NCBI GenBank assembly: GCA_040753015.1
Contig: JBFMHM010000005.1
Span: 14,730 to 78,729 of the forward strand
DNA: 64,000 bases
Source of the DNA: Candidatus Omnitrophota bacterium
GTDB taxonomy: Bacteria; Omnitrophota; Gorgyraeia; Gygaellales; JBFMHM01
Reading direction: 5' to 3'
The notes below the pieces were generated by a model. That model had not been told where the DNA came from and did no database searches. It was given only the letters and a program-made list of their open reading frames with translations. Shown here in pieces: positions 1-64,000 of this stretch. Position 1 is the stretch's first letter; every line of letters starts with the position of its first letter. A program made the position numbers and the translations under genes.

Positions 1-296
1 ATATCAATAAAACCAATGTTCTGCCTCTTTAGTTGCTCAAGATGATTCTCATTATCTCGCAAGGCAAGAAGACCTGCATGAATTTTAGGATGCAAAGTTT
101 TAACGCGCCCGTCGAGCATTTCAGGAAAACCCGTGTAATCAGAAATTTCAACCGCTGGTATATTATTCTCTTTTAAAATCTTAGCTGTGCCGCCTGTTGA
201 AATTATCTCTATGCCTTGTGCATTAAGTTCTTTGGCAAATTCCACTATGCCATTTTTATCTGACACACTGATTAAGGCTCTTTTTATTTTAACCAT
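1..296 (-). CDS. purH: Bifunctional AICAR transformylase/IMP cyclohydrolase PurH, N-terminal (MGS-like) portion; the gene runs off the left edge of the window
   Basis: Minus-strand translation from the ATG at 294-296 gives [41 protein letters not shown]...[24 protein letters not shown], the conserved PurH N-terminus. Confidence 0.7.
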
Positions 297-297
297 A

Positions 298-975
298 TTA
301 TTTATTAAATCTAAATATTAAGGAATCTCCGTCGCAAACAATATATTCTTTACCTTCAAGGCGCATAACCGGTTTTAAGTCATGCACAGTAGTTGCTTTT
401 TCAATATCCGGCCAATTTACTACTTCTGCTTTAATAAACCCTCTTTCAATATCTGAATGAATTATGCCTGCAGCAAGAGGCGCAGTTACGCCTTTTTTTA
501 TAAGCCAAGCGCGGGCTTCTTTTTCTCCGGCAGTAAAATAAGAAATATAGCCGCAGGATGCAATAATCTCACCAATCTCTTTAGAAAAATTTTCCTGTTC
601 TTTTAATAAATACACCGGCTTAAGGCTAAGAAGGTTCATATTAGCTAAAAATTGCCTATCTTCTTCGGATAAATCAAGTTCTGAGATAAATTTTTCTTTT
701 TCTAGGCCTTCTTTAAGCTTAATAAAAAGCTCCCTTTTTTCTGGCTGGCTTTCAATATACTTCTCTGTCAATTCTAGGTCTTTAAAAATAAGTTCTAATT
801 TTTCACTTTCTAGACAGACAATTCCATCAGCCTCTATTAAATTATCTTTAATTAAACTAATCGTAATATAGGTCTTTTTTTTGGCTTTATAAAATTCTTC
901 TAACTTATCTAAACGGCTATCCTTAAAAGTTATTTTATCTTTCTCTGGGCTAAACCCAATAATTCCAATTTTCAT
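298..975 (-). CDS. YchF-like protein with a conserved C-terminal (TGS/DUF933-type) domain but a truncated, P-loop-less N-terminus
   Basis: C-terminal [31 protein letters not shown]...[20 protein letters not shown] aligns with the YchF C-terminus. The N-terminal [14 protein letters not shown] lacks the GxxxxGKS/T motif. At 225 aa it is shorter than the ~360 aa YchF. Confidence 0.55.
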
Positions 976-1070
976 ATTTGTCCTTTATTATTATATTTAG
1001 AAAAATATTAAAGAGAGATTATTATTATAGGTAAATTAGGATTTATAGTCAAGCCCAGTTTTATAGTTCT

Positions 1071-2246
1071 TTACTCTAGGTAGGTATAAATTTTACCCTT
1101 ATAATTGCGTAGGACATATTTACCCTTGGCTTGAGACAATAGATAATTTGGAGAAACTGGAATTTTACCGCCGCCGCCTGGGCCGTCAATAACATATGTT
1201 GGTACAGCATACCCTGAAGTAAAACCACGGAGTCTTTCGATAATATTTATCCCTACAGAAACCGGGGTTCTAAAATGGCTAGTCCCTCTGACCGGATCAC
1301 ATTGATAAATATAATAAGGCCTGACGCGGATTTGTAAAAGTTCATGCATTAATTTTCGCATTATATAAGTCCGATCATTGATACCCTTTAAAAGTACTGT
1401 TTGGCTACCTAAAACAAAACCATTATCTGCGAGTAAATTACATGCCTCTTTAGTGCGGCGAGTAACTTCTCTATAATGGTTAAAATGAATGCTTATCCAA
1501 AGCGGTGAGTATTTCTTTAATATTTTAATCAACCCTTCATTAATACGTTGCGGTAAAGATACAGGTGTGCGCGTGCCAATTCTTACAAATTCAACATGAG
1601 GAACACTACGTACTTTCTTTAATATCTCTTCAATAATATTATCCTCCAGCATAAATGGATCGCCGCCGGAAATAAGCACATCTCGTATCTTTTTATTTGA
1701 ACGTATATAATCAATAGCTAGATCTAAAGTTTCTAGGCTTAAAACATCTTCTTTTTTATCTCCAACGAGACGCCTTCGCGTACAATGACGGCAATACATC
1801 GCACAATGCTCGGTAGCCAAAAGCAATACTCTGTCTGGGTAACGATGCACGAGCCCGGGTACAGGGGAATCCCTGTCTTCTGCACAAGGATCTGCCATCT
1901 CACTATGTGTAGTAAAAAATTCTAAACTTGTCGGGACAGCCTGCCTCCTAAATGAACAGTTTGGATCATCCGGGTCCATATAACTTGCCCAATAAGGCGT
2001 GATAGCCATCGACAAGCGCCCCTTTGCATTCTTTAATCCATCTTCTTCTTGAGGAGTGAGATTAATTACCTGCCTTAACTCTTCTACTTTTCTAATACTA
2101 TGTTTAACCTGCCAACGCCAATCTTCCCAATCAAGGGGATTAATATCTTTAAATAACAATATATCTTGATAATCCCCTGGGCGTCTCTTTTGAATTTGCG
2201 GAGCTTCTTGAGAAACTATTTTTTCAACTGTTTCCTGTTTTTGCAA
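1071..2246 (-). CDS. kamA: Lysine 2,3-aminomutase (KamA family radical SAM enzyme)
   Basis: CAMYCRHCTRRR (CxxxCxxC radical-SAM motif in the KamA-specific context) plus the GGDP motif. Length is 391 aa. Confidence 0.8.
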   Translation of the reverse strand: MQKQETVEKIVSQEAPQIQKRRPGDYQDILLFKDINPLDWEDWRWQVKHSIRKVEELRQVINLTPQEEDGLKNAKGRLSMAITPYWASYMDPDDPNCSFRRQAVPTSLEFFTTHSEMADPCAEDRDSPVPGLVHRYPDRVLLLATEHCAMYCRHCTRRRLVGDKKEDVLSLETLDLAIDYIRSNKKIRDVLISGGDPFMLEDNIIEEILKKVRSVPHVEFVRIGTRTPVSLPQRINEGLIKILKKYSPLWISIHFNHYREVTRRTKEACNLLADNGFVLGSQTVLLKGINDRTYIMRKLMHELLQIRVRPYYIYQCDPVRGTSHFRTPVSVGINIIERLRGFTSGYAVPTYVIDGPGGGGKIPVSPNYLLSQAKGKYVLRNYKGKIYTYLE

Positions 2247-3288
2247 CTAACTGCTCCTTTTTTAATCCATATCGTTCTTTCGCCGCTTCTATAATTTTTG
2301 CGATTGTATCGCTAAAAGTTAAACCCATATATTCTGATACGAGTACAAACACATCCTCACAAGATAAGCTCGGCAAAGGATTAATTTCTAAGACAAAAGG
2401 ATTATTATTTTCATCAATCCTAAAATCAACCCTGCCGAAATCCCGGCATTCAACTGCATTATAGGTTAAAAGAGCATACCTCTGCATTGTTTCATTAAGA
2501 ACTTTTGAAAAATCATTATCAAACACATATTCAACATTGTCTTTTTTATACTTTAGATAATCATGTGTATAAAATTTATCTTTTAAATTAGACTGACCAT
2601 CAATTTTTATCTGTGATACCGGCAAAGCTTGTGCTTTATGTTTATTGCCAATAATCCCAACTGTCGCCTCTTTACCTGAAATAAATTCTTCAACTATCGC
2701 GGCCTGCTTATAGTTTATATTTACGTGCCTAATTCTTTTCTTAAGCTCATCAATGCTTGTTACCCTTGCGCTATCAGTTAGGCCTTTAGAAGAACCTTCG
2801 AAACGCGGCTTAACAATCATCGGAAAATTCATCCCTTTGATCTGATTATCAACGCTAGTTAAATCTTCTGCTTGAAAGAATTTTGGCGTCGGGATACCTT
2901 CGGCAACAAGAATTTTTTTTGTTAAGTATTTGTCTAGGGTCAGCCCTAAGGTTAAAGCATCTGCGCCAACAAATGGTATATCTTTTAGCTCAAGCAACAT
3001 GGGAACCTGAGATTCCCTATTCCTTCCTTTTGTCCCTTCACAGATATTAAAAACAAGATCAACGCCGAGGTTATTCAAACTAGAAATAACTCTATTAATA
3101 TTGCCAATTTTTTTAACTTTATAACCCAAAGACTCAATTGTCTTTGCCAAATTATCAATGGTCCCTTCGCTATCAAATTCGGCATTTATATCTTCGGGAT
3201 CGCCGATATTTGGCTTATAATCTGCTTTTAAATCAAAAGTTATTCCAATTGTATCTACCATAATATAAGATTTATAGAAAAAGCTCAT
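2224..3288 (-). CDS. ATP-grasp ligase of the D-alanine--D-alanine ligase family, translationally coupled to kamA
   Basis: Ddl-like N-terminal and ATP-grasp segments. The 3' end overlaps the kamA start by 23 nt. The annotated ATG sits inside a hairpin stem (3281-3306), so an alternative start at 3261 (MVDTIGITF) is possible. Confidence 0.65.
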   Translation of the reverse strand: MSFFYKSYIMVDTIGITFDLKADYKPNIGDPEDINAEFDSEGTIDNLAKTIESLGYKVKKIGNINRVISSLNNLGVDLVFNICEGTKGRNRESQVPMLLELKDIPFVGADALTLGLTLDKYLTKKILVAEGIPTPKFFQAEDLTSVDNQIKGMNFPMIVKPRFEGSSKGLTDSARVTSIDELKKRIRHVNINYKQAAIVEEFISGKEATVGIIGNKHKAQALPVSQIKIDGQSNLKDKFYTHDYLKYKKDNVEYVFDNDFSKVLNETMQRYALLTYNAVECRDFGRVDFRIDENNNPFVLEINPLPSLSCEDVFVLVSEYMGLTFSDTIAKIIEAAKERYGLKKEQLVAKTGNS

Positions 3289-3306
3289 CCCTCTAAAGAT
3301 GAGCTT
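3281..3306 (-). terminator. Terminator-like hairpin between the HAD gene and the ATP-grasp gene
   Basis: aagctcatc-cctctaaa-gatgagctt, a perfect 9-bp stem with a T-rich context on both strands. Confidence 0.5.
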
Positions 3307-3395
3307 TTAAAAATATCTAAAAAATTTTAATTTAATTTTCTCCTTTTATTTTTTTTATCACAACACAAAATTAAAGTCAAGAAAAAAATATAATA

Positions 3396-4028
3396 TTAAT
3401 TAACAAACGGGCTCCTTACATCAATTCCTAAAATATTAATCCTATCAAATATATCCTTTGTATTTTTAAATTGGACTGCGTATAAACCGAGTTTGCCTGC
3501 AGCTTCGATTAAATCTTTCCGATCATCAATATATATTGTCTCGTCTGGCTTAGTCCCCAAAAATGCAAGTGCCCGCTTATAAATCGATGGATGTGGCTTA
3601 ACCATATTCATCTCAAAAGAAAGGATCTTATATGTAAAATCGAAAATAAAATAATATTTTTCCTTTAAATAATCATAATGTAGTTTATTTATATTCGAAA
3701 GCACAAGTATAGGAAATTTTTTATTAAGTTCCTGTGCTAAGGATAAAATTAGAGCGTTCTCTTCACTGAAATAAAAAATTTCGTTCCAAATTTTTACAAA
3801 TTCATCGTAGGAAATTTCACAATTTAATCTTTTTTTAACTTCCATATAAAATTCGAAAGGCATAATTTTACCTTCTTCAAAAGACCTAGTAAGATCAGAA
3901 TCAAAAAAAAGATTATAAATATATTCTGAGTCCATATTTTTTATTAGGGGGGCTATCCGGCTTACTGCGATATTATGATCAAAATTAATCAAAACATTGC
4001 CTAAATCAAAAATAAATCCTTTAACCAT
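3396..4028 (-). CDS. HAD-superfamily hydrolase (subfamily IA-like)
   Basis: N-terminal FIFDLGNVLI HAD motif I and a C-terminal DDR motif. Length is 210 aa. Confidence 0.65.
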   Translation of the reverse strand: MVKGFIFDLGNVLINFDHNIAVSRIAPLIKNMDSEYIYNLFFDSDLTRSFEEGKIMPFEFYMEVKKRLNCEISYDEFVKIWNEIFYFSEENALILSLAQELNKKFPILVLSNINKLHYDYLKEKYYFIFDFTYKILSFEMNMVKPHPSIYKRALAFLGTKPDETIYIDDRKDLIEAAGKLGLYAVQFKNTKDIFDRINILGIDVRSPFVN

Positions 4029-4999
4029 TAATTTCCTCTTGGTTTTTGTTTCTTAAATAAATCTAAAAATCTGTCTTCATATTCTTTATAAATACCCCAT
4101 TTATCTAATTCTTGTTTTAAGATAGTCGCGTTTTTTAAATCTTTTTTTGCTTCTTCAAATAATTGCTCAATTCTTAATTTAACAGATTGCGGTAAATTTG
4201 TATATTGGCCCAGAGTATATTTTAAATGCTCAATTTCTTCGTCGCCTATCGGTGGAGGTGCAGAACCGCCTCCTTTTAAAAAATCAATTAATTGTTCTAT
4301 CTGGCCCTGGATTTCCTGTGCCTGCATTTCCAAGTCTTTTAAGCTAATATTTATTGAAAGCATGCTCATTAAAATTTCTAATATCGCAATAGCGGCCCTT
4401 GGATTCTCGAGTTGTACAGCATACAGAGGTATTTCGCCTAGTAGGCAAACTCCTTTTATCCCTCTTTTTTTAGCCATGCCCAAAAATAAACCATTCATCC
4501 CGCTTACATGCCCCTCTTTCATAAATTTTACATTATACTTTCCAAATATATCAATTAATTCTTTATCTGTAACTGCTGCCCAAACATTCGGCTTTGTTAA
4601 ATGATCTATAGGCAAAGGCATAGCAGCAAAACTAAATATTATTTTTATTTTTAATTGTATTATAAAATCAAGCAGTGCATCACAATAATTATTTGCAAAG
4701 ACTAAATCTGGCTGAGCATTACTAATAAATACTACTAAATCATTTGAACCGGCTTTATTTTTATAGACAAAAAATTTACTGTAAGGCAATTCTGTTAAAT
4801 CTAATAGATCATTTTTTATTGTTACGCCTGTCGGATAAAAGAAACTTTCTGGGTTTAACACAAAAAATTCTTCCATCTTTAGCTTTTCAATTAAATTTAA
4901 AGCAACTTTATAAGCCACATCCCCCATTCCTGGCCAAGCAACTATAAGTATCGGATTTTTAAGTTTTAATCGGGGAAATTTATTTTTGTTTTTATCCAT
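4028..4999 (-). CDS. PAC2 (proteasome assembly chaperone 2)-like family protein with a C-terminal coiled-coil extension
   Basis: N-terminal ILIVAWPGMGDVAYKVA resembles the PAC2-family signature. Its stop overlaps the HAD gene start. Confidence 0.45.
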   Translation of the reverse strand: MDKNKNKFPRLKLKNPILIVAWPGMGDVAYKVALNLIEKLKMEEFFVLNPESFFYPTGVTIKNDLLDLTELPYSKFFVYKNKAGSNDLVVFISNAQPDLVFANNYCDALLDFIIQLKIKIIFSFAAMPLPIDHLTKPNVWAAVTDKELIDIFGKYNVKFMKEGHVSGMNGLFLGMAKKRGIKGVCLLGEIPLYAVQLENPRAAIAILEILMSMLSINISLKDLEMQAQEIQGQIEQLIDFLKGGGSAPPPIGDEEIEHLKYTLGQYTNLPQSVKLRIEQLFEEAKKDLKNATILKQELDKWGIYKEYEDRFLDLFKKQKPRGN

Positions 5000-5048
5000 A
5001 TGTTCTCCAAGATTAATAAAGGCATATCTTGCATTTATACCAAATTTT

Positions 5049-6302
5049 TTAGCGGATGCAAGTAATTTTCTTTATAATTTTATATCCTAAATATATAAAT
5101 AATAACTGCACGAGTATTGCAATCCTATATTTTAATATACCTAAGCTGCCAAATGCCCACACAACAACACCCCAAACAAGGGGCCCGATAATCGCCGAAG
5201 ATTTACCGGTAAGCCCTAACAAACCAAATATTTCTCCAACTTTTTCTTTTGGGCATAGATGTATCGCTAGCGCACGCGTAGAAACCCAAGTCGTACCAAG
5301 CGATATCCCGATTAGAGGCCCAATAAACCAAAAACATAATTTATTAAACGACACTGCGGCAAGGCCTAAACTAAGCATCCAAATTTTTAACATAAATTTT
5401 GTTGCTTTCAAAGAACCAAGCTTGTCTGTAACTACTCCAAATATAATTGAGCCAGCAGCGGCAAATATAGTAGACATAATAAAAAATGTGTGTATTTCAG
5501 AATCACTAAAACCCATTACCTTTTTTGTATATATTGCCATGAAAATAATAACTGTAGAGACAGCGTTAAGGAAAATAAACGAAGCGATTATAAAAGTACG
5601 CAACCCGGGGAAACTTTTAGTATCAATAAATGTCTGTTTAATCCTTAAAAAAGCACTCTTAAAGATACTTAAGTTTAAAAAATCACTTAGATTTATTTTA
5701 TTTTGTTCTCTCTCTTTAACAAATAAAAAGCATGGTAAAGCAAATAAAAAGAAATATATTGCTGTTGGGATAAATGCCGCGCGATAACCATACGATAAAA
5801 CGAAAGGTTTAACTAAAATCATTCCTGTGATCGCCCCAATATATCCTAAACTTACACCTACACCAGAAATTCTGCCCACATCAAAAGACTTAGAGACATC
5901 AAATAATAATGCATTATAAAATATTGCGCCTACTTGGTAGGCAAGATTTGCGACTGAAAAAAATATTAATCCCCAAAGCAGGCTATCTGAAATTCTAATC
6001 ATACCGGTAAATATACAACAAAGAATTGTAAAAAAAACTAAATATGGCATCTTTGACTTTTGTTTATCAGATACCGCTCCTAAAATTGGCTCTAATATTG
6101 CAGCAATAATCATCGAGGTTGAAAGTGCTAAACTATAATAAATGTCCTGTCCGCCTTTTTCTATAACTATCCAAAGAGCAAAATACAAGGTTACTATGTT
6201 CATCGAAAACATAGTATTAGCAAAATCATATAACCCCCAAGAAGCAATTGTCAGAATATTACGTAGGTGAATACCCAAATTATTTTTTATATTATTATTC
6301 AT
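5049..6302 (-). CDS. MFS transporter (UMF1/Atg22-like family)
   Basis: Multiple predicted TM helices and an N-terminal YDFANTMFS motif typical of the UMF1 family. Confidence 0.65.
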   Translation of the reverse strand: MNNNIKNNLGIHLRNILTIASWGLYDFANTMFSMNIVTLYFALWIVIEKGGQDIYYSLALSTSMIIAAILEPILGAVSDKQKSKMPYLVFFTILCCIFTGMIRISDSLLWGLIFFSVANLAYQVGAIFYNALLFDVSKSFDVGRISGVGVSLGYIGAITGMILVKPFVLSYGYRAAFIPTAIYFFLFALPCFLFVKEREQNKINLSDFLNLSIFKSAFLRIKQTFIDTKSFPGLRTFIIASFIFLNAVSTVIIFMAIYTKKVMGFSDSEIHTFFIMSTIFAAAGSIIFGVVTDKLGSLKATKFMLKIWMLSLGLAAVSFNKLCFWFIGPLIGISLGTTWVSTRALAIHLCPKEKVGEIFGLLGLTGKSSAIIGPLVWGVVVWAFGSLGILKYRIAILVQLLFIYLGYKIIKKITCIR

Positions 6303-6362
6303 GCGTATATTATACTATTTTTTTATTGTAAGTCACGCTATTGTGGTATAATTTAAACCGCT

Positions 6363-9044
6363 ATGGATAAAAAAATGTTAATTCATAAAAGATTTCAGGA
6401 TACAACAAACAAATTTCCCGATAAAACTTGCCTACAATATAAAGAAGCTAATCAATACAAAATTATTACATACCGCCAAGTAGAAACCCAAAGTTTAAAG
6501 ATAGCAAATTTCCTAATTATAAATAATATTAATCCTGGTGATACTGCCGTATTAATCTCAGAAAACTGTTATGCCTGGCCAATAATATATTTAGGTATAA
6601 TGTTCAGCGGGGCTACTTGTATACCTGTTGATCCACAGGTAAAAAAAAGAGAAATTGAAAATATATTATTGGACTCCCAAGCAAAGATTATTTTTATTTC
6701 AGAAACTATTTATCAAATTTTTGTCAATTTTCCCGAGCTTGAGAAAAATCTGATTAAAATTATCGTTATAAAAAAGGATGTGAGTAGAGAAAAATATGTT
6801 GGCTTTGAAAAAATTATTCAAGATTATGAAACACAACAAATCCTACCAGAAATAGAACCCTCAAACCTTGCATCTATATTATACACCTCTGGGACAACCT
6901 CAAATCCAAAAGGCGTATGTATTAGCCATTATAATTTCTGCTCTGACGTTGACTGCATTTTAAAAACAAAATTACAAAAACCAAATGATAATTATATTTC
7001 AATACTTCCTCTTTATCACACATATGCATTCACCGCAACATTCTTAGTGCCATTTTTTACCGGCGGTTGCATTACATATATCAATACCCTGAATACCAAA
7101 GAAATAACACAAACAATAAAAGAAACGAATATTACAGTGATGGTTAGCGTACCACAGATGTTTAACCTGATTCATAAAAATATCTTTGATAAAATTTACA
7201 ATCAGGGTTTTTTAAACAGAAATTTAATTTTATTTTTAATAAATATTTGCGGATTTATTAAATTTAATTTCGGTATAAATTTAGGAAAAATTGTTTTTGC
7301 AAAAATTCATAATATGTTAGGCAAAAATTTGCGAATCTTAAATAGCGGCGGAGCAAAACTAGACCAAAAAGTCTATTTAGACTTAAATAAACTTGGTTTT
7401 AATCTTACGAATGGCTACGGCTTAACCGAAACATCCCCTGTTGTTACTTTGCTCAAAACCTCTGAAATTAAACCTGGATCTGTTGGTAAGCCGCTACCAG
7501 GGATAGAAATCAAAATTAATAATCCGGATAAAAGGGGAGTAGGTGAAATTCTAATTAAAGGCCCAAATGTTATGCAAGGGTATTTTAAACGTAAAGACTT
7601 AACTGATGAGGTGATAAAAGACAATTGGTTCTATTCTGGCGACCTTGGTTTTATTGATAAGAATGGTTACCTTTATATTACTGCACGTATTAAAGAAGTT
7701 ATAGTTTTATCTTCGGGAAAGAATATTTATCCCGATGAAATTGAAGAAGTTTTACTACAAAGCCCCTATATAAAAGAGGCCTGCGTATTTTCCTTAGCAG
7801 ATGGGGCAAAAGAAGCTTTGCATGCGGCAATTCTTCCTGATATTGAATATTTTAAAGCTCAAAAAGAAATCAATATTAATCAAAAAATACGTTGGGAACT
7901 AGAAAATCTTTCAAAAAATCTTGCAAATTATAAGCATATTATGAGTTTTTCTATCGAAAAAGACCCTCTACCCCGCACGCATCTGGGGAAAATAAGAAGA
8001 TATATAGTTAAAGAAAATTATATTAAAAGAAAAGTTATCTCTGGACAAGAAAAACAAACTACGCCCCAGCAACTATCAGAAAGCTCAAAAAAAATAATCT
8101 ACTTTTTAAGCCATGAATTAAAAAAACCAGTCGATGTTAACGATCATCTTGAACTCGATTTAGGAATAGATTCTCTAACAAGAGTAGAACTAGTTTTAAA
8201 ACTTGAAAGGTATCTTGGCGCAAGCCTGGATGAAAATTTCATTGCAGACATCTTTACTGTAAATGATTTAATTTCAAAGATAGAGCAATTCAAGAATAAG
8301 GAACCAATAGTTAACAAAGATAAGCAAAAGTTGTCTTGGCAAGATATACTAAATCAAAAACTTGATAAGAATATCCTCGAAAAAATTAAATTAAACCAAT
8401 CTAATATCGAGAAAATATTATTTTTTACTTCAACAAGTCTACTATATTTAATTTTTAAAATTTTCTGGAAGATAGAGATAAAAAATAAAGAGCAACTTCC
8501 AACAAATGGCCCATATATTATTTGCCCAAACCATGCTAGTTTTCTCGACGGATTTGCTATTGGTATTTCTTTACCATATATTATTAGGCAAAAAGCCTTT
8601 TTCTTCGGACTTACTGCCTATTTTGAAAATAAAATTATTTCATGGTCAGATAAATTTTTAAAAGTAATACCTATAGACCCTCTAACAAATTTAACTGGTG
8701 CAATGCAGGCGGCAAGTTTTGTTTTAAAAAATAATAGAATAATGTGTATTTTCCCTGAAGGTGAACGTTCTAGCGACGGAAATGTAAAGAATTTTAAAAA
8801 AGGTGTTGGGATATTAGCAAAAGAGTTAAATGTTGTTTTAGTTCCGGTTTATATCGCGGGAAGTTTTTCTGCTTGGGGACGCGGTAGAAAATTTCCTAGA
8901 AGCCATCCTATTACTGTAATTTTTGGAAAACCAAAGACTTGGCAAGAATTTAAACAAAATAATACAACCCCAGATATTGATGAATATCAAGTAATTGCAA
9001 ATGGTATACGAGATGAAGTAATAAAACTTAAAACGCCTGATTAA
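6363..9044 (+). CDS. Tri-domain fusion: AMP-dependent acyl-CoA/ACP synthetase, phosphopantetheine carrier domain, and 1-acyl-sn-glycerol-3-phosphate acyltransferase (PlsC) domain
   Basis: YTSGTTSNPKG AMP-binding motif. DLGIDSLTRVEL carrier-protein Ser motif. C-terminal PNHASFLDGF (HxxxxD acyltransferase motif) and FPEGERS. Confidence 0.75.
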   Translation: MDKKMLIHKRFQDTTNKFPDKTCLQYKEANQYKIITYRQVETQSLKIANFLIINNINPGDTAVLISENCYAWPIIYLGIMFSGATCIPVDPQVKKREIENILLDSQAKIIFISETIYQIFVNFPELEKNLIKIIVIKKDVSREKYVGFEKIIQDYETQQILPEIEPSNLASILYTSGTTSNPKGVCISHYNFCSDVDCILKTKLQKPNDNYISILPLYHTYAFTATFLVPFFTGGCITYINTLNTKEITQTIKETNITVMVSVPQMFNLIHKNIFDKIYNQGFLNRNLILFLINICGFIKFNFGINLGKIVFAKIHNMLGKNLRILNSGGAKLDQKVYLDLNKLGFNLTNGYGLTETSPVVTLLKTSEIKPGSVGKPLPGIEIKINNPDKRGVGEILIKGPNVMQGYFKRKDLTDEVIKDNWFYSGDLGFIDKNGYLYITARIKEVIVLSSGKNIYPDEIEEVLLQSPYIKEACVFSLADGAKEALHAAILPDIEYFKAQKEININQKIRWELENLSKNLANYKHIMSFSIEKDPLPRTHLGKIRRYIVKENYIKRKVISGQEKQTTPQQLSESSKKIIYFLSHELKKPVDVNDHLELDLGIDSLTRVELVLKLERYLGASLDENFIADIFTVNDLISKIEQFKNKEPIVNKDKQKLSWQDILNQKLDKNILEKIKLNQSNIEKILFFTSTSLLYLIFKIFWKIEIKNKEQLPTNGPYIICPNHASFLDGFAIGISLPYIIRQKAFFFGLTAYFENKIISWSDKFLKVIPIDPLTNLTGAMQAASFVLKNNRIMCIFPEGERSSDGNVKNFKKGVGILAKELNVVLVPVYIAGSFSAWGRGRKFPRSHPITVIFGKPKTWQEFKQNNTTPDIDEYQVIANGIRDEVIKLKTPD

Positions 9045-11877
9045 TGCCTACCCAGGCATGAATTCCTTTTTCAGTCTTATCATCGATTGCTTTTGCAACA
9101 TCTACTCTTAAAGCGACGCGTTCTATAAAACCGCAAATATCAAAATATAACCTAATGCCAAGACCTGCATCTTTTTTAAAACGCATATCATTAAAACTCG
9201 AATACCATGATTTACCTATATCAAAAAAAGTTACAATTTGCAGATTATCAAAATGAACTAAATTGTCTGCTATATATAACCCTAAGTCTTTTATTAAATT
9301 AAACCTGTGTTCGAAACTCATAATTAACATTCGAGATCCTTTTAACTCTTTATAACCATATCCGCGTAAGCCAAATTCGGAACCTGCTTCAAACAAATCC
9401 TTATCGTCGGGAATACCAAAACCATTCTTTAAACGAAAAGCTATTTTCTGGCGGCTGGATAGTCTAAAATATTTATCGAACTCAATTAAGTTTCGATAAA
9501 AATAATCTCTGCCTCCCCAATAATGCCCTGCGGCCTCGAATAAATCTTTTATTTTAAATCCTATTTCAGGATCTAAATAAGGAGCGCTAGTTGAAAAATT
9601 TAAATCAAATCCGGCGAGCGCCTCATGTTTTTGCCTGTAATGAAGGTTACTGACATTATCTAATTTTCTATCACGAAGCATATATAAATTTATATAATTC
9701 TGCTGCTCAAATATCCCGTAACTCGGAGGAAAAAATTTCTTTTTTAAATACACAATGCCGCCCCTAACATCATTATCTTTATTCGGCGGTAAGTCAGTTG
9801 TATTATTATATTCAACACCAAAATCAATATCTTGATTAAATACATGCTCTTTTTTAAATCCAACTCTTGATTTCATACCCTTTTCATGAAAATCATATCC
9901 ACTTGATAAATAAATACTATAATCATAGGGTTTCTGTATTGATGTTTTTATACCGATTCCTGAACCAATAACATCTGGCCCGGTTATCCAATTATAACAA
10001 TCACGCTCTTGGAATATAGGATAATCATAAAGCGGGAAATAAAAAGGAACGAACTTTGTTTCTATACACCTAGGGGTTTTATTATTAACTAAATCTAGGT
10101 CCATTAAATATTTATCAGGATTAATTTGTGCGCGCTCTATTTTATTAATACTGTCAGCATTAAATCTTGTAATTTTATCTATGCCGTCTGTCTTAAAAAT
10201 TTTACTTGTTGAATCTTTATATTTAACTTCAATTTCTAAAGGTTCTATTGCATCCCTTTTATTTCGAACAATCACATTGTCTTTTCCTATATACACTGCA
10301 TAATCGCATTTTTTTTCACTCCTAAGCCACTGGTCAAAATACCAATTATAATCACCATCTGTAACTTTATTTACAATATTAACAAAATCATCGACATTTG
10401 CATTTTTAAATTTATACTTTTCAAAATAATTTTTTATTATTTGGTAAAACTGCTCGCTGCCGATTAAATCGTGGAATTGTCTTAATACTGCCTCGCCCTT
10501 GCTATACGCAAGAGAGAAAATCATACTCGGCTCTCTAAAACTAGAAAGCTCTCCTAACACAGTACGGCTTTGGTCTCTTTTCGCAAGATATAAATATCTA
10601 AAGTCAGATGTATCTATAAAGGTAAAATTCGGGATTAACCAAACAAGACTTTTTGGTAAAACCATAACATTAGCATATTTACCATATTTTTCTTCTAGAT
10701 AGATTAATGTGAAATAAGAATTGAGCGCTTCATCAAGCCAAGTCTCTTTATATTCATCAGAACCAACCATATTAAACCACCACTGGTGGCCGGTTTCATG
10801 GGCAATTAAAAAATCAAAATAGCGGTTCAAGAATTTTGGCAGCTTATAGACCCGCGTATCTATCAAAATCATGCAAGATGTTTCATGGCCACCGCTGCCT
10901 AGATAAACCGGTGCAATACTAAATTCTGGATAGGGATAACCCCCAATTTTTTTGGAATAATTGTCAATAAGATCAGCAGCGCAAGAAGCAGCGAGCCTTG
11001 CGTGATAAAAATCATTTTCTAAATAATAGGATTTAATCTTGATATTGTTTATCTCCTTTTCATATAATTTAAAACGATCACTTACAACCAAGGTAAAATC
11101 TCTTACAGGGCTTGGAGTATTAAAAATAAGTGTCTTCTTATTGGATAGTTGCAACTGACCGTCCAAAATTCCTGTTGATATAACTATTTGCTTATTATCA
11201 ACTGTAAATTTCACCTTGTATAAAGAAGCATCGCTATAATATGGTTGGTGAAATAAATAAAATGGATAGTCATGCCATCCTTTTGAATCATAAACACATA
11301 ATAAAGGATACCAGCGATGTAAAGAAGTTATACCTTCATTAAAACCAAACCTTCCCCAAACATGAGGAATTTTGACTTTAAAATCAATCTCTAAATCAAT
11401 AGTTTCGGATGTATTTAACACTTGAGGTAAATTAATCTTTAGAACTTCTCCATCTTTTTCCATTGAATATGTTAGCGAGCTTTGTTTTGAATATATCTTA
11501 CTGATATCTAGTTTTCCTTCTTGAAAACCCGCGGGAAATAATTCATCTATTTTAAAATAACCGGAATATTTAATAAGATCGTTTCTCTCTTTTTTAGATA
11601 TTTTTTTATTTGGATAAATATGAAAATAAATTATATCTGTAGGTGCGTAATTATTTGTAAATTTAACCTTTTGATGAGCACTAATTATATGCGTCTTAAC
11701 ATCTAATTCAGCATTAATATCATATTTGGGATAAGCAAAGGCAAAATCACAAATTACAAACAGCAAGTAACAGACAAATACCAAAATACAAATTCTAAGC
11801 TTGGTTTTTTTTAATTTGCAATTTGTTTGTGATTTGAAAATTGGAACTTGTAATTTTTTAAGGGGCAGATTTCGCAT
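9028..11877 (-). CDS. M1-family zinc metallopeptidase domain fused to a C-terminal predicted outer-membrane beta-barrel domain
   Basis: IAHETGHQWWFNMV...WLDEALNSY matches the M1 HExxH-x18-E signature. The C-terminal ~400 aa has an alternating pattern and ends in ...GINQAF (aromatic terminal residue). An N-terminal hydrophobic segment is present. Confidence 0.55.
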   Translation of the reverse strand: MRNLPLKKLQVPIFKSQTNCKLKKTKLRICILVFVCYLLFVICDFAFAYPKYDINAELDVKTHIISAHQKVKFTNNYAPTDIIYFHIYPNKKISKKERNDLIKYSGYFKIDELFPAGFQEGKLDISKIYSKQSSLTYSMEKDGEVLKINLPQVLNTSETIDLEIDFKVKIPHVWGRFGFNEGITSLHRWYPLLCVYDSKGWHDYPFYLFHQPYYSDASLYKVKFTVDNKQIVISTGILDGQLQLSNKKTLIFNTPSPVRDFTLVVSDRFKLYEKEINNIKIKSYYLENDFYHARLAASCAADLIDNYSKKIGGYPYPEFSIAPVYLGSGGHETSCMILIDTRVYKLPKFLNRYFDFLIAHETGHQWWFNMVGSDEYKETWLDEALNSYFTLIYLEEKYGKYANVMVLPKSLVWLIPNFTFIDTSDFRYLYLAKRDQSRTVLGELSSFREPSMIFSLAYSKGEAVLRQFHDLIGSEQFYQIIKNYFEKYKFKNANVDDFVNIVNKVTDGDYNWYFDQWLRSEKKCDYAVYIGKDNVIVRNKRDAIEPLEIEVKYKDSTSKIFKTDGIDKITRFNADSINKIERAQINPDKYLMDLDLVNNKTPRCIETKFVPFYFPLYDYPIFQERDCYNWITGPDVIGSGIGIKTSIQKPYDYSIYLSSGYDFHEKGMKSRVGFKKEHVFNQDIDFGVEYNNTTDLPPNKDNDVRGGIVYLKKKFFPPSYGIFEQQNYINLYMLRDRKLDNVSNLHYRQKHEALAGFDLNFSTSAPYLDPEIGFKIKDLFEAAGHYWGGRDYFYRNLIEFDKYFRLSSRQKIAFRLKNGFGIPDDKDLFEAGSEFGLRGYGYKELKGSRMLIMSFEHRFNLIKDLGLYIADNLVHFDNLQIVTFFDIGKSWYSSFNDMRFKKDAGLGIRLYFDICGFIERVALRVDVAKAIDDKTEKGIHAWVGINQAF

Positions 11878-12485
11878 TGTGGCTTAGTTTTTAAGCAAAC
11901 CTCTTTACCTAACTTCACAATTAATGCGTGATATTCATTAAACAGTTTTGTATTCTTTCTTAAATTATCCATAAACAATTTTTGAATTTCTTCATAACTT
12001 GCATCATCTTCAATAAATTTATGGCGCAAAAATATACGTTTTGTATAGGCATCGACGACAAATATTGGGTAATTACCGGCATAAAGCAAAATTGAATCGG
12101 CAGTCTCTGGGCCTATGCCGCTGACATTAAGTAATTCTTTTCGTAAATCATTTAAATCTCTGGAAAACATTCTATTTATATTACCGTTATATTTTTCTTT
12201 TAAATAATACAAAAAGTTCTTTAAGCGTTTAGCCTTTATATTAAAATATCCGCTTGGCCTAATAAGCCCAGCTAAATTTTCTATATTTAGCTGATATAAT
12301 TTATCGAAACTAAGTAGTTTTTCTTTTTTTAAATTATTTATTGCTTTTTCGACATTACCCCAATTGGTATTTTGGGTGAGAATAGCGCCAATTATTATCT
12401 CGAGCCTAGAATTTCCCGGCCACCAGTATTGCGCTTTATATTTTTTGAAAAGTTTTTGGTATACAGATATTAAGGCATTATTCAT
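11811..12485 (-). CDS. HhH-GPD superfamily base-excision DNA glycosylase (endonuclease III-related)
   Basis: WWPGNSRLEIIIGAILTQNTNW and LNVSGIGPETADSILLYA (HhH-GPD). C-terminal Cys cluster CLKTKPQCEICPL. Confidence 0.65.
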   Translation of the reverse strand: MNNALISVYQKLFKKYKAQYWWPGNSRLEIIIGAILTQNTNWGNVEKAINNLKKEKLLSFDKLYQLNIENLAGLIRPSGYFNIKAKRLKNFLYYLKEKYNGNINRMFSRDLNDLRKELLNVSGIGPETADSILLYAGNYPIFVVDAYTKRIFLRHKFIEDDASYEEIQKLFMDNLRKNTKLFNEYHALIVKLGKEVCLKTKPQCEICPLKNYKFQFSNHKQIAN

Positions 12486-14175
12486 CTAGACCGTAAGGAT
12501 TATAATTGTAATATGCAAATATTGTATAGACAGTCGAAGCAACTGAACTCTGGTCAGAAAATATTCCGTCGACATAAGGCATGAATCTGTAAACGCCATT
12601 CGTATTTACTATACTAGAAAGATTATCCATATAAACAAATGCTTTGTCTCTATAAAATTTTGATCGATAAATATCGCGCCTCACTTCAAAGTATTTAGCA
12701 GCCAACTTATATATTAAAACCATTTTGGCAGTATCTTCTACAAAATTTCTAGACGGGTCATTTTTATCTGTAGAAAATATAAACCCTTTTATCGAATAAC
12801 TTTGAGGGTCTAATTTAACATTATAGTTTTTTGTACAGTAAAAATTATCTTCTAACCTGGTTATAATATCGCTTATATTTAATTCATCTATCTTTCTAAA
12901 ATTAAAAGCCATAAGATATTCGAATTGCTCATCTGGATTAACGGGCAGTTTTAAATTTTGCTCTAAGACCCTGTAATGCATATTAAAAATATCATTCCAT
13001 TCTAATTGAAGATATATAGCTAAAACAGCATATAATTTTAATTCAACTTTAGGTTCTGCAGGCTTTTTTAATTCTGTATTAATAATTTTTTCGAGCTTTT
13101 TTTTCACTGTTTCTAAATAAGTATTATCTTTTGTAATATATGTATATTTTAAAGCTGCAATTAACAGATCTAATTGATTTTCTATATTTAAAATATTAAT
13201 ATTATTTGTAAAATAAAATTCAAGTATTTTCTGTGCCTGGTCATAATCTCCAAAGATACTATAAAGCTGGCACATCAAAAAATTATCTTTATACCCTGAA
13301 CCGAGAGATTTGATTTGCCCTGAATCTAAATCTTGCAGAGATTCTAACCATTTATACATTCCCTCTATGTCTGTATTTGTTATTTTTAACTGTTTTTTTT
13401 CTACGGAAAGCAAATCCTCGGTTATCTCGGCTTCCTTAAAATATAGATCTATCATACGAGATTTTATTGAAACAATTTCTCTGTCTACTATCTTAATTTC
13501 ATCTTCAAAAAATTCTTTTTTCTTCGCGTCAGATACAGACTGCAATCTTTCATTTAAATTTTTACCTTTAATAGCGAGTTCTGATAATTTTAGGTCTAAT
13601 TCATCTTTTTCCTTTTTAATTTCTTTAATAGTATTTTTTGCTTTGCGCGATTTATGTAAAATACTAAATAAATCATGTGCCAGGCCCAAATTGCTTTTTA
13701 TAAGTTTAATATTGAAATAAAAGCTAAAGGTGATGCTTGCAAGAAGAATAGCAATTATTCCTAGAGCAAAAATCGGCGTTAATTTTTTTAGATAGGCATA
13801 GTGAATAATCTTTTTGTTATCTGAGGCATGGATTTCTTTGTAACTAACTCCTATTATATATTGATCTAATTCGTCAAGTTTCTTTTTTACCAGCCACCTA
13901 AACTGGCCTTTTGCTTTGATAGGAGTTTTATTAAAAGGTATGAATATCTTGAGATCAAAATCAGGCTGAATTTTTTCAAAAATACCTTTTACAATACCGC
14001 ATGGCTGATTAATAATAAGGCAAATTCCCCCTTTGGATACATTATCTGTAAATGCTTGTTGCCATTCTGTTAAAATATTCTGGTTATGCGGATCGATTAA
14101 CTGTATTTCTACAGGAAAAATCCTATCTAACCTTATAAAATTCCTACGTTCGTGTTCAACCCTAGCTCTTGGCAT
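12478..14175 (-). CDS. PilZ-domain (c-di-GMP binding) protein with one TM helix, a long coiled coil and an uncharacterised C-terminal domain
   Basis: ERRNFIRLD (RxxxR) and DNVSKGGICL (DxSxGG) PilZ motifs. Hydrophobic helix IFALGIIAILLASITFSFYF. A KE-rich coiled-coil region follows. Confidence 0.55.
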   Translation of the reverse strand: MPRARVEHERRNFIRLDRIFPVEIQLIDPHNQNILTEWQQAFTDNVSKGGICLIINQPCGIVKGIFEKIQPDFDLKIFIPFNKTPIKAKGQFRWLVKKKLDELDQYIIGVSYKEIHASDNKKIIHYAYLKKLTPIFALGIIAILLASITFSFYFNIKLIKSNLGLAHDLFSILHKSRKAKNTIKEIKKEKDELDLKLSELAIKGKNLNERLQSVSDAKKKEFFEDEIKIVDREIVSIKSRMIDLYFKEAEITEDLLSVEKKQLKITNTDIEGMYKWLESLQDLDSGQIKSLGSGYKDNFLMCQLYSIFGDYDQAQKILEFYFTNNINILNIENQLDLLIAALKYTYITKDNTYLETVKKKLEKIINTELKKPAEPKVELKLYAVLAIYLQLEWNDIFNMHYRVLEQNLKLPVNPDEQFEYLMAFNFRKIDELNISDIITRLEDNFYCTKNYNVKLDPQSYSIKGFIFSTDKNDPSRNFVEDTAKMVLIYKLAAKYFEVRRDIYRSKFYRDKAFVYMDNLSSIVNTNGVYRFMPYVDGIFSDQSSVASTVYTIFAYYNYNPYGLDE

Positions 14176-16535
14176 TAGATTATTTTTTCTAAAATTATTC
14201 TTTGGTTTATTTGGTCTTTCAAACCCTCTAACAATTTTTTATAAATAGGGTAGTCTTCTATACTTATTTCTTCTGCGGTTATCTTTTGTTTCTGATAAAA
14301 TTCAATTTCATTATTATTTTTAACATAATTATCCTCGAAACTAAACCATTCAGAATCATTTTTAACTGGCTGGGGTAGATATTTACAGGTATAGGACGGG
14401 TCTAACTTAAACTTCATTCTTACCTCTATTGTATTAGGAAAACCTAAATAGAGCGGATAAATCCTTTTTTCCTTAGCAACCTTGCTCAATTCTATTGTAG
14501 CTAGCTCTGGAAGCATTTTTAGATTTCCCGCAGAAATAAGGATTGTTCCTGCATTAAAAGTATATGTTAATGTTATTGGTTTGTCTGGATTATAAAGATC
14601 CTTAATTTCGTAATTAATTAATTTTGCGCCAGTTGCAACTTCCTGGAGTCGCTCATTTAATACCTGTTTTATAACCTCTGGAGGGCTATACCTAAGCCAA
14701 TAACGTTGAAATAAAGCAAATTGCCCAAAAGCTGTAATCTCTCTTTTTCCTTGGGCTTTTCCGTCTTGATCTATAATTATTTCTACGTTATAAATAATCT
14801 TATTTTTATCTGCACCATAAAATGGGGTTTCTTCAATCTCAAAGTAATCATCTTTAAATACAAGTACATTTCTATTTTGATCGTCGAAAGGCAAATCTTC
14901 TAGCGAAGATGTTTCAGCAGTAGGATCTAAAAAATATAGCTTGCCATCAATTTTAACTACAGCTATAGCATGGTTAAATAAAGCAGAAGGAAAGCTCCTT
15001 TCTAAATTTATAAAATCTTTAGTGCTAATCAAAACGGGGTATGCCTCTAAATTAGCTTCCCTTAACATAGTGATAAGTAATACCGCCTGATCTTTACAAT
15101 CACCATATTTATTATTAAAGATGTCTTGGGCTTGATGCGGCTCATAACCAGCTTGGCCATATTCTACCGCAACATAACGTATATTTGCCGAGCAATAATT
15201 AAATATACTTTGGGCCTTTTCAAGATCTGTCAACTTACCTTTTATTAATTCTGTAACTTGTTTTTTAATTTCTGGGCTTGATTTAATTTTATCGAATGAA
15301 AGCCCTGCCCACCAAGCATAGATTTCTTCCCAAGAGTCAAAGCTAGAGATTAGAATAATTGGCGTAATTCTTGATATTGCAGGAGTATCTGCTTCAGAGA
15401 TAATCTGAGGAACATCTCTAAACTCCCAATAATAAATTTTTTCATTAGAAGTAATAGTAACCTTTGGGTCTAACATAAAGTTATTTTTATTATATTTACT
15501 ATTAATATTTTTTGTAAATAAATTATTATTTTTTGGGAAAATTATTTTAAATTTTGCCAGCTTAATAGGATTAGTATTTTCTAATGCATATTCTATATTA
15601 AATTCTTTTTCGGCAATCATCTTGTTCTGCACAATTTTTGCTTTATATTCGATAATAGCGCCAGGGGCTACCTCTGGCATTGAAATTATCCTTGATCGCG
15701 CATTAGAATAAAGAGGGAAATTTAAATAACGAGACACATCGCGAATATTTTTTTCACCTACTAAAACAATATTTCCATCGGGCTTAATTGTGCGTGCATA
15801 CTCAAGTTCAACTTTTTCGTATGTTGAATCGTAGTTAATATTGACCTCAGCAAAATCTTTTTTACCACGGTCATTTAAAATTTTTATTAAAAAATGTTCG
15901 TTGTATATAACTTTATTATCTGGTAAAATTTCGACTGTTTCATCAGCTAAAAGTATAATCGCCCCCGCCTCCGGATGCTCTGCTTGCCCTCGGCTTGATG
16001 TAATTAAATCCCTTATAAAAGAATCTTCTATTCTTGAATTCTTTCCACCTAAATTTATTAATTTGATTCTTTGCTGAGCTAAATTACTGAATTTTTTATC
16101 TTTAATTTTTAAATAGATACCTATTGCTTTTTCGAAGAGATTAAGTTTTTCACAGGTTAAACCAAAGTAATATAGTGATTCGGAATCGGGAACTAGAATA
16201 TTTCTTTCAAATATATTCAGCGCATTCGTATAATCACCTTCTTTGAAATAACTTAAGGCAAGATATTTAGAAGAGAATTTTTGATCTAGGTCCTTAAGCT
16301 GGATTATTGCTTCTTTATAATCTCCGTGTTCATAATACAACTTTCCTAACTCAAAATGCAGATGGGGCAAATTATTTTGAGAAATAGCTTTAATATAATT
16401 TAAAACGGCCCCCTCATAAAAAATCTGGGCATTATCTGCTTGTTTTTTTGCAATGCGAGAATAGTCCTCTCTCTGATTACAGGCAGATAAGAATATAATT
16501 AAAGATAAAAATATAAAAAAATACTTTTTGGCCAT
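14175..16535 (-). CDS. TPR-repeat lipoprotein with a transglutaminase-like cysteine protease domain (DUF3857/transglutaminase-core type)
   Basis: Lipoprotein signal LIIFLSAC. N-terminal TPR-like repeats. YGDCKDQAVLLITMLRE transglutaminase-like Cys motif. Its start overlaps the stop of the PilZ gene. Confidence 0.55.
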   Translation of the reverse strand: MAKKYFFIFLSLIIFLSACNQREDYSRIAKKQADNAQIFYEGAVLNYIKAISQNNLPHLHFELGKLYYEHGDYKEAIIQLKDLDQKFSSKYLALSYFKEGDYTNALNIFERNILVPDSESLYYFGLTCEKLNLFEKAIGIYLKIKDKKFSNLAQQRIKLINLGGKNSRIEDSFIRDLITSSRGQAEHPEAGAIILLADETVEILPDNKVIYNEHFLIKILNDRGKKDFAEVNINYDSTYEKVELEYARTIKPDGNIVLVGEKNIRDVSRYLNFPLYSNARSRIISMPEVAPGAIIEYKAKIVQNKMIAEKEFNIEYALENTNPIKLAKFKIIFPKNNNLFTKNINSKYNKNNFMLDPKVTITSNEKIYYWEFRDVPQIISEADTPAISRITPIILISSFDSWEEIYAWWAGLSFDKIKSSPEIKKQVTELIKGKLTDLEKAQSIFNYCSANIRYVAVEYGQAGYEPHQAQDIFNNKYGDCKDQAVLLITMLREANLEAYPVLISTKDFINLERSFPSALFNHAIAVVKIDGKLYFLDPTAETSSLEDLPFDDQNRNVLVFKDDYFEIEETPFYGADKNKIIYNVEIIIDQDGKAQGKREITAFGQFALFQRYWLRYSPPEVIKQVLNERLQEVATGAKLINYEIKDLYNPDKPITLTYTFNAGTILISAGNLKMLPELATIELSKVAKEKRIYPLYLGFPNTIEVRMKFKLDPSYTCKYLPQPVKNDSEWFSFEDNYVKNNNEIEFYQKQKITAEEISIEDYPIYKKLLEGLKDQINQRIILEKII

Positions 16536-16538
16536 AAA

Positions 16539-17309
16539 CTAATTATAACATTTTTTATAAATTTCTAGTTTATATTTTTCTTGAAAATATCTTGTGAGTT
16601 TTCCCGGAAGACCATAATTAATTTTCTGGTTGCCAACTTTAATAAGAGGCATAATCCCAATTATCGCATTCGTTAAAAATGCCTCATTGGCAGTTAATAG
16701 CATTTGTTTTCTATAACTGCCTTCTTTTACCTTAATTTTATATTTTTTAGCAATTTCTAAAACCACTTTTCTTGTTATCCCCTCTAAACACCCGGAATCT
16801 AAAGATGGAGTAAATAAAAGATTATTTCTTACAAAAAAAATATTTGAACAAGAGCCCTCTGCTAAATAACCCTTTGAATTCAAAAGTATTGCTTCATCAA
16901 ATTTATTTTTTTGTGCAATATTTCTTGCGAGCAAAAAATTCAAATAATTAAGTGATTTAATATTTGCTAATGGGGAATTTTCATTTTGCCTGATCTTAGA
17001 AACCATCGCTGTAAAACATTCCGGATATAATTTTAATTTTGAAATAATAACAGCATGTTTTGTTGTGCTATCAGAATGCCAGCTAATTAATTTTATACGA
17101 AAATTGTTTTTCTTTTGTTTTGCTATAATTTTTTCTATAGATTTCTCAAGCATTTTTTTTGATATTTTATCTAGGCCAATAGCCCTTGTGCCCCTTATCA
17201 AACGTTCTAGATGCTTACTAAAACAAAATATCTTCCTATTATAAACCCTCATTGTTTCGAATACACCTTGACCATATAGAAACCCTTTATCAGTTATCTC
17301 TATTTGCAT
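16539..17309 (-). CDS. pabC: Class IV aminotransferase-fold enzyme, likely aminodeoxychorismate lyase
   Basis: GFLYGQGVFETMRVY start typical of class IV aminotransferases/PabC. It lies adjacent to and overlaps pabB. Confidence 0.6.
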   Translation of the reverse strand: MQIEITDKGFLYGQGVFETMRVYNRKIFCFSKHLERLIRGTRAIGLDKISKKMLEKSIEKIIAKQKKNNFRIKLISWHSDSTTKHAVIISKLKLYPECFTAMVSKIRQNENSPLANIKSLNYLNFLLARNIAQKNKFDEAILLNSKGYLAEGSCSNIFFVRNNLLFTPSLDSGCLEGITRKVVLEIAKKYKIKVKEGSYRKQMLLTANEAFLTNAIIGIMPLIKVGNQKINYGLPGKLTRYFQEKYKLEIYKKCYN

Positions 17310-18655
17310 AAATCTAATGCCTCCATCAGCGCCCTTGCCTTAGTTAGAGTTTCATCATACTCTAACTCTGGGGTAGAATCAGAAACAATACCCCCGCCAA
17401 CTTGAAAATAAAAATTATTTTGCTTTATTAAAAAAGTTCTTATTAAAATATTTAAATCGAGATTGCCGGAAAAACTCAAATAACCAAATGATCCAGTATA
17501 AATAGCCCGCCGCAATGGTTCTATTTCATCAATAATTTCAACTGCCCTAATTTTAGGGCACCCCGTAATTGAACCCCCTGGTAATGTTGCCATAAGCAAA
17601 TCTATATTGTCCTTTTCTTTATGCAACATTGCTCTTACTATCGCGATAGTTTGAAAAACAGTCTTGTATTCTTCCAATTTTCTTTTATTTATAACCCTTA
17701 TTGAATTATAATTGCATACTCTACCTAAATCATTACGGATAAGATCAATAATCATAAGCAGCTCTGCCTGCTCTTTTTTATTTTTAATAAGTTCTTTTTT
17801 AAAAAATAGGTCTTCTTCTTTAGTTCTGCCGCGTGGCCGGGTCCCTTTCATAGGGCATGCTTCGACTATACGGTTATTTACTTTTAAGAATCTTTCTGGA
17901 GAGCCACTAATAATTTTAAAATCGTCGGTATTAAAATATACTCCGAAATCGGTTGGGAATACCCGGCGTAATTTTTTAAATAAACTAAAGCTGTCTGAAT
18001 AAATCTTTCCAGAAAATCTCTGAGAGATATTTACTTGGTAAATATCTCCCTTTGCAATATATTGAAGTGTTTTTTTTATAGCTTTTATGTATTCTACTTT
18101 TGAAAAATTTGACAATAGATGATCAACACTAATTACATCGCTGTTTATTTTGGCTTGTTTATAATTTTTTAAAATTCCTACAATGAAGTTCAAACGTTCT
18201 TTTGCTCTTATCTGCCTAAGATATTCCTTTTTTTCCGGCAGGCCAGTTGATACAATAATCAATTTATTTGTTAGATGATCGCAGGCGATGATAGCATCGT
18301 AAAAACCAAAATAAAAATCTGGTAAATTTAAATCGTCTTTTGCCTTAAATTTAATTTTTTTTTCAATAACTTGCGCTAAATCATAAGCAAAATACCCTAC
18401 TGCCCCACCTAAAAATGGTAAATAATAGTTGCTATTTATTTGATAATCTTTAAGTAAGCACCTTAGCTTAGAAAAAGTATTATCATTTTTAGATTTTAAA
18501 ACATAGAAAGGGTCAAATCCGATAAACGAAAATCTTCCCTTGTCATCAGATTTCAAACTGCTATCCAATAAAAAACAATCTTTGTAATCTTTAAAAAGGC
18601 TATATACATCTAAAATATTATCTTGAAAATCAAAACTTTTATATACAATTTCCAT
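17300..18655 (-). CDS. pabB: Aminodeoxychorismate synthase component I (chorismate-binding enzyme; alternatively anthranilate synthase component I)
   Basis: Chorismate-binding C-terminal motifs PMKGTRPRG, LMIIDLIRNDLGRV and GSFGYLSFSGNLDLNILIRT. Confidence 0.7.
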   Translation of the reverse strand: MEIVYKSFDFQDNILDVYSLFKDYKDCFLLDSSLKSDDKGRFSFIGFDPFYVLKSKNDNTFSKLRCLLKDYQINSNYYLPFLGGAVGYFAYDLAQVIEKKIKFKAKDDLNLPDFYFGFYDAIIACDHLTNKLIIVSTGLPEKKEYLRQIRAKERLNFIVGILKNYKQAKINSDVISVDHLLSNFSKVEYIKAIKKTLQYIAKGDIYQVNISQRFSGKIYSDSFSLFKKLRRVFPTDFGVYFNTDDFKIISGSPERFLKVNNRIVEACPMKGTRPRGRTKEEDLFFKKELIKNKKEQAELLMIIDLIRNDLGRVCNYNSIRVINKRKLEEYKTVFQTIAIVRAMLHKEKDNIDLLMATLPGGSITGCPKIRAVEIIDEIEPLRRAIYTGSFGYLSFSGNLDLNILIRTFLIKQNNFYFQVGGGIVSDSTPELEYDETLTKARALMEALDLCK

Positions 18656-18665
18656 CTAAAATATT

Positions 18666-20033
18666 CTACTCATTTTGGGTTAAAATATAACTGTTAATTA
18701 ATTTATGCGGCCGATAAGACATTTTTACTTTCTCTAAATTACTAATCCCTGAATCATCCATTACATTTATAAATTTATACATGGTTAGTTTTTTACAAAA
18801 TTGCCAAAAAATAAACTGAGCAAGGCCTTTGATCTCTAAATCGGTAATTTCTGCAAAAATACAGAATGTATCTTTGTTTATCGGATAGCCAAAAGAATAT
18901 GCTTTTATTTTACCATTTCCACCCGAGGCGGATCCGCCTTTGGCGTAAATTTTTACAACATAACCATTCATCACAAGTTTAGCAAAATTCTTCATTAAAA
19001 ATTCATGCAGGATAAGATTATCCTTGATCATCATACAATACACATCATCTTTATTGAATTTTAACTGCCTATTACCTGACCAATTTTTATATAAACTAAT
19101 GGCTTCCTTTGTATATTCTTTGTTAAATGGCATAAATTCATAATTATAATTTTTCAAAAAATAATTCAATGCTGACCTTTTAGATTTAAATTTATCGCCT
19201 CTTAATTCAATCATATCCTTTGTGGCATATAAATATTCTTTAAATTTTGGTTTTAAAAAATATTGTGGCCTGTCGGTAGAGACGCAATTAATCATTTCTC
19301 TACAACCAAATCCATCTTCAATATTTTCTATTCTAGATACTGCTTTATTTTTATTAACGCTATTCATAATTTCAAAACACTTTTCTATTGTTCCAATATC
19401 GATTTTTTCCCCTAGCGGAAAAAAATTCATAAAGCAGCTACGGCTATCTTTAAAAAATATGCATAGGTTAGCATTAATAAAACAATAGGTGATATCATAC
19501 AAACATTTCCAAAGAAAAATGTTTTCAAATGAGTAAGCTGAAAGAGTATATTTAGAAATTTTAAGATAGCTATTTATTAATTTCTTATCCCGAATAGAAA
19601 GATTAATTAGTTTAGTATCAATATTAACTTTATCTAAAAAAATTAATTCATCTTTTGGGTATTCTTTAATAAAACCGGGGTTATCGAGAATAAATTTTTT
19701 GTTTTTGCTAGATAACAAGTACTTTACTAGGCCATCTGTATATGATTTTAAATTTAATTTACTAATATTTTCCTCAATGAACAAACATAATTTATGCAAT
19801 GCAATGTAGACTTGATTTTCTCTTTTTGCTAAAACAAAAGGGTATATTTTACAATCAAGCGGCCGTCGTGGATAAATCTTGCATTTATTCGTCTTAATAT
19901 CCAAATGCGGACACACATATAAATCTTTATAAACATTTGGTTTTATTTTATAAGGAAGCCAAACAGTATTTATATCATGAAATCTGCAGCACCCAAGGCA
20001 GGCAAGGCAAAATTTTGAAGAAACAAAGCGCAT
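18666..20033 (-). CDS. Hypothetical protein with an N-terminal YkgJ-type Cys-cluster (CxxCxxCC) domain fused to a large uncharacterised C-terminal domain
   Basis: CLACLGCCRFH...CPHL...CKIYPRRPLDCKIYPF Cys pattern of the UPF0153/YkgJ zinc/iron-chelating domain. The remainder is unassigned. Confidence 0.4.
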   Translation of the reverse strand: MRFVSSKFCLACLGCCRFHDINTVWLPYKIKPNVYKDLYVCPHLDIKTNKCKIYPRRPLDCKIYPFVLAKRENQVYIALHKLCLFIEENISKLNLKSYTDGLVKYLLSSKNKKFILDNPGFIKEYPKDELIFLDKVNIDTKLINLSIRDKKLINSYLKISKYTLSAYSFENIFLWKCLYDITYCFINANLCIFFKDSRSCFMNFFPLGEKIDIGTIEKCFEIMNSVNKNKAVSRIENIEDGFGCREMINCVSTDRPQYFLKPKFKEYLYATKDMIELRGDKFKSKRSALNYFLKNYNYEFMPFNKEYTKEAISLYKNWSGNRQLKFNKDDVYCMMIKDNLILHEFLMKNFAKLVMNGYVVKIYAKGGSASGGNGKIKAYSFGYPINKDTFCIFAEITDLEIKGLAQFIFWQFCKKLTMYKFINVMDDSGISNLEKVKMSYRPHKLINSYILTQNE

Positions 20034-20354
20034 TTATTTTACTACCACGCCTGGTTTAGCTAAACGGCTGGGGCTTATAATACAAACACCCTGTTCGTCA
20101 GATGCAGCTAAAAGCATTCCTTGCGATTCAATACCGCGAATAATCGCCGGCTCTAAATTATCGATTATTACGATTTGTTTGCCGACTAAATCTTGAGGAA
20201 TATAATACTGCTTAATTCCAGCTACAATTTGTTTTGTCTTATCGCCAACATCAATAATTAGGCGGTATAATTTATTGGCCCCTTCGATTTCATAAACTTC
20301 TTTAATAGTCGCGACTTTTAATTCTAATTTCCTGAATTCTTCGTATGTAGCCAT
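20034..20354 (-). CDS. tRNA-binding domain protein (CsaA/Myf-like OB fold)
   Basis: A 106-aa protein. LKVATIKEVYEIEGANKLYRLIIDVG...IVAGI pattern of the MetRS C-terminal/CsaA tRNA-binding domain. Confidence 0.55.
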   Translation of the reverse strand: MATYEEFRKLELKVATIKEVYEIEGANKLYRLIIDVGDKTKQIVAGIKQYYIPQDLVGKQIVIIDNLEPAIIRGIESQGMLLAASDEQGVCIISPSRLAKPGVVVK

Positions 20355-20385
20355 AAATTTGCACCTTAATAATATTTGTTGCTCT

Positions 20386-21051
20386 TTACAGTTTCTCGGG
20401 ATGGTGTTTTACGACTTTTGCCTCTACCATATAGATTATATCTTCAGCGATATTTGTGGCATGATCACAGATACGCTCTAAAAAACGTGCAATCAATAAA
20501 AGCGGCACTGCGCGAGGGCTAACTGTGCCGTCTTTCACCATATAATCTTCGATTAATTCTTTAGAAATTATATTGCGTAGATTATCGGCTTCTGAATCTA
20601 ACAGCAAAACACTTTTAGCAGCCTCGATATCCCTATTTACAAACGAATCAATTGACATTTTAACCATATCTTGCGCGATTCTGGTTAATTTAGGAATATC
20701 TACTAAAGGCTTTAAAAGCGGCTTATCTGCAATTTCAATAACCCGCTCGGAAATATCGACTGCAATGTCGGTGATTCTCTCTAATTCCGCGTTAATCTTC
20801 ATTCCTGTTGTTATAAAACGCAAGTCGCTTGCTAATGGTTGGTGACGGGCAATTAAATCAATGCATTTTTCGTCAATAACAAGTTCGAGTTCATCAACCC
20901 GTTTATCATTATCAATTATTTTTTTGGCTAAAACCTTATCCCTATTTTTTAAGGCTTCGATAGAATTAAATATCGCCTCCTGAGCAAACGCGCCCATTTT
21001 TAAAATATCATTTTTTAAATCGTTTAGCTCTTCATCAAAATGCCTTTGCAT
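20386..21051 (-). CDS. phoU: Phosphate signalling complex protein PhoU
   Basis: Two PhoU repeats. Size and position immediately downstream of pstB. Confidence 0.85.
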   Translation of the reverse strand: MQRHFDEELNDLKNDILKMGAFAQEAIFNSIEALKNRDKVLAKKIIDNDKRVDELELVIDEKCIDLIARHQPLASDLRFITTGMKINAELERITDIAVDISERVIEIADKPLLKPLVDIPKLTRIAQDMVKMSIDSFVNRDIEAAKSVLLLDSEADNLRNIISKELIEDYMVKDGTVSPRAVPLLLIARFLERICDHATNIAEDIIYMVEAKVVKHHPEKL

Positions 21052-21068
21052 AATTGTCCTCCATTATA

Positions 21069-21150
21069 ACCGCTAAAACGCAAAAGTTGCTAAAACGCAA
21101 AGATCAAATTTTGCGGTCTTTGCGGTTACAATTTTAGTGCTTTTGCGGTT
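21069..21150 (-). promoter_or_regulatory. Array of five related 9-mers (2x AAACGCAAA, 3x TTTGCGGTT) in the pstB-phoU intergenic region
   Basis: gctaaaacgcaaa at 21071-83 and 21089-101. ttttgcggt at 21109, tttgcggtt at 21119, ttttgcggtt at 21141. Confidence 0.5.
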
Positions 21151-21154
21151 GCAG

Positions 21155-21910
21155 TTACCCATATCTTCCAGTAATATAATCTTCGGTTTTTTTATCTTTT
21201 GGTTTAGTAAAAATATCGTCTGTCTTGGCAAATTCAACCAGTTCACCTAATAACATAAAACCCGTATCGTCGGAAACACGCGCTGCCTGTTGCATATTAT
21301 GAGTTACTATTATTATAGTATAATTCTTTTTAAGTTCACGCATTAATTCCTCGATGCGGCCTGTTGCCTGTGGGTCTAACGTAGAACACGGCTCATCCAT
21401 CAAAAGTACTTCAGGTTTAACTGCAATTAACCTAGCTATACAAAGTCTTTGCTTCTGTTCTAGAGAAAGCGACAACGCTGATTTATTTAATTTATCCTTT
21501 AGCTCATCCCACAAAAGTACAGATTTCAAACTTTCTTCTACTATTTTATCCATTTTATTTTTACTCGTATAACCTGAATGAACTTTTTCTCCAAAAATTA
21601 TATTTTCATAGATTGATAGCGGGAAAGGATTTGGCCTTTGGAATACCATGCCTACTCTTTTCCGCAGGCTAATTAAATCAGTGTGATTATTTAGTATATT
21701 ATTTTCATCAATAATAATTTCACCGTTCGTACGCACGCCTTCGATTAAATCATTCATTCGGTTAAATACACGAAGCATTGTTGATTTACCACAGCCTGAC
21801 GGGCCAATGATCGCCGTGATGGTTTTTTCTTTAAAATGTGCGCTTACGCTTTTAAGTGCATGAAAATTTCCATACCAGAGGTTTAATTTATTAACTTTAA
21901 TGTCAGCCAT
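21155..21910 (-). CDS. pstB: Phosphate ABC transporter ATP-binding protein PstB (copy 2)
   Basis: Walker [13 protein letters not shown] signature LSLEQKQRL, Walker B LLMDEP. Typical PstB N-terminus. Confidence 0.9.
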
Positions 21911-21913
21911 AAT

Positions 21914-22687
21914 TTATCCAAATTTTCCTATAATATAATCATTTGTCCGAGAATCATTTGGAGCAGTAAATATTTTTTCTGTTTTATCTACTTCAATAAG
22001 CTCCCCACTTAAAAAAAACGCAGTTCTGTCACCTACACGCGCTGCCTGTTTTACATTATTTGTTACTAAAACTATTGTGTATTGTTTTTTTAGCTCTATC
22101 ATTGCCTCTTCTACTTTTGCGGTTGAGATAGGATCGAGCCCCGAGCATGGTTCATCAAACAAAATCACTTCGGGCTCTACTGCTAAAGTCCGTGCAATAC
22201 AAAGCCTCTGTTGTTGGCCTCCCGATAATTTAAAAGCTGACTCATTTAATCTATCTTTTACCTCATCCCAAATGTATGCCTGTTTTAAAGATTTTTCGAC
22301 TATACTTTTTAATACATTTATATTTTTTTGGTCATGCATTCTAACACCATAGGCAATGTTATCAAATATGGATAACGGCAAAGGTAAGGGTAAAGCAAAA
22401 ACCATACCGACCTTTTTACGCACAAGTTCAATATCTAATTTTGTAATATCATTATTGTCTAATTTAACCAATCCCTGCATCCGAAAATTTGAATGTAATT
22501 CATTTAAACGATTAAGCATTCTTAAAAATGTGGTTTTGCCGCTGTTTGATGGGCCAATAACACTTAATATTTCATTTGCCTCAACGCACAAATTTAACGC
22601 CCTTAAGGCATGAATTGCGCCAAACCAAATATTGAGATTTTCTATGCTAATTTTTCCGCCTAAGGGCGGAATTTGATAACTCACCAT
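21914..22687 (-). CDS. pstB: Phosphate ABC transporter ATP-binding protein PstB (copy 1), in tandem with copy 2
   Basis: Walker A GPSNSGKTT, signature LSGGQQQRL, Walker B ILFDEP. Confidence 0.9.
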   Translation of the reverse strand: MVSYQIPPLGGKISIENLNIWFGAIHALRALNLCVEANEILSVIGPSNSGKTTFLRMLNRLNELHSNFRMQGLVKLDNNDITKLDIELVRKKVGMVFALPLPLPLSIFDNIAYGVRMHDQKNINVLKSIVEKSLKQAYIWDEVKDRLNESAFKLSGGQQQRLCIARTLAVEPEVILFDEPCSGLDPISTAKVEEAMIELKKQYTIVLVTNNVKQAARVGDRTAFFLSGELIEVDKTEKIFTAPNDSRTNDYIIGKFG

Positions 22688-23529
22688 TTCTTTTTTTTCC
22701 TAAATTGATAGCGAATAATTATTGCAATCAAATTCATAAATAATACTATTGTAAGCAAAACAAACGCGGTGCCATAACGAATTTTCTCATCAACATTTGG
22801 CACTTGAGTTGAAATTACATATAAGTGGTAAGGCAGCGCCATCGCTTGATCAAATATTGAGTGAGGAAGCTTGGGTAGATAAAATGCTGCTACTGTAAAA
22901 AGAATTGGCGCGGTTTCACCTGCTGCACGACCTAAGCCTAAAATTGTGCCGGTTAATATACCAGGAACTGCATTAGGCAAAACAATGTGCCTTGTTGTTT
23001 GCCACTTGCTTGCGCCAAGAGATAAGCTTACTTCACGAAATGATTGCGGCACACTTTCAAGCGCCTCACGGGAGGCAGTAATAATTATTGGTAAAATCAT
23101 AATTCCAAGTGTAAGCGACCCAGAAAGAATTGATGCACCAAATTTAAAGAACACAACAAAAATTGCCAAACCAAACAATCCATATACGACTGACGGCACG
23201 CCTGATAAATTTATAATCGCAAGTTTAATCAAACGCGTTAAAACATTTTCTCTAGAATATTCGCTTAGATAAATTGCTGACATAACGCCAATAGGAAGAG
23301 CAAATAATATTGCGCCAGTTACTAAATAAATTGTCCCAACAATCGCTGGGAAAATTCCTCCCGCGCGCATACCCTGGCGCGGAATATCAAAAATAAATTG
23401 CCAATTTATTGCCGGTAGGCCTTTTTGTATAATAACAACAATGATTAAGCCTACGGGAATAACTATAAACAAAGTTGCAATCAGTAAAAAGAAAAAAGCA
23501 ATTTTCTGGCTGCGTAAGGAATTTTTCAT
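22681..23529 (-). CDS. pstA: Phosphate ABC transporter permease PstA
   Basis: Polytopic permease with an ABC transmembrane type-1 EAA-like loop, located between pstC and pstB. Confidence 0.85.
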   Translation of the reverse strand: MKNSLRSQKIAFFFLLIATLFIVIPVGLIIVVIIQKGLPAINWQFIFDIPRQGMRAGGIFPAIVGTIYLVTGAILFALPIGVMSAIYLSEYSRENVLTRLIKLAIINLSGVPSVVYGLFGLAIFVVFFKFGASILSGSLTLGIMILPIIITASREALESVPQSFREVSLSLGASKWQTTRHIVLPNAVPGILTGTILGLGRAAGETAPILFTVAAFYLPKLPHSIFDQAMALPYHLYVISTQVPNVDEKIRYGTAFVLLTIVLFMNLIAIIIRYQFRKKKKW

Positions 23530-23531
23530 TT

Positions 23532-24395
23532 TTATTTTCGTTTATGAATAGCTAAATCCGCACCAACATTAATTACAAAACTAATCACAAATAATACAAT
23601 ACCAATCGCAAACAAGGCAAAATAATGCTCGCTTCCTACAACCGTCTCGCCCATTTCTGCAGCAATTGTTGCTGTAAGAGTTCTTACCGGCTGTAAAATA
23701 CTCTGTGGTATAATTGCGGAATTTCCCGTAATCATCATTACTGCCATTGTCTCTCCAATAACCCTACCAATCCCAAGCATAACTGCAGCAACTATGCCGG
23801 AGGACGCGGCCGGAAGCATAACACGCCAGATTGTCTGCCAATGAGTTGCCCCCAACGCAAAAGCACCTTCTTTATAAGACTTTGGCACAGAATAAAGCGC
23901 ATCTTCAGCAATTGAAACAATTGTTGGCATTGCCATAAATGCAAGCATAATTGAACCAGAAAGCGCAGTTAAACCTGTAGGTATATGAAAAATATTTTTT
24001 ACAAGCGGCACGAGTGTTACCATACCAATAAATCCTAAGACAACACTAGGAATTGCCGCTAAAAGCTCGATACCTGCCTTAAGAATTTCTTTTATTCTAC
24101 CAGGTGCAACCTCTGCAATATAGATTGCGCAACCAACACCGATTGGAATAGAAATTATTGCCGCGCCAATTGTAACAATTAGCGAACCCAAAATTAAAGG
24201 TAAAATTCCCAGCTGGGCTGGTTCGGAAATTGGATACCAATTTTTACCGAAGATAAATTGAGATGGCGTAATTATTTTAAATAAAGCAAGGCCCTCTTTT
24301 AATAAAAAAAGAAAAATTAAAATAACAAAAAATATAGAAGCAACTCCGCAAATTGCAATCAGTTTTTCTATAATAAATTCTTTAAATTTTCGCAT
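23532..24395 (-). CDS. pstC: Phosphate ABC transporter permease PstC
   Basis: Polytopic permease adjacent to pstS and pstA. Confidence 0.85.
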   Translation of the reverse strand: MRKFKEFIIEKLIAICGVASIFFVILIFLFLLKEGLALFKIITPSQFIFGKNWYPISEPAQLGILPLILGSLIVTIGAAIISIPIGVGCAIYIAEVAPGRIKEILKAGIELLAAIPSVVLGFIGMVTLVPLVKNIFHIPTGLTALSGSIMLAFMAMPTIVSIAEDALYSVPKSYKEGAFALGATHWQTIWRVMLPAASSGIVAAVMLGIGRVIGETMAVMMITGNSAIIPQSILQPVRTLTATIAAEMGETVVGSEHYFALFAIGIVLFVISFVINVGADLAIHKRK

Positions 24396-24544
24396 TATTT
24401 TTACCTTTTCCCTAATTATCGTAACGCTTAATGAAATTTATATAGTGTTTTTCCGCGCGCAACGATCCGAGCAGGCCCGAAGGGCCATTGGGTTTAATTC
24501 CCCTGATGCGAAGGGATGTAAGCACGGAAAAATACTATAAAATT
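24396..24544 (-). promoter_or_regulatory. Locally GC-rich structured element in the pstS-pstC intercistronic region
   Basis: ttttccgcgcgcaacgatccgagcaggcccgaagggccattgggtttaattcccctgatgcgaagggatgtaagcacggaaaaa with long-range complementarity (ttccgcgc...gcacggaa) and internal GGGCC/GGCCC pairs. Confidence 0.4.
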
Positions 24545-25396
24545 TCATTTTATTGGCACGAAGTCGGTTTTTAACACAATGTCTTGGCCTTCTTTTGAAA
24601 GTATAAAATCAACAAATTTTTTTACATCACCTTTAGGCTCACCATTAGTATATATAAATAATGGCCTAGATATTGGATATTTTCCAGAAACAACATTATC
24701 TATAGTTGGCGCGACATATCCTGATTTTACATTCTTAGCAACCGATATTGGTTTTTGTTTTGAAGATATATAACCCATTCCATAATAACCTATGGCTGCT
24801 GGATTTTGTGATACTTCATCGGCAATCGCCTGAGAAGATGTAAGCATTAAAGCGCTTGGGCTAAATTCCTCTTTTGAACCAGGGTCATTATTTCGCAAAA
24901 CATGTTCTTTAAAATAAACATGGGTGCCAGAGTTTACCTCACGGGATAAAATAACAATCTTTGCATCATTACCACCTACTTCTTTCCAATTTTTAATTTT
25001 ACCGCAAAAAATTCCAGCAAGCTGCTCTATGGTTAAATTATTAACGGGATTTTTAGGATTTACTACAACTGCTAATCCATCTAAGCCAACTTTCATTTCA
25101 TAAGGATCTATGCCTTTTTGTTTAGCCAGATTGATTTCTTTCTGTTTAATATTGCGTGAGCTCATGGCAATATCGCAAGTACCGCTAATTAAGCTTGAAA
25201 TTCCTGTTCCCGAACCTCCGCCGGTTACGGCAATAAAAGAATCCGGGTTTATTTCCATATATTTCTCTGCCCAGGCCTGGCCCAAATTTACCATTGTGTC
25301 AGACCCTTTTATTTGAATAGACCCATCTTTTGCCTTAGCAAAAACGTTACTTGCAAATAAAATTCCAATTACAGTAATAAATATTTTTTTAAACAT
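24545..25396 (-). CDS. pstS: Phosphate-binding periplasmic protein PstS
   Basis: Signal peptide. TGGGSGTGISSL and SREVNSGTHVYF phosphate-binding motifs. Confidence 0.85.
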   Translation of the reverse strand: MFKKIFITVIGILFASNVFAKAKDGSIQIKGSDTMVNLGQAWAEKYMEINPDSFIAVTGGGSGTGISSLISGTCDIAMSSRNIKQKEINLAKQKGIDPYEMKVGLDGLAVVVNPKNPVNNLTIEQLAGIFCGKIKNWKEVGGNDAKIVILSREVNSGTHVYFKEHVLRNNDPGSKEEFSPSALMLTSSQAIADEVSQNPAAIGYYGMGYISSKQKPISVAKNVKSGYVAPTIDNVVSGKYPISRPLFIYTNGEPKGDVKKFVDFILSKEGQDIVLKTDFVPIK

Positions 25397-25497
25397 ATTG
25401 CCTCATTATAGGATGTCTTGATTTTATGTCGAAACAAAAATCTAATTATATTCTACCCTAAATAAATATAAACTTATGTTAAATGTATGTAAAATTT

Positions 25498-26154
25498 TTA
25501 GAATACTAACTTTATCTTTACACCTAACACATTAGACTGCTTCCATTTTTTCCCATCCCTATTGCTTTGCAATAAATAAAACAATTCTCCTTTTAAATTT
25601 TTTGTAAAAGTTGCGCCTGCACCGGTATAAAATCTATTGCGCGTAAATGCCTTGTTGTAAAATACTAAGAATATCTCATCCGCTATAAATGGCTGGATTT
25701 TGAATTTCGTAAATTTCCAAGGGAATTTAACAGTAAATTTATTGCGGTACCTAAAAGTATCTGGTTGATAATCAAAATGCCGATACTCTAAACGATTCCT
25801 ATCCTCTAGACTAAAACCAAATAAATCGTGTTTTAAAATAGCATTTATATGCGGCCGGTTTTCTTGTTTGATTTTTTTTCCTTGTTTCTTTTCATAAACC
25901 TGCCTGTAGTTTATACCTAAATCTAAAAATTTATTCATAGCATAAACATATCCTCCATCATAATGATGATAGAAAAAGTCACTTGCATCATTAGCAAAGC
26001 GAAATTCTTCCTCTAGTGTTATTTTTGAATTTTTATTGATTTTCACTTCTTCTACTTCTGTATTCCAAACCTGGAAATCACCATCATCGTAAGCGTATAC
26101 ATTGCATCCTAACAACAATACAATACCGATTACCATAAAAACTCTTTTACCCAT
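25498..26154 (-). CDS. Small predicted outer-membrane beta-barrel protein (DUF2490-like) directly upstream of pstS
   Basis: Signal peptide, alternating hydrophobic pattern, C-terminal ...IKLVF. Confidence 0.45.
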   Translation of the reverse strand: MGKRVFMVIGIVLLLGCNVYAYDDGDFQVWNTEVEEVKINKNSKITLEEEFRFANDASDFFYHHYDGGYVYAMNKFLDLGINYRQVYEKKQGKKIKQENRPHINAILKHDLFGFSLEDRNRLEYRHFDYQPDTFRYRNKFTVKFPWKFTKFKIQPFIADEIFLVFYNKAFTRNRFYTGAGATFTKNLKGELFYLLQSNRDGKKWKQSNVLGVKIKLVF

Positions 26155-26263
26155 TTAACCTCCTGGTATAATTGTTATTAATTACAAACAAAGTATAAAA
26201 TAACAAGGTTAAATGTGCTTCAAGAAGATGTAAAATATGAGTAAAGTTTATTTTTAGGAAACC

Positions 26264-27568
26264 TTGCCTCTGGTAAAATATATATTGCAATTTAACCGGA
26301 ACTTGGTTAAAATACAAGATATGAAAAAACTAATAAATAGGATTCAGCTTAATCTTTTAAAAACATATTTGCGTAAATTTCCAGTGGTAGCTATAATTGG
26401 AGCCCGCCAAACAGGTAAAACTACGCTCGTAAGAAATCTATTGGACCAAAAAAGAGCGTTCTTTACTTTAGATGACCCAGCAATATTATTAGTTGCTAAT
26501 CAAAATCCTCAATCTTTTTTGGAACAAGCCCCTTATATTACTATTGATGAAGTTCAAAGATGCCCGTCACTACTTTTAGAGATTAAAAGAATTGTTGATC
26601 AAAAAAGGATTCCCGGCCAGTTTATTATCACTGGTTCAAGTAATATTATGATGCTGCCAAAAATTTCTGAAACTTTATCGGGAAGGATTGCTTTTATTGA
26701 ACTTGAACCTCTTACAATATATGAAATATATTCAACATCTCTTAATACGCCAAAAGCCATTGAAATTATAACTTCAAAAACAGGTAATGCTTGTTGGAAA
26801 ATTTTAACGGACTTAAAAATTACTAAGTTGCCATTAGAAAAAATATTATTCAACGGTGGTTATCCTACAGCTTGGCTAGAGGCAAATGACAGCCTGCGGC
26901 AAGAATGGTTTAGATCATATATCAGAACTTATCTTGAGCGCGATGTAAGAGACTTATCAAGAATACAAAAATTATTTGAGTACCAAAAATTTCTTGCTTT
27001 GACTGCTTTTCGCTCTGCACAAATTCTGGAACGTTCTAACCTCGCAAAAGATGCTGGCATTCCTTATACTACCGCAGGGCATTTTTTTGACTTATTAATC
27101 GCGACATTCCAATTATTTTTACTTCCGCCATATTTTAGAAATATCGGCAAGCGTCTAATAAAATCTCCAAAACTTATATGGAACGATACAGGTATCGCTT
27201 CATATCTACAAGGGATAACCTCTTGGCAAGAAGCAATAAGGCTCGGACGAGATTCATTTCTTATGGAAAATAAAATCGCCCTGGAATTAAAAACTCTACT
27301 CTCAGTATATCTGCCATCTAGTAAGTTATTTTACTGGCGGACATCTGCCGGCGCAGAAGTAGATATCTTAATAGAAAATAATAATCGGCTTGTCCCTATT
27401 GAAGTAAAATGGCGCGAAGAAGTTTCCCTAAAAGATATTGTTGGATTAGAAAATTTCTTAAAAGACTTTAAAAATTCGGCATACTTTGGAATAGTGTTAT
27501 ACCGCGGTAAACAGCTTCTAAAACTTAAAGAGAATATATTTCTTGTGCCTTTCGAATGTTTCTTATGA
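26264..27568 (+). CDS. AAA+ ATPase with DUF4143 domain
   Basis: P-loop VVAIIGARQTGKTTL and the conserved architecture of this ATPase family. Confidence 0.7.
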   Translation: MPLVKYILQFNRNLVKIQDMKKLINRIQLNLLKTYLRKFPVVAIIGARQTGKTTLVRNLLDQKRAFFTLDDPAILLVANQNPQSFLEQAPYITIDEVQRCPSLLLEIKRIVDQKRIPGQFIITGSSNIMMLPKISETLSGRIAFIELEPLTIYEIYSTSLNTPKAIEIITSKTGNACWKILTDLKITKLPLEKILFNGGYPTAWLEANDSLRQEWFRSYIRTYLERDVRDLSRIQKLFEYQKFLALTAFRSAQILERSNLAKDAGIPYTTAGHFFDLLIATFQLFLLPPYFRNIGKRLIKSPKLIWNDTGIASYLQGITSWQEAIRLGRDSFLMENKIALELKTLLSVYLPSSKLFYWRTSAGAEVDILIENNNRLVPIEVKWREEVSLKDIVGLENFLKDFKNSAYFGIVLYRGKQLLKLKENIFLVPFECFL

Positions 27569-27640
27569 GCATACCAAACAAAATCCACAATTAGAATGAG
27601 AATTAAAATTTAGTTTAGAACCAGATTAAATTTGCCCAAA

Positions 27641-28114
27641 TTATTGTAGTATAAAGATTAGAAGGATTAGAAAAAATAACCCCACGGCTAAAAATATAGT
27701 TTTTACATCTAATATGTAAGAAATATTTTTTCCTGAGTTTATTTTAGTAATTGACTGCGCATGAATATCTAAATCTCCACCATGTTCAGGGCATGCTCGA
27801 TTAAATTTTCCAGTAATCTCTACTAAATCACCTTTTACTTTATAATTACCTATATAAAGAATGTCTCTAATTAAGTCTTTTTTTATCCATACACCTATTG
27901 CATTTAACCCATCGTTAATACTTAACCAAGCATATTCTTTACGCACCATAATGTCGCCTACCACTTCACCCTCAAAAGCAACTATCTTCCCATCATATTC
28001 TTTGGCGTTAGCAATAAGGTCAATACTCTTCATTGGTTGCTCAGCGTAGCACAATAAAGGCAAAAGTAAAAAGTACAGGTAAAAACTTAAAATGTTTAAA
28101 TTTTTAGTTTCCAT
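27641..28114 (-). CDS. Small signal-peptide protein with a BOF (YgiW-like OB-fold) domain and a C-terminal TM anchor, translationally coupled to trkH
   Basis: The ORF track extends to 28189. The likely start is METKN at about 28114, overlapping the trkH stop (TAATG-type junction). SIDLIANAKEYDGKIVAFEGEVVGDI resembles the BOF/DUF388 signature. The C-terminus is hydrophobic. Confidence 0.5.
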   Translation of the reverse strand: METKNLNILSFYLYFLLLPLLCYAEQPMKSIDLIANAKEYDGKIVAFEGEVVGDIMVRKEYAWLSINDGLNAIGVWIKKDLIRDILYIGNYKVKGDLVEITGKFNRACPEHGGDLDIHAQSITKINSGKNISYILDVKTIFLAVGLFFLILLIFILQ

Positions 28115-29616
28115 TATCTTCCTTTTATAAATGCCGCAAGAAAGCCCGCAAAGGCAAAAACCGATATCAACTCTAAGCGGCCTGCCCACATCTCGATTAT
28201 ATAAGTTATTTTTAATATCGTCGGCATACTTACATCAGTAATCCCGCAAGAAAACCCAACATTAGCTGCGGCAGACGTTGATTCAAAAATGGCTTCTAAA
28301 AAGGGGTAGCCTAACCAAACCCCCACTAAAGCGCCCACTCCATAAATAAAAAAGTACCCTAACGTAATCATTAAAACCGTCCGCACTTGCGCATCCTCAA
28401 TAAACATCGTTCTTATATGATGAAATTTTTGTGATACTACAGCCGTACCAGGAAGTATCATTTTTTTTAAATCTTCTTTTAACGCTTGATAAATAATCCC
28501 AATACGTAACATTTTAATGCCACCGGCTGTAGAACAAGTACAACCGCCTAACGCCATAGCAATAATTAACCCCATTAGAGCAAAATCTCCCCACTCTTTA
28601 ATAAATTGTTGGGCATACACTGTCATATAGCCCGTAGTGCTATGAGCAGAAATAATATGAAAAAAACCTTTTCTAAATAACGTCATTGCTCCAGAGTAAA
28701 CACCAAAATAATTTAAACCAGCCAAAATAATCAATGATACTAACATAATAATAAACAAGAAAGTTCTGGTTTCAATATTTTTCCAAATTTCTTTATAGTT
28801 GCCACGCCAAAATTGATAATGTAAATTAAAATTAAGCGATCCTAAGACCATAAATACTATTACAATAATTTCGAGAAACAAACTATGATAATAAAGAATA
28901 CTTTGTGATTGCGGCGTAAAACCTGCGGTATCAAACCCTGCCATAAAAATACATGCCCCGTGAAAAAAGGCATTTTGCGGTTTTAATCCAATATAAACAC
29001 CAACACATCCTAATATAATTGTACCTAATATTAAATATAGAACACTAACTAACCAGATAAACCGCGCTGTGTGCATAATATTAGGCACTAACTTTTCATC
29101 TCGAGCTTCTCCTGCATATATTTTTAGAGCGCTGCTGCCTTTAACCAAAAAAGAAATTGCAATGATTGCTATTCCTTGGCCACCAATAAAAGGCCCTAGA
29201 TGGCGCCATAAATTATGTGTTTTTGATAAATGATCTAAGTCTTGTACTAGGGTAAGCCCAGTCGTAGTAAACCCTGACATAGTTTCAAAACAAGCATCAA
29301 GAAAAGAATTATAATGCCCGCTTAAAAACAATGGTATTGCTCCTACTGCCATTGCTGCAAGCCAAGAAAGAGAAACTACGACCATAGCCTGAACATTGTT
29401 TAAATCGTGCTTGCTATAACAAACTTTGCTTAAAATTAGGCCTATAATTATTGTAATTTCAGCGCTTACTAAAAAATTTAATGCCGGATTTGGTTCTTTA
29501 AATAAAACTAAACCTAAAATAAAAGGCACAAGCATAGCTATCCCTAGCCCTAATAAAATTTTTCCTAGATAATAACCTATATTTTTAATATCTCTTAATT
29601 GCGGCTTTAGTATCAT
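28114..29616 (-). CDS. trkH: Trk/Ktr-type potassium uptake membrane subunit (TrkH/KtrB)
   Basis: 500-aa polytopic protein with repeated M-P-M pore-like segments and GFTTTG-like selectivity motifs. Confidence 0.8.
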   Translation of the reverse strand: MILKPQLRDIKNIGYYLGKILLGLGIAMLVPFILGLVLFKEPNPALNFLVSAEITIIIGLILSKVCYSKHDLNNVQAMVVVSLSWLAAMAVGAIPLFLSGHYNSFLDACFETMSGFTTTGLTLVQDLDHLSKTHNLWRHLGPFIGGQGIAIIAISFLVKGSSALKIYAGEARDEKLVPNIMHTARFIWLVSVLYLILGTIILGCVGVYIGLKPQNAFFHGACIFMAGFDTAGFTPQSQSILYYHSLFLEIIVIVFMVLGSLNFNLHYQFWRGNYKEIWKNIETRTFLFIIMLVSLIILAGLNYFGVYSGAMTLFRKGFFHIISAHSTTGYMTVYAQQFIKEWGDFALMGLIIAMALGGCTCSTAGGIKMLRIGIIYQALKEDLKKMILPGTAVVSQKFHHIRTMFIEDAQVRTVLMITLGYFFIYGVGALVGVWLGYPFLEAIFESTSAAANVGFSCGITDVSMPTILKITYIIEMWAGRLELISVFAFAGFLAAFIKGR

Positions 29617-29641
29617 TTTAAATATCCCATATTATGAAGAA

Positions 29642-29668
29642 AAGCCAGAGAAATAATTTCTCTGGCTT
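29642..29668 (-). terminator. Rho-independent terminator-like hairpin downstream of the KdpE-like regulator gene
   Basis: Perfect inverted repeat aagccagagaaa-taat-ttctctggctt followed by a T-rich tail on the minus strand. Confidence 0.6.
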
Positions 29669-29753
29669 AGAATATATTCTATATATTTAGGTTACTCTTA
29701 TGTATATACAAAGACAAGTCAAAAAAAGGTCAAAATTTACTTTTTTTAGATAG

Positions 29754-30455
29754 TTAATCTTCGCTTCGGAGACGATAACCAATACCTGGTTCGGTTAATA
29801 TATAGGTTGGCCTATCTGGATTGGGTTCGATTTTACTGCGTAGATTGCTAATAGTTACCCGCAAGAGGTGCAGAATTCCTTCAAAATTTTCACTTTTATT
29901 CCAGATTTGACGCAATATTTGTGTGTGAGTTAACACCTTGCCTGAATTTAAAACAAGTAATTTAAGAATATCGTATTCTGTAGGCGTTAAATCCACTTTA
30001 TTACTATTAATTGTTACAGAATGTCTAGTAACATCCACACAAAGTTTACCCACGCAAATAATCTGTTCTTTATCTTGGGACAAAAGACGCCGTACAACTG
30101 CTCTAAGACGAGCTAAAAGTTCTTGATTAGAAAACGGCTTAGTTAAATAATCATCGGCCCCTGCATCAAGCGCAGAAATCTTATCTGAAACATTTTCTCT
30201 AACAGAAAGAATCACTATAGGCACTTTAGAATGTTTACGGATATTTTTAATCACATTAATTCCATCCATATCCCCTAACCCAAGATCAAGCACAATAGCA
30301 TCCGGATGCACCGATACAGATTTTTCTAGCGCCTCCCTTGCAGTCACAGCTTCAAAAACATTGTATCCAGACGAGGAAAGCGTTATTTTCAAAAATTGCC
30401 TAATCGGCTTTTCATCGTCAACCACAAGTATTCTTAATGTAGATTTTTCTGTCAT
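29754..30455 (-). CDS. OmpR-family response regulator (KdpE-like)
   Basis: REC domain with D at LVVDDE / VLDLGLGDMDG. C-terminal winged helix. Confidence 0.75.
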   Translation of the reverse strand: MTEKSTLRILVVDDEKPIRQFLKITLSSSGYNVFEAVTAREALEKSVSVHPDAIVLDLGLGDMDGINVIKNIRKHSKVPIVILSVRENVSDKISALDAGADDYLTKPFSNQELLARLRAVVRRLLSQDKEQIICVGKLCVDVTRHSVTINSNKVDLTPTEYDILKLLVLNSGKVLTHTQILRQIWNKSENFEGILHLLRVTISNLRSKIEPNPDRPTYILTEPGIGYRLRSED

Positions 30456-31477
30456 GTATTTTTTAAGGGAAGGGTTATAATAAAGGTTGCTCCTAAACCA
30501 GTGTTATTTTTAGCCGTAATCTCTCCGCCATGAGCCTCAATAATCCCTTTACAAATAGAAAGCCCTAAACCAATTCCTGTTATGTTTTTTAATTTTTCAG
30601 CACGGTAAAATTTATCAAAAATATGTTTAAGATCTTCTTGTGAAACTCCAAATCCCTGATCTTTAATTTCAATTTTTACACTATCTCTAACTATAGTCGC
30701 TTTTATATCTATCGGCGTATCCAAAGGTGAATATTTAAGCGCATTATCAATTAAATTACAAAATACCTTCATCATAAAAGAAAAATCCATAGATATTTCT
30801 GGAAAATCATTAGGAATATCTATGTTAATATTTCTAGATCCTATTTTATCCTTTAATTGTTCAAGAGACGCCCCTATAATATCCCTTAATTCGCAAGGTT
30901 TAGGGTTAAGTTTTAATGCCCCTGCTTCCATTTTTGTCATATCCAAAAGATTACTTACAAGATCATTAAGGCGGTTAGCCTCCCCTAATGAATTATATAA
31001 GAGCTCTTTAGAGGTAGCGCTGTTTAATACAGAGCTATCATCTAATAAAGTAGTTAATGACCCGGTAATTGAAGCAAGCGGAGTCCTTAAATCATGAGAT
31101 ATTGAATTCAAAAGTGCAGACTGAAGTTTTTCTGTTTGGCGCTGGATAACCTGTTCTCTTATTTTTGATGCAAGGATACTTACCACAATGCCAACAATTA
31201 AAAAAGCTATAAAAGTAAAAATATATTGAAGATCTCCAACTCCTAACGTTAAATAAGGGTGTACAAGAAAAAAATCAAATGCAAGAACACTCAATATTGA
31301 AGTTACAATGGCTGGCCCTTGCCCAAAACGGATGGCGATAAATACAACAGCAAAAAGATAAAACATTACAAGATTGGTTGGCTCAAGGCTTCTTTTAACA
31401 AGCTCGCCAAAGATAGTAGTAACAAAAATAAGCCCGACACTTATTATGTATGGACAAATCTTAAATTTTTTAGCCAT
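30452..31477 (-). CDS. Sensor histidine kinase resembling the C-terminal (4-TM + kinase) half of KdpD; the N-terminal KdpD/Usp domains are absent
   Basis: N-terminal four hydrophobic helices, then H-box SHDLRTPLASI and HATPase motifs GLGLSICKGIIEAHGG. The gene overlaps the regulator gene. Confidence 0.7.
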   Translation of the reverse strand: MAKKFKICPYIISVGLIFVTTIFGELVKRSLEPTNLVMFYLFAVVFIAIRFGQGPAIVTSILSVLAFDFFLVHPYLTLGVGDLQYIFTFIAFLIVGIVVSILASKIREQVIQRQTEKLQSALLNSISHDLRTPLASITGSLTTLLDDSSVLNSATSKELLYNSLGEANRLNDLVSNLLDMTKMEAGALKLNPKPCELRDIIGASLEQLKDKIGSRNINIDIPNDFPEISMDFSFMMKVFCNLIDNALKYSPLDTPIDIKATIVRDSVKIEIKDQGFGVSQEDLKHIFDKFYRAEKLKNITGIGLGLSICKGIIEAHGGEITAKNNTGLGATFIITLPLKNT

Positions 31478-31503
31478 AGGTTTAGATTTTTTATAAACTC
31501 TAA

Positions 31504-32616
31504 TTAAGAAATTGGCAAGTAAAAGTAAAATTTTGAGCCAAGGCCTTCAGTACTTTCAACGCCAACACTACCGCCGTGCAAGTCAATAATATGCTTTACA
31601 ATAGAAAGCCCTAGGCCTGTTCCGCCAAGCTCGCGCGAACGCGCGCGATCAACACGATAGAAACGTTCAAAAATACGCGGAATGTCTTTTTCGGGAATGC
31701 CTGAACCAGAATCTTCGATTATAATTTTAATTTTATTACCAATTTCTTTACCGGTAATCTTTATAAAACCACTCTCTTTGTTAAATTTAATTGCGTTGTC
31801 AATAAGATTTATTAATACTTGTTCTAATCGCTCTTTATCAGCATTTACAAATAAATCTTCTTTTAACTCATTTATTACCTGTATATTTTTCTTTTCTAAT
31901 CGAGCTTTAAAATCTAATAATATTCTATGGCTAAACTGTTTTAAATTAATAGGCCTAGGATTTAATTTTATCTCTTTAGATTCGAGCCCCGCCAAAGCCA
32001 AAAGGTCATTTATTAAATTATCAAACCTATCTGCCTGCTCTTTAATGATTGTCAAAAATTGTTTGGCATTTTCTTTATCATCAATTGCTCCCTCAAGCAA
32101 TGTTTCGATAAACCCTTTTATAGAGGTAAGTGGCGTGCGAAGTTCATGTGAGACATTTGCCACAAAATCTCTTCTGGTATTTTCAAGTTTTTTTAGTTCA
32201 GTAATATCATGGATTACTAATAAACATCCGTTTATATCATCATTTTCAAATATAGGGGATGCATTAATATGGAAAACTTTTACAAGCGGCCAAATAAGCG
32301 GTAGTTCTTTTGATATAAATTGTTTTTTTTCTAAAACGTCATTAATTAATTCTAAAATATCATTATTAGGTATCGCTTCCAGAAAAAATTTACCAAAAAC
32401 TTTTTCTTGCTCTATATTAAATATTTTCTCTGCGGTAGCATTACAAGAGATTAACTTTACATCTTTATCAAGGATAACTACACCCTCAATCATACTATTT
32501 AAAATAGTATGCGCAGTAAGAGTTTGTTTTTCTAATTCCTTAATTTTTATGTTTGCTTGGTCTATTTTCGCTAATAGTTCATCAATACGCTTTTGAAACC
32601 TTGCCCTAAAAAACAT
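31504..32616 (-). CDS. Soluble PAS-domain sensor histidine kinase (PhoR-like)
   Basis: PAS segment. H-box SHELRTPLTSI. GTGLGLSIVKHIIDLHGG. No TM helix. Confidence 0.7.
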   Translation of the reverse strand: MFFRARFQKRIDELLAKIDQANIKIKELEKQTLTAHTILNSMIEGVVILDKDVKLISCNATAEKIFNIEQEKVFGKFFLEAIPNNDILELINDVLEKKQFISKELPLIWPLVKVFHINASPIFENDDINGCLLVIHDITELKKLENTRRDFVANVSHELRTPLTSIKGFIETLLEGAIDDKENAKQFLTIIKEQADRFDNLINDLLALAGLESKEIKLNPRPINLKQFSHRILLDFKARLEKKNIQVINELKEDLFVNADKERLEQVLINLIDNAIKFNKESGFIKITGKEIGNKIKIIIEDSGSGIPEKDIPRIFERFYRVDRARSRELGGTGLGLSIVKHIIDLHGGSVGVESTEGLGSKFYFYLPIS

Positions 32617-33312
32617 CTATATCTCCATATCAAACCTATAACCATAATTTTTAACTGTCGTTATTCGCTGAGCATAGTTTTTCAGTTTTTTTCGCAGTGT
32701 CCTTATATGAACATCCACTGTACGGGTTTGAATTTCTAACGAATGATCAAAACCCCAAATATTGTTAAGTAGAAAGTCGCGCGACAATACTCTACCATTT
32801 GCTTTTATTAATGTTTTCAATAATTCAAACTCTTTTGAAGTTAATTCAATTTGTTTATCTTTTATGCTTACCTGAATTTTAGAGAAATCGACTAACAAAT
32901 CACCTATTTTAAATATTTCTTTTGGCAACTCTTTTTCCTTGGCGCGCCTAAGGATAGCCTTTATGCGTAAAATAAGCTCGCGGGGGCTAAAAGGTTTGGT
33001 TATATAATCATCGGCGCCAAGCTCAAAGCCAATAACTTTATCCACTTCTTCGCCTTTTGCTGTAAGCATAATAATTGGAGTATGTTTTAATCTTGGATTT
33101 TCTTTTATATTACGGCAGGCCTCGAGGCCTGACATGCCAGGAAGCATAATATCAAGAATAATTAGGTCTATTTTTTGCTTTTCCAAAAGACTTAAGGCGC
33201 CTTCTGCGTCATTTGCTATAAATGAATCGAACCCAGCTTTACCTAAGTTATAATCAATTAATTTAACGATATGTTTATCATCTTCGACAATTAAGATTTT
33301 TTCTTTAGGCAT
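32617..33312 (-). CDS. OmpR-family response regulator (PhoB-like)
   Basis: REC domain plus a winged-helix C-terminus with the PhoB-like ending VWGFD...RTVDVHIRTLRKKL. Confidence 0.75.
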   Translation of the reverse strand: MPKEKILIVEDDKHIVKLIDYNLGKAGFDSFIANDAEGALSLLEKQKIDLIILDIMLPGMSGLEACRNIKENPRLKHTPIIMLTAKGEEVDKVIGFELGADDYITKPFSPRELILRIKAILRRAKEKELPKEIFKIGDLLVDFSKIQVSIKDKQIELTSKEFELLKTLIKANGRVLSRDFLLNNIWGFDHSLEIQTRTVDVHIRTLRKKLKNYAQRITTVKNYGYRFDMEI

Positions 33313-33317
33313 AACTA

Positions 33318-34202
33318 TTAAACGCCAAGAAACAACTTGAGCATTGCGCTGTATTTAGCACTAGTCTCATCAACAATTTCCTTGGGTAGTTCTGGGGCAG
33401 GAGGAGTTTTATTCCAATCTAATGTCTCTAAATAATCACGCACAAATTGCTTATCAAAACTTGCCTGAGGAGCACCAGGTTTATATTCACTAATCGGCCA
33501 GAAGCGCGAAGAATCAGGCGTAAGAACTTCATCGATAAGAATTATTTCGTTATCATAAATACCAAATTCGAATTTCGTATCGGCAATAATTATTCCGTGT
33601 TTCTCGGCATAAGAACCTGCTTTCTTATAAATGGCTAAACTTAATTCTCTTAATCTACCTGTGGTATCTTTACCTATTTTACTTTCAACATACTCGGAAG
33701 AAACATTAATATCATGCCCCACTTCTTCTTTAGTTGAAGGAGTAAAAATAGCTTCGGGCAATTTATCGGATTCTTTAAGCCCAGATGGCAATTTTATTCC
33801 GCAGATACTTTGAGTTTTCTGATATTCTTTCCATCCTGAACCAGACAAATATCCTCTCACAATACATTCTACAGGAATAGAGTTAGCTTTTTTAACCAGC
33901 ATCGAACGATCACGTAATATTTCCTTATATTTTTCTACCTCTTTTGGGTATTCATCTATATTTGCAGTAATTAGATGGTTAGGGACAATATCACGGGTCA
34001 GCTCAAACCAAAACAAGCTTAAACGCGTTAAAATTTCACCTTTTTTAGGAATACAGGTAGGCAGCACTACGTCAAAACAGGATATTCTATCGGTAGAAAT
34101 AACTAAGAGTTTATCATCTAAATCATATACATCGCGAACTTTACCACGACGAAAAAACTTTAAATCTTTAAAATCTGTTTTTGCTACTGTATTTACCTGC
34201 AT
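33318..34202 (-). CDS. purC: Phosphoribosylaminoimidazole-succinocarboxamide (SAICAR) synthase, long form
   Basis: GKVRDVYDL motif and overall SAICAR synthetase pattern. Length is 294 aa. Confidence 0.85.
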
Positions 34203-35977
34203 TTATTTTTTAATTTAAGCTTTAGCGCATTAAATTCATTCCATAATTCATCTGGTAAATCCTTACTAAATTGCTTAAAAAAATCACTTATTCTTGCGAG
34301 CTCCTCAAGCCAATCTTTTTTGTCTATAGTAAAAAGCTTTTCTAAAACTTTGCCTGATAAGTCTAAGCCGGTCATATCAATATCTTCGAAATTAGGAATA
34401 TATCCTATAGGGGTTTCTTGAGCACTAACCTTATTGTTGCAACGATCTATTATCCATTCTAAAATCCTTAGGTTATCTCCGTAACCTGGCCATAAAAATT
34501 TTCCCTGATTATCGGTTTTAAACCAATTAACATGAAAAATTTTTGGAGCCCTTTTCATACGCTTACCCATATTTAACCAATGAGAAAAATACTCTGCCAT
34601 GTTATAACCGCAAAAAGGAAGCATTGCCATCGGATCTCTGCGAACCTCGCCAATTTTTCCTACTTGAGCTGCGGTCCTTTCTGATGCCATAGTAGCACCA
34701 ACAAATACTCCATGCTGCCAATTAAATGCTTCATAAACTAGAGGCGCAAGATGTGCGCGCCTGCCACCAAAAACAATTGCTGAAATTGGAACTCCATGAT
34801 GCTGCTCGAGCCTAAAAGTTGATGATGGACATTGCTTTATTGGTGTAGTGAAACGACTATTTGGATGAGCGCCTAAGATTTTTTTGCCGTCTTTATCTAG
34901 TGCGCCCGGATACCATGGCCTTCCTTGCCAATCAGTGCCACTTTGCGGCACTTCCCCATCTGCACCCTCCCACCAAACAGTACCATCTGGCTTTAATAGA
35001 ACATTTGTATAAATTGTATTTTTTTGAATAGTTTTAACCATATTGGGGTTTGATTTTGAATTAGTCCCTGGCGCTACCCCAAAAAAACCAGTCTCAGGAT
35101 TAATTGCCCAAAGAGAACCATCAGAATCTATACGCATCCAGGCAATATCATCACCTACAGTCCATATACGATAACCTTTTCTCTTTAATCCTTCTGGAGG
35201 AACAAGCATAGCTAGATTTGTTTTTCCACAAGCACTAGGAAAAGCTGCGGCAACATATTCTATATGGCCATTGGGCTCTTCTATGCCCATAATGAGCATA
35301 TGTTCTGCAAGCCAATGCTCACGTTTACCTTGAAAACTCGCAATACGCAAAGATAAGCATTTTTTACCAAGTAATACGTTGCCTCCGTAACCTGATCCTA
35401 CACTCCAGATTGTGTTATCTTCAGGGAAATGTAGAATCAATCTTTTATCAATATCTAGTTCTGCTTTAGAATGCAGACATTTAGTAAAATTCGTGTTCTT
35501 TTTGATTTGTTCCAATACGCTTGAACCAACGCGTGTCATAATTAACATATTTAAAACAACATAACGTGAATCTGTTAATTCTACACCAACCCTAGAAAAC
35601 TCTGAACCTATAGGCCCCATCGAGAAAGGAATTACATACATCGTACGCCCCTTCATTGCACCTTTGAAAATCGCCCGTGCCTTTTTATATGCAAGGGACG
35701 GTTTCATCCAGTTATTATTTGGGCCTGCAGTATGTTTTTTCTTTGTACAAATATAGGTAAGATGTTCTGTGCGAGCAACATCGTTGACAGCAGTACGGTG
35801 CAAAAAGCAACCAGGTAATTTTTTTTGATTTAAAGGGATGAGCTCACCGGTTGTAATTGCTTCTTGCTGAAGTTGATTTTTTTGTTCATCTGAACCATCA
35901 ATCCATACAGCATTATCCGGTTGGCATAATTTTTGACAAGCATTAACCCATTTTTTTAACTCATTGAATTTTTTCAT
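34193..35977 (-). CDS. pckG: Phosphoenolpyruvate carboxykinase (GTP)
   Basis: 594 aa. Kinase-1a-like motif [14 protein letters not shown] and the PEPCK-GTP family pattern. Confidence 0.9.
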
Positions 35978-35989
35978 TGCAATTGTGTA

Positions 35990-36068
35990 TGGCGGGGGCG
36001 ACGGGATTTGGACCCGCGATCTTCAGATCGACAATCTGACGCGTTAAACCAGGCTACGCTACGCCCCC
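35990..36068 (-). tRNA. tRNA-Asp (anticodon GUC)
   Basis: Manual cloverleaf: acceptor GGGGGCG/CGCCCCC, D arm GCGT...ACGC, anticodon stem TCAGA/TCTGA with loop TTGTCGA, T arm GCGGG-TCCAAAT-CCCGT, 3' GCCA encoded. Confidence 0.85.
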
Positions 36069-36086
36069 ATAAATACAGAGATAAGA

Positions 36087-36173
36087 TACAAGAATTAAGA
36101 TTTAAGAAAATCTTAAAACAAGATCTATGAAACAAAACTACAAGAATTAAGATTTAAGAAAATCTTAAAACAA
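36087..36173. repeat. Two perfect 35-bp direct repeats (tacaagaattaagatttaagaaaatcttaaaacaa), each containing a hairpin, immediately flanking the four-helix-bundle gene
   Basis: Copies at 36087-36121 and 36139-36173, identical by inspection. Each has the internal inverted repeat ttaagattt/aaatcttaa. Confidence 0.85.
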
Positions 36174-36200
36174 AACCGCCAAACATAAGAACTAAAAAAT

Positions 36201-36566
36201 TCATAAATCAGTTTTTAAAGTAAGTACTATTTTACTTAAAATTTTAATAACTTCAATATTTTCTTTTTCAATGCCTAATAACGGTTCGCTATTCGAAATT
36301 ATCTTGGCATCTTTAAAAATCTGTAGCCAATTATCAAATTCATAACTCGAATTGAGTGCAATCGTAAAATAAGATTCCTTATGTCTAATACTTGAAGCAC
36401 TATTACCTTCGGCAATGTTTGCTCCAATCGAAGTTGCTGCACCTAAACATTGATCAATAATTTTTGAATATTTTTGACTACAGTTATTCAGTAAATTAAT
36501 TATTAAAAGAGCATTTTTATGAGCCTTCTGCCAAACTATTAATTTTCGATATTGCGGCACATTCAT
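36201..36566 (-). CDS. Four-helix-bundle protein (TIGR02436-type; the family found inside 23S rRNA intervening sequences)
   Basis: LIVWQKAHKNALLI...QCLGAATSIGANIAEGNSASS...ESYFTIALNSSYEFDNWLQIF matches the family signature (S-I-x-A-N-I-A-E-G). Confidence 0.75.
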   Translation of the reverse strand: MNVPQYRKLIVWQKAHKNALLIINLLNNCSQKYSKIIDQCLGAATSIGANIAEGNSASSIRHKESYFTIALNSSYEFDNWLQIFKDAKIISNSEPLLGIEKENIEVIKILSKIVLTLKTDL

Positions 36567-36579
36567 AATCTAAGTTTTA

Positions 36580-36670
36580 AGATTTTTGTTTTCTTAAATC
36601 TTACTTCTTAACTTTTGAGTTTAAAAGTTTTTGATTTTATCTTAATTCTTAAATCTTATTTCTTAATTCT
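36580..36670. repeat. Hairpin-rich repeat block related in inverted orientation to the 36087-36173 repeats, on the other side of the four-helix-bundle gene
   Basis: Contains taagattt...aaatctta hairpins and agaattaaga / agatttaagaa segments, the reverse complement of motifs in 36087-36173. Confidence 0.6.
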
Positions 36671-36677
36671 GTATTAA

Positions 36678-36751
36678 TGGGCGCTAGAGGACTCGAACCC
36701 CTGACCCTCTCGGTGTAAACGAGATGCTCTAACCAACTGAGCTAAGCGCCC
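36678..36751 (-). tRNA. tRNA-Val (anticodon UAC)
   Basis: Manual cloverleaf: acceptor GGGCGCT/AGCGCCC, D arm GCTC-AGTTGGTTA-GAGC, anticodon stem TCTCG/CGAGA with loop TTTACAC, T arm AGGGG-TTCGAGT-CCTCT, discriminator A. CCA is not encoded. Confidence 0.85.
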
Positions 36752-36995
36752 TAACATCTACACTTTCATTTAAAAACTTTCTACCAACTCCGCTTTTAAG
36801 AAAATTTTCTCTTTTTCGCGCTTCTGTAATGTTTAAATATTGCTCTTTATAAATTAATTCGAAAGGACCATTTTCTTTAGTCCATTTATTAGAACCATAA
36901 TTATGTTGTTTAAGTCTATCTTCCGGTAAATTCTTAGTACTGCTTATATATCTCTTACCGTTACGTAAACTTTTTAAGACATAAACATAATACAT
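36729..36995 (-). CDS. Small GIY-YIG nuclease-domain protein; its 3' end overlaps the tRNA-Val gene
   Basis: YYVYVLKSLRNGKRYISSTKNLPEDRLKQHN...GPFELIY...EARKRENFLKSGVGRKFL, the GIY-YIG motif pattern. Confidence 0.7.
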   Translation of the reverse strand: MYYVYVLKSLRNGKRYISSTKNLPEDRLKQHNYGSNKWTKENGPFELIYKEQYLNITEARKRENFLKSGVGRKFLNESVDVRALSSVG

Positions 36996-37014
36996 GCTCT
37001 AACCTCCACCGGAG

Positions 37015-37034
37015 GCGGATCAGCCTCAGGCTGA
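37015..37034. repeat. Small palindromic dispersed repeat, copy A (core gcggatcagcctcaggctga)
   Basis: Core hairpin tcagcct-c-aggctga. The same 20-nt core recurs at 56292-56311 and 58666-58685. Confidence 0.75.
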
Positions 37035-37051
37035 AACTGAGCTAAGCGCCC
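37035..37051 (-). other. 17-nt duplicate of the tRNA-Val 5' end (GGGCGCTTAGCTCAGTT), an orphan fragment upstream of the GIY-YIG gene
   Basis: aactgagctaagcgccc is identical at 36735-36751 (inside the intact tRNA-Val) and 37035-37051. Confidence 0.7.
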
Positions 37052-37090
37052 CGATAGAACAGATGAAAGATTTAAAACAAATAATGAATT

Positions 37091-37531
37091 CTACGCTAAT
37101 TTACCTAAAACGCCTAAGGTAAATGCCATAACAAAAAGTGCGACTGTCTCAATAACGCCTAATACAACTATATAATTACCAAAACCTTTATTTGTTTCAC
37201 CCATAGCATCACTTGCCGCAGCAGCACATTTACCCTGCCAAAGCGCAGACATACCAATAGCTAAACCAGCAAAAATACCTAAACCCCAAAAATATTGCCC
37301 TTTCGCGGCAAGTTCGGCAATTTTATTCATTACGATCATTCCATAAATTGTCTGAGTAAGAGGCGCTCCAACAAAGGCAATTAACATAAAAGATGCTGTT
37401 TTATTTTGAGAAAAGCTTTTCTTCCAAGCGCCAATAGCTGCCATGCCAGCTATACCCGCACCCCAAGCTGAACCAATACCAGACAAAGCAAGCACAGCAA
37501 TCAAACCTAAATCCTTGAATTGCGCAAGCAT
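37091..37531 (-). CDS. ntpK: V-type ATPase proteolipid subunit K
   Basis: 146 aa, four hydrophobic helices, Gly-rich GIGSAWGAGIAG pattern. Confidence 0.8.
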   Translation of the reverse strand: MLAQFKDLGLIAVLALSGIGSAWGAGIAGMAAIGAWKKSFSQNKTASFMLIAFVGAPLTQTIYGMIVMNKIAELAAKGQYFWGLGIFAGLAIGMSALWQGKCAAAASDAMGETNKGFGNYIVVLGVIETVALFVMAFTLGVLGKLA

Positions 37532-37534
37532 TTT

Positions 37535-39376
37535 TTAATCCTCCTTTAAGGGCCTGTAACTAAAACCTAGCCATTTAATATCTGCGTGGCTACAAAACTC
37601 TAAAACATTCAGCCGTATACCATGAACTAAAACCGACATCGGCCCAAGTATTAAATTTAAACCATGCCCAACTATCAAAATAAATACCGCAACAATCAGA
37701 TTAATAATATTCGCCTGCCAGTTAATACTACTAGCCATTAAATTAAATGTGTCAGCAACAGCTACACTAGCAAGCCCAACCGCAAAAAGACGCACATAAG
37801 ATACTACATCGGTAAAGTTGTTCATAATTGTAAGTGCAAGATTACCTAACCCGGCGCCAATCGCCTTCAAGATATTCTTCTGTGGGCTTGTAAACAGAAC
37901 TACAAAGATTACGCCGGATAACAACATCCATTTTGCTGCTGCTGGAAATGAATCTCCTAAAATAAGCGCCTTTGCCAAAAAGAATACTACCCAAAGGACT
38001 AAAATCCAACCAATGTCAACTAAAGCCGCCAAAGAAGGAAGTTTAATTATTGCTCTCCACAAGTGAGCCAGGCTTAAATGCAAAGCACCTAAAAAGAAAC
38101 AAAAAGTTTGCAATACGTTTGTATTGTTTAATGCCGGAGCAAGTGGTTTTATTGTCTTGGGCAGCCAACTCTGGCCAAAAAATGTGCCTGTCAATAACCC
38201 CCATATAATAGCGCAACCTATCAAAATATAAAAGAGAAAAAATATTTGTTTTTCATTCTTATTAAATTTCCTCTTTTTCTGTATCGAAAATGTAATTAAT
38301 AAATAAACTAATCCATAGCCAGCGTCGCCAATAATCATTCCGAAAAATATGCTAAAGAATATTAAAAATATCCTGCTAATATCTAACTCATGATACCCTG
38401 GCACAATCTCAACTAGTTTAAATACAGGCTCAATAATAGAAACCCACTTAGGGTTACGCACTAAAGTCGGAATAACATCTTCATCTGTTGGATCATTAAT
38501 CAAAATTGCCCATTTTTTAATCTTTGCACGTTCAGTTATTTTATTAGTTAAATCAGACGGCACAAACCCAACAAAATAAGAAAAAACCTCTTTCTTACCA
38601 CTTGCGCAAAGCACCTTCTGGAATTCAAGCTCTTTTTCAAGCCGAGATTTTACTTTTAAAAAATACTCATTAAAACAAGTATATTTATGCAAATCCGCTC
38701 TTAATAAACTTATTGTTTTTGCATCCTCGTCTTTTCTTTCAATCATCGCAGAGAGACGCATCTGCGGCAAGGAAACTTCTTTAAAAGGCACATCAATATT
38801 TTCCTGCCTGCTCGCCTCGCGGCGAAGCCGAGGGCCATCAGGCATGGCTGTTGCGATAACTAAACAATTAACTATGGCTGCTTTGGTTGAAATTTTTTCT
38901 ATAATTAAATTGGAGGGGAATTTATTTAATTCATTAGCCGGAACTTGATATAACTTTACAAAAATATTTTTCTTAGCTAAAGAGTGGATTTGTTCTATGT
39001 CAAAATCTCCCCATAAACGCCACTGGTCAATTTTATGTAAAAGCTGCTTTGAGTATTCCTCAAGATGGTCAATTCTTTTCCAAGAATCAATAATATGCCT
39101 TGCGCTTATTTTCCAATCAGTAATTTCTCTTTCCAGGTGTATTGCCTTACAATTCTCATACACCTCAAACTCTGCCAATACTTCTAATGCTTGATTTATT
39201 AGGCTTAAATCTGCTTCTAGACTTGTAATATTACTCGAACTTACAACATTTTGCATCTCAACATGTAAAACTCCTAGCCCCCTTAAATTTATTAATGCAT
39301 CTTCTTTATCTTTATCCTGCACAATAATTGCTACTTTTTTCATTGGCACAATCATTCGTCGCTTTTCGCTCCTCAA
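37535..39376 (-). CDS. ntpI: V-type ATPase subunit I (membrane a-subunit homologue)
   Basis: 613 aa, hydrophilic N-terminal half plus a polytopic C-terminal half. Operon position between D and K. Confidence 0.8.
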   Translation of the reverse strand: MRSEKRRMIVPMKKVAIIVQDKDKEDALINLRGLGVLHVEMQNVVSSSNITSLEADLSLINQALEVLAEFEVYENCKAIHLEREITDWKISARHIIDSWKRIDHLEEYSKQLLHKIDQWRLWGDFDIEQIHSLAKKNIFVKLYQVPANELNKFPSNLIIEKISTKAAIVNCLVIATAMPDGPRLRREASRQENIDVPFKEVSLPQMRLSAMIERKDEDAKTISLLRADLHKYTCFNEYFLKVKSRLEKELEFQKVLCASGKKEVFSYFVGFVPSDLTNKITERAKIKKWAILINDPTDEDVIPTLVRNPKWVSIIEPVFKLVEIVPGYHELDISRIFLIFFSIFFGMIIGDAGYGLVYLLITFSIQKKRKFNKNEKQIFFLFYILIGCAIIWGLLTGTFFGQSWLPKTIKPLAPALNNTNVLQTFCFFLGALHLSLAHLWRAIIKLPSLAALVDIGWILVLWVVFFLAKALILGDSFPAAAKWMLLSGVIFVVLFTSPQKNILKAIGAGLGNLALTIMNNFTDVVSYVRLFAVGLASVAVADTFNLMASSINWQANIINLIVAVFILIVGHGLNLILGPMSVLVHGIRLNVLEFCSHADIKWLGFSYRPLKED

Positions 39377-39399
39377 AATAAAAAATTAAAATGCAACAA

Positions 39400-40008
39400 T
39401 CAAAAACCCAATACTTCTTCTAATTCAATCTTACTTTTAGTAATTTTACTACGGCCTACAGCGTTAGCCATTTGATCACCTAAATAAATTTTGATTATCC
39501 GTATCGTCTCCAAACATTGAGGAATCTTAACTTTTTCAAATAAATTTACGCGCTGAGTAGTAATGCGCATCTCCTGGCGTAACACTTCAACTCCTTTTTT
39601 AATAAATCTTAATTCTTCTTCTAGGCAAACCGTTGCTTTTATCGCTAAAATAGCATAGTCTACCCAAAGCGGAGCTAAAAATAAATCATACTCAATTGGT
39701 TTAAACTCACAGCTTTTTAAACAGGCAATATCAACGCCGGCGACATTTTTTGTATAGGTAATATTTTTCTCTAATTGGATAAATTTTTTTATATCAAAGT
39801 TGTCTGTAAAAATACCACTATACATCAAAACCTCTTTTTTCTTTTGAGCAAGCCTATGCTCTCTTTCTTCCAAAAGAGAAAGTTGCGCTAAAATTTCCAT
39901 CTGCAGTTGCTGCTTTTTTAATTGCAAAGTGGGCAGGTAACGCTCATATTGCCTTAAAGCGTCTTTTTGTTTTTTTAATTCGCCTTTAGTAAGCTTAATC
40001 TTTGCCAT
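39400..40008 (-). CDS. ntpD: V-type ATPase subunit D
   Basis: N-terminal KLTKGELKKQKDALRQYERYLPTLQLKKQQL matches the subunit D consensus. Length is 202 aa. Confidence 0.7.
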   Translation of the reverse strand: MAKIKLTKGELKKQKDALRQYERYLPTLQLKKQQLQMEILAQLSLLEEREHRLAQKKKEVLMYSGIFTDNFDIKKFIQLEKNITYTKNVAGVDIACLKSCEFKPIEYDLFLAPLWVDYAILAIKATVCLEEELRFIKKGVEVLRQEMRITTQRVNLFEKVKIPQCLETIRIIKIYLGDQMANAVGRSKITKSKIELEEVLGF

Positions 40009-40038
40009 TTGAGTAAATTATACCCATAAAATCAGTAC

Positions 40039-40980
40039 CTACCTTTTACGCTCTCTATTATCTTGGTAGGTTTTTACTGCCTCAAAGCTCGTCAACCAAT
40101 TTCTGCCTTCTTTATAAGCTTCAATCTTTCCTTGACGACAAAGTAAATTTAAATATTTTTCTGAATAGGGTGTAGTCTTTGCAATCACTGATAACAACAT
40201 AAATTTACCTTTACTGTCTTTTGCGCCAACTAGAGTTTTTAAGTAAAGATTAATTGAACGCTCAACTGCCTGTGCTATAAATCTTACAAATTGAATATAA
40301 TTTCCTTTATCAGCTTTTTCTAAACTATCATAATATTTTTTACGATCATTTTTTAAAATAACAATTAATGGATAGCCTTTTTGCATAAGTAATAAATTCA
40401 TTACTAAGCGGGCAGTACGCCCATTGCCATCGAAAAATGGGTGTATAAAAACAAGCTTGTGGTGGACTATTGTAGCTAACTCTATCGGGTGTAGCTTATT
40501 TTTATTTACTCTTATCCATTCTAATAAATCCTTCATTAATATAGGCACTTCAAATGCGTCTGGCGGCCTATGAGATGAACCAGTAATAATAACATTGCCC
40601 TTGCGATATACCCCAGCTTCTTTTGGCTCTGTATCTTTTATAACCAATTGCTGAAGGTTACGAATTAATATTTCAGAAAAAGTAGCTCGCTTCCCATGCT
40701 CAATTAATTCGTACAAATAATTAAGTGCTTCGTAATGATCTTTTGCCTCAAGGTGATCCTTTAAAGATTTACCCTTAATAGTAATACCTTCGTTAATAAT
40801 TAAATAGGTCTCTTTAAGTGTAAGCTTATTACCTTCAATCGCATTAGAATTATAAGTCATTTCAATAGCAAACTGCTCTCTAAGCTTTGCTACTTGCTCA
40901 GGAGATAAAGGGCGCAGCTTCTGCAACTCTTTGAGTTTTGAATCTACACGCTCTCTTAAATGATCCTCTAAATATTTCAT
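40039..40980 (-). CDS. Fic/Doc family protein (AMPylation-type fold) with a C-terminal winged-helix-like region
   Basis: Canonical Fic motif HPFFDGNGRTARL. Confidence 0.85.
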   Translation of the reverse strand: MKYLEDHLRERVDSKLKELQKLRPLSPEQVAKLREQFAIEMTYNSNAIEGNKLTLKETYLIINEGITIKGKSLKDHLEAKDHYEALNYLYELIEHGKRATFSEILIRNLQQLVIKDTEPKEAGVYRKGNVIITGSSHRPPDAFEVPILMKDLLEWIRVNKNKLHPIELATIVHHKLVFIHPFFDGNGRTARLVMNLLLMQKGYPLIVILKNDRKKYYDSLEKADKGNYIQFVRFIAQAVERSINLYLKTLVGAKDSKGKFMLLSVIAKTTPYSEKYLNLLCRQGKIEAYKEGRNWLTSFEAVKTYQDNRERKR

Positions 40981-41088
40981 TTTCTTAATATGGTATGGCT
41001 TACTTTTTCATAGTATACCATATTAGCATATTTGTGCAATAAATTTTATTTCCTCGGAAAAATCTGTTGCAGCTGTGCTTGTGGGATG

Positions 41089-41122
41089 TTTGCGGTAAGT
41101 ACTATTAGGATATCGCGTAGAT
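41089..41122. repeat. 34-bp direct repeat, copy 1 (tttgcggtaagtactattaggatatcgcgtagat); it begins a diverged duplicate of the 3' end of the giant gene
   Basis: Identical 34-mer at 41909-41942. In the giant gene's frame the copy-1 region reads ...NLRDILIVLTANIPQAQLQQIFPRK*, against the giant's C-terminus ...HLRDILIVLTANLSQIQLRQIFLRKN*. Confidence 0.8.
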
Positions 41123-41143
41123 TTAGATCGACAGAATAATAAT

Positions 41144-41497
41144 TTATGCTCTATTCTCTTGATTTATAATTTGTTGAACATCTTTCTGAAGAGCTGGAAT
41201 TTTTTTAACAACAACATCCCAGACAATATCATAATCTACACCAAAATAATCATGTATTAATACATCTCGCATACCAGCGATTGCCTTCCACTCTATATTG
41301 GGATATTTATGTTTTAATTCGTCGGGGATCTTTTTTGTAGCTTCTCCAATAATTTCTATACTACGGACAAAAGCCCTCTGTAATGTTTCATTGCAAATAA
41401 ATTTATCCCTATCTAATTCAATTGACTTATCTGTAAGATACTTTGTTTCTTCTAAAATATGAAATAGATATTCAATTCCGGGAAATGACATATTCAA
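41144..41497 (-). CDS. HepT-like HEPN-domain toxin (DUF86)
   Basis: Rx4-6H HEPN motif [10 protein letters not shown]. The gene overlaps the upstream mntA-like gene. Confidence 0.7.
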
Positions 41498-41777
41498 CTT
41501 CTCTCATAATATTTGGTTTAATATAAGGGCTCAATGATTCATTGGTTACTAATTCAATACGTTGCTTAAGTAAATCCTCTAATAAAAAAGAAAGATGCAC
41601 AAAATTATCAAATGTTTTTTTATCACGATAAAATTCTACCAACAGATCTATATCGCTCTGAACAGTTTGTTCTTTTCGCACAAACGATCCAAATAAACCA
41701 AGCTTTTTTACACCAAAAGTCTTAATTTTATCTTGATTATCTCTGATAATCGATAAAACATCTTCTTTGCCAAACAT
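41472..41777 (-). CDS. MntA-like nucleotidyltransferase antitoxin
   Basis: [23 protein letters not shown] minimal nucleotidyltransferase motif (GS...DxD). Confidence 0.8.
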
Positions 41778-41862
41778 AATATTTCACCTCTTTTAAGATT
41801 CATTATAATCTTTATTTGAAAAAATTAAAGATATTTTTTAATTTGGTTTTTTTATTCAAAAA

Positions 41863-44800
41863 CTAATTCTTCCTCAAAAAAATCTGGCGTAACTGAATTT
41901 GTGATAAATTTGCGGTAAGTACTATTAGGATATCGCGTAGATGTAGGTTAGTGGGAATATATTGTTCCTCTTCTTGGCGCAATATTTTTGCGATAGAAGA
42001 AATTGTTTTCTGCTTATCTGTAAGATTCACTTCAATTATATTCGTAACATCCGCGCTGGTTAAATTATCAATTGCCTGCGTCACAATTGGCAAATTTGTA
42101 AAATCTATACCACCTAATGGTGAGCCTGTCGAACCATCAATTCCGCCTGGCTCTTCGGGTGCATTAGCTACGGTTGTATCTCTTTTCGGCAAAGTGATTG
42201 TGTAAACTAAACTATTTTCGGCTTCGTCGTAAACTACATTTACGCCTCCTCCGTGCATTTGAATAATTTGCCATAATAAATCCATGCCAAGCCCTTTGCC
42301 TGCGTCTTCATCAGAATAATCTGTAATTTCGCCAGTTTGTTCTTTTGTTAAAAACATATTTTGCCGGTTAAAATGCGAGTTAGTTTCAGTTAATCGTCTA
42401 AGTTCTACACTTGGCGCAACTTTTTTGCATTTTACAGTTAACGTGTATCCAGAGCCGCTTTCTTCTAAACTAATTTCTGGCTTTTCACTGCCATGTTTTA
42501 TAGTATTACTAAAAATCCTTGATGTAGCAAAACTAAATAAATCTAGATCAGCATAAATATTTTGACTGCTTAAATCATCTGAATAAACAACATCTTTTCT
42601 TTCTACTCTGCGCCCACCTGTATGATATGAACTTAAATTATTAAATACAGAATCAAATAATCCACCTAAAGGAATTTTAGTTTTTTCAACTTCGTCACTG
42701 AATAACTTCTTTAAAAACGATAAACTTGTTCTTAATTGCTGGCTTTTGGTTTGCATTTTCTCATACTCTGCAATAAATCTTGTATCATTTATGTGAGATT
42801 CGCGCTCTGTTTCAATAATAGCTTCGATTTTATCGCAAGTATCTACTAAGCCATCAATTGCTTTGATTATTTCGGCTTTATACTCTGCTAAATACTCGAC
42901 AACATTTTTATCAATTAACATTGCATGTTTAATGGCGAGAAAATAGTCGTAGTAATTGTTAAATTTTTCTATAAGGGGATTTCTATCATCCCATTTCGAA
43001 TAATCTACTCTTAGAACAAGAGTATCATATTCTGCACGTAAAACAGCCATAATATGCGCAATTGGCATTTGGCCATGTCCTAATACAATGCGTAGACCAT
43101 AAAACACGCGCTCAAAGTCTAATTGTTCCTGGCTATAACTTTCACCAGATTGTAAATAAGCAATTATGCGTCTTAAACCTTGATTATATTGTTCTTTTAA
43201 ACTACCGGAAAGATGCTTTTCCTTGACATATTCAATCAATTCAGTAACTGTTGTTGGCTTATCCTCCTCACCACAAACACCCTCTCGTATTAGCCTTTCT
43301 CGCTCTTCTTCACTAAATCCAGCGGCTTTTAAAATATGGGCTTTTTGCCTAATTTCTTCTGGCGTGTATGCCTTATCTGGGTTGGGATGTTTAGCAGGCC
43401 TGCCATCTGGGTCAATTACATAACAATGCCCTTTCTCTTTACCAACCAAATGCGCTTTGACAATTGCATCAAGTTCTGTATCGCTGACCGTTCTACCTAA
43501 AACTTCCTCCGCGCGGAGTTTCAAGGACAAGCGTTCTAAGGTATTTATAACTTCATTTCCTACAATCACCCTCGATGTATACATTTTTCCTTCAAGATCT
43601 TGGAAGTAATCATGAAGATGGACCATGGTATCCGTTCTTGGATGTATCTCGTTTCCTAATAAACATGCATATAATTCATTAAGTATAAGATCTATGTTAT
43701 TTGGATTATATCCACCCACTGTATTCATAATTCTGATAAGCTTATATTGTTCATCAGGATCTACCTTATCCCATATTGTTTTGACACCATCTCTTATAAA
43801 AGGCTCAGTAAAATAAAGGCCATGGCGAAACTCATGGCGTACTACTTGCCCTCGCTCAGGAGAATCTTGAGCAACTGAGATAATAGCAATTGTTTTTGAG
43901 TGGCTAGGGACATATTTGCCATTCGTATATTTCATAAAACCGAATCGCAATAAGTCATCTTTTATTTTTAATTCTGTATCATTTAAAACAATGCCTTTCT
44001 TTTTAGCTTGCGTATAGAATTTACAGATATCCTCAATTCTAAAATCATACCCTATACCTTTTTTTTCTTCACCTTTATCATATGCCTCTTTTAAGCGTCG
44101 ATCATCTAATACGTTGCCTGCATTCGTATCTGATTCGGTAAAAACAGACAGCCTAAAAAAGGCATCATCTTGAAGGCCTGTTGTTGCAAATTCAATATGA
44201 AATATATCTTCATCGCTGACCTGATAAAATTTATATTTGTGATCTATTGGTAAACTAAGTTTCTCCAACTCAGCGACACGTATACTTTCAATTCCATCTG
44301 GTTTTGTAATGTCTGAAGTTAGAGCAACTTCTACTCTTTGTGATACTCTTTGCTCTTCGGCTAATACTGGTTTATTTCCAATACTAATTCCCAAAAATAA
44401 CGCTAGAGGAATTAAAAAACTTCGCCATCTTCCAATCTCAAATAATCTTGAAGTAGAAACCGACGTAGCGCTTGGCATATTCGCATAACGCGTCGTTCCA
44501 TAACGTAAATTATACGCAATAGAACAAATCTCCTCTCTCGTCAATCGCTCTAATGGTTCCTTTTCTTCAAACCATACTGCTAATTGTTCTTCTTTTCTCA
44601 TATCAGAAACTCTATCATCAGAATCAAAAATAAAACCGCCACCGAGCCTTTTATTGATTTCTTGAAAAAAACCATAACCCTCATTCACTACCTTATCTGA
44701 ATCATAAAAAACACCGTGCATACCTATAATAATGTTAACTAAAGCATAATATGGCGTAATTTCGGCTTCGGCGTAACGCGAGGTACCTTCAGAATTAGAA

Positions 44801-47800
44801 ACTCCTAACAATTCCCTCCGTTTGTGTTCTATTTCATGTTCTCGAGTCGAACGAATTATACTATCAGTAATCTCATCTATATCCTTCTCGCCAAATTCTC
44901 GTAAAAACATTTGAAAAATCTGCCAATTCAACGTAGATGAATTAGTTGAAAAGTTTCGGAATCTTCTTCTAGACATAAAATCATCTTTGTTTGTTATTAT
45001 TTCTTTAATATTTTGAGCATGCTCTCTACAAGCAGAAACATTAATAATTACAGCGTTTTCATTTGTGATGCACAGACCAAGCAGACGCCATTGATAAAAT
45101 GGCTCTAGAAAAACTACCCCTATTTTTCTCTTCTCTAATTTTACTAGTTCACAGTCAATAACGCTTCCTATTGTTACAATGTATCTACGATATGCACTAC
45201 GTGATAATATTCTCTCTACTACAGCTATATCTTTCTCCCCACAAACGCCTGTTCGAATTAGTTTATCTCCCTCTTCCATAGTAAAACGCTTATCTCGCAT
45301 AAGTATAGTTAATATAGCTTTAAGGTCTGCGCGTCTAAAAGCTTTGGCTTTTTCGGGATTTCTGGCAGGATTATCGTCTGAACCAATTACATAACTACGC
45401 CCTCTTCTTATGCCTTCTTCGTGCGCTTCTATAATTGCATCAAGCTGTTCCTCAGTAACACCGTCTTTCCATTTTACTGGGTCAAGTTCTTGTAATGCCT
45501 TGTTGGCTGCCTCTCGAAGGCCTTGACGTTCTGCGGTAGAAACTGTAGTAAGAGTTGCCGCGGATTGTCGCCCTGCTACCGCCACTACTCCATCGCCTGT
45601 TTGTAAATCGGCAGAATATACAGTTGAAAATACCATTAAACCTGTTAGGTCTCCTGAATAACTCTGACGCAATCCTCCTAACTTACTATATTCTCTATTC
45701 AACATAACACCTAAATCAGAAATAATTGCTCTTCTTGAATACATTCTTATTCCCATATCATAATCTCTTAGATCTTCCGCTGGTTTTTCTCTCCCATAAA
45801 ACCAACCTTGTTTATATAATGATAGTGCATATGATCCCTGAGTGATTTCTAATAAACCACAATCTACGCTTTTACCCCCCAGACTAGGAGCAATAAACCC
45901 TAAAGCATCCGGTTTCATTATTTTTTTATAATTTGATGTGACGCTATTTATATTCGTAACCGCGGGACTCAACCAAAAAACAACATCATATTCTACGCTA
46001 TGATCTTCGGCAAATTCATCATCCAATAATCTAGAAATACCGGTTATCCTATCATCACTAAGCTCTGTTAACTCAGAGTCAACGCAAGTAATATGTATAT
46101 TTGGATACTGCTCTTTTAATAAATCTCTTATTACTCTTCCTTCCAGTAAAGTAGGGCCGCAGCCAATAACCGCAATATTTAATTTTCTTTCTTTATCACT
46201 GCCAAATCTAGCTTTGATCAAATCAATAAGATTAGCCTCTATTGGCTTTGCGCTAAGCATCACTCTAACAGCTTGCCATTCACTTAAGGTAGAAAGATAT
46301 TGTTCAAAACCAGATGGATTTTTCATTCCTGCATTTGTTTCAATAAATCCTCTAACCACTCTTCCCAATACAGTATTAGATTTATCTTCATCTGGTTGCG
46401 CTATAGGATTAACCTGCCAATCTTTACCTCTGTTAAAGAATTGTTGGGTTAGTCCTATGGCGGCATAGTGGTCTAAATATTGGTCTGGAATATTTTCTAA
46501 AGCTTCGTGTAGGATATATTCATCAATTAAATCTTTTGGCAAGCCGGCTTGGCCTTCTTGGCTAAACAAATACCAAATTAAATTTACAGCTAAAGCACAA
46601 TTTGAGCCAAGGAAGTAGCGGTTAGAGAATTCTGCTCTTGCATTAAACCAGTTAAAATACTCGGGTGGAGAACGTAAACAAGCAAACACTCTTTTAACTT
46701 GCTCTGCTGGAATGTTACGAGCTTCAAGCAAGCGCCTTAATTCAGCTTCACGGCTAATTATTCTAGCAGCTCGTTTATTTACCAATCCAACTACAGATTG
46801 GCCTGCTGCTTTTACAGTCTCAGAGTCCTGCCTAATATCCGCCTCAATTTGTATTATCTCCTCTGCGCTGTATCCGCGGGCAATTTGACCAGAACCTTCA
46901 TCTTTACTATGTACCACCACCTGATCTCCACTCACGCTTACTCTTTTAAGATAATCTGCACCTTCTGGCACAAGACTGTCGCCTGCAGGCAAACAGGTTA
47001 CAGAACTACCGGTTATCGGATCAACTGCGCGCTCTCCAACTTGCGGTATTTGACTAATGTTAAATACCGCTCCTCCACTAGTATATGTGCGGATAATTTT
47101 AGCTTTTGCTGTGGGGATAACTTCTTTTATATTGTATTCGCCTTCTTTGAAGGATTTTTCGTATTGGCGATAGTAGGCATCTATTGACCAGGGAGTTTTT
47201 GAAGTGAGATTGGTTAAATCACCAGAATCTATTTTTAATTTATCTTTATGTCTTTCTTTAAACCACTGGGCAATGATTAGAGAATAATAGACTTGCCTTA
47301 AAGCAGCGTAACGTTTTGATGAATTAATTTCTTTGTTAAGTTTTGGGATGATTAGTTCTTTAATAAGCTGTGCAGAATAATCGTTCAAGATTTTATCATT
47401 TTGGTTGCTATCAAACTCCCCCTTTATCCCCCTCTTTGGCAAAGAGGGGGCCTGGGGGAGTTGTCGGTGTTCTGCTTCTAACATCACCTTCATTGTTGCT
47501 TTGTAAACATAGCAAGAACCTTTATTTTCAGCAATAATTATCTCATCAGGAACAATCCATGGGCGAAGAAGAGTGGGGATTTTAATTTTTGTTGCGCCTT
47601 GTTGTAACTCTTTTGCCTTTATAAATAGCTTATTCCAATATTCTTTACCTTCTTTTGTTTTAGGTGAGGTTAATTTAGCTGTATCTTGTTTTAACTGAAC
47701 GTCGGCTTCAAGAAGAATTCTACCAACATCAGTTTGAGCTAATCGTTCGTCAATAACATTATTTTGTTCATTAGGCCCTAAACCAGAGCTCACTTCGTTC

Positions 47801-48132
47801 GCACGATTCAGGGCAGGTCTTAAGTTTACCCAAAATGTTTTATTGGGAAGAGCTAAACCTACGAAAAAATAATTTAAGAGATTTTTTGTTTCGGATTGAA
47901 TTTGTTTATTGCTAGGATTATTGATACTGCCTTTATCTAAAAACAGCTTAAAGTTGTTGGTATCTGGAAGATAAGAAAGATAGCGCAAATGAATTGGGCG
48001 GAATGGTTGCCCCGAAAAACCCGTAAAGGCTTCACCTACGGGCCCCGGGGTTAACGTGTTTTGAAAACCATAACATAAGTTGTTAAAACAAAAAATCCCT
48101 GCTAATAATAAAGTAAATATCTTTTTAATCAT
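41863..48132 (-). CDS. Giant (2089 aa) multi-domain protein of unknown family. It has an N-terminal signal peptide, a second signal-peptide/TM-like segment near residue 1235, an internally duplicated ~80-aa module, an HExxH motif and a degenerate GHKL-ATPase-like C-terminus
   Basis: Single uninterrupted ORF. N-terminal MIKKIFTLLLAGIFCFNNLCYG. Internal MPSATSVSTSRLFEIGRWRSFLIPLALFLGISIG. Module copies around TEEQLDAIIEAHEEGIRRGRSYVIGSDDNPA...LIRTGVCGEKD and SDTELDAIVKAHLVGKEKGHCYVIDPDGRPA...LIREGVCGEED. VVRHEFRHG. C-terminal IFSNTIKHG...DAGKGLGMDLLWQIIQMHGGGVNVVYDEAENSLVYTITLP. Confidence 0.5.
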   Translation of the reverse strand: MIKKIFTLLLAGIFCFNNLCYGFQNTLTPGPVGEAFTGFSGQPFRPIHLRYLSYLPDTNNFKLFLDKGSINNPSNKQIQSETKNLLNYFFVGLALPNKTFWVNLRPALNRANEVSSGLGPNEQNNVIDERLAQTDVGRILLEADVQLKQDTAKLTSPKTKEGKEYWNKLFIKAKELQQGATKIKIPTLLRPWIVPDEIIIAENKGSCYVYKATMKVMLEAEHRQLPQAPSLPKRGIKGEFDSNQNDKILNDYSAQLIKELIIPKLNKEINSSKRYAALRQVYYSLIIAQWFKERHKDKLKIDSGDLTNLTSKTPWSIDAYYRQYEKSFKEGEYNIKEVIPTAKAKIIRTYTSGGAVFNISQIPQVGERAVDPITGSSVTCLPAGDSLVPEGADYLKRVSVSGDQVVVHSKDEGSGQIARGYSAEEIIQIEADIRQDSETVKAAGQSVVGLVNKRAARIISREAELRRLLEARNIPAEQVKRVFACLRSPPEYFNWFNARAEFSNRYFLGSNCALAVNLIWYLFSQEGQAGLPKDLIDEYILHEALENIPDQYLDHYAAIGLTQQFFNRGKDWQVNPIAQPDEDKSNTVLGRVVRGFIETNAGMKNPSGFEQYLSTLSEWQAVRVMLSAKPIEANLIDLIKARFGSDKERKLNIAVIGCGPTLLEGRVIRDLLKEQYPNIHITCVDSELTELSDDRITGISRLLDDEFAEDHSVEYDVVFWLSPAVTNINSVTSNYKKIMKPDALGFIAPSLGGKSVDCGLLEITQGSYALSLYKQGWFYGREKPAEDLRDYDMGIRMYSRRAIISDLGVMLNREYSKLGGLRQSYSGDLTGLMVFSTVYSADLQTGDGVVAVAGRQSAATLTTVSTAERQGLREAANKALQELDPVKWKDGVTEEQLDAIIEAHEEGIRRGRSYVIGSDDNPARNPEKAKAFRRADLKAILTILMRDKRFTMEEGDKLIRTGVCGEKDIAVVERILSRSAYRRYIVTIGSVIDCELVKLEKRKIGVVFLEPFYQWRLLGLCITNENAVIINVSACREHAQNIKEIITNKDDFMSRRRFRNFSTNSSTLNWQIFQMFLREFGEKDIDEITDSIIRSTREHEIEHKRRELLGVSNSEGTSRYAEAEITPYYALVNIIIGMHGVFYDSDKVVNEGYGFFQEINKRLGGGFIFDSDDRVSDMRKEEQLAVWFEEKEPLERLTREEICSIAYNLRYGTTRYANMPSATSVSTSRLFEIGRWRSFLIPLALFLGISIGNKPVLAEEQRVSQRVEVALTSDITKPDGIESIRVAELEKLSLPIDHKYKFYQVSDEDIFHIEFATTGLQDDAFFRLSVFTESDTNAGNVLDDRRLKEAYDKGEEKKGIGYDFRIEDICKFYTQAKKKGIVLNDTELKIKDDLLRFGFMKYTNGKYVPSHSKTIAIISVAQDSPERGQVVRHEFRHGLYFTEPFIRDGVKTIWDKVDPDEQYKLIRIMNTVGGYNPNNIDLILNELYACLLGNEIHPRTDTMVHLHDYFQDLEGKMYTSRVIVGNEVINTLERLSLKLRAEEVLGRTVSDTELDAIVKAHLVGKEKGHCYVIDPDGRPAKHPNPDKAYTPEEIRQKAHILKAAGFSEEERERLIREGVCGEEDKPTTVTELIEYVKEKHLSGSLKEQYNQGLRRIIAYLQSGESYSQEQLDFERVFYGLRIVLGHGQMPIAHIMAVLRAEYDTLVLRVDYSKWDDRNPLIEKFNNYYDYFLAIKHAMLIDKNVVEYLAEYKAEIIKAIDGLVDTCDKIEAIIETERESHINDTRFIAEYEKMQTKSQQLRTSLSFLKKLFSDEVEKTKIPLGGLFDSVFNNLSSYHTGGRRVERKDVVYSDDLSSQNIYADLDLFSFATSRIFSNTIKHGSEKPEISLEESGSGYTLTVKCKKVAPSVELRRLTETNSHFNRQNMFLTKEQTGEITDYSDEDAGKGLGMDLLWQIIQMHGGGVNVVYDEAENSLVYTITLPKRDTTVANAPEEPGGIDGSTGSPLGGIDFTNLPIVTQAIDNLTSADVTNIIEVNLTDKQKTISSIAKILRQEEEQYIPTNLHLRDILIVLTANLSQIQLRQIFLRKN
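41909..41942. repeat. 34-bp direct repeat, copy 2, lying inside the last ~25 codons of the giant gene
   Basis: Identical to 41089-41122. Confidence 0.8.
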
Positions 48133-48198
48133 ATATAATAAGTATGCACTATGATAGGGGCAAATTCAAGGGTTTTGGGGCGAAAAATGTAAGCGCTT

Positions 48199-49011
48199 TC
48201 AGGATGTAGTTTTAACAAGCAATAGAATATTTTCTTTCGAGAATACTTCTAAATCTTTTTGTGTCTCAAGAAAATTTTCAATATCTTTTTTTACTTTATT
48301 CCAATCAGTATTTTCAATAGCCTTATATAAACAATCACGCCAGTTTTGCTCATTAGGAAATTCACCGCTATAACCAGTTTGCGTCAGAGAATTTTTAAGC
48401 AGAGCAAAATTAGGAGCTAGGCCTTTCCATTTAGACAAATACCAACCAATATCAAAAAAATCTCTACCCTTAGTATATTTTCTACTAAAAACAGCATGAA
48501 GCTTCCCGGCAAACAACGAAGAAAGGTCGTAAGATAAAAACATAATTGGGAAATATTTATTAATAATATCTTTCTTAGTAATTGCGCCTTTAGGAGGATT
48601 TGTATCTATATCAATCTTGATTGAGAATTTCTGGCTTTTAAGCGGAGAAATTCTTGCCTCATACAAGAGTTCCTCAAACTTTAGAAAAGCGCTATGGACT
48701 GTTTTTTGATCATTAAAGGAAACGGAAATTTTATACCCGGCTAGCACAAATTCCGATTTAATTTTCTCAATCAAATTAACAAAAGAATATTCTTTCTCTT
48801 TTTGTTCCAGAGAAAAATCTAGATCTTCTGAAAAACGCGGTAAATCATATAAAAACCGTAAAGCAGTCCCTCCTAAAAAAGCAGAATAACGAAAAAAACC
48901 TGCGTCATTTAGAATCTTTAAGGTATAGGCTTGAACATATTCCCGCATTGTATTCAGCTTCGCGCTTAGGCCTTCTTGTTTGGCAGCTAATTCTAAAGCA
49001 AATTCTTTCAT
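48199..49011 (-). CDS. AbiEii/AbiGii-family nucleotidyltransferase toxin (DUF1814)
   Basis: GGTALRFLYDLPRFSEDLDF signature. The gene overlaps the upstream AbiEi-like gene. Confidence 0.8.
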   Translation of the reverse strand: MKEFALELAAKQEGLSAKLNTMREYVQAYTLKILNDAGFFRYSAFLGGTALRFLYDLPRFSEDLDFSLEQKEKEYSFVNLIEKIKSEFVLAGYKISVSFNDQKTVHSAFLKFEELLYEARISPLKSQKFSIKIDIDTNPPKGAITKKDIINKYFPIMFLSYDLSSLFAGKLHAVFSRKYTKGRDFFDIGWYLSKWKGLAPNFALLKNSLTQTGYSGEFPNEQNWRDCLYKAIENTDWNKVKKDIENFLETQKDLEVFSKENILLLVKTTS

Positions 49012-49646
49012 AATAGTTTTTCTTTTTTAATTTCTAACTCGATATATTCTTTAATCATTTTTGCATCCCGTAAAATTCCCGGCTTATTAAATCTTTTTGC
49101 AAAAACAAATAGTTTTTCTAAATTAATTTTTTCAAGATTTTCTAATCTCAGTTCTTCAATGTAATCAAAAGAAACCTTAACTTCTCTTAGGTAAAAAAAA
49201 TCGAGCAAGGCTTTCTCGGGACAAGCAATGAAACCTGTTTGTTTATTTACTGTTACCGATTCATAGCCCCAAAATAAACTTTGTTTTATATGTCGGTAAT
49301 CAAAGATTCCTAACTTTGAAACAAACTTATAAGGCCGCTTTGTTGTAATACAGGTATAAATGCTAACAGCCTCAGGGATTAGATTATGGAATTCCAAAGC
49401 CTTTTCTAAACTAACATAAGAAGGACTTTTAACAATTGAAGCAAGATATGGTTCATAAATATCCAACTTTCTGTATGGCTTTGCTAAAATATAAATCCCT
49501 CTTCTAATTTGTATGAGTTTTCCTGATTTTCTCCAGCGATCAAGCTGCACCTTAACCGAACTAGGATTAACTACTCCAACAAGCAGCATTTCGCTATCGA
49601 TTACGGGTAAATTATCTGTGAGCTTAACAAATTCTTCCCATTTCAT
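49008..49646 (-). CDS. AbiEi-like antitoxin/transcriptional regulator (type IV TA, COG5340-like)
   Basis: 212 aa. Position immediately upstream of and overlapping the AbiEii gene. N-terminal wHTH-like segment. Confidence 0.6.
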   Translation of the reverse strand: MKWEEFVKLTDNLPVIDSEMLLVGVVNPSSVKVQLDRWRKSGKLIQIRRGIYILAKPYRKLDIYEPYLASIVKSPSYVSLEKALEFHNLIPEAVSIYTCITTKRPYKFVSKLGIFDYRHIKQSLFWGYESVTVNKQTGFIACPEKALLDFFYLREVKVSFDYIEELRLENLEKINLEKLFVFAKRFNKPGILRDAKMIKEYIELEIKKEKLL

Positions 49647-49697
49647 GGCAATATGTTAACATATTTGTTAACTTAATGCAATAAAAATTATTTAATT

Positions 49698-50987
49698 TTA
49701 TGGCCAGAATTTTTCAATCATCGATTTTTTGATGCCGGTTTCTTCGGGTAAGAAACATTTAGATAGAATTTGCCATCCCAGGTCGAGCGCTTTCTCTAAA
49801 GGAATGTTTACTTTTAAAGACATCATTTTATCCTCAAAAAGTTTTCCATAAGCAAGAAGCTTTTTGTCCCACTCACTCATTTGAAAACCCATTGCCTGTT
49901 TTTCCAGTGTTTGACGGTAACTGGCAAACAACTGAATCATTGTGTCCATTATAGTTCGGTGATCTTCGCGAGTTTTACCATTGACCTGTTGTTTTAAACG
50001 CGACAACGACCCAAATGGTTCGATTACAGAATTTTTAAGATAAAATTGTCCTTCAGTAATATAACCCGTATTATCGGGAACTGGATGCGTAATATCGTCA
50101 CCCGGCATCGTGGTTACAGCAAGAATTGTAATTGAACCAGCCCCTTCAAAATCAACCGCCTTTTCATAACGAAAAGCCATCTGGCTATAAAGATCACCAG
50201 GATAGCCTCTATTGGAAGGAATTTGCTCCATTGTAATTGAAACTTCTTTTAGCCCGTCGCAAAAATTTGTCATATCAGTTAATAGTACTAAAACTCTTTT
50301 CCCAGAGAGAGCAAACTGTTCAGCAACGGCTAAACTAATATCTGGCACAAGCAAGCATTCAACAATTGGGTCGCTAGCTGTATGGATAAAAAATATCGAA
50401 CGTGGAAGCGCTCCATATTCTTCTAGTGTATCTCGAAAGAAAAGATAATCATCGTGCTTTAAGCCCATTCCACCAAGGATAATAATATCTACCTCTGCTT
50501 GAATAGCAATCCTCGCTAAAAGCTCATTATATGGCTCACCAGCAATAGAAAATATAGGTAATTTTTGTGATTCTACGAAGGAATTAAAAACATCAATCAT
50601 AGGTATACCTGTACGAATCATTTTATTAGGAATAATCCTTTTAACTGGGTTAACAGATGGCCCGCCAATATCAACTAGATTTTCTTCAAGTTCTGGGCCT
50701 TTATCTATAGCGTTGCCTGCGCCGTTGAAAATCCTGCCTAAAAGATTATTTCCTGTAGATATTCTCATAGGGTGCCCTAAAAATTTTACTTTATCTCCAG
50801 TTGAAACACCGCGGGAACCGCTAAAAATTTGTAACGATACTCTTTTTTCTTCAATTCTAATCACTTGCGCCAAAGAAATCCCTTGCTTTGTATAAACTTG
50901 GGCAATTTCTGAATATCCTATTTGCTCTGCTTCAACCGTTATAACATCTCCGGCAATTTGAATAATATTTGTATAAATTTTATGCAC
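49698..50987 (-). CDS. ntpB: V-type ATPase subunit B (non-catalytic)
   Basis: 429 aa with the A/B-fold pattern and no canonical P-loop. Conserved [14 protein letters not shown]-type region. Confidence 0.85.
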
Positions 50988-52734
50988 CAGCTTTTTCTCC
51001 CTGTAAAATTTGCTTTTGCTTTACTAATAATAATATCTCTGTTTCAATTTTTTTAAATTCTTGGCCTTCAAAGATAGCAGAATTTAATCCTCGAAATAAC
51101 TGCCTAAGCTGTTGAAAAAAATGTAAAGCGCTTTGTTTATCGCTAAAATTAAACTTGTTTTCTAAAATATTGTTATATATAAAATCAAAAGCATATTTTT
51201 GCCGTGTTTGGTCAGTTGCTTCGTCTACTTTATCAAATGCATTTTGCTGCAAATAAACAAAATCAAAAAATTCTCCTTTTAAATAATCAATATAATCAGT
51301 CAAAGATGTACCTTCTTCGCCAATAACTTTCATCATCTCAAGTATATTGAAACTTCTTTTTAAAAGCTCGCGCCCTGCTTCCACTTTTTCTTTGTCGATA
51401 AAACTATTATATTTTGACCAGCTAATTAGCGGGTCAATCGCAGGGTATCGCCTGGCATCCGATCGTTCACGAGATAACCCATGAAATGCCCCCACTACCT
51501 TTAATGTTGCTTGTGTAACTGGTTCTTCAAAATTGCCTCCTGCAGGGCTGACTGCTCCGCCAATTGTTATAGAACCAGTAGTGCCATCGTATAATCTTAC
51601 CAGGCCTGCGCGTTCATAAAAAGAGGCAATTCGTGATTCTAGATATGCTGGAAACGCTTCTTCACCGGGAATTTCTTCCAGCCGCCCCGACATTTCCCTC
51701 ATTGCCTGTGCCCAACGGCTGGTTGAATCTGCTAAAAGCAAAACATTTAAACCCATCTGCCGATAATATTCAGCAATCGTTACTGCCGTATACACGCTAC
51801 TTTCCCGTGCTGCAACCGGCATTGAGCTGGTATTACAAATTATAATTGTCCGGTCAATTAAGGGACGATTTGTTTTTGGGTCAATTAACTCTGGAAAAGT
51901 TTTTAGAGTCTCTACGACTTCGCCTGCGCGCTCGCCACAAGCAGCAATTACCACAACATCCGCCTCCGCATGCCTAGAGGTTAATTGTTGCAAAACAGTT
52001 TTCCCTGCACCAAACGGTCCAGGCACACAATAAGTTCCGCCTAAAGCAACCGGAAAAAGTGAATCAATTAAGCGCATTTTTGTAACTAATGGTTTTGTTG
52101 GCCTTAACTTCTCTTGATAACAAGAAATTGGGATTTTTACCGGCCATCTTTGGACAAGAAAAATATCATGAATTTTCCCCTCTTCATCACGAAGCTCGGC
52201 AAGAACATGCGTTGAATTATAACTTCCTGAGTTTACAATTTTAGTAACTTCTAAAATACCTTTTAAACTAAACGGTGCCAAAATATAATGCTTAAATATT
52301 TTTTCCGGAACAAAACCAATCTTTTCTCCTGGCCGTACCCTATCTCCAACTTTGACTTGTGGCGTAAATTCCCATTTCGCCTGGGAATCTAATGCATTAA
52401 AATATAACCCGCGTTTTAGAAAAAATCCACATTCTTTTGCAATTAAGGGCAAAGGGTTTTGCAGACCATCAAATATTTGCCCCAAGAGCCCTGGGCCAAG
52501 CTCAACAGAAAGAAGCTCTTTGGAAAATTCAACTTCATCGCCAACCTTCAAATTAACTGTACTCTCGAAAACTTGCATCTGCGCTAAATTTCCCCGTATA
52601 CGAATAACTTCTGCCTTTAAACGTTCTTTACCGTGAATAATATAAGCAACTTCGTTTTGAATAACAAAACTATCAAAACTAACAGTAACCATATTACTAT
52701 TAATTCTCAATATTCGGCCAATTCGCTTTTCCAT
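50980..52734 (-). CDS. ntpA: V-type ATPase catalytic subunit A
   Basis: 584 aa. P-loop GPFGAGKTV. The non-homologous insert region is typical of A subunits. Confidence 0.9.
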
Positions 52735-53252
52735 AATACCTCTTCTAATATTTTTTCTTTATCTGCTTTAAAAACATTATCCCAACGTTCTAAAATATTT
52801 AATTTATAGGCATAAATTATCAAGTAATCTAAATCAAAATAATGCCCAAAGCTTAATTCATCTAAATAACTCCAGCGCGCTTCATCTAATATTTTTTCTG
52901 CATCTAATACATGAGGGTTCCTCTGTGCGCTAAGGGCAATATGAACAATTGCTGGCCCAGCATATACATCGGGGCGCAAATATTGCAGAGCATCAATCTT
53001 AATCCGCGCCGCACGCAATTTGACTAATTCATTCCTTAAAACTGTTTCGAAATCTAAAATTTTTTTTATTATTCCTTGTGTGCTATATTCATTTAAATTA
53101 TCTACCTTTGGTAAATTTTTTAAAATATCTAGATCTTTTGGGCTTAAGACATTCTCTGCCTTAGCGATAAATTCATCAAAGGTAAAAGGTAATTTTGCTT
53201 GAAATAATAAAGTTGGCAGACTCGAAATAAAATAAACATAATTTGCATTCAT
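52707..53252 (-). CDS. DUF2764-family protein that stands in for subunit C in Bacteroidota/Chlamydia-type V-ATPase operons
   Basis: N-terminal YVYFISSLPTLLF motif. Conserved operon position between subunits E and A. Confidence 0.55.
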   Translation of the reverse strand: MNANYVYFISSLPTLLFQAKLPFTFDEFIAKAENVLSPKDLDILKNLPKVDNLNEYSTQGIIKKILDFETVLRNELVKLRAARIKIDALQYLRPDVYAGPAIVHIALSAQRNPHVLDAEKILDEARWSYLDELSFGHYFDLDYLIIYAYKLNILERWDNVFKADKEKILEEVLWKSELAEY

Positions 53253-53253
53253 C

Positions 53254-53862
53254 TTATTTAACAGTTTCCTTTAATATTTCGTTTAACTTTGGCTTTAAGT
53301 ATGTTCCAATATATTCTGCAATAGCCTTATCACTAAAATCATAATGTGATTTATTCGCATCAAAGCTTATTAAAAAACCGCCCTTTATATCGCTAGAAGT
53401 TTTTAGAATAATTTGTTTTTTTGTTTCTTCTTTTAATTTAGAAAGAAGCACCCTTTCCAAAATATGCAAATCTTCTTTACTTAAATCAATAACAACATCT
53501 TTATCTTCTTTGCCCTTATATTCTTTTATTAAACCAGAAATAATTTTAACCATTGTTTCTGTTGAAAGCGCTTTATGTACTTCGTGGATAGTAATTTTAT
53601 CAAGCATACTGTTAATTTCTTTTCTTAAACTAATTAGCATATCCCGCGCTGCCTGATTGATTAATTCTTTTTCTTTTTGAGACATTTTTTCAATTCTATC
53701 TTTAGCCTCATTAAGTAAATTTTGGCTTTTTATCTTCGCATCACTTATAATTTCCTCGGCTTTTCTCAAAGCGTTATTCTCGATATCTTTTGCTTTTTTT
53801 TCTGCCGCTAAAACACCTTCTTGATTAATTTTTTCAATTAAATCATCAATATTTTGTGTCAT
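53254..53862 (-). CDS. ntpE: V-type ATPase subunit E
   Basis: 202 aa. Charged coiled-coil N-terminus and globular C-terminus. First gene of the V-ATPase block. Confidence 0.65.
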   Translation of the reverse strand: MTQNIDDLIEKINQEGVLAAEKKAKDIENNALRKAEEIISDAKIKSQNLLNEAKDRIEKMSQKEKELINQAARDMLISLRKEINSMLDKITIHEVHKALSTETMVKIISGLIKEYKGKEDKDVVIDLSKEDLHILERVLLSKLKEETKKQIILKTSSDIKGGFLISFDANKSHYDFSDKAIAEYIGTYLKPKLNEILKETVK

Positions 53863-53869
53863 AACTTCC

Positions 53870-54532
53870 TCACTTTATTTCATCTAAAATTTTTTGTGCT
53901 GCTAACGATGGATTTTTTGCCTCTAATATTGGCCGCCCAACTACAATAAAATCACTGCCAGCATTAACAGCATCTTTGGGCGTGGCAACTCGTTTTTGAT
54001 CATTTGTCTTTGTGTCTTTCGGGCGAATTCCCGGATTAACCACGATAAAATTTTTGCCAAGTTTATTTTTTAAAACTTGTGTTTCTTTGACAGAACAAAC
54101 CACGCCATCAAGGCCAACTGTTTTTGCCTGTTTTGCTAAACTTAAAACTTTTGTCTTTGCTGCTTTTTGGCTAGTTAAAACTGTAACACCGATTAAAAGC
54201 GGCCGATAGGTTAAAGGCAAAGGCTTTATTGCCTTAATTGCTGCTAATAACATATCTTGCCCACCTGCAATATGCAAAGTAAGCATTTTTACTTTTAATG
54301 CACAAGCGGCCTCCACTGCATTTGCTACGGTATTTGGAATATCAAACAATTTTAAATCTAAAAAAACCTTTGCTTCTTTTCTATTAATATAATCGATTAT
54401 TTTGGGCCCGGCAATTGTAAAAAGCTGCAAACCAACTTTAAAAATTTTTACATTAGGGCAAAGCTGATTTACAATTTTTTTTGCCTTATCAAAACTATCT
54501 ACATCAAGAGCAACAATTAATTCTGGTTTCAA
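53870..54532 (-). CDS. pyrF: Orotidine 5'-phosphate decarboxylase
   Basis: LIVALDV...KVG, DLKLFDIPNTV and catalytic Lys motifs. Confidence 0.8.
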   Translation of the reverse strand: MKPELIVALDVDSFDKAKKIVNQLCPNVKIFKVGLQLFTIAGPKIIDYINRKEAKVFLDLKLFDIPNTVANAVEAACALKVKMLTLHIAGGQDMLLAAIKAIKPLPLTYRPLLIGVTVLTSQKAAKTKVLSLAKQAKTVGLDGVVCSVKETQVLKNKLGKNFIVVNPGIRPKDTKTNDQKRVATPKDAVNAGSDFIVVGRPILEAKNPSLAAQKILDEIK

Positions 54533-55446
54533 ATTTTTAAGCTCCCGACTAAATTATTTATGTCGTTAATTTTTTTATTTCTTAGGTAATTTTTAATCTC
54601 ATCGATGATTTCGCCGGTTATGTTAGGATTTACAAAGTTTGCCGTTCCAACTTGTATTGCCTGAGCACCTGCAATAATAAACTCTAGGGCATCTGAATAA
54701 TTCATTATACCACCAACCCCGATCACAGGAATCTTGATTTTTTGGCTAACTTGCCAAACCATCCGAAGGGCAATAGGTTTTATTGCCGGGCCGCTTAGCC
54801 CACCAGTAATATTTCCTAATAATGGTTTTTGTGTTTCAATATTTACGCCCATTGCCAAAAAAGTATTTATAAGGCTTACACTATCTGCACCTGCATCTTG
54901 AGCAGCAATTGCAATTTGAGTAACATCTGTTACATTGGGAGTTAATTTTGCGATTAATGTCTTTTTATAAACATTACGCACGCCAAAAACACAATCATAG
55001 GTTAGACTTTCATCTTGCGAGATAAGTGTTTGTTTCTCTTTAATATTTGGACAGGATAAATTTAATTCTACTGCGGATATTTCTTCTACATCATTAATAA
55101 TCTCTGCTAACTTTACATAATCCTCCAAATTATTTCCAGCAATACTAACAATTATAGGAACACCTAGTGTCTTTAAAAATGGCAGCTTATCTTTTAAAAA
55201 ACAATCTATCCCGTCGTTTTGCAAGCCAATAGAATTAATTATGCCGGAAGAAGTTTCAACCAGCCTTTGCTGTAAATTGCCTGTGCGAGGCTTTATTGTA
55301 ATTGTCTTTGTAATAATTGCACCGAGTTTTTTTAGATTGGTTAATCCTTTAAATTCCTTGGCATAACCAAATGTGCCAGAAGCAACCATAATCGGATTTT
55401 CTAATCTAAGCTGTCCAATTTTTACAGAAAGGCTTGTTTTTTGCAT
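54529..55446 (-). CDS. pyrD: Dihydroorotate dehydrogenase catalytic subunit (class 1B-like)
   Basis: NPIMVASGTFGY, NLSCPN and GVGGI motifs. Confidence 0.85.
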   Translation of the reverse strand: MQKTSLSVKIGQLRLENPIMVASGTFGYAKEFKGLTNLKKLGAIITKTITIKPRTGNLQQRLVETSSGIINSIGLQNDGIDCFLKDKLPFLKTLGVPIIVSIAGNNLEDYVKLAEIINDVEEISAVELNLSCPNIKEKQTLISQDESLTYDCVFGVRNVYKKTLIAKLTPNVTDVTQIAIAAQDAGADSVSLINTFLAMGVNIETQKPLLGNITGGLSGPAIKPIALRMVWQVSQKIKIPVIGVGGIMNYSDALEFIIAGAQAIQVGTANFVNPNITGEIIDEIKNYLRNKKINDINNLVGSLKI

Positions 55447-55805
55447 TATTTTCCTAGTATCATTTTAACTGCAACAAACAACAAAAATACACCAAACATT
55501 TTTTTAAGTATGGGCTCCGGCACTTTTTGAATAAGATGAGCTCCTATCAAGCCCCCGATAAAAAATCCAACACATACAAAACCAGCAATATTTAATTTTA
55601 TATTGCCTGCATAATAATAACGTAATGCTGCTAAAAGGCCTATTGGCGGCACCATAATTGCCAGAGTTGTCCCTTGTGCTTGATGTTGAGTAAGGCCTAA
55701 AAAATAAACAAGCGCGGGAATTAAGATTGTCCCGCCACCAATACCAAACATCCCGCCAAAAATCCCAGCAATTAATCCTAAAACTATATAAATTACCCAA
55801 TTCAT
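55446..55805 (-). CDS. Small TauE/SafE (DUF81)-like membrane protein, half-size at 119 aa
   Basis: GIGGGTILIPALVYFLG motif and four predicted helices. Confidence 0.45.
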   Translation of the reverse strand: MNWVIYIVLGLIAGIFGGMFGIGGGTILIPALVYFLGLTQHQAQGTTLAIMVPPIGLLAALRYYYAGNIKLNIAGFVCVGFFIGGLIGAHLIQKVPEPILKKMFGVFLLFVAVKMILGK

Positions 55806-55806
55806 T

Positions 55807-56631
55807 TTATCCCTCCCAAATCAACTCTTTTATATCAAATACCGGGCCGTCGTGACAAATACGTTTTTGCCCTTTTGTTGTATTAATTACACAGGCAAGG
55901 CACGCACCAATACCACAGCCCATACCCTCATCTAAAGAAACTTGGCAATTAAGATTATTTACAGCAGCTATTTTCTGCAATGATTTAAGCATCGCATCTG
56001 GGCCACAGGCATAAATTCGATTGGCCGGTAAAAATTCTTTTAATAAATCTGTAACGCGGCCTTTAAACCCAAGGGTTCCATCGTCGGTAGCAATTCTTAC
56101 GTCGCAGCCTAAATTTTTAAACTCTTTCATACACAATACTTCATTTTTAGTTTTTGCCCCGATTAACACTATTGGCGTTTGTTTCATCTTTTGCGCCAAG
56201 AATACAAGCGGCGCAACACCAATCCCACCTGCGATTAGAATTGGTAATTGGTTATTGGGATTTGCTTTGTCATTGGTAATTTCCGCCTGAGGCGGATCAG
56301 CCTTTGGCTGAGGTGATTGGTAATTAAATCCTTTTCCAAGCGGCCCAATTACATCTAAAATATCACCGCTTGAGCTTTCGGATAAAATTTTTGTCCCACG
56401 GCCAACAAGCTCATAAAGTATTTCGATCTTACCACCTAAAATACGATGGATGCTTAAAGGCCTCCTTAACAATGGATCAAAACTTGAATTAATCTTTATA
56501 TGTAAAAATTGCCCCGGCTGGGCTAGCTTTGCGATAACAGAAGAATCTAAAATAAGTTTATAATAATTATTACAAACCCTAGTATTATCGATGATTTTTA
56601 TTTTTTTGTTTATTATATTATGTGAGTGCAT
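55807..56631 (-). CDS. pyrK: Dihydroorotate dehydrogenase electron-transfer subunit PyrK, carrying an in-frame low-complexity insertion
   Basis: FAD/NAD-binding fold. C-terminal 2Fe-2S Cys cluster CGIGACLACV...C. Extra segment SPQPKADPPQAEITNDKANPNNQ encoded by the palindromic repeat at 56292-56311 plus ATTGG repeats. Confidence 0.8.
   Translation of the reverse strand: MHSHNIINKKIKIIDNTRVCNNYYKLILDSSVIAKLAQPGQFLHIKINSSFDPLLRRPLSIHRILGGKIEILYELVGRGTKILSESSSGDILDVIGPLGKGFNYQSPQPKADPPQAEITNDKANPNNQLPILIAGGIGVAPLVFLAQKMKQTPIVLIGAKTKNEVLCMKEFKNLGCDVRIATDDGTLGFKGRVTDLLKEFLPANRIYACGPDAMLKSLQKIAAVNNLNCQVSLDEGMGCGIGACLACVINTTKGQKRICHDGPVFDIKELIWEG
56292..56311. repeat. Small palindromic dispersed repeat, copy B (gcggatcagcctttggctga), inside the pyrK coding sequence
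   Basis: Same 20-nt core as 37015-37034 and 58666-58685. Flanked by attggtaatt direct repeats at 56272-56281 and 56316-56325. Confidence 0.75.
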
Positions 56632-57181
56632 AAATTTTAAGGCCTACAAGGCTAATGACGATTGGAACAAATGAAGATATCTCCTTCTTCACCCAGATTA
56701 ATTTCAAGGGTAAATAGTTTTTTATATTGTGGCTGATAATATAATTCATTCTAGGAAATATTCTCGGCGTATTTTTTTTATAATCTTCATATTCTCTGTC
56801 AAATTTTTCAATAAGGATTTTTTCTTCTTGTTTTATAAGTGTTAGATAACGAATGGTAAAAAAGGCTAAGAAGGCAAAAAATACCCAAAATTTAAATAAA
56901 AACAGCACAATCCCTGCCCCCATTAAAAGAATACCTAGATACATAGGATTTCTAACTAACGAGTATGGGCCATCTTTTATTAATTCATGGCCTCCTCTGG
57001 AATATTCTGCCTTATACCCACGCGATGAAATTCTAATTAATTGCCCTAATAACAAAAGCGATACCCCAAGAATTTCTAAAAAACCTATGTCGCTTGCCCT
57101 TAAGAATATACTTTTAAAAATTATTATTAATGCAATACATAAGAATATTATTGTACCGTTAATTTTAATTCGATTTTTCAC
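56618..57181 (-). CDS. Isoprenylcysteine carboxyl methyltransferase (ICMT/phospholipid methyltransferase)-family membrane protein
   Basis: VRNPMYLGILLMGAGI motif and multiple TM helices. Confidence 0.5.
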   Translation of the reverse strand: MKNRIKINGTIIFLCIALIIIFKSIFLRASDIGFLEILGVSLLLLGQLIRISSRGYKAEYSRGGHELIKDGPYSLVRNPMYLGILLMGAGIVLFLFKFWVFFAFLAFFTIRYLTLIKQEEKILIEKFDREYEDYKKNTPRIFPRMNYIISHNIKNYLPLKLIWVKKEISSFVPIVISLVGLKIYALT

Positions 57182-57189
57182 TATAATAC

Positions 57190-57720
57190 CTATGACTGCG
57201 ATTGCCTCATTTTAACCAGATTATCAATCTCTTGGTTAGTTTCTTGAACAATTTTATCTCCTTCTGCATCGAGCCGCTTCTGAACAGCTTCATTTGTAAG
57301 CGTCGAAGGATCAAGTTTTTTAATTAATAACTCAAGCGCTTCAATATTGAGTTGATGATATTTTTTAAGAGAATCAGGAGGGTTTAATGTATTCAGGTTT
57401 GAAATCAGGCCCTGAATGTCCATTTTTAATTTTGCAAACATTGCGTCTACGTTTATCTTACTCTTATTCCCATTTGCCGCATCCTGGACTACCGAATCTA
57501 AATAATTTTCTAAATCTTTATTATTAACCATAAACTCTTCCATCTTTATCTGGGCTAGCATAAAATAATTATTTTCCTCGGAAGTAAGATATTGCTTAAT
57601 ATCTTCCATCATGTAAGCATCTTTAGGCTTATCTTCATTGTTTAAATCCTGAGCTTGCGCATAAATATTAAAAACTAATAATGAAACCATCAAACTTATA
57701 AATACTATTTTTTTAAACAT
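57190..57720 (-). CDS. Hypothetical secreted protein
   Basis: Signal peptide MFKKIVFISLMVSLLVFNIYAQA. No recognisable motifs. Confidence 0.4.
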   Translation of the reverse strand: MFKKIVFISLMVSLLVFNIYAQAQDLNNEDKPKDAYMMEDIKQYLTSEENNYFMLAQIKMEEFMVNNKDLENYLDSVVQDAANGNKSKINVDAMFAKLKMDIQGLISNLNTLNPPDSLKKYHQLNIEALELLIKKLDPSTLTNEAVQKRLDAEGDKIVQETNQEIDNLVKMRQSQS

Positions 57721-57757
57721 TTTTCTCCTCTCTGCAATTTTTGCGTTTTAGCGGTTA

Positions 57758-58558
57758 CTACTTTTGGCATCTAGGGCAAAAATATGTCCCTCTTCCCCCA
57801 AGAGAAATTCTTTGTATGGGTGTTTTACAAATTAAACATGGTTTTTTATACCTGTCATAAACTTTATGATATTGAACATAATTCCCTGGTTTTCCGCTTA
57901 GTTTCACATATTGATCAACTGACGAACCTCCGTGCTTTATCGCTTCAGACAGCACCACTTTTATTTCTTTAAATAAAACCTCCTTTTCTTTCTCTGATAA
58001 ACTTATTGCCTGTCTTGCAGGGTGAATTTTTGCACCAAACAATGCCTCAGCAGCATAAAGATTACCTATGCCAGAAACCAATTTTTGATCCATTAACAAA
58101 GGCTTAATTTTCGTTTTTCTATTATCTATTATTTCTTTAAATTGGCCTGTCGTTAAATCAAAAGGTTCTGGCCCAAGCTCTTTAACAAATTTTAAATTGT
58201 GCCAATCATCAATTAATCTCAATTCACCTAAAAGACGCGAATCATTGAAATCAAGCAATTTACCATCAGACAGCCTAAAACTAACACGGGATTTTATTAA
58301 ATTTCCCGGATAAACTAATTGGCCAGTCATCCTTAAATGAATTGCTAAACACTTGCCACTAGATAGCTCTAAAATTAAGAGTTTCCCGCGGCGAATAATA
58401 TTGTTTATTTTAACATTCTTTAAATACTTTACAAAATCTTCTTTTTTGGGCTGCTTGATAACCTTGGAATTATTTATAATAATATCCGTTATTTTTTTGC
58501 CCAAAATACTAGCTTCCAGCCCCTTTTTAATCGTTTCGACTTCTGGTAATTCTGGCAT
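57758..58558 (-). CDS. mutM: Formamidopyrimidine-DNA glycosylase (Fpg/MutM)
   Basis: Start assigned to MPELPEVETI (catalytic Pro2). The ORF-track extension to 58603 lacks support. C-terminal zinc finger CLICKTPIQRISLGGRGTYFCPRCQ. Confidence 0.8.
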   Translation of the reverse strand: MPELPEVETIKKGLEASILGKKITDIIINNSKVIKQPKKEDFVKYLKNVKINNIIRRGKLLILELSSGKCLAIHLRMTGQLVYPGNLIKSRVSFRLSDGKLLDFNDSRLLGELRLIDDWHNLKFVKELGPEPFDLTTGQFKEIIDNRKTKIKPLLMDQKLVSGIGNLYAAEALFGAKIHPARQAISLSEKEKEVLFKEIKVVLSEAIKHGGSSVDQYVKLSGKPGNYVQYHKVYDRYKKPCLICKTPIQRISLGGRGTYFCPRCQK

Positions 58559-58574
58559 AATCTTCCTTTTTTTA

Positions 58575-58646
58575 TGCGCCTGGCTGGAGTCGAACCAGCA
58601 CACCTGGCTCCGGAGGCCAGTGCCCTATCCATTGGGCGACAGGCGC
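58575..58646 (-). tRNA. tRNA-Arg (anticodon CCG)
   Basis: Manual cloverleaf: acceptor GCGCCTG/CAGGCGC, D arm GCCC-AATGGATA-GGGC, anticodon stem CTGGC/GCCAG with loop CTCCGGA, T arm GCTGG-TTCGACT-CCAGC, discriminator A. Confidence 0.8.
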
Positions 58647-58665
58647 GTAAAAATTTCCGCCAAAT

Positions 58666-58685
58666 GCGGATCAGCCTCTGGCTGA
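58666..58685. repeat. Small palindromic dispersed repeat, copy C (gcggatcagcctctggctga)
   Basis: Same 20-nt core as copies A and B. Lies between tRNA-Arg and the PHP nuclease gene. Confidence 0.75.
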
Positions 58686-58696
58686 AAAATTTTCCA

Positions 58697-59944
58697 TTAA
58701 AATAAATTTAGTTGTTCTTCTTTATTTGTTTTATTTTTTAATTTCTCTTGAATAAGGACTTGTATCTTGCCATATTCTCCGTCGTAACCTGGTTGTAGTT
58801 TAACAAGGCCAGCTCGTACAGCAATTATTGCTTTAGCTTGTTTTTCTGGTAAATTTTCTATTAAGTCTTCTTCACTTGCTTTAAGCAAGCAATTAAATTC
58901 TGTATGAAATTTTGCAATCGTATTGAAATATTCTTTTTCAACTGTTTTCGATTGCGGCGCAACATCTAAAACATCAGCAATAATTTCTTCTAAAGGAATT
59001 AAGTTTTTATAAGGAATAGAATTGTGGGGTATAAATCCTTCTGGCCTATCAGCAAGTTGATCCACTCTATTCATTACGCCAATTGTTAAAAGCCTCCCAC
59101 ACTTTGGGCAGATATTTTTGTGTTTTTTTGCCTCTTGCGGCGAAAAACACACTCCGCAATTTCTATGCCCATCAAAATGATATTTCCCTTCTTCAGGAAA
59201 AAATTCAATTGTATATAAGAAGCGTTTTTTATCCTTTGTTTTAAGCACATCCCTGATTGTCTTATAATTAAGTTCGCAGTCAAAGACATTTGCCTCACGG
59301 CCAATTTTTGCCGGGCTATGCGAATCAGAATTGCTGATTAGGGTGATCTTATCTAAAGCTGAAAGCCGCCAATTCATTTGCGGGTCGCTGCTAAGCCCCG
59401 TCTCGATAGAAAATATTTTTGGTGTCAGCTCTTCAAAACAATCTTCTAGCCTATCAAATCCTGACATTGAACCAAATACACTAAACCAAGGCGTCCAGGC
59501 ATGGCCGGGTATAACCATACAATTTTCATCGATATCAAAAACTAGCTTTGCTAGATTTTTTGCATCCATGCCAATTATCGGACGGCCATCACTAGTTAAA
59601 TTTGCGCCATATCTAATTAAGGCCTGGTTTATTTTTTCAACTATCTTAAAGCTAGGTGCAAAAATAATATTGTGAATTCGATAGGTTTTCCCGCGCTTGG
59701 AATAAATTGAGCTAATTTCAGCAGTTAGAATAAAATTTACGTTATTATAGGTAAACAGGCCATTATCCAGCGGCTCTAATTTTGATTTTAACTCTTGTAG
59801 CCAGAGATGGTGCGTAAAATCACCTGTGCCGATTAGTTGGATGCCTTTGATATTTGCCCATTTGGCAATATTTTCAATATCCATATCGCGGCTGGTTGCC
59901 CGCGAATATTTTGAGTGTATATGAAAATCAGCTATAAATTCCAT
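58697..59944 (-). CDS. PHP-domain protein of the endonuclease Q-like (TIGR00375) family, with a Cys4 zinc finger
   Basis: N-terminal ADFHIHSKYS PHP motif, further His/Asp metal ligands, CGVCF...CPKCG zinc-finger. Confidence 0.55.
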   Translation of the reverse strand: MEFIADFHIHSKYSRATSRDMDIENIAKWANIKGIQLIGTGDFTHHLWLQELKSKLEPLDNGLFTYNNVNFILTAEISSIYSKRGKTYRIHNIIFAPSFKIVEKINQALIRYGANLTSDGRPIIGMDAKNLAKLVFDIDENCMVIPGHAWTPWFSVFGSMSGFDRLEDCFEELTPKIFSIETGLSSDPQMNWRLSALDKITLISNSDSHSPAKIGREANVFDCELNYKTIRDVLKTKDKKRFLYTIEFFPEEGKYHFDGHRNCGVCFSPQEAKKHKNICPKCGRLLTIGVMNRVDQLADRPEGFIPHNSIPYKNLIPLEEIIADVLDVAPQSKTVEKEYFNTIAKFHTEFNCLLKASEEDLIENLPEKQAKAIIAVRAGLVKLQPGYDGEYGKIQVLIQEKLKNKTNKEEQLNLF

Positions 59945-61233
59945 TGATAAGCAACTTTTCCGTGATAGATAGTATAAATAACCGCACCTTTTACCTTTCT
60001 ACCGATAAAAGGCGAGTTTTTAGATTTTGAAACAATTTTTTCTTTAGCCAGAATAAATTCTTTATCTGCATCAATAATAACTATATCTGCGTTACTGCCA
60101 ACGCTCAAACTACCTGCCTCTATTCCTAAAATATTTGCTGGGTTTACAGCTATTTTATTAACTAACTCTAGCCAAGACAATATTTTCTTATCAATTAATT
60201 CCATAATACTTACTGCCAAACCAGACTCAAGCCCAATTTTTCCAAATTCTGCGCGGTCAAACTCAATATCTTTCTCATTTTCCGTGTGCGGTGCGTGATC
60301 AGAAGCAATTGTATCGATTATCCCATCTTTTAGGCCTTGTTTTATTGCGCTAATATCGTCTTTAGTGCGCAGCGGCGGATTTATTTTCATATTTGTGTCA
60401 TAATCAATAATATCGTCTTCGGATAAGGCAAAATAATGCGGAGCAGTTTCACAAGTACATCTTACGCCTGCTTTTTTTGCTTTTCTTATAACATCAACTG
60501 ATTCTGCGCAGCTAACATGGGCAATATGAATTGCTGTATTAGTTTTTTTAGCTAATTCGATATTGCGTTTCACGCGCAAAAATTCACTTTCTTTTGATAT
60601 GCCGCGTAAGCCTAAGCGTGTTGCAACAATACCGCGGTTAACTACGCCATTTCTCGATAAACTTTTGTCTTCGCAGTGGGAGATTAAAATGATTTTATTT
60701 TTCTTTGCCAACTTTAGTGCCTGTAAAAATAAATTTTCATCGTCAACATCTGAACCATCATCAGAAATTGCAACAACTCCTGCCTCTGCAAACCTCTTTA
60801 TATCAACTAACTCTTGGCCCTGGCGGTTTTTTGTAATCGCGCCACAAATATAAACATCGCACCCTGCATCCTTTTTAATAATATTTTTTAAAAGCTTGAT
60901 ACTTTCTAAAGAATCTATGGCTGGGGTAGTATTAGGCATACTCACAACACCAGTTACTCCGCCTTTTAATGCAGCAAGTGTACCAGTATAAACGGTTTCT
61001 TTGTCTTCACGCCCCGGCTCTCGTAAATGCACATGCATATCAACTGCACCTGGAGCAACGATTAAACCGCTAGCATTAATTTCTTTATCAGCTTTGATTT
61101 TTATATCTTTTGCAACCTTAGATATTTTTTCTCCATCAATTAAAATATCTAATACTTCGTCAATATTATTCGCCGGGTCAACTACACGTCCATTCTTTAT
61201 TAATAGTTTCATATTAAATTTCCAATTCACCAA
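59932..61233 (-). CDS. pyrC: Dihydroorotase (multimeric type)
   Basis: DMHVHLREPG metal-binding motif and the amidohydrolase family pattern. Confidence 0.85.
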   Translation of the reverse strand: MVNWKFNMKLLIKNGRVVDPANNIDEVLDILIDGEKISKVAKDIKIKADKEINASGLIVAPGAVDMHVHLREPGREDKETVYTGTLAALKGGVTGVVSMPNTTPAIDSLESIKLLKNIIKKDAGCDVYICGAITKNRQGQELVDIKRFAEAGVVAISDDGSDVDDENLFLQALKLAKKNKIILISHCEDKSLSRNGVVNRGIVATRLGLRGISKESEFLRVKRNIELAKKTNTAIHIAHVSCAESVDVIRKAKKAGVRCTCETAPHYFALSEDDIIDYDTNMKINPPLRTKDDISAIKQGLKDGIIDTIASDHAPHTENEKDIEFDRAEFGKIGLESGLAVSIMELIDKKILSWLELVNKIAVNPANILGIEAGSLSVGSNADIVIIDADKEFILAKEKIVSKSKNSPFIGRKVKGAVIYTIYHGKVAYQWNL

Positions 61234-61332
61234 TTACCCAAGCCCAAATAAATGTCCAATTATCCAATTTCAATATTTTTGGACAATTGGTTATTGGGAT
61301 TTTATTTGACATTGGGATTTGGTCATTTGTCA

Positions 61333-62259
61333 TTATTTTTCTCTTCCTTGAGACACTAAAAAAAGTACTGCCATTCTAACAGCAATGCCATTTGTAACCT
61401 GTTCCAAAATTACAGAATTTTTCCCATCAGCTATTTCGCTTGAAATTTCAATGCCTCTATTTAAAGGCCCGGGATGCATTACAATAATATCTTTCTTTGC
61501 TTTTTCTAACCTTTCTTTTGTAATGCCGTAATTTTTAAAATATTCCATTTGCTTGGGAAACGCCCCCTCCCCATCGCGCTCAAATTGCATGCGCAGGGCA
61601 TTTACAGCATCAGCATTTTTAAGCGATTTCTCAAGGTCATGCGAAACTTTAACACCAAGCTCTTCAATTGCCGGAGGGATTAACATCTCTGGAGCGCACA
61701 CTGTAACATTTGCGCCCAGCTTGGTTAGGCCCCAAATATTTGAACGGGCAACCCGTGAATGAGCAATATCGCCGACAATTGTTACATTTAGCCCAGAAAT
61801 CTTTCCTAATTTTTCTTTTAAAGTAAAAATATCAAGCAAAGCTTGTGTAGGATGCTCGTGCCAACCATCGCCAGCATTTACCACGCTAATTTTTAGATGC
61901 TTAGCCAAGAGTACTGGCGCACCAGAATAATTGTGACGCATAACAATGATATCAGCATTAAGTGCTTGAATATTTAGGCCGGTATCAATTAAGGTTTCGC
62001 CTTTTTTAACAGACGACGTTTCTGTTTCAATATTAATCACATCTGCAGAAAGGCGTTTTGCGGCAATTTCAAATGATACTCGCGTGCGCGTTGAAGGCTC
62101 ATAAAATAAATTTACAACTGTTTTTCCCCTAAGTGCCGGAACCTTCTTAATTTCTCTGGTTGTAACTTCTTTGAAGGATTCCGCTGTTGTAAGAATCAAT
62201 TCAATTTCTTCTTTGGTTAAATTTTCCAGCCCCAACAAATCTTTTTTTGTCCAAATCAT
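61333..62259 (-). CDS. pyrB: Aspartate carbamoyltransferase catalytic subunit
   Basis: STRTR carbamoyl-phosphate motif. HPTQAL and HPGP motifs. Confidence 0.9.
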
Positions 62260-62792
62260 TTTTCTGTTATCACCACTTCGTCTTTACCATCAATTTCTGC
62301 TAAGCGTACTTCAACATTTTCTTTAAGTGAGGTTGGAATATTTTTTCCAACGAAATCTGCACGAATAGGAAGCTCTCGATGCCCTCGGTCAACTAAAACT
62401 GCAAGTTGAATTGACTTTGGACGGCCAAAGTCAATCAACTCATCCAACGCACACCTAATTGTCCGCCCAGTATAGAGAACATCATCAACTAAAATCACGG
62501 TTCTTTCGAAAATATCAAAATTGATCTCTGTTTTTTGTACAACTGGCTGGGCTGAAACTAGACTTAAATCATCGCGGTACAAAGTTATGTCTAGGCTGCC
62601 TATTTGCGGCCGAAGCCCTTTGATATTTTTTATGCAGTCTGCCAAACGGTTTGCTAAGTGCACACCTCTTCGCTGAATACCGATAATCACTAAATCACTG
62701 CTGGTATTTTTCTCGAGTATTTCATGGGCAATCCGCATAAGAGATCTTTCAATTGCCTCTTTGTCTATTATTTTTGCTTTCTCTTGAAACAT
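62256..62792 (-). CDS. pyrR: Bifunctional pyrimidine operon regulator / uracil phosphoribosyltransferase PyrR
   Basis: PRTase motif [12 protein letters not shown]. Size and position upstream of pyrB. Confidence 0.85.
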
Positions 62793-62798
62793 AATTAA

Positions 62799-64000
62799 TT
62801 ATTCTTGAATTAGCTTATCTAAATCTGATAGACACGAATTAATATTTACAGCTAACGCACTGTTAGTCAGCGGCGTGTCTAAATCAACTAAAGAAATAAT
62901 TTTTCCGGGCTTAATGTTTAATTTAGAAAATATTTTCTTAAAGCTATCTACTGCCTTTGCCATATTTATTGTAGGGGTCTTAGTAAGTTTTATTTCAAAT
63001 GGAAAAATCTCTAAATTTTTTTCAATAATTAAATCTATTTCTAAATTATTAGGTGTCCTAAGATAAAATAAATTTGGCCTTACACCACGATTAAAAAATA
63101 ATTTAACCACTTCTTGAACAACAAAGTTTTCAAACAACGCGCCGCTCATCGGCCCGGAAAATAATTGCTCTTTATGCTTTATTGTAGTTAAATAACACAC
63201 TAACCCCGTGTCTAAGAAATACACTTTCGGGCTTTTGGTAATGCGCTTACCAAGATTAGAATAATATGGCGGTAAAATATAGATGAGCTGGCTTGCTTCT
63301 AATATAGAAAGCCATTTTTTAATTGTGTTGACGCTTATGCCTAAATCATTTGAAAAATTGCTCAGATTTAAAATTTGTGCTGTGCGCGCGGCTAAAAGAT
63401 ACAAAAATTGTTGAAATTCTCTTAAGCTCCTAACATTATAAACCGAGCGGATATCTCTTTCTAGATAAGTTTGGATATAGCTCCCATACCAATTAGAAGG
63501 ATCGATATTCTTATGAATAGCAATTTCCGGAAATGACCCTCGCAGGCAAGCATGAATAAAGCTTGTTCTAGTATCATTGATTTTATCTTTTAACAATGTT
63601 ATGGATTTTTTCTCTTCCAGGCTAAATGGCAATAGGTTAAATAAAACAATTCTTCCTGCGAGGCTGTCGCCTAAATTTTTAATTAACTGGAATTGTTGAG
63701 AGCCGGTAATAATAAATCGTCCATTTCGATGGCGATCTTGATCAATTAAAATTTTCAAATAAGAAAGAAGCTGCGGCACATACTGAATTTCATCAAAAAT
63801 TATATGCTCTCCGGCATTTTCAATAAATAACTTCGGATCATTGATTGCCTTCTCCCGCGTTAATGGATCATCAAAAGAAATAATTGAATGGGTTCTGCCA
63901 AATATATTTTTAAGTAAGGTTGACTTCCCTGACTGTCTAGGGCCGCATAATGCCAAAGAGGGAAAATGCTTAATTTGTTTTTTTATGATTTCGGCTATTT
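62799..64000 (-). CDS. AAA+ ATPase with DUF4143 domain (second paralogue); N-terminus runs off the right edge of the window
   Basis: P-loop CGPRQSGKSTLL. The reading frame stays open to the window end (...KIAEIIKKQIKHFPSLALCGPRQSGKS). Confidence 0.65.
   Translation of the reverse strand, partial: IAEIIKKQIKHFPSLALCGPRQSGKSTLLKNIFGRTHSIISFDDPLTREKAINDPKLFIENAGEHIIFDEIQYVPQLLSYLKILIDQDRHRNGRFIITGSQQFQLIKNLGDSLAGRIVLFNLLPFSLEEKKSITLLKDKINDTRTSFIHACLRGSFPEIAIHKNIDPSNWYGSYIQTYLERDIRSVYNVRSLREFQQFLYLLAARTAQILNLSNFSNDLGISVNTIKKWLSILEASQLIYILPPYYSNLGKRITKSPKVYFLDTGLVCYLTTIKHKEQLFSGPMSGALFENFVVQEVVKLFFNRGVRPNLFYLRTPNNLEIDLIIEKNLEIFPFEIKLTKTPTINMAKAVDSFKKIFSKLNIKPGKIISLVDLDTPLTNSALAVNINSCLSDLDKLIQE

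Follow-up and report, generated by a model that had tools for sequence, protein, structure and literature searches.

A 30-bp double hairpin in frame within pyrK of an Omnitrophota bacterium and its association with tRNA-nested GIY-YIG nuclease genes

The pyrK gene of a Candidatus Omnitrophota bacterium harbours a GC-rich palindrome that recurs elsewhere in the window, by which we mean the whole 64-kb stretch of DNA analysed here, and this raises the question of what the repeat is and how it came to occupy a reading frame. A preliminary description had recorded a 20-nt core, GCGGATCAGCCTNNGGCTGA, at 37015-37034, 56292-56311 and 58666-58685. These matches are exact, against an expectation of 0 in 100 dinucleotide shuffles with up to two mismatches tolerated, but the single hairpin described at the time falls short of the true unit, which measures 30 bp, reads TC[C/A]GCC-N3-GGC[G/T]GA twice, and folds as two adjacent GC-rich hairpins with stems of 6 bp and loops of 3 nt. 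We refer to it as the double hairpin (DH). Four copies, including a previously overlooked one (copy 2), are present in the window, whose GC content is 34%, and all have the same, minus-strand orientation (Table 1); the four sites have a 34-nt match in common where none is expected. The reading that we cautiously favour is that DH is a nuclease-linked palindromic mini-element, of which pyrK carries one copy.

Table 1. Features of the 64-kb window that bear on the double hairpin.
Feature	Position	Strand	Description
DH copy 1	56282..56311	-	In frame in pyrK; sense TCAGCC-AAA-GGCTGA TCCGCC-TCA-GGCGGA
DH copy 2	18918..18947	-	In frame in DUF2156/LPG_synthase_C + CxxCxxCC protein, ORF 18666-20033
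DH copy 3	37005..37034	-	Between positions 17 and 18 (D-loop) of partial tRNA-Val copy
DH copy 4	58656..58685	-	Intergenic; 11 nt past stop of ORF 58697-59944, 9 nt before tRNA-Arg
tRNA-Arg	58575-58646		Neighbour of DH copy 4
Lone hairpin TCCGCC-TAAG-GGCGGA	22655..22670	.	Gene boundary
Module: tRNA fragment, DH, GIY-YIG, tRNA	36678-37051	-	One such in window
Partial tRNA-Val copy	36994..37051	-	nt 1-17 at 37051..37035, nt 18-28 at 37004..36994, DH copy 3 between
Stand-alone GIY-YIG nuclease gene	36729..36995	-	88 aa, UPF0213 type; Pfam PF01541, E = 1e-12
Complete tRNA-Val (TAC)	36678..36751	-	Directly 3' of GIY-YIG ORF
pyrK, dihydroorotate dehydrogenase B electron-transfer subunit	55807..56631	-	274-aa ORF; Pfam DHODB_Fe-S_bind + NAD_binding_1
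Predicted peptide of DH-bearing pyrK, SPQPKADPPQAEITNDK	pyrK	-	Translation
Expanded PyrK linker, 90 nt	56236..56325	-	Degenerate (AATTACC)n heptamer array, DH between two units, + 22-nt segment
Heptamer-type AT-rich array, pyrB-pyrC spacer	61285..61320	.	31/36 nt match to pyrK linker 56246-56281

The predicted DNA fold of the unit has an energy of -11.6 kcal/mol (z = -5.6). A scan for structure only, run over 794 kb of low-GC loci, returned 74 perfect double hairpins as opposed to 0 in block shuffles, and nearly all of them belong to one sequence family. Among the collected copies 97.4% of stem cells are paired, a figure inflated by the palindromic consensus with which the set was gathered, and 45 cells have changed on both sides, a level matched by 0 of 500 shuffles. 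At stem position 3 a C-G pair has become A-T in 21 and 17 sequences; this co-change was not forced by the collection, the genome scan having permitted all four combinations. Such compensatory changes support two local hairpins in DH. Folding as one long hairpin or cruciform of 13 bp was rejected, as it scores worse than shuffles, and the two loops are not complementary to each other (129 matching positions versus 135 expected). The loops of the four window copies all differ and the stems are conserved, which fits old copies under structural selection, or with self-correcting stems, better than a recent burst.

Conserved stems with loops that vary freely even within one genome also accord with the idea that DH is mainly a selected structural signal, such as a bidirectional terminator or insulator, a stabiliser of mRNA 5' or 3' ends or a site for a conserved protein, which was moved by horizontal transfer or recombination and entered genes only by rare accident. 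Its proximity to tRNA and GIY-YIG genes would then arise because these are separate transcription units. Copy 4 lends itself to this idea, being preceded by a stop codon and followed by a tRNA; it is the only copy that a consensus scan flagged, weakly, as terminator-like. It has one mutated stem position, and pairing between its A/T flanks could create a three-way junction. A/T-rich flanks are likewise found at many intergenic DHs, and horizontal transfer between Patescibacteria and Omnitrophota is documented (PMC12455944). However, the consensus flank is a run of T on the 5' side and a run of A on the 3' side, whichever strand is read, the reverse of the hairpin and subsequent U-tract that mark a Rho-independent terminator. 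Selection at the RNA level on the sense strand was rejected, with no excess of G.T over A.C mismatches (9 versus 12), and Rfam returned no family for DH, neither in the window at the gathering threshold nor in 58600-58740 at E-values up to 10, where only tRNAs and noise were reported. In view of these results, and of the coding copies and tRNA spacing described below, we regard a primary signalling role as unlikely.

The effect of DH on a protein can be followed in pyrK, an essential gene of pyrimidine synthesis, the product of which matches a deposited Candidatus Omnitrophota PyrK at 100% identity. As the preliminary description had claimed, a core copy (at 56292) lies within an ORF with PyrK domains, and the Fe-S and FAD/NAD-binding motifs stay in frame: no variation affects the four Fe-S cysteines or the GPLG and AGG.G motifs. 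With the frame and the catalytic motifs kept on both sides, the gene is intact despite its insert. DH itself contributes exactly 10 codons, (P)QPKADPPQA(E), at residues 107-117 or thereabouts. An extra loop of ~23 residues, noted previously, does exist, but the remainder derives from units of the heptamer together with a 22-nt segment akin to 61285-61320. DH landed in the FAD/NAD interdomain linker, within an (AATTACC)n microsatellite. The direct repeats ATTGGTAATT at 56272-81 and 56316-25, positions which stand as originally given, had been taken to flank the insert; the same sequence is found a third time at 56240-49, where it belongs to a 7-nt tandem array (TRF 56239-56258). Because the heptamer array is present at the same spot in other Omnitrophota PyrKs, and without any DH in a further PyrK (P0020), these flanks are microsatellite units and not a clean target duplication, and we rejected them as a target-site duplication.

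Alignment with orthologues identified the PyrK segment as an insertion in a tolerant loop, since it is missing from the closest homologue (71% identity) and from L. lactis PyrK, and an AF2 model renders it as a low-confidence coil (pLDDT 56-79) between two well-predicted strands. An empty-site allele of this particular pyrK was not found; its 90% cluster has one member, so the insertion is deduced from orthologues of at most 71% identity. Loop length does vary among PyrKs, as it would if the segment were a native low-complexity loop with coincidental similarity to the repeat. Yet the segment is absent from the orthologues, the 34-nt match is common to four sites and the frame and motifs are intact on either side, while the presence of identical DHs in MAGs built by many projects with many assemblers, some of them from long reads, likewise opposes an assembly artefact; we give either explanation almost no credence. 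In Omnitrophota, this linker loop is a recurrent host of GC-rich palindromes, including those of the CCTGCC..GGCAGG family.

Insertion in frame is not confined to pyrK. Copy 2 adds 10 residues, YAKGGSASGG, at a beta-turn of the DUF2156/LPG-synthase-C protein, an insert missing from 60 of 60 aligned homologues, and the N-termini of an aminoacyl-tRNA synthetase and of UvrC are among the other hosts. Two of the four window copies are in frame in long ORFs, as are approximately half of those elsewhere, for which SAxGGSAxGG is the predominant reading. The three frames are used in proportions of about 30 : 8 : 4 or fewer, a bias that is the mark of a selection filter. As 30 bp is divisible by 3 and stop codons are absent from two or more of the three frames, DH yields short linkers at surface loops, either Gly/Ser-rich (SAxGGSAxGG) or Pro/Ala-rich (PPxADPPxAE), that the host protein tolerates. 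So high an intragenic share, with so strong a frame bias, is at odds with a structural signal that enters genes by accident. DH would, moreover, account for a puzzle that recurs in annotations, namely the GGSASGG and PPKADPPLAE peptides and the unexpected loop insertions of CPR, Omnitrophota and PVC proteins.

Copy 3 links the repeat to a nuclease gene. It belongs to a module that includes the only GIY-YIG gene of the window, the start codon of which overlaps the end of the partial tRNA-Val copy and the stop codon of which lies within the D-arm of the complete tRNA-Val. The GIY-YIG catalytic domain is present, as indicated by matches to PF01541, UPF0213 and SLX1; the protein is most similar to UPF0213 structures, its closest characterised relative is SLX1, and weak PHROG matches to homing endonucleases were obtained. 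Excision of DH in silico from copy 3 restores an exact 28-nt tRNA-Val prefix. This copy is near a tRNA because it sits in the D-loop of the partial tRNA-Val, at the 5' border of the GIY-YIG cassette. The suggestion that copies cluster next to tRNAs is correct as regards tRNA-Arg and tRNA-Val, both of which are nearby in the window, but it does not extend to the family in general, as a tRNA within 200 nt was found at only about 6 of 81 DH-selected loci, in all but one case by way of a GIY-YIG module.

The same arrangement was found in metagenomes. Among 80 loci picked by GIY-YIG protein similarity alone and scanned with a 3-sequence alignment, 21 showed a DH no more than 200 nt away from the gene, compared with only 3 DHs elsewhere in about 270 kb, and DH is enriched about 50-fold beside small GIY-YIG genes of the UPF0213/SLX1-like kind that lie within partial tRNA duplications. 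The remaining 59 of the 80 cassettes are without DH proper; among the 15 closest relatives, 12 have a DH within that distance, and at three loci (L124, L126 and L179) DH flanks the gene. A partial copy of the downstream tRNA, its break point interrupted by a GC-rich hairpin of the DH or other families (among them CCTGCC..GGCAGG), was seen in 34 of 43 cassettes, and both there and in the window the host gene is kept as a complete tRNA following the partial one. We conclude that DH is a junction element of SLX1-like (UPF0213) GIY-YIG cassettes nested in tRNA genes. These begin with a 5' tRNA fragment, which DH, lying in a tRNA loop, separates from a further 4-12 nt of the tRNA; the GIY-YIG ORF comes next and a complete tRNA last. 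Termination cannot explain a spacing of 4-12 nt from the truncation of many different tRNA fragments. The link between DH and the GIY-YIG gene is a correlation.

Intact tRNA copies provide empty sites, by comparison with which the DH insertion is exactly 30 bp long and without duplication. A flank logo of 101 DH sites gives T/T/Y at positions -3 to -1 and R/A/A at +1 to +3, i.e. a TTY:RAA-like step; by these alignments, DH inserts as a precise 30-bp unit at pyrimidine:purine steps (consensus tTT:AAa) with no target duplication. The lack of a duplication would equally suit filler or templated DNA, placed by host repair into double-strand breaks, stalled forks or slippage-prone AT-rich arrays, with other DH copies as the source for gene conversion or microhomology-mediated synthesis; no dedicated enzyme would be involved, and the GIY-YIG cassettes would merely make or mark break-prone sites. 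DHs and other GC palindromes are indeed found within heptamer and octamer microsatellites, and sites of the same kinds are used by several hairpin families that are not related to one another. Nevertheless, the unit is exactly 30 bp with defined ends at dozens of independent sites, and its orientation relative to the GIY-YIG gene is 14 : 1, which implies a directed process; we find filler DNA a rather improbable origin.

The preliminary description had likened the repeat to REP and RPE palindromes, an analogy that is apt for the in-frame copy in a tolerant PyrK loop and for behaviour, although DH is a member of neither family. With REPs it shares a GC-rich hairpin of 20-40 bp, many copies, the absence of target duplication, a flanked nuclease gene and uniform orientation. 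REPs, however, carry a GTAG or CGTC tetranucleotide at one end (PMC3733652), a tag found at neither end of DH, which has two hairpins instead of one, is intragenic in half of its copies and is partnered by a GIY-YIG rather than an HUH Y1 enzyme. Could it still be a REP-type element moved in trans by a RAYT or IS200-like HUH Y1 transposase encoded elsewhere in the genome? Its size, palindromic hairpins and uniform window orientation without target duplication are of this kind, and the DH-flanked gene at the three loci resembles a REPtron. But with a tagless, often intragenic unit, a GIY-YIG gene in the place of the Y1 transposase, and neither a Y1_Tnp domain nor a RAYT seen among the 20 small window ORFs scanned, we consider this very unlikely.

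RPEs insert in frame into unrelated housekeeping genes at fold-compatible positions (PMC10969869) and, like DH, thereby add a palindrome-encoded peptide at tolerant sites. Set apart by description, they measure about 100-150 bp (for the rejection of membership, about 150 bp versus 30 bp), encode a conserved peptide and occur in Rickettsia only, whereas DH comprises 30 bp (10 codons), is present in many phyla and is tied to the GIY-YIG/tRNA cassette; similarity in sequence would not be expected. MITEs (Correia, ERIC, QMITE) are also short non-autonomous repeats for which in-frame fusions are possible, but they span 50-500 bp and have terminal inverted repeats and target-site duplications, whereas DH has neither duplication nor internal unique sequence; MITE membership was rejected on the empty sites (intact tRNAs and homologues) without duplication and on the heptamer-array nature of ATTGGTAATT. 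The mitochondrial double-hairpin elements (DHEs) of Allomyces and Schizosaccharomyces have two stem-loops, lie in spacers and genes and hardly differ between species; mobility has been suspected (PMC10085805, citing Paquin et al. 2000). Compared by description, they are, like DH, GC-rich and composed of two adjacent stem-loops in an AT-rich genome; unlike DH, they are organellar, eukaryotic and variable in length, and no in-frame copies in protein genes are described in the text consulted (PMC10085805). GIY-YIG homing endonuclease genes that stand alone, such as those for T4 Seg proteins and the I-TevI family, resemble the cassette in being small ORFs in or beside a conserved gene, the function of which is preserved by a local duplication. 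The cassette protein has 80-95 aa and no DNA-binding domain and is nearer to UPF0213/SLX1 than to I-TevI, and the cassette differs from homing endonuclease genes by its junction, a GC-rich palindrome that is also solitary across the genome. One Allomyces DHE lies at the edge of an endonuclease-ORF insertion by which part of atp6 was duplicated, and this would be the closest parallel in architecture to the tRNA/GIY-YIG modules.

As to how a nuclease-linked mini-element might spread, GIY-YIG enzymes are not known as transposases. We propose that the SLX1-like nuclease would recognise or cut branched or cruciform DNA of DH and of tRNA genes, and that repair of the breaks, templated by other DH loci, would spread the cassettes as well as DHs that stand alone. 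The copy in pyrK and other solitary ones would then be products or relics of nuclease activity, and intergenic copies may have a secondary role as RNA or DNA structural signals. The 88-aa SLX1-like nuclease and the 30-bp double hairpin, or the tRNA gene, are thus a candidate enzyme-substrate pair. More tentatively, DH and sister palindromes (CCTGCC..GGCAGG) could be the cognate DNA structures of an unrecognised mobile class in Patescibacteria, Omnitrophota, PVC and other uncultivated phyla: cassettes of 80-95-aa SLX1/UPF0213-type proteins that home into tRNA genes, repair the tRNA by partial duplication and seed 30-bp palindromes genome-wide, including in frame in essential proteins. If this holds, these cassettes and DH would constitute a GIY-YIG counterpart of REP-RAYT and a general source of protein loop insertions in ultra-small bacteria. 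A causal link would also reveal a new means by which selfish nuclease genes survive inside tRNA genes and bring about differences in protein length. DH may be viewed as a cross-phylum analogue of the Rickettsia RPEs, elements that remodel essential proteins where genomes are streamlined. We found no description of the DH DNA or peptide in the published literature, including work on palindromes of CPR, Patescibacteria or Omnitrophota, on GIY-YIG with tRNA and on UPF0213/YhbQ.

The search for further core copies proposed at the outset was productive, with many found in MAGs of many phyla. The full 30-mer is present in 81 of 120 genome loci retrieved with a pattern covering the 3' two-thirds of DH only, and these belong to Patescibacteria, Omnitrophota, PVC, Bacteroidota and other MAGs, labelled as deposited and in some cases possibly misbinned. 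On this evidence, the family extends across many phyla and is not confined to the present genome, and DH may serve as a marker of horizontal exchange among co-occurring groundwater lineages. A phage origin was rejected, as 2.9 million viral contigs yielded only 12 stretches. Two phage-like contigs of ~87-94% DNA identity encode orthologous proteins with a full DH in one and a single hairpin in the other, at nearby but different positions, and a 173-nt indel between the two contigs ends 11 nt from a DH; the pair points to recent DH turnover. In the window, the lone hairpin at 22655..22670 is possibly a half-element.

The 20-nt core noted earlier recurs as exact matches at its three positions (none expected by chance), but repeat finding in the window gave a longer conserved unit and a fourth copy (see table). 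This unit, the double hairpin (DH), is 30 nt long and comprises two neighbouring hairpins (each with 6 bp of stem and 3 nt of loop); in pyrK it reads TCAGCC-AAA-GGCTGA TCCGCC-TCA-GGCGGA on the gene-sense (minus) strand, the strand that holds nearly all genes of the window, the GC content of which is 34%. Whichever strand is taken, DH as single-stranded DNA is predicted to fold as exactly both hairpins (-11.6 kcal/mol, z = -5.6) and, with its T/A flanks, as a three-way junction.

Window coordinates of the elements and genes discussed
Feature	Position	Remark
DH copy (repeat finding)	18914-18947	same orientation as other three
DH copy (repeat finding)	37001-37034	same orientation as other three
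DH copy (repeat finding)	56278-56311	same orientation as other three
DH copy (repeat finding)	58652-58685	same orientation as other three
DUF2156/LPG_synthase_C ORF	18666-20033	in-frame DH
24-nt TAACCGCTAAAACGCAAAAGTTGC	21067-21150 region	intergenic
23-nt tandem repeat	21107-21150	related to TAACCGCTAAAACGCAAAAGTTGC
Single hairpin TCCGCC-TAAG-GGCGGA	22655-22670	T/A-rich flanks; boundary of ORFs 22681-23529 / 21914-22687
39-nt inverted repeats	36072-36110 / 36630-36668	flank PF05635 ORF
Perfect 35-nt direct repeat	36087-36121 / 36139-36173	PF05635 region
PF05635 ORF, 121 aa	36201-36566	between tRNA-Val and tRNA-Asp
96-nt direct repeats	41031-41126 / 41851-41946	flank HepT/MNT pair; 77% identity, last 31 nt nearly identical
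HepT/MNT pair	41144-41777	beside 2089-aa ORF
TauE/SafE-like ORF, 119 aa	55446-55805	between pyrK and pyrD
pyrK	55807-56631	DHODB Fe-S and NAD-binding domains
7-nt array (TRF)	56239-56258	
ATTGGTAATT 10-mer	56240, 56272, 56316	only occurrences in window
TAACCGCTAAAACGCAAAAGTTGC, inverted copy	57734-57757	96% complementary, 36 kb apart; intergenic
pyrB-pyrC spacer	61234-61332	large imperfect palindrome

We demonstrate that this two-hairpin unit is conserved and spread across phyla. When one genome per GTDB species was scanned with GCGGATCMGCCNNNGGCKGA, yielding at least 120 loci, the full 30-mer was found in 81 of the 120 matches listed, even though the pattern left out both the loop and the 5' arm of hairpin 1; the remaining 39 were mostly chance high-GC hits. 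The suggested search for further copies, made here across genomes, gave the complete element at no fewer than 81 loci. By the labels as deposited, about 40 of the 81 listed belong to Patescibacteria/CPR (many classes), 4 to Omnitrophota and about 11 to Kiritimatiellae, Verrucomicrobiota or Lentisphaerae, with Elusimicrobia, Ignavibacteria/Bacteroidota, low-GC "Gammaproteobacteria", Deltaproteobacteria and others also represented. Some of the listed loci are located on contigs of 0.8-1.6 Mb. A structure-only scan of 794 kb gave 74 perfect double hairpins vs 0 in block shuffles. Stems in that scan were TCCGCC or TCAGCC almost throughout (more rarely CCAGCC, TGCGCC, CCCGCC or TCGGCC). In a set of 79 distinct copies, pairing holds for 97.4% of the stem cells and 45 cells carry changes on both sides, values reached by 0/500 shuffles; at position 3 of the stems, 57-59 sequences have C-G, whereas 21 and 17 have A-T, and mixed cases are almost absent. 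Folding DH as one long hairpin scored worse than shuffles and was rejected. The loop of the 5' hairpin is purine-rich and that of the 3' hairpin pyrimidine-rich, and mutual complementarity of the two, looked for in the DH copy set, was absent. In three Kiritimatiellae/Verrucomicrobia MAGs (loci L004, L018 and L091), DH lies inside a longer repeat, CATAGGAATTT-DH-CAATCCGT...GTCATTCCGAGCG..GAGGAATCTC, present in L018 as two near-identical copies 1.8 kb apart; hence, in PVC genomes DH may form one part of larger composite repeats.

DH inserts precisely as 30 bp, prefers Y|R targets and leaves no duplication. The flank consensus is tTT|DH|AAa (101 sites), and where an adjacent intact tRNA reveals the empty site, the flanking TT and AA are the target's own and exactly 30 bp have been added without duplication, as in the tRNA-Lys anticodon loop (CTTTT|AAGG), T-loops (GGTTC|GAATCC) and D-loops (TAGCT|CAATGG). 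Turnover on a short time scale is evidenced by two phage-like contigs (DNA 87-94% identical), the orthologous proteins of which (about 150 aa) have a full DH (FPPEADQPSAEK) on one contig and, at a nearby position, a single hairpin (QSAEGGES) on the other; 11 nt separate DH from the end of a 173-nt indel that lies beside an (AATTAGG)n array. Versions with one hairpin were further seen in tRNA fragments (L172, L173) and on one phage-like contig (L209), and the single hairpin of the window may be a half-element.

The element is also tolerated in frame. Among the matches listed, long ORFs contain about half of the copies, including the N-termini of an aminoacyl-tRNA synthetase (L097) and of UvrC (L115) and an 832-aa ORF with two copies (L061). 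Reading frames are strongly skewed, with SAxGGSAxGG encoded by about 30 copies, PPxADPPxAE by about 8 and RxRRIRLxR by 4 or fewer, the pattern expected if translated insertions are filtered at the level of the protein. Within the window, the DUF2156 protein reads VVKI-YAKGGSASGG-NGKIKA, and 60/60 aligned homologues have a clean 10-residue gap at this place, matching the 30 nt of DH exactly and showing no flanking duplication. The window PyrK is 100% identical to a deposited Candidatus Omnitrophota MAG protein encoded on a 91-kb contig. As had been claimed, its Fe-S and nucleotide-binding motifs are intact: in an alignment of 24 PyrKs the insert falls between the invariant GPLGxGF and AGGxG, and the four cluster cysteines are kept. 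Comparison with orthologues likewise bore out an insertion, since P0002, the closest homologue at 71% identity, falls short of the window protein by 20 residues in total and by 15 in the DH-bearing loop; this loop has about 10 residues in L. lactis PyrK (1EP3_B) vs 27 here. In the AlphaFold model (mean pLDDT 85), residues 99-130 are coil (block pLDDT 56-79) between well-predicted strands 91-98 and 131-135, and the segment is the linker joining the FAD barrel and the NAD domain. The TauE/SafE-like ORF matches only the C-terminal half of that exporter family; at L121, the locus of the closest relative, pyrK and pyrD directly overlap, which makes this ORF an additional insertion into the pyr operon.

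The ATTGGTAATT direct repeats noted on either side of the pyrK copy are present, but a third copy exists and all are units of a heptamer array, which rules them out as a target duplication. In sense orientation, the 90-nt linker reads AATTACC AATCACC [DH] AATTACC AATGACA AAGCAAATCCC AATAACC AATTACC AATTCTA. Heptamer arrays occupy the same loop in the DNA of three orthologues (protein identity about 55-71%): (AATTACC) x 5.5 and nothing else in P0020, (AATTACC)n on both sides of the 21-nt GC hairpin CTGCCTGGCCGGCAGGCAGGC in P0007, and an (AAAATCA)-like array in P0002. At least 8/120 PyrK orthologues have "RQAG"-type palindrome peptides in this loop, where GC-rich palindromes surrounded by AT-rich short-period repeats have thus landed repeatedly. 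Arrays of a similar kind lie beside DH in unrelated genomes (e.g. L086, L051, L040, L111, L115 and L117). Over 36 nt, the linker agrees with the pyrB-pyrC spacer at 31/36 positions (equal quality in 0/200 shuffles); that spacer contains two inverted AATNNCC-type heptamer arrays, the right arm being the match. Six Omnitrophota PyrKs (P0005, P0012, P0020, P0037, P0070, P0104) have palindrome-like peptide inserts, e.g. HRSQVTG...ATCDLR and LPRRQAGRSSGHQVT, in two further loops (columns 175-190 and 245-270 of PyrK alignment A1), and from these sequences several GC-rich hairpin families appear to colonise PyrK.

DH is tightly and directionally associated with tRNA-nested cassettes encoding an SLX1-like GIY-YIG nuclease. 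Copies had been described as lying next to tRNA genes; examination of the one beside tRNA-Val revealed that DH splits the tRNA-Val fragment of such a cassette, and removal of 37034..37005 gives back an exact 28-nt tRNA-Val prefix. Directly 3' of it is an 88-aa GIY-YIG ORF, the product of which matches UPF0213 structures (1ZG2, 1YWL) and next best SLX1, a structure-specific endonuclease; matches to homing-endonuclease PHROGs were weak and NCBIfam gave none. Homologues occur in 5 DH-selected genome loci, all beside a tRNA and 4/5 with DH within 18-127 nt. As an unbiased test, 80 metagenome loci were chosen solely for similarity to the GIY-YIG protein. In 21 of them DH, with 3 or fewer mismatches, lay within 200 nt of the gene, in most cases 9-46 nt ahead of its start or immediately past the downstream tRNA, vs only 3 copies elsewhere in about 270 kb, a roughly 50-fold enrichment; it was present in 12/15 closest relatives, and 57/80 loci had a same-strand tRNA within 200 nt. 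Asymmetric copies place the A-hairpin first on the GIY-YIG sense strand in 14/15 cases, as do the three asymmetric window copies. The cassette order is a partial 5' copy of the adjacent tRNA (34/43 cassettes having a downstream tRNA), a GC-rich hairpin breaking that copy in the D-, anticodon- or T-loop, 4-12 nt of tRNA, the ORF, whose stop codon can fall within the D-arm, and the complete tRNA. L124 and L126 keep a 3' partial copy too, tRNA(26-36)-DH-tRNA(37-76), with the cassette between direct repeats of about 51 nt centred on DH. Cassettes without DH have other palindromes at the junction, such as TCGGCC/CCAGCC-stem double hairpins or the CCTGCC..GGCAGG family; as the latter also occurs in PyrK loops, two unrelated palindrome families share both habitats. 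In L135 and L137, a longer structured sequence (ctgtgg...aacgcag...ggtgaac) apparently splits the downstream tRNA, not called by ARAGORN, just past its anticodon stem and could be a group I intron.

We propose that branched or cruciform DNA is the target of the nuclease, candidate substrates being the DH three-way junction and the tRNA gene, able to fold as a cloverleaf, and that repair copying from DH-bearing loci would spread solitary DHs as well as cassettes. The steady spacing of 4-12 nt from DH to the cassette junction resembles the mark of a nuclease that cuts a set distance away from a structure it recognises. Rival readings are a structural signal under selection, enzyme-independent templated repair, a REP/RAYT system, and coincidence or artefact. 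A simple selfish burst is disfavoured, as the window copies all differ in their loops yet keep their stems, pyrK has no known empty allele, and we know of no chemistry for GIY-YIG-mediated insertion.

We rate DH as belonging with palindromic mini-insertion elements. The proposed likeness to Rickettsia palindromic elements holds for in-frame insertion into housekeeping genes but not for size, about 150 bp vs 30 bp (PMC10969869). REP/RAYT systems (PMC3733652), a further rival, share size, lack of duplication and a nuclease gene flanked by copies, whereas DH differs in tag, extragenic placement and its GIY-YIG partner. Mitochondrial DHEs (PMC10085805) resemble DH in structure, being GC-rich double hairpins of AT-rich DNA that occur within genes as well as in spacers and are conserved across species, but are organellar. 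GIY-YIG genes are among those reported as transferred between Patescibacteria and Omnitrophota (PMC12455944). Full-text literature searches, incomplete in coverage, gave no description of DH or of a GIY-YIG/tRNA/palindrome module. That DH is, through the nuclease link, a new type of mobile system is a realistic possibility.

Other small units were seen in the window. The '23S rRNA intervening sequence protein' ORF (PF05635) with its repeats (36072-36668) looks like a second small cassette in the tRNA cluster of the GIY-YIG gene, and the repeats around the HepT-like RNase / nucleotidyltransferase (MNT) toxin-antitoxin pair suggest an inserted cassette. Judged by its two copies, TAACCGCTAAAACGCAAAAGTTGC is another dispersed intergenic motif.
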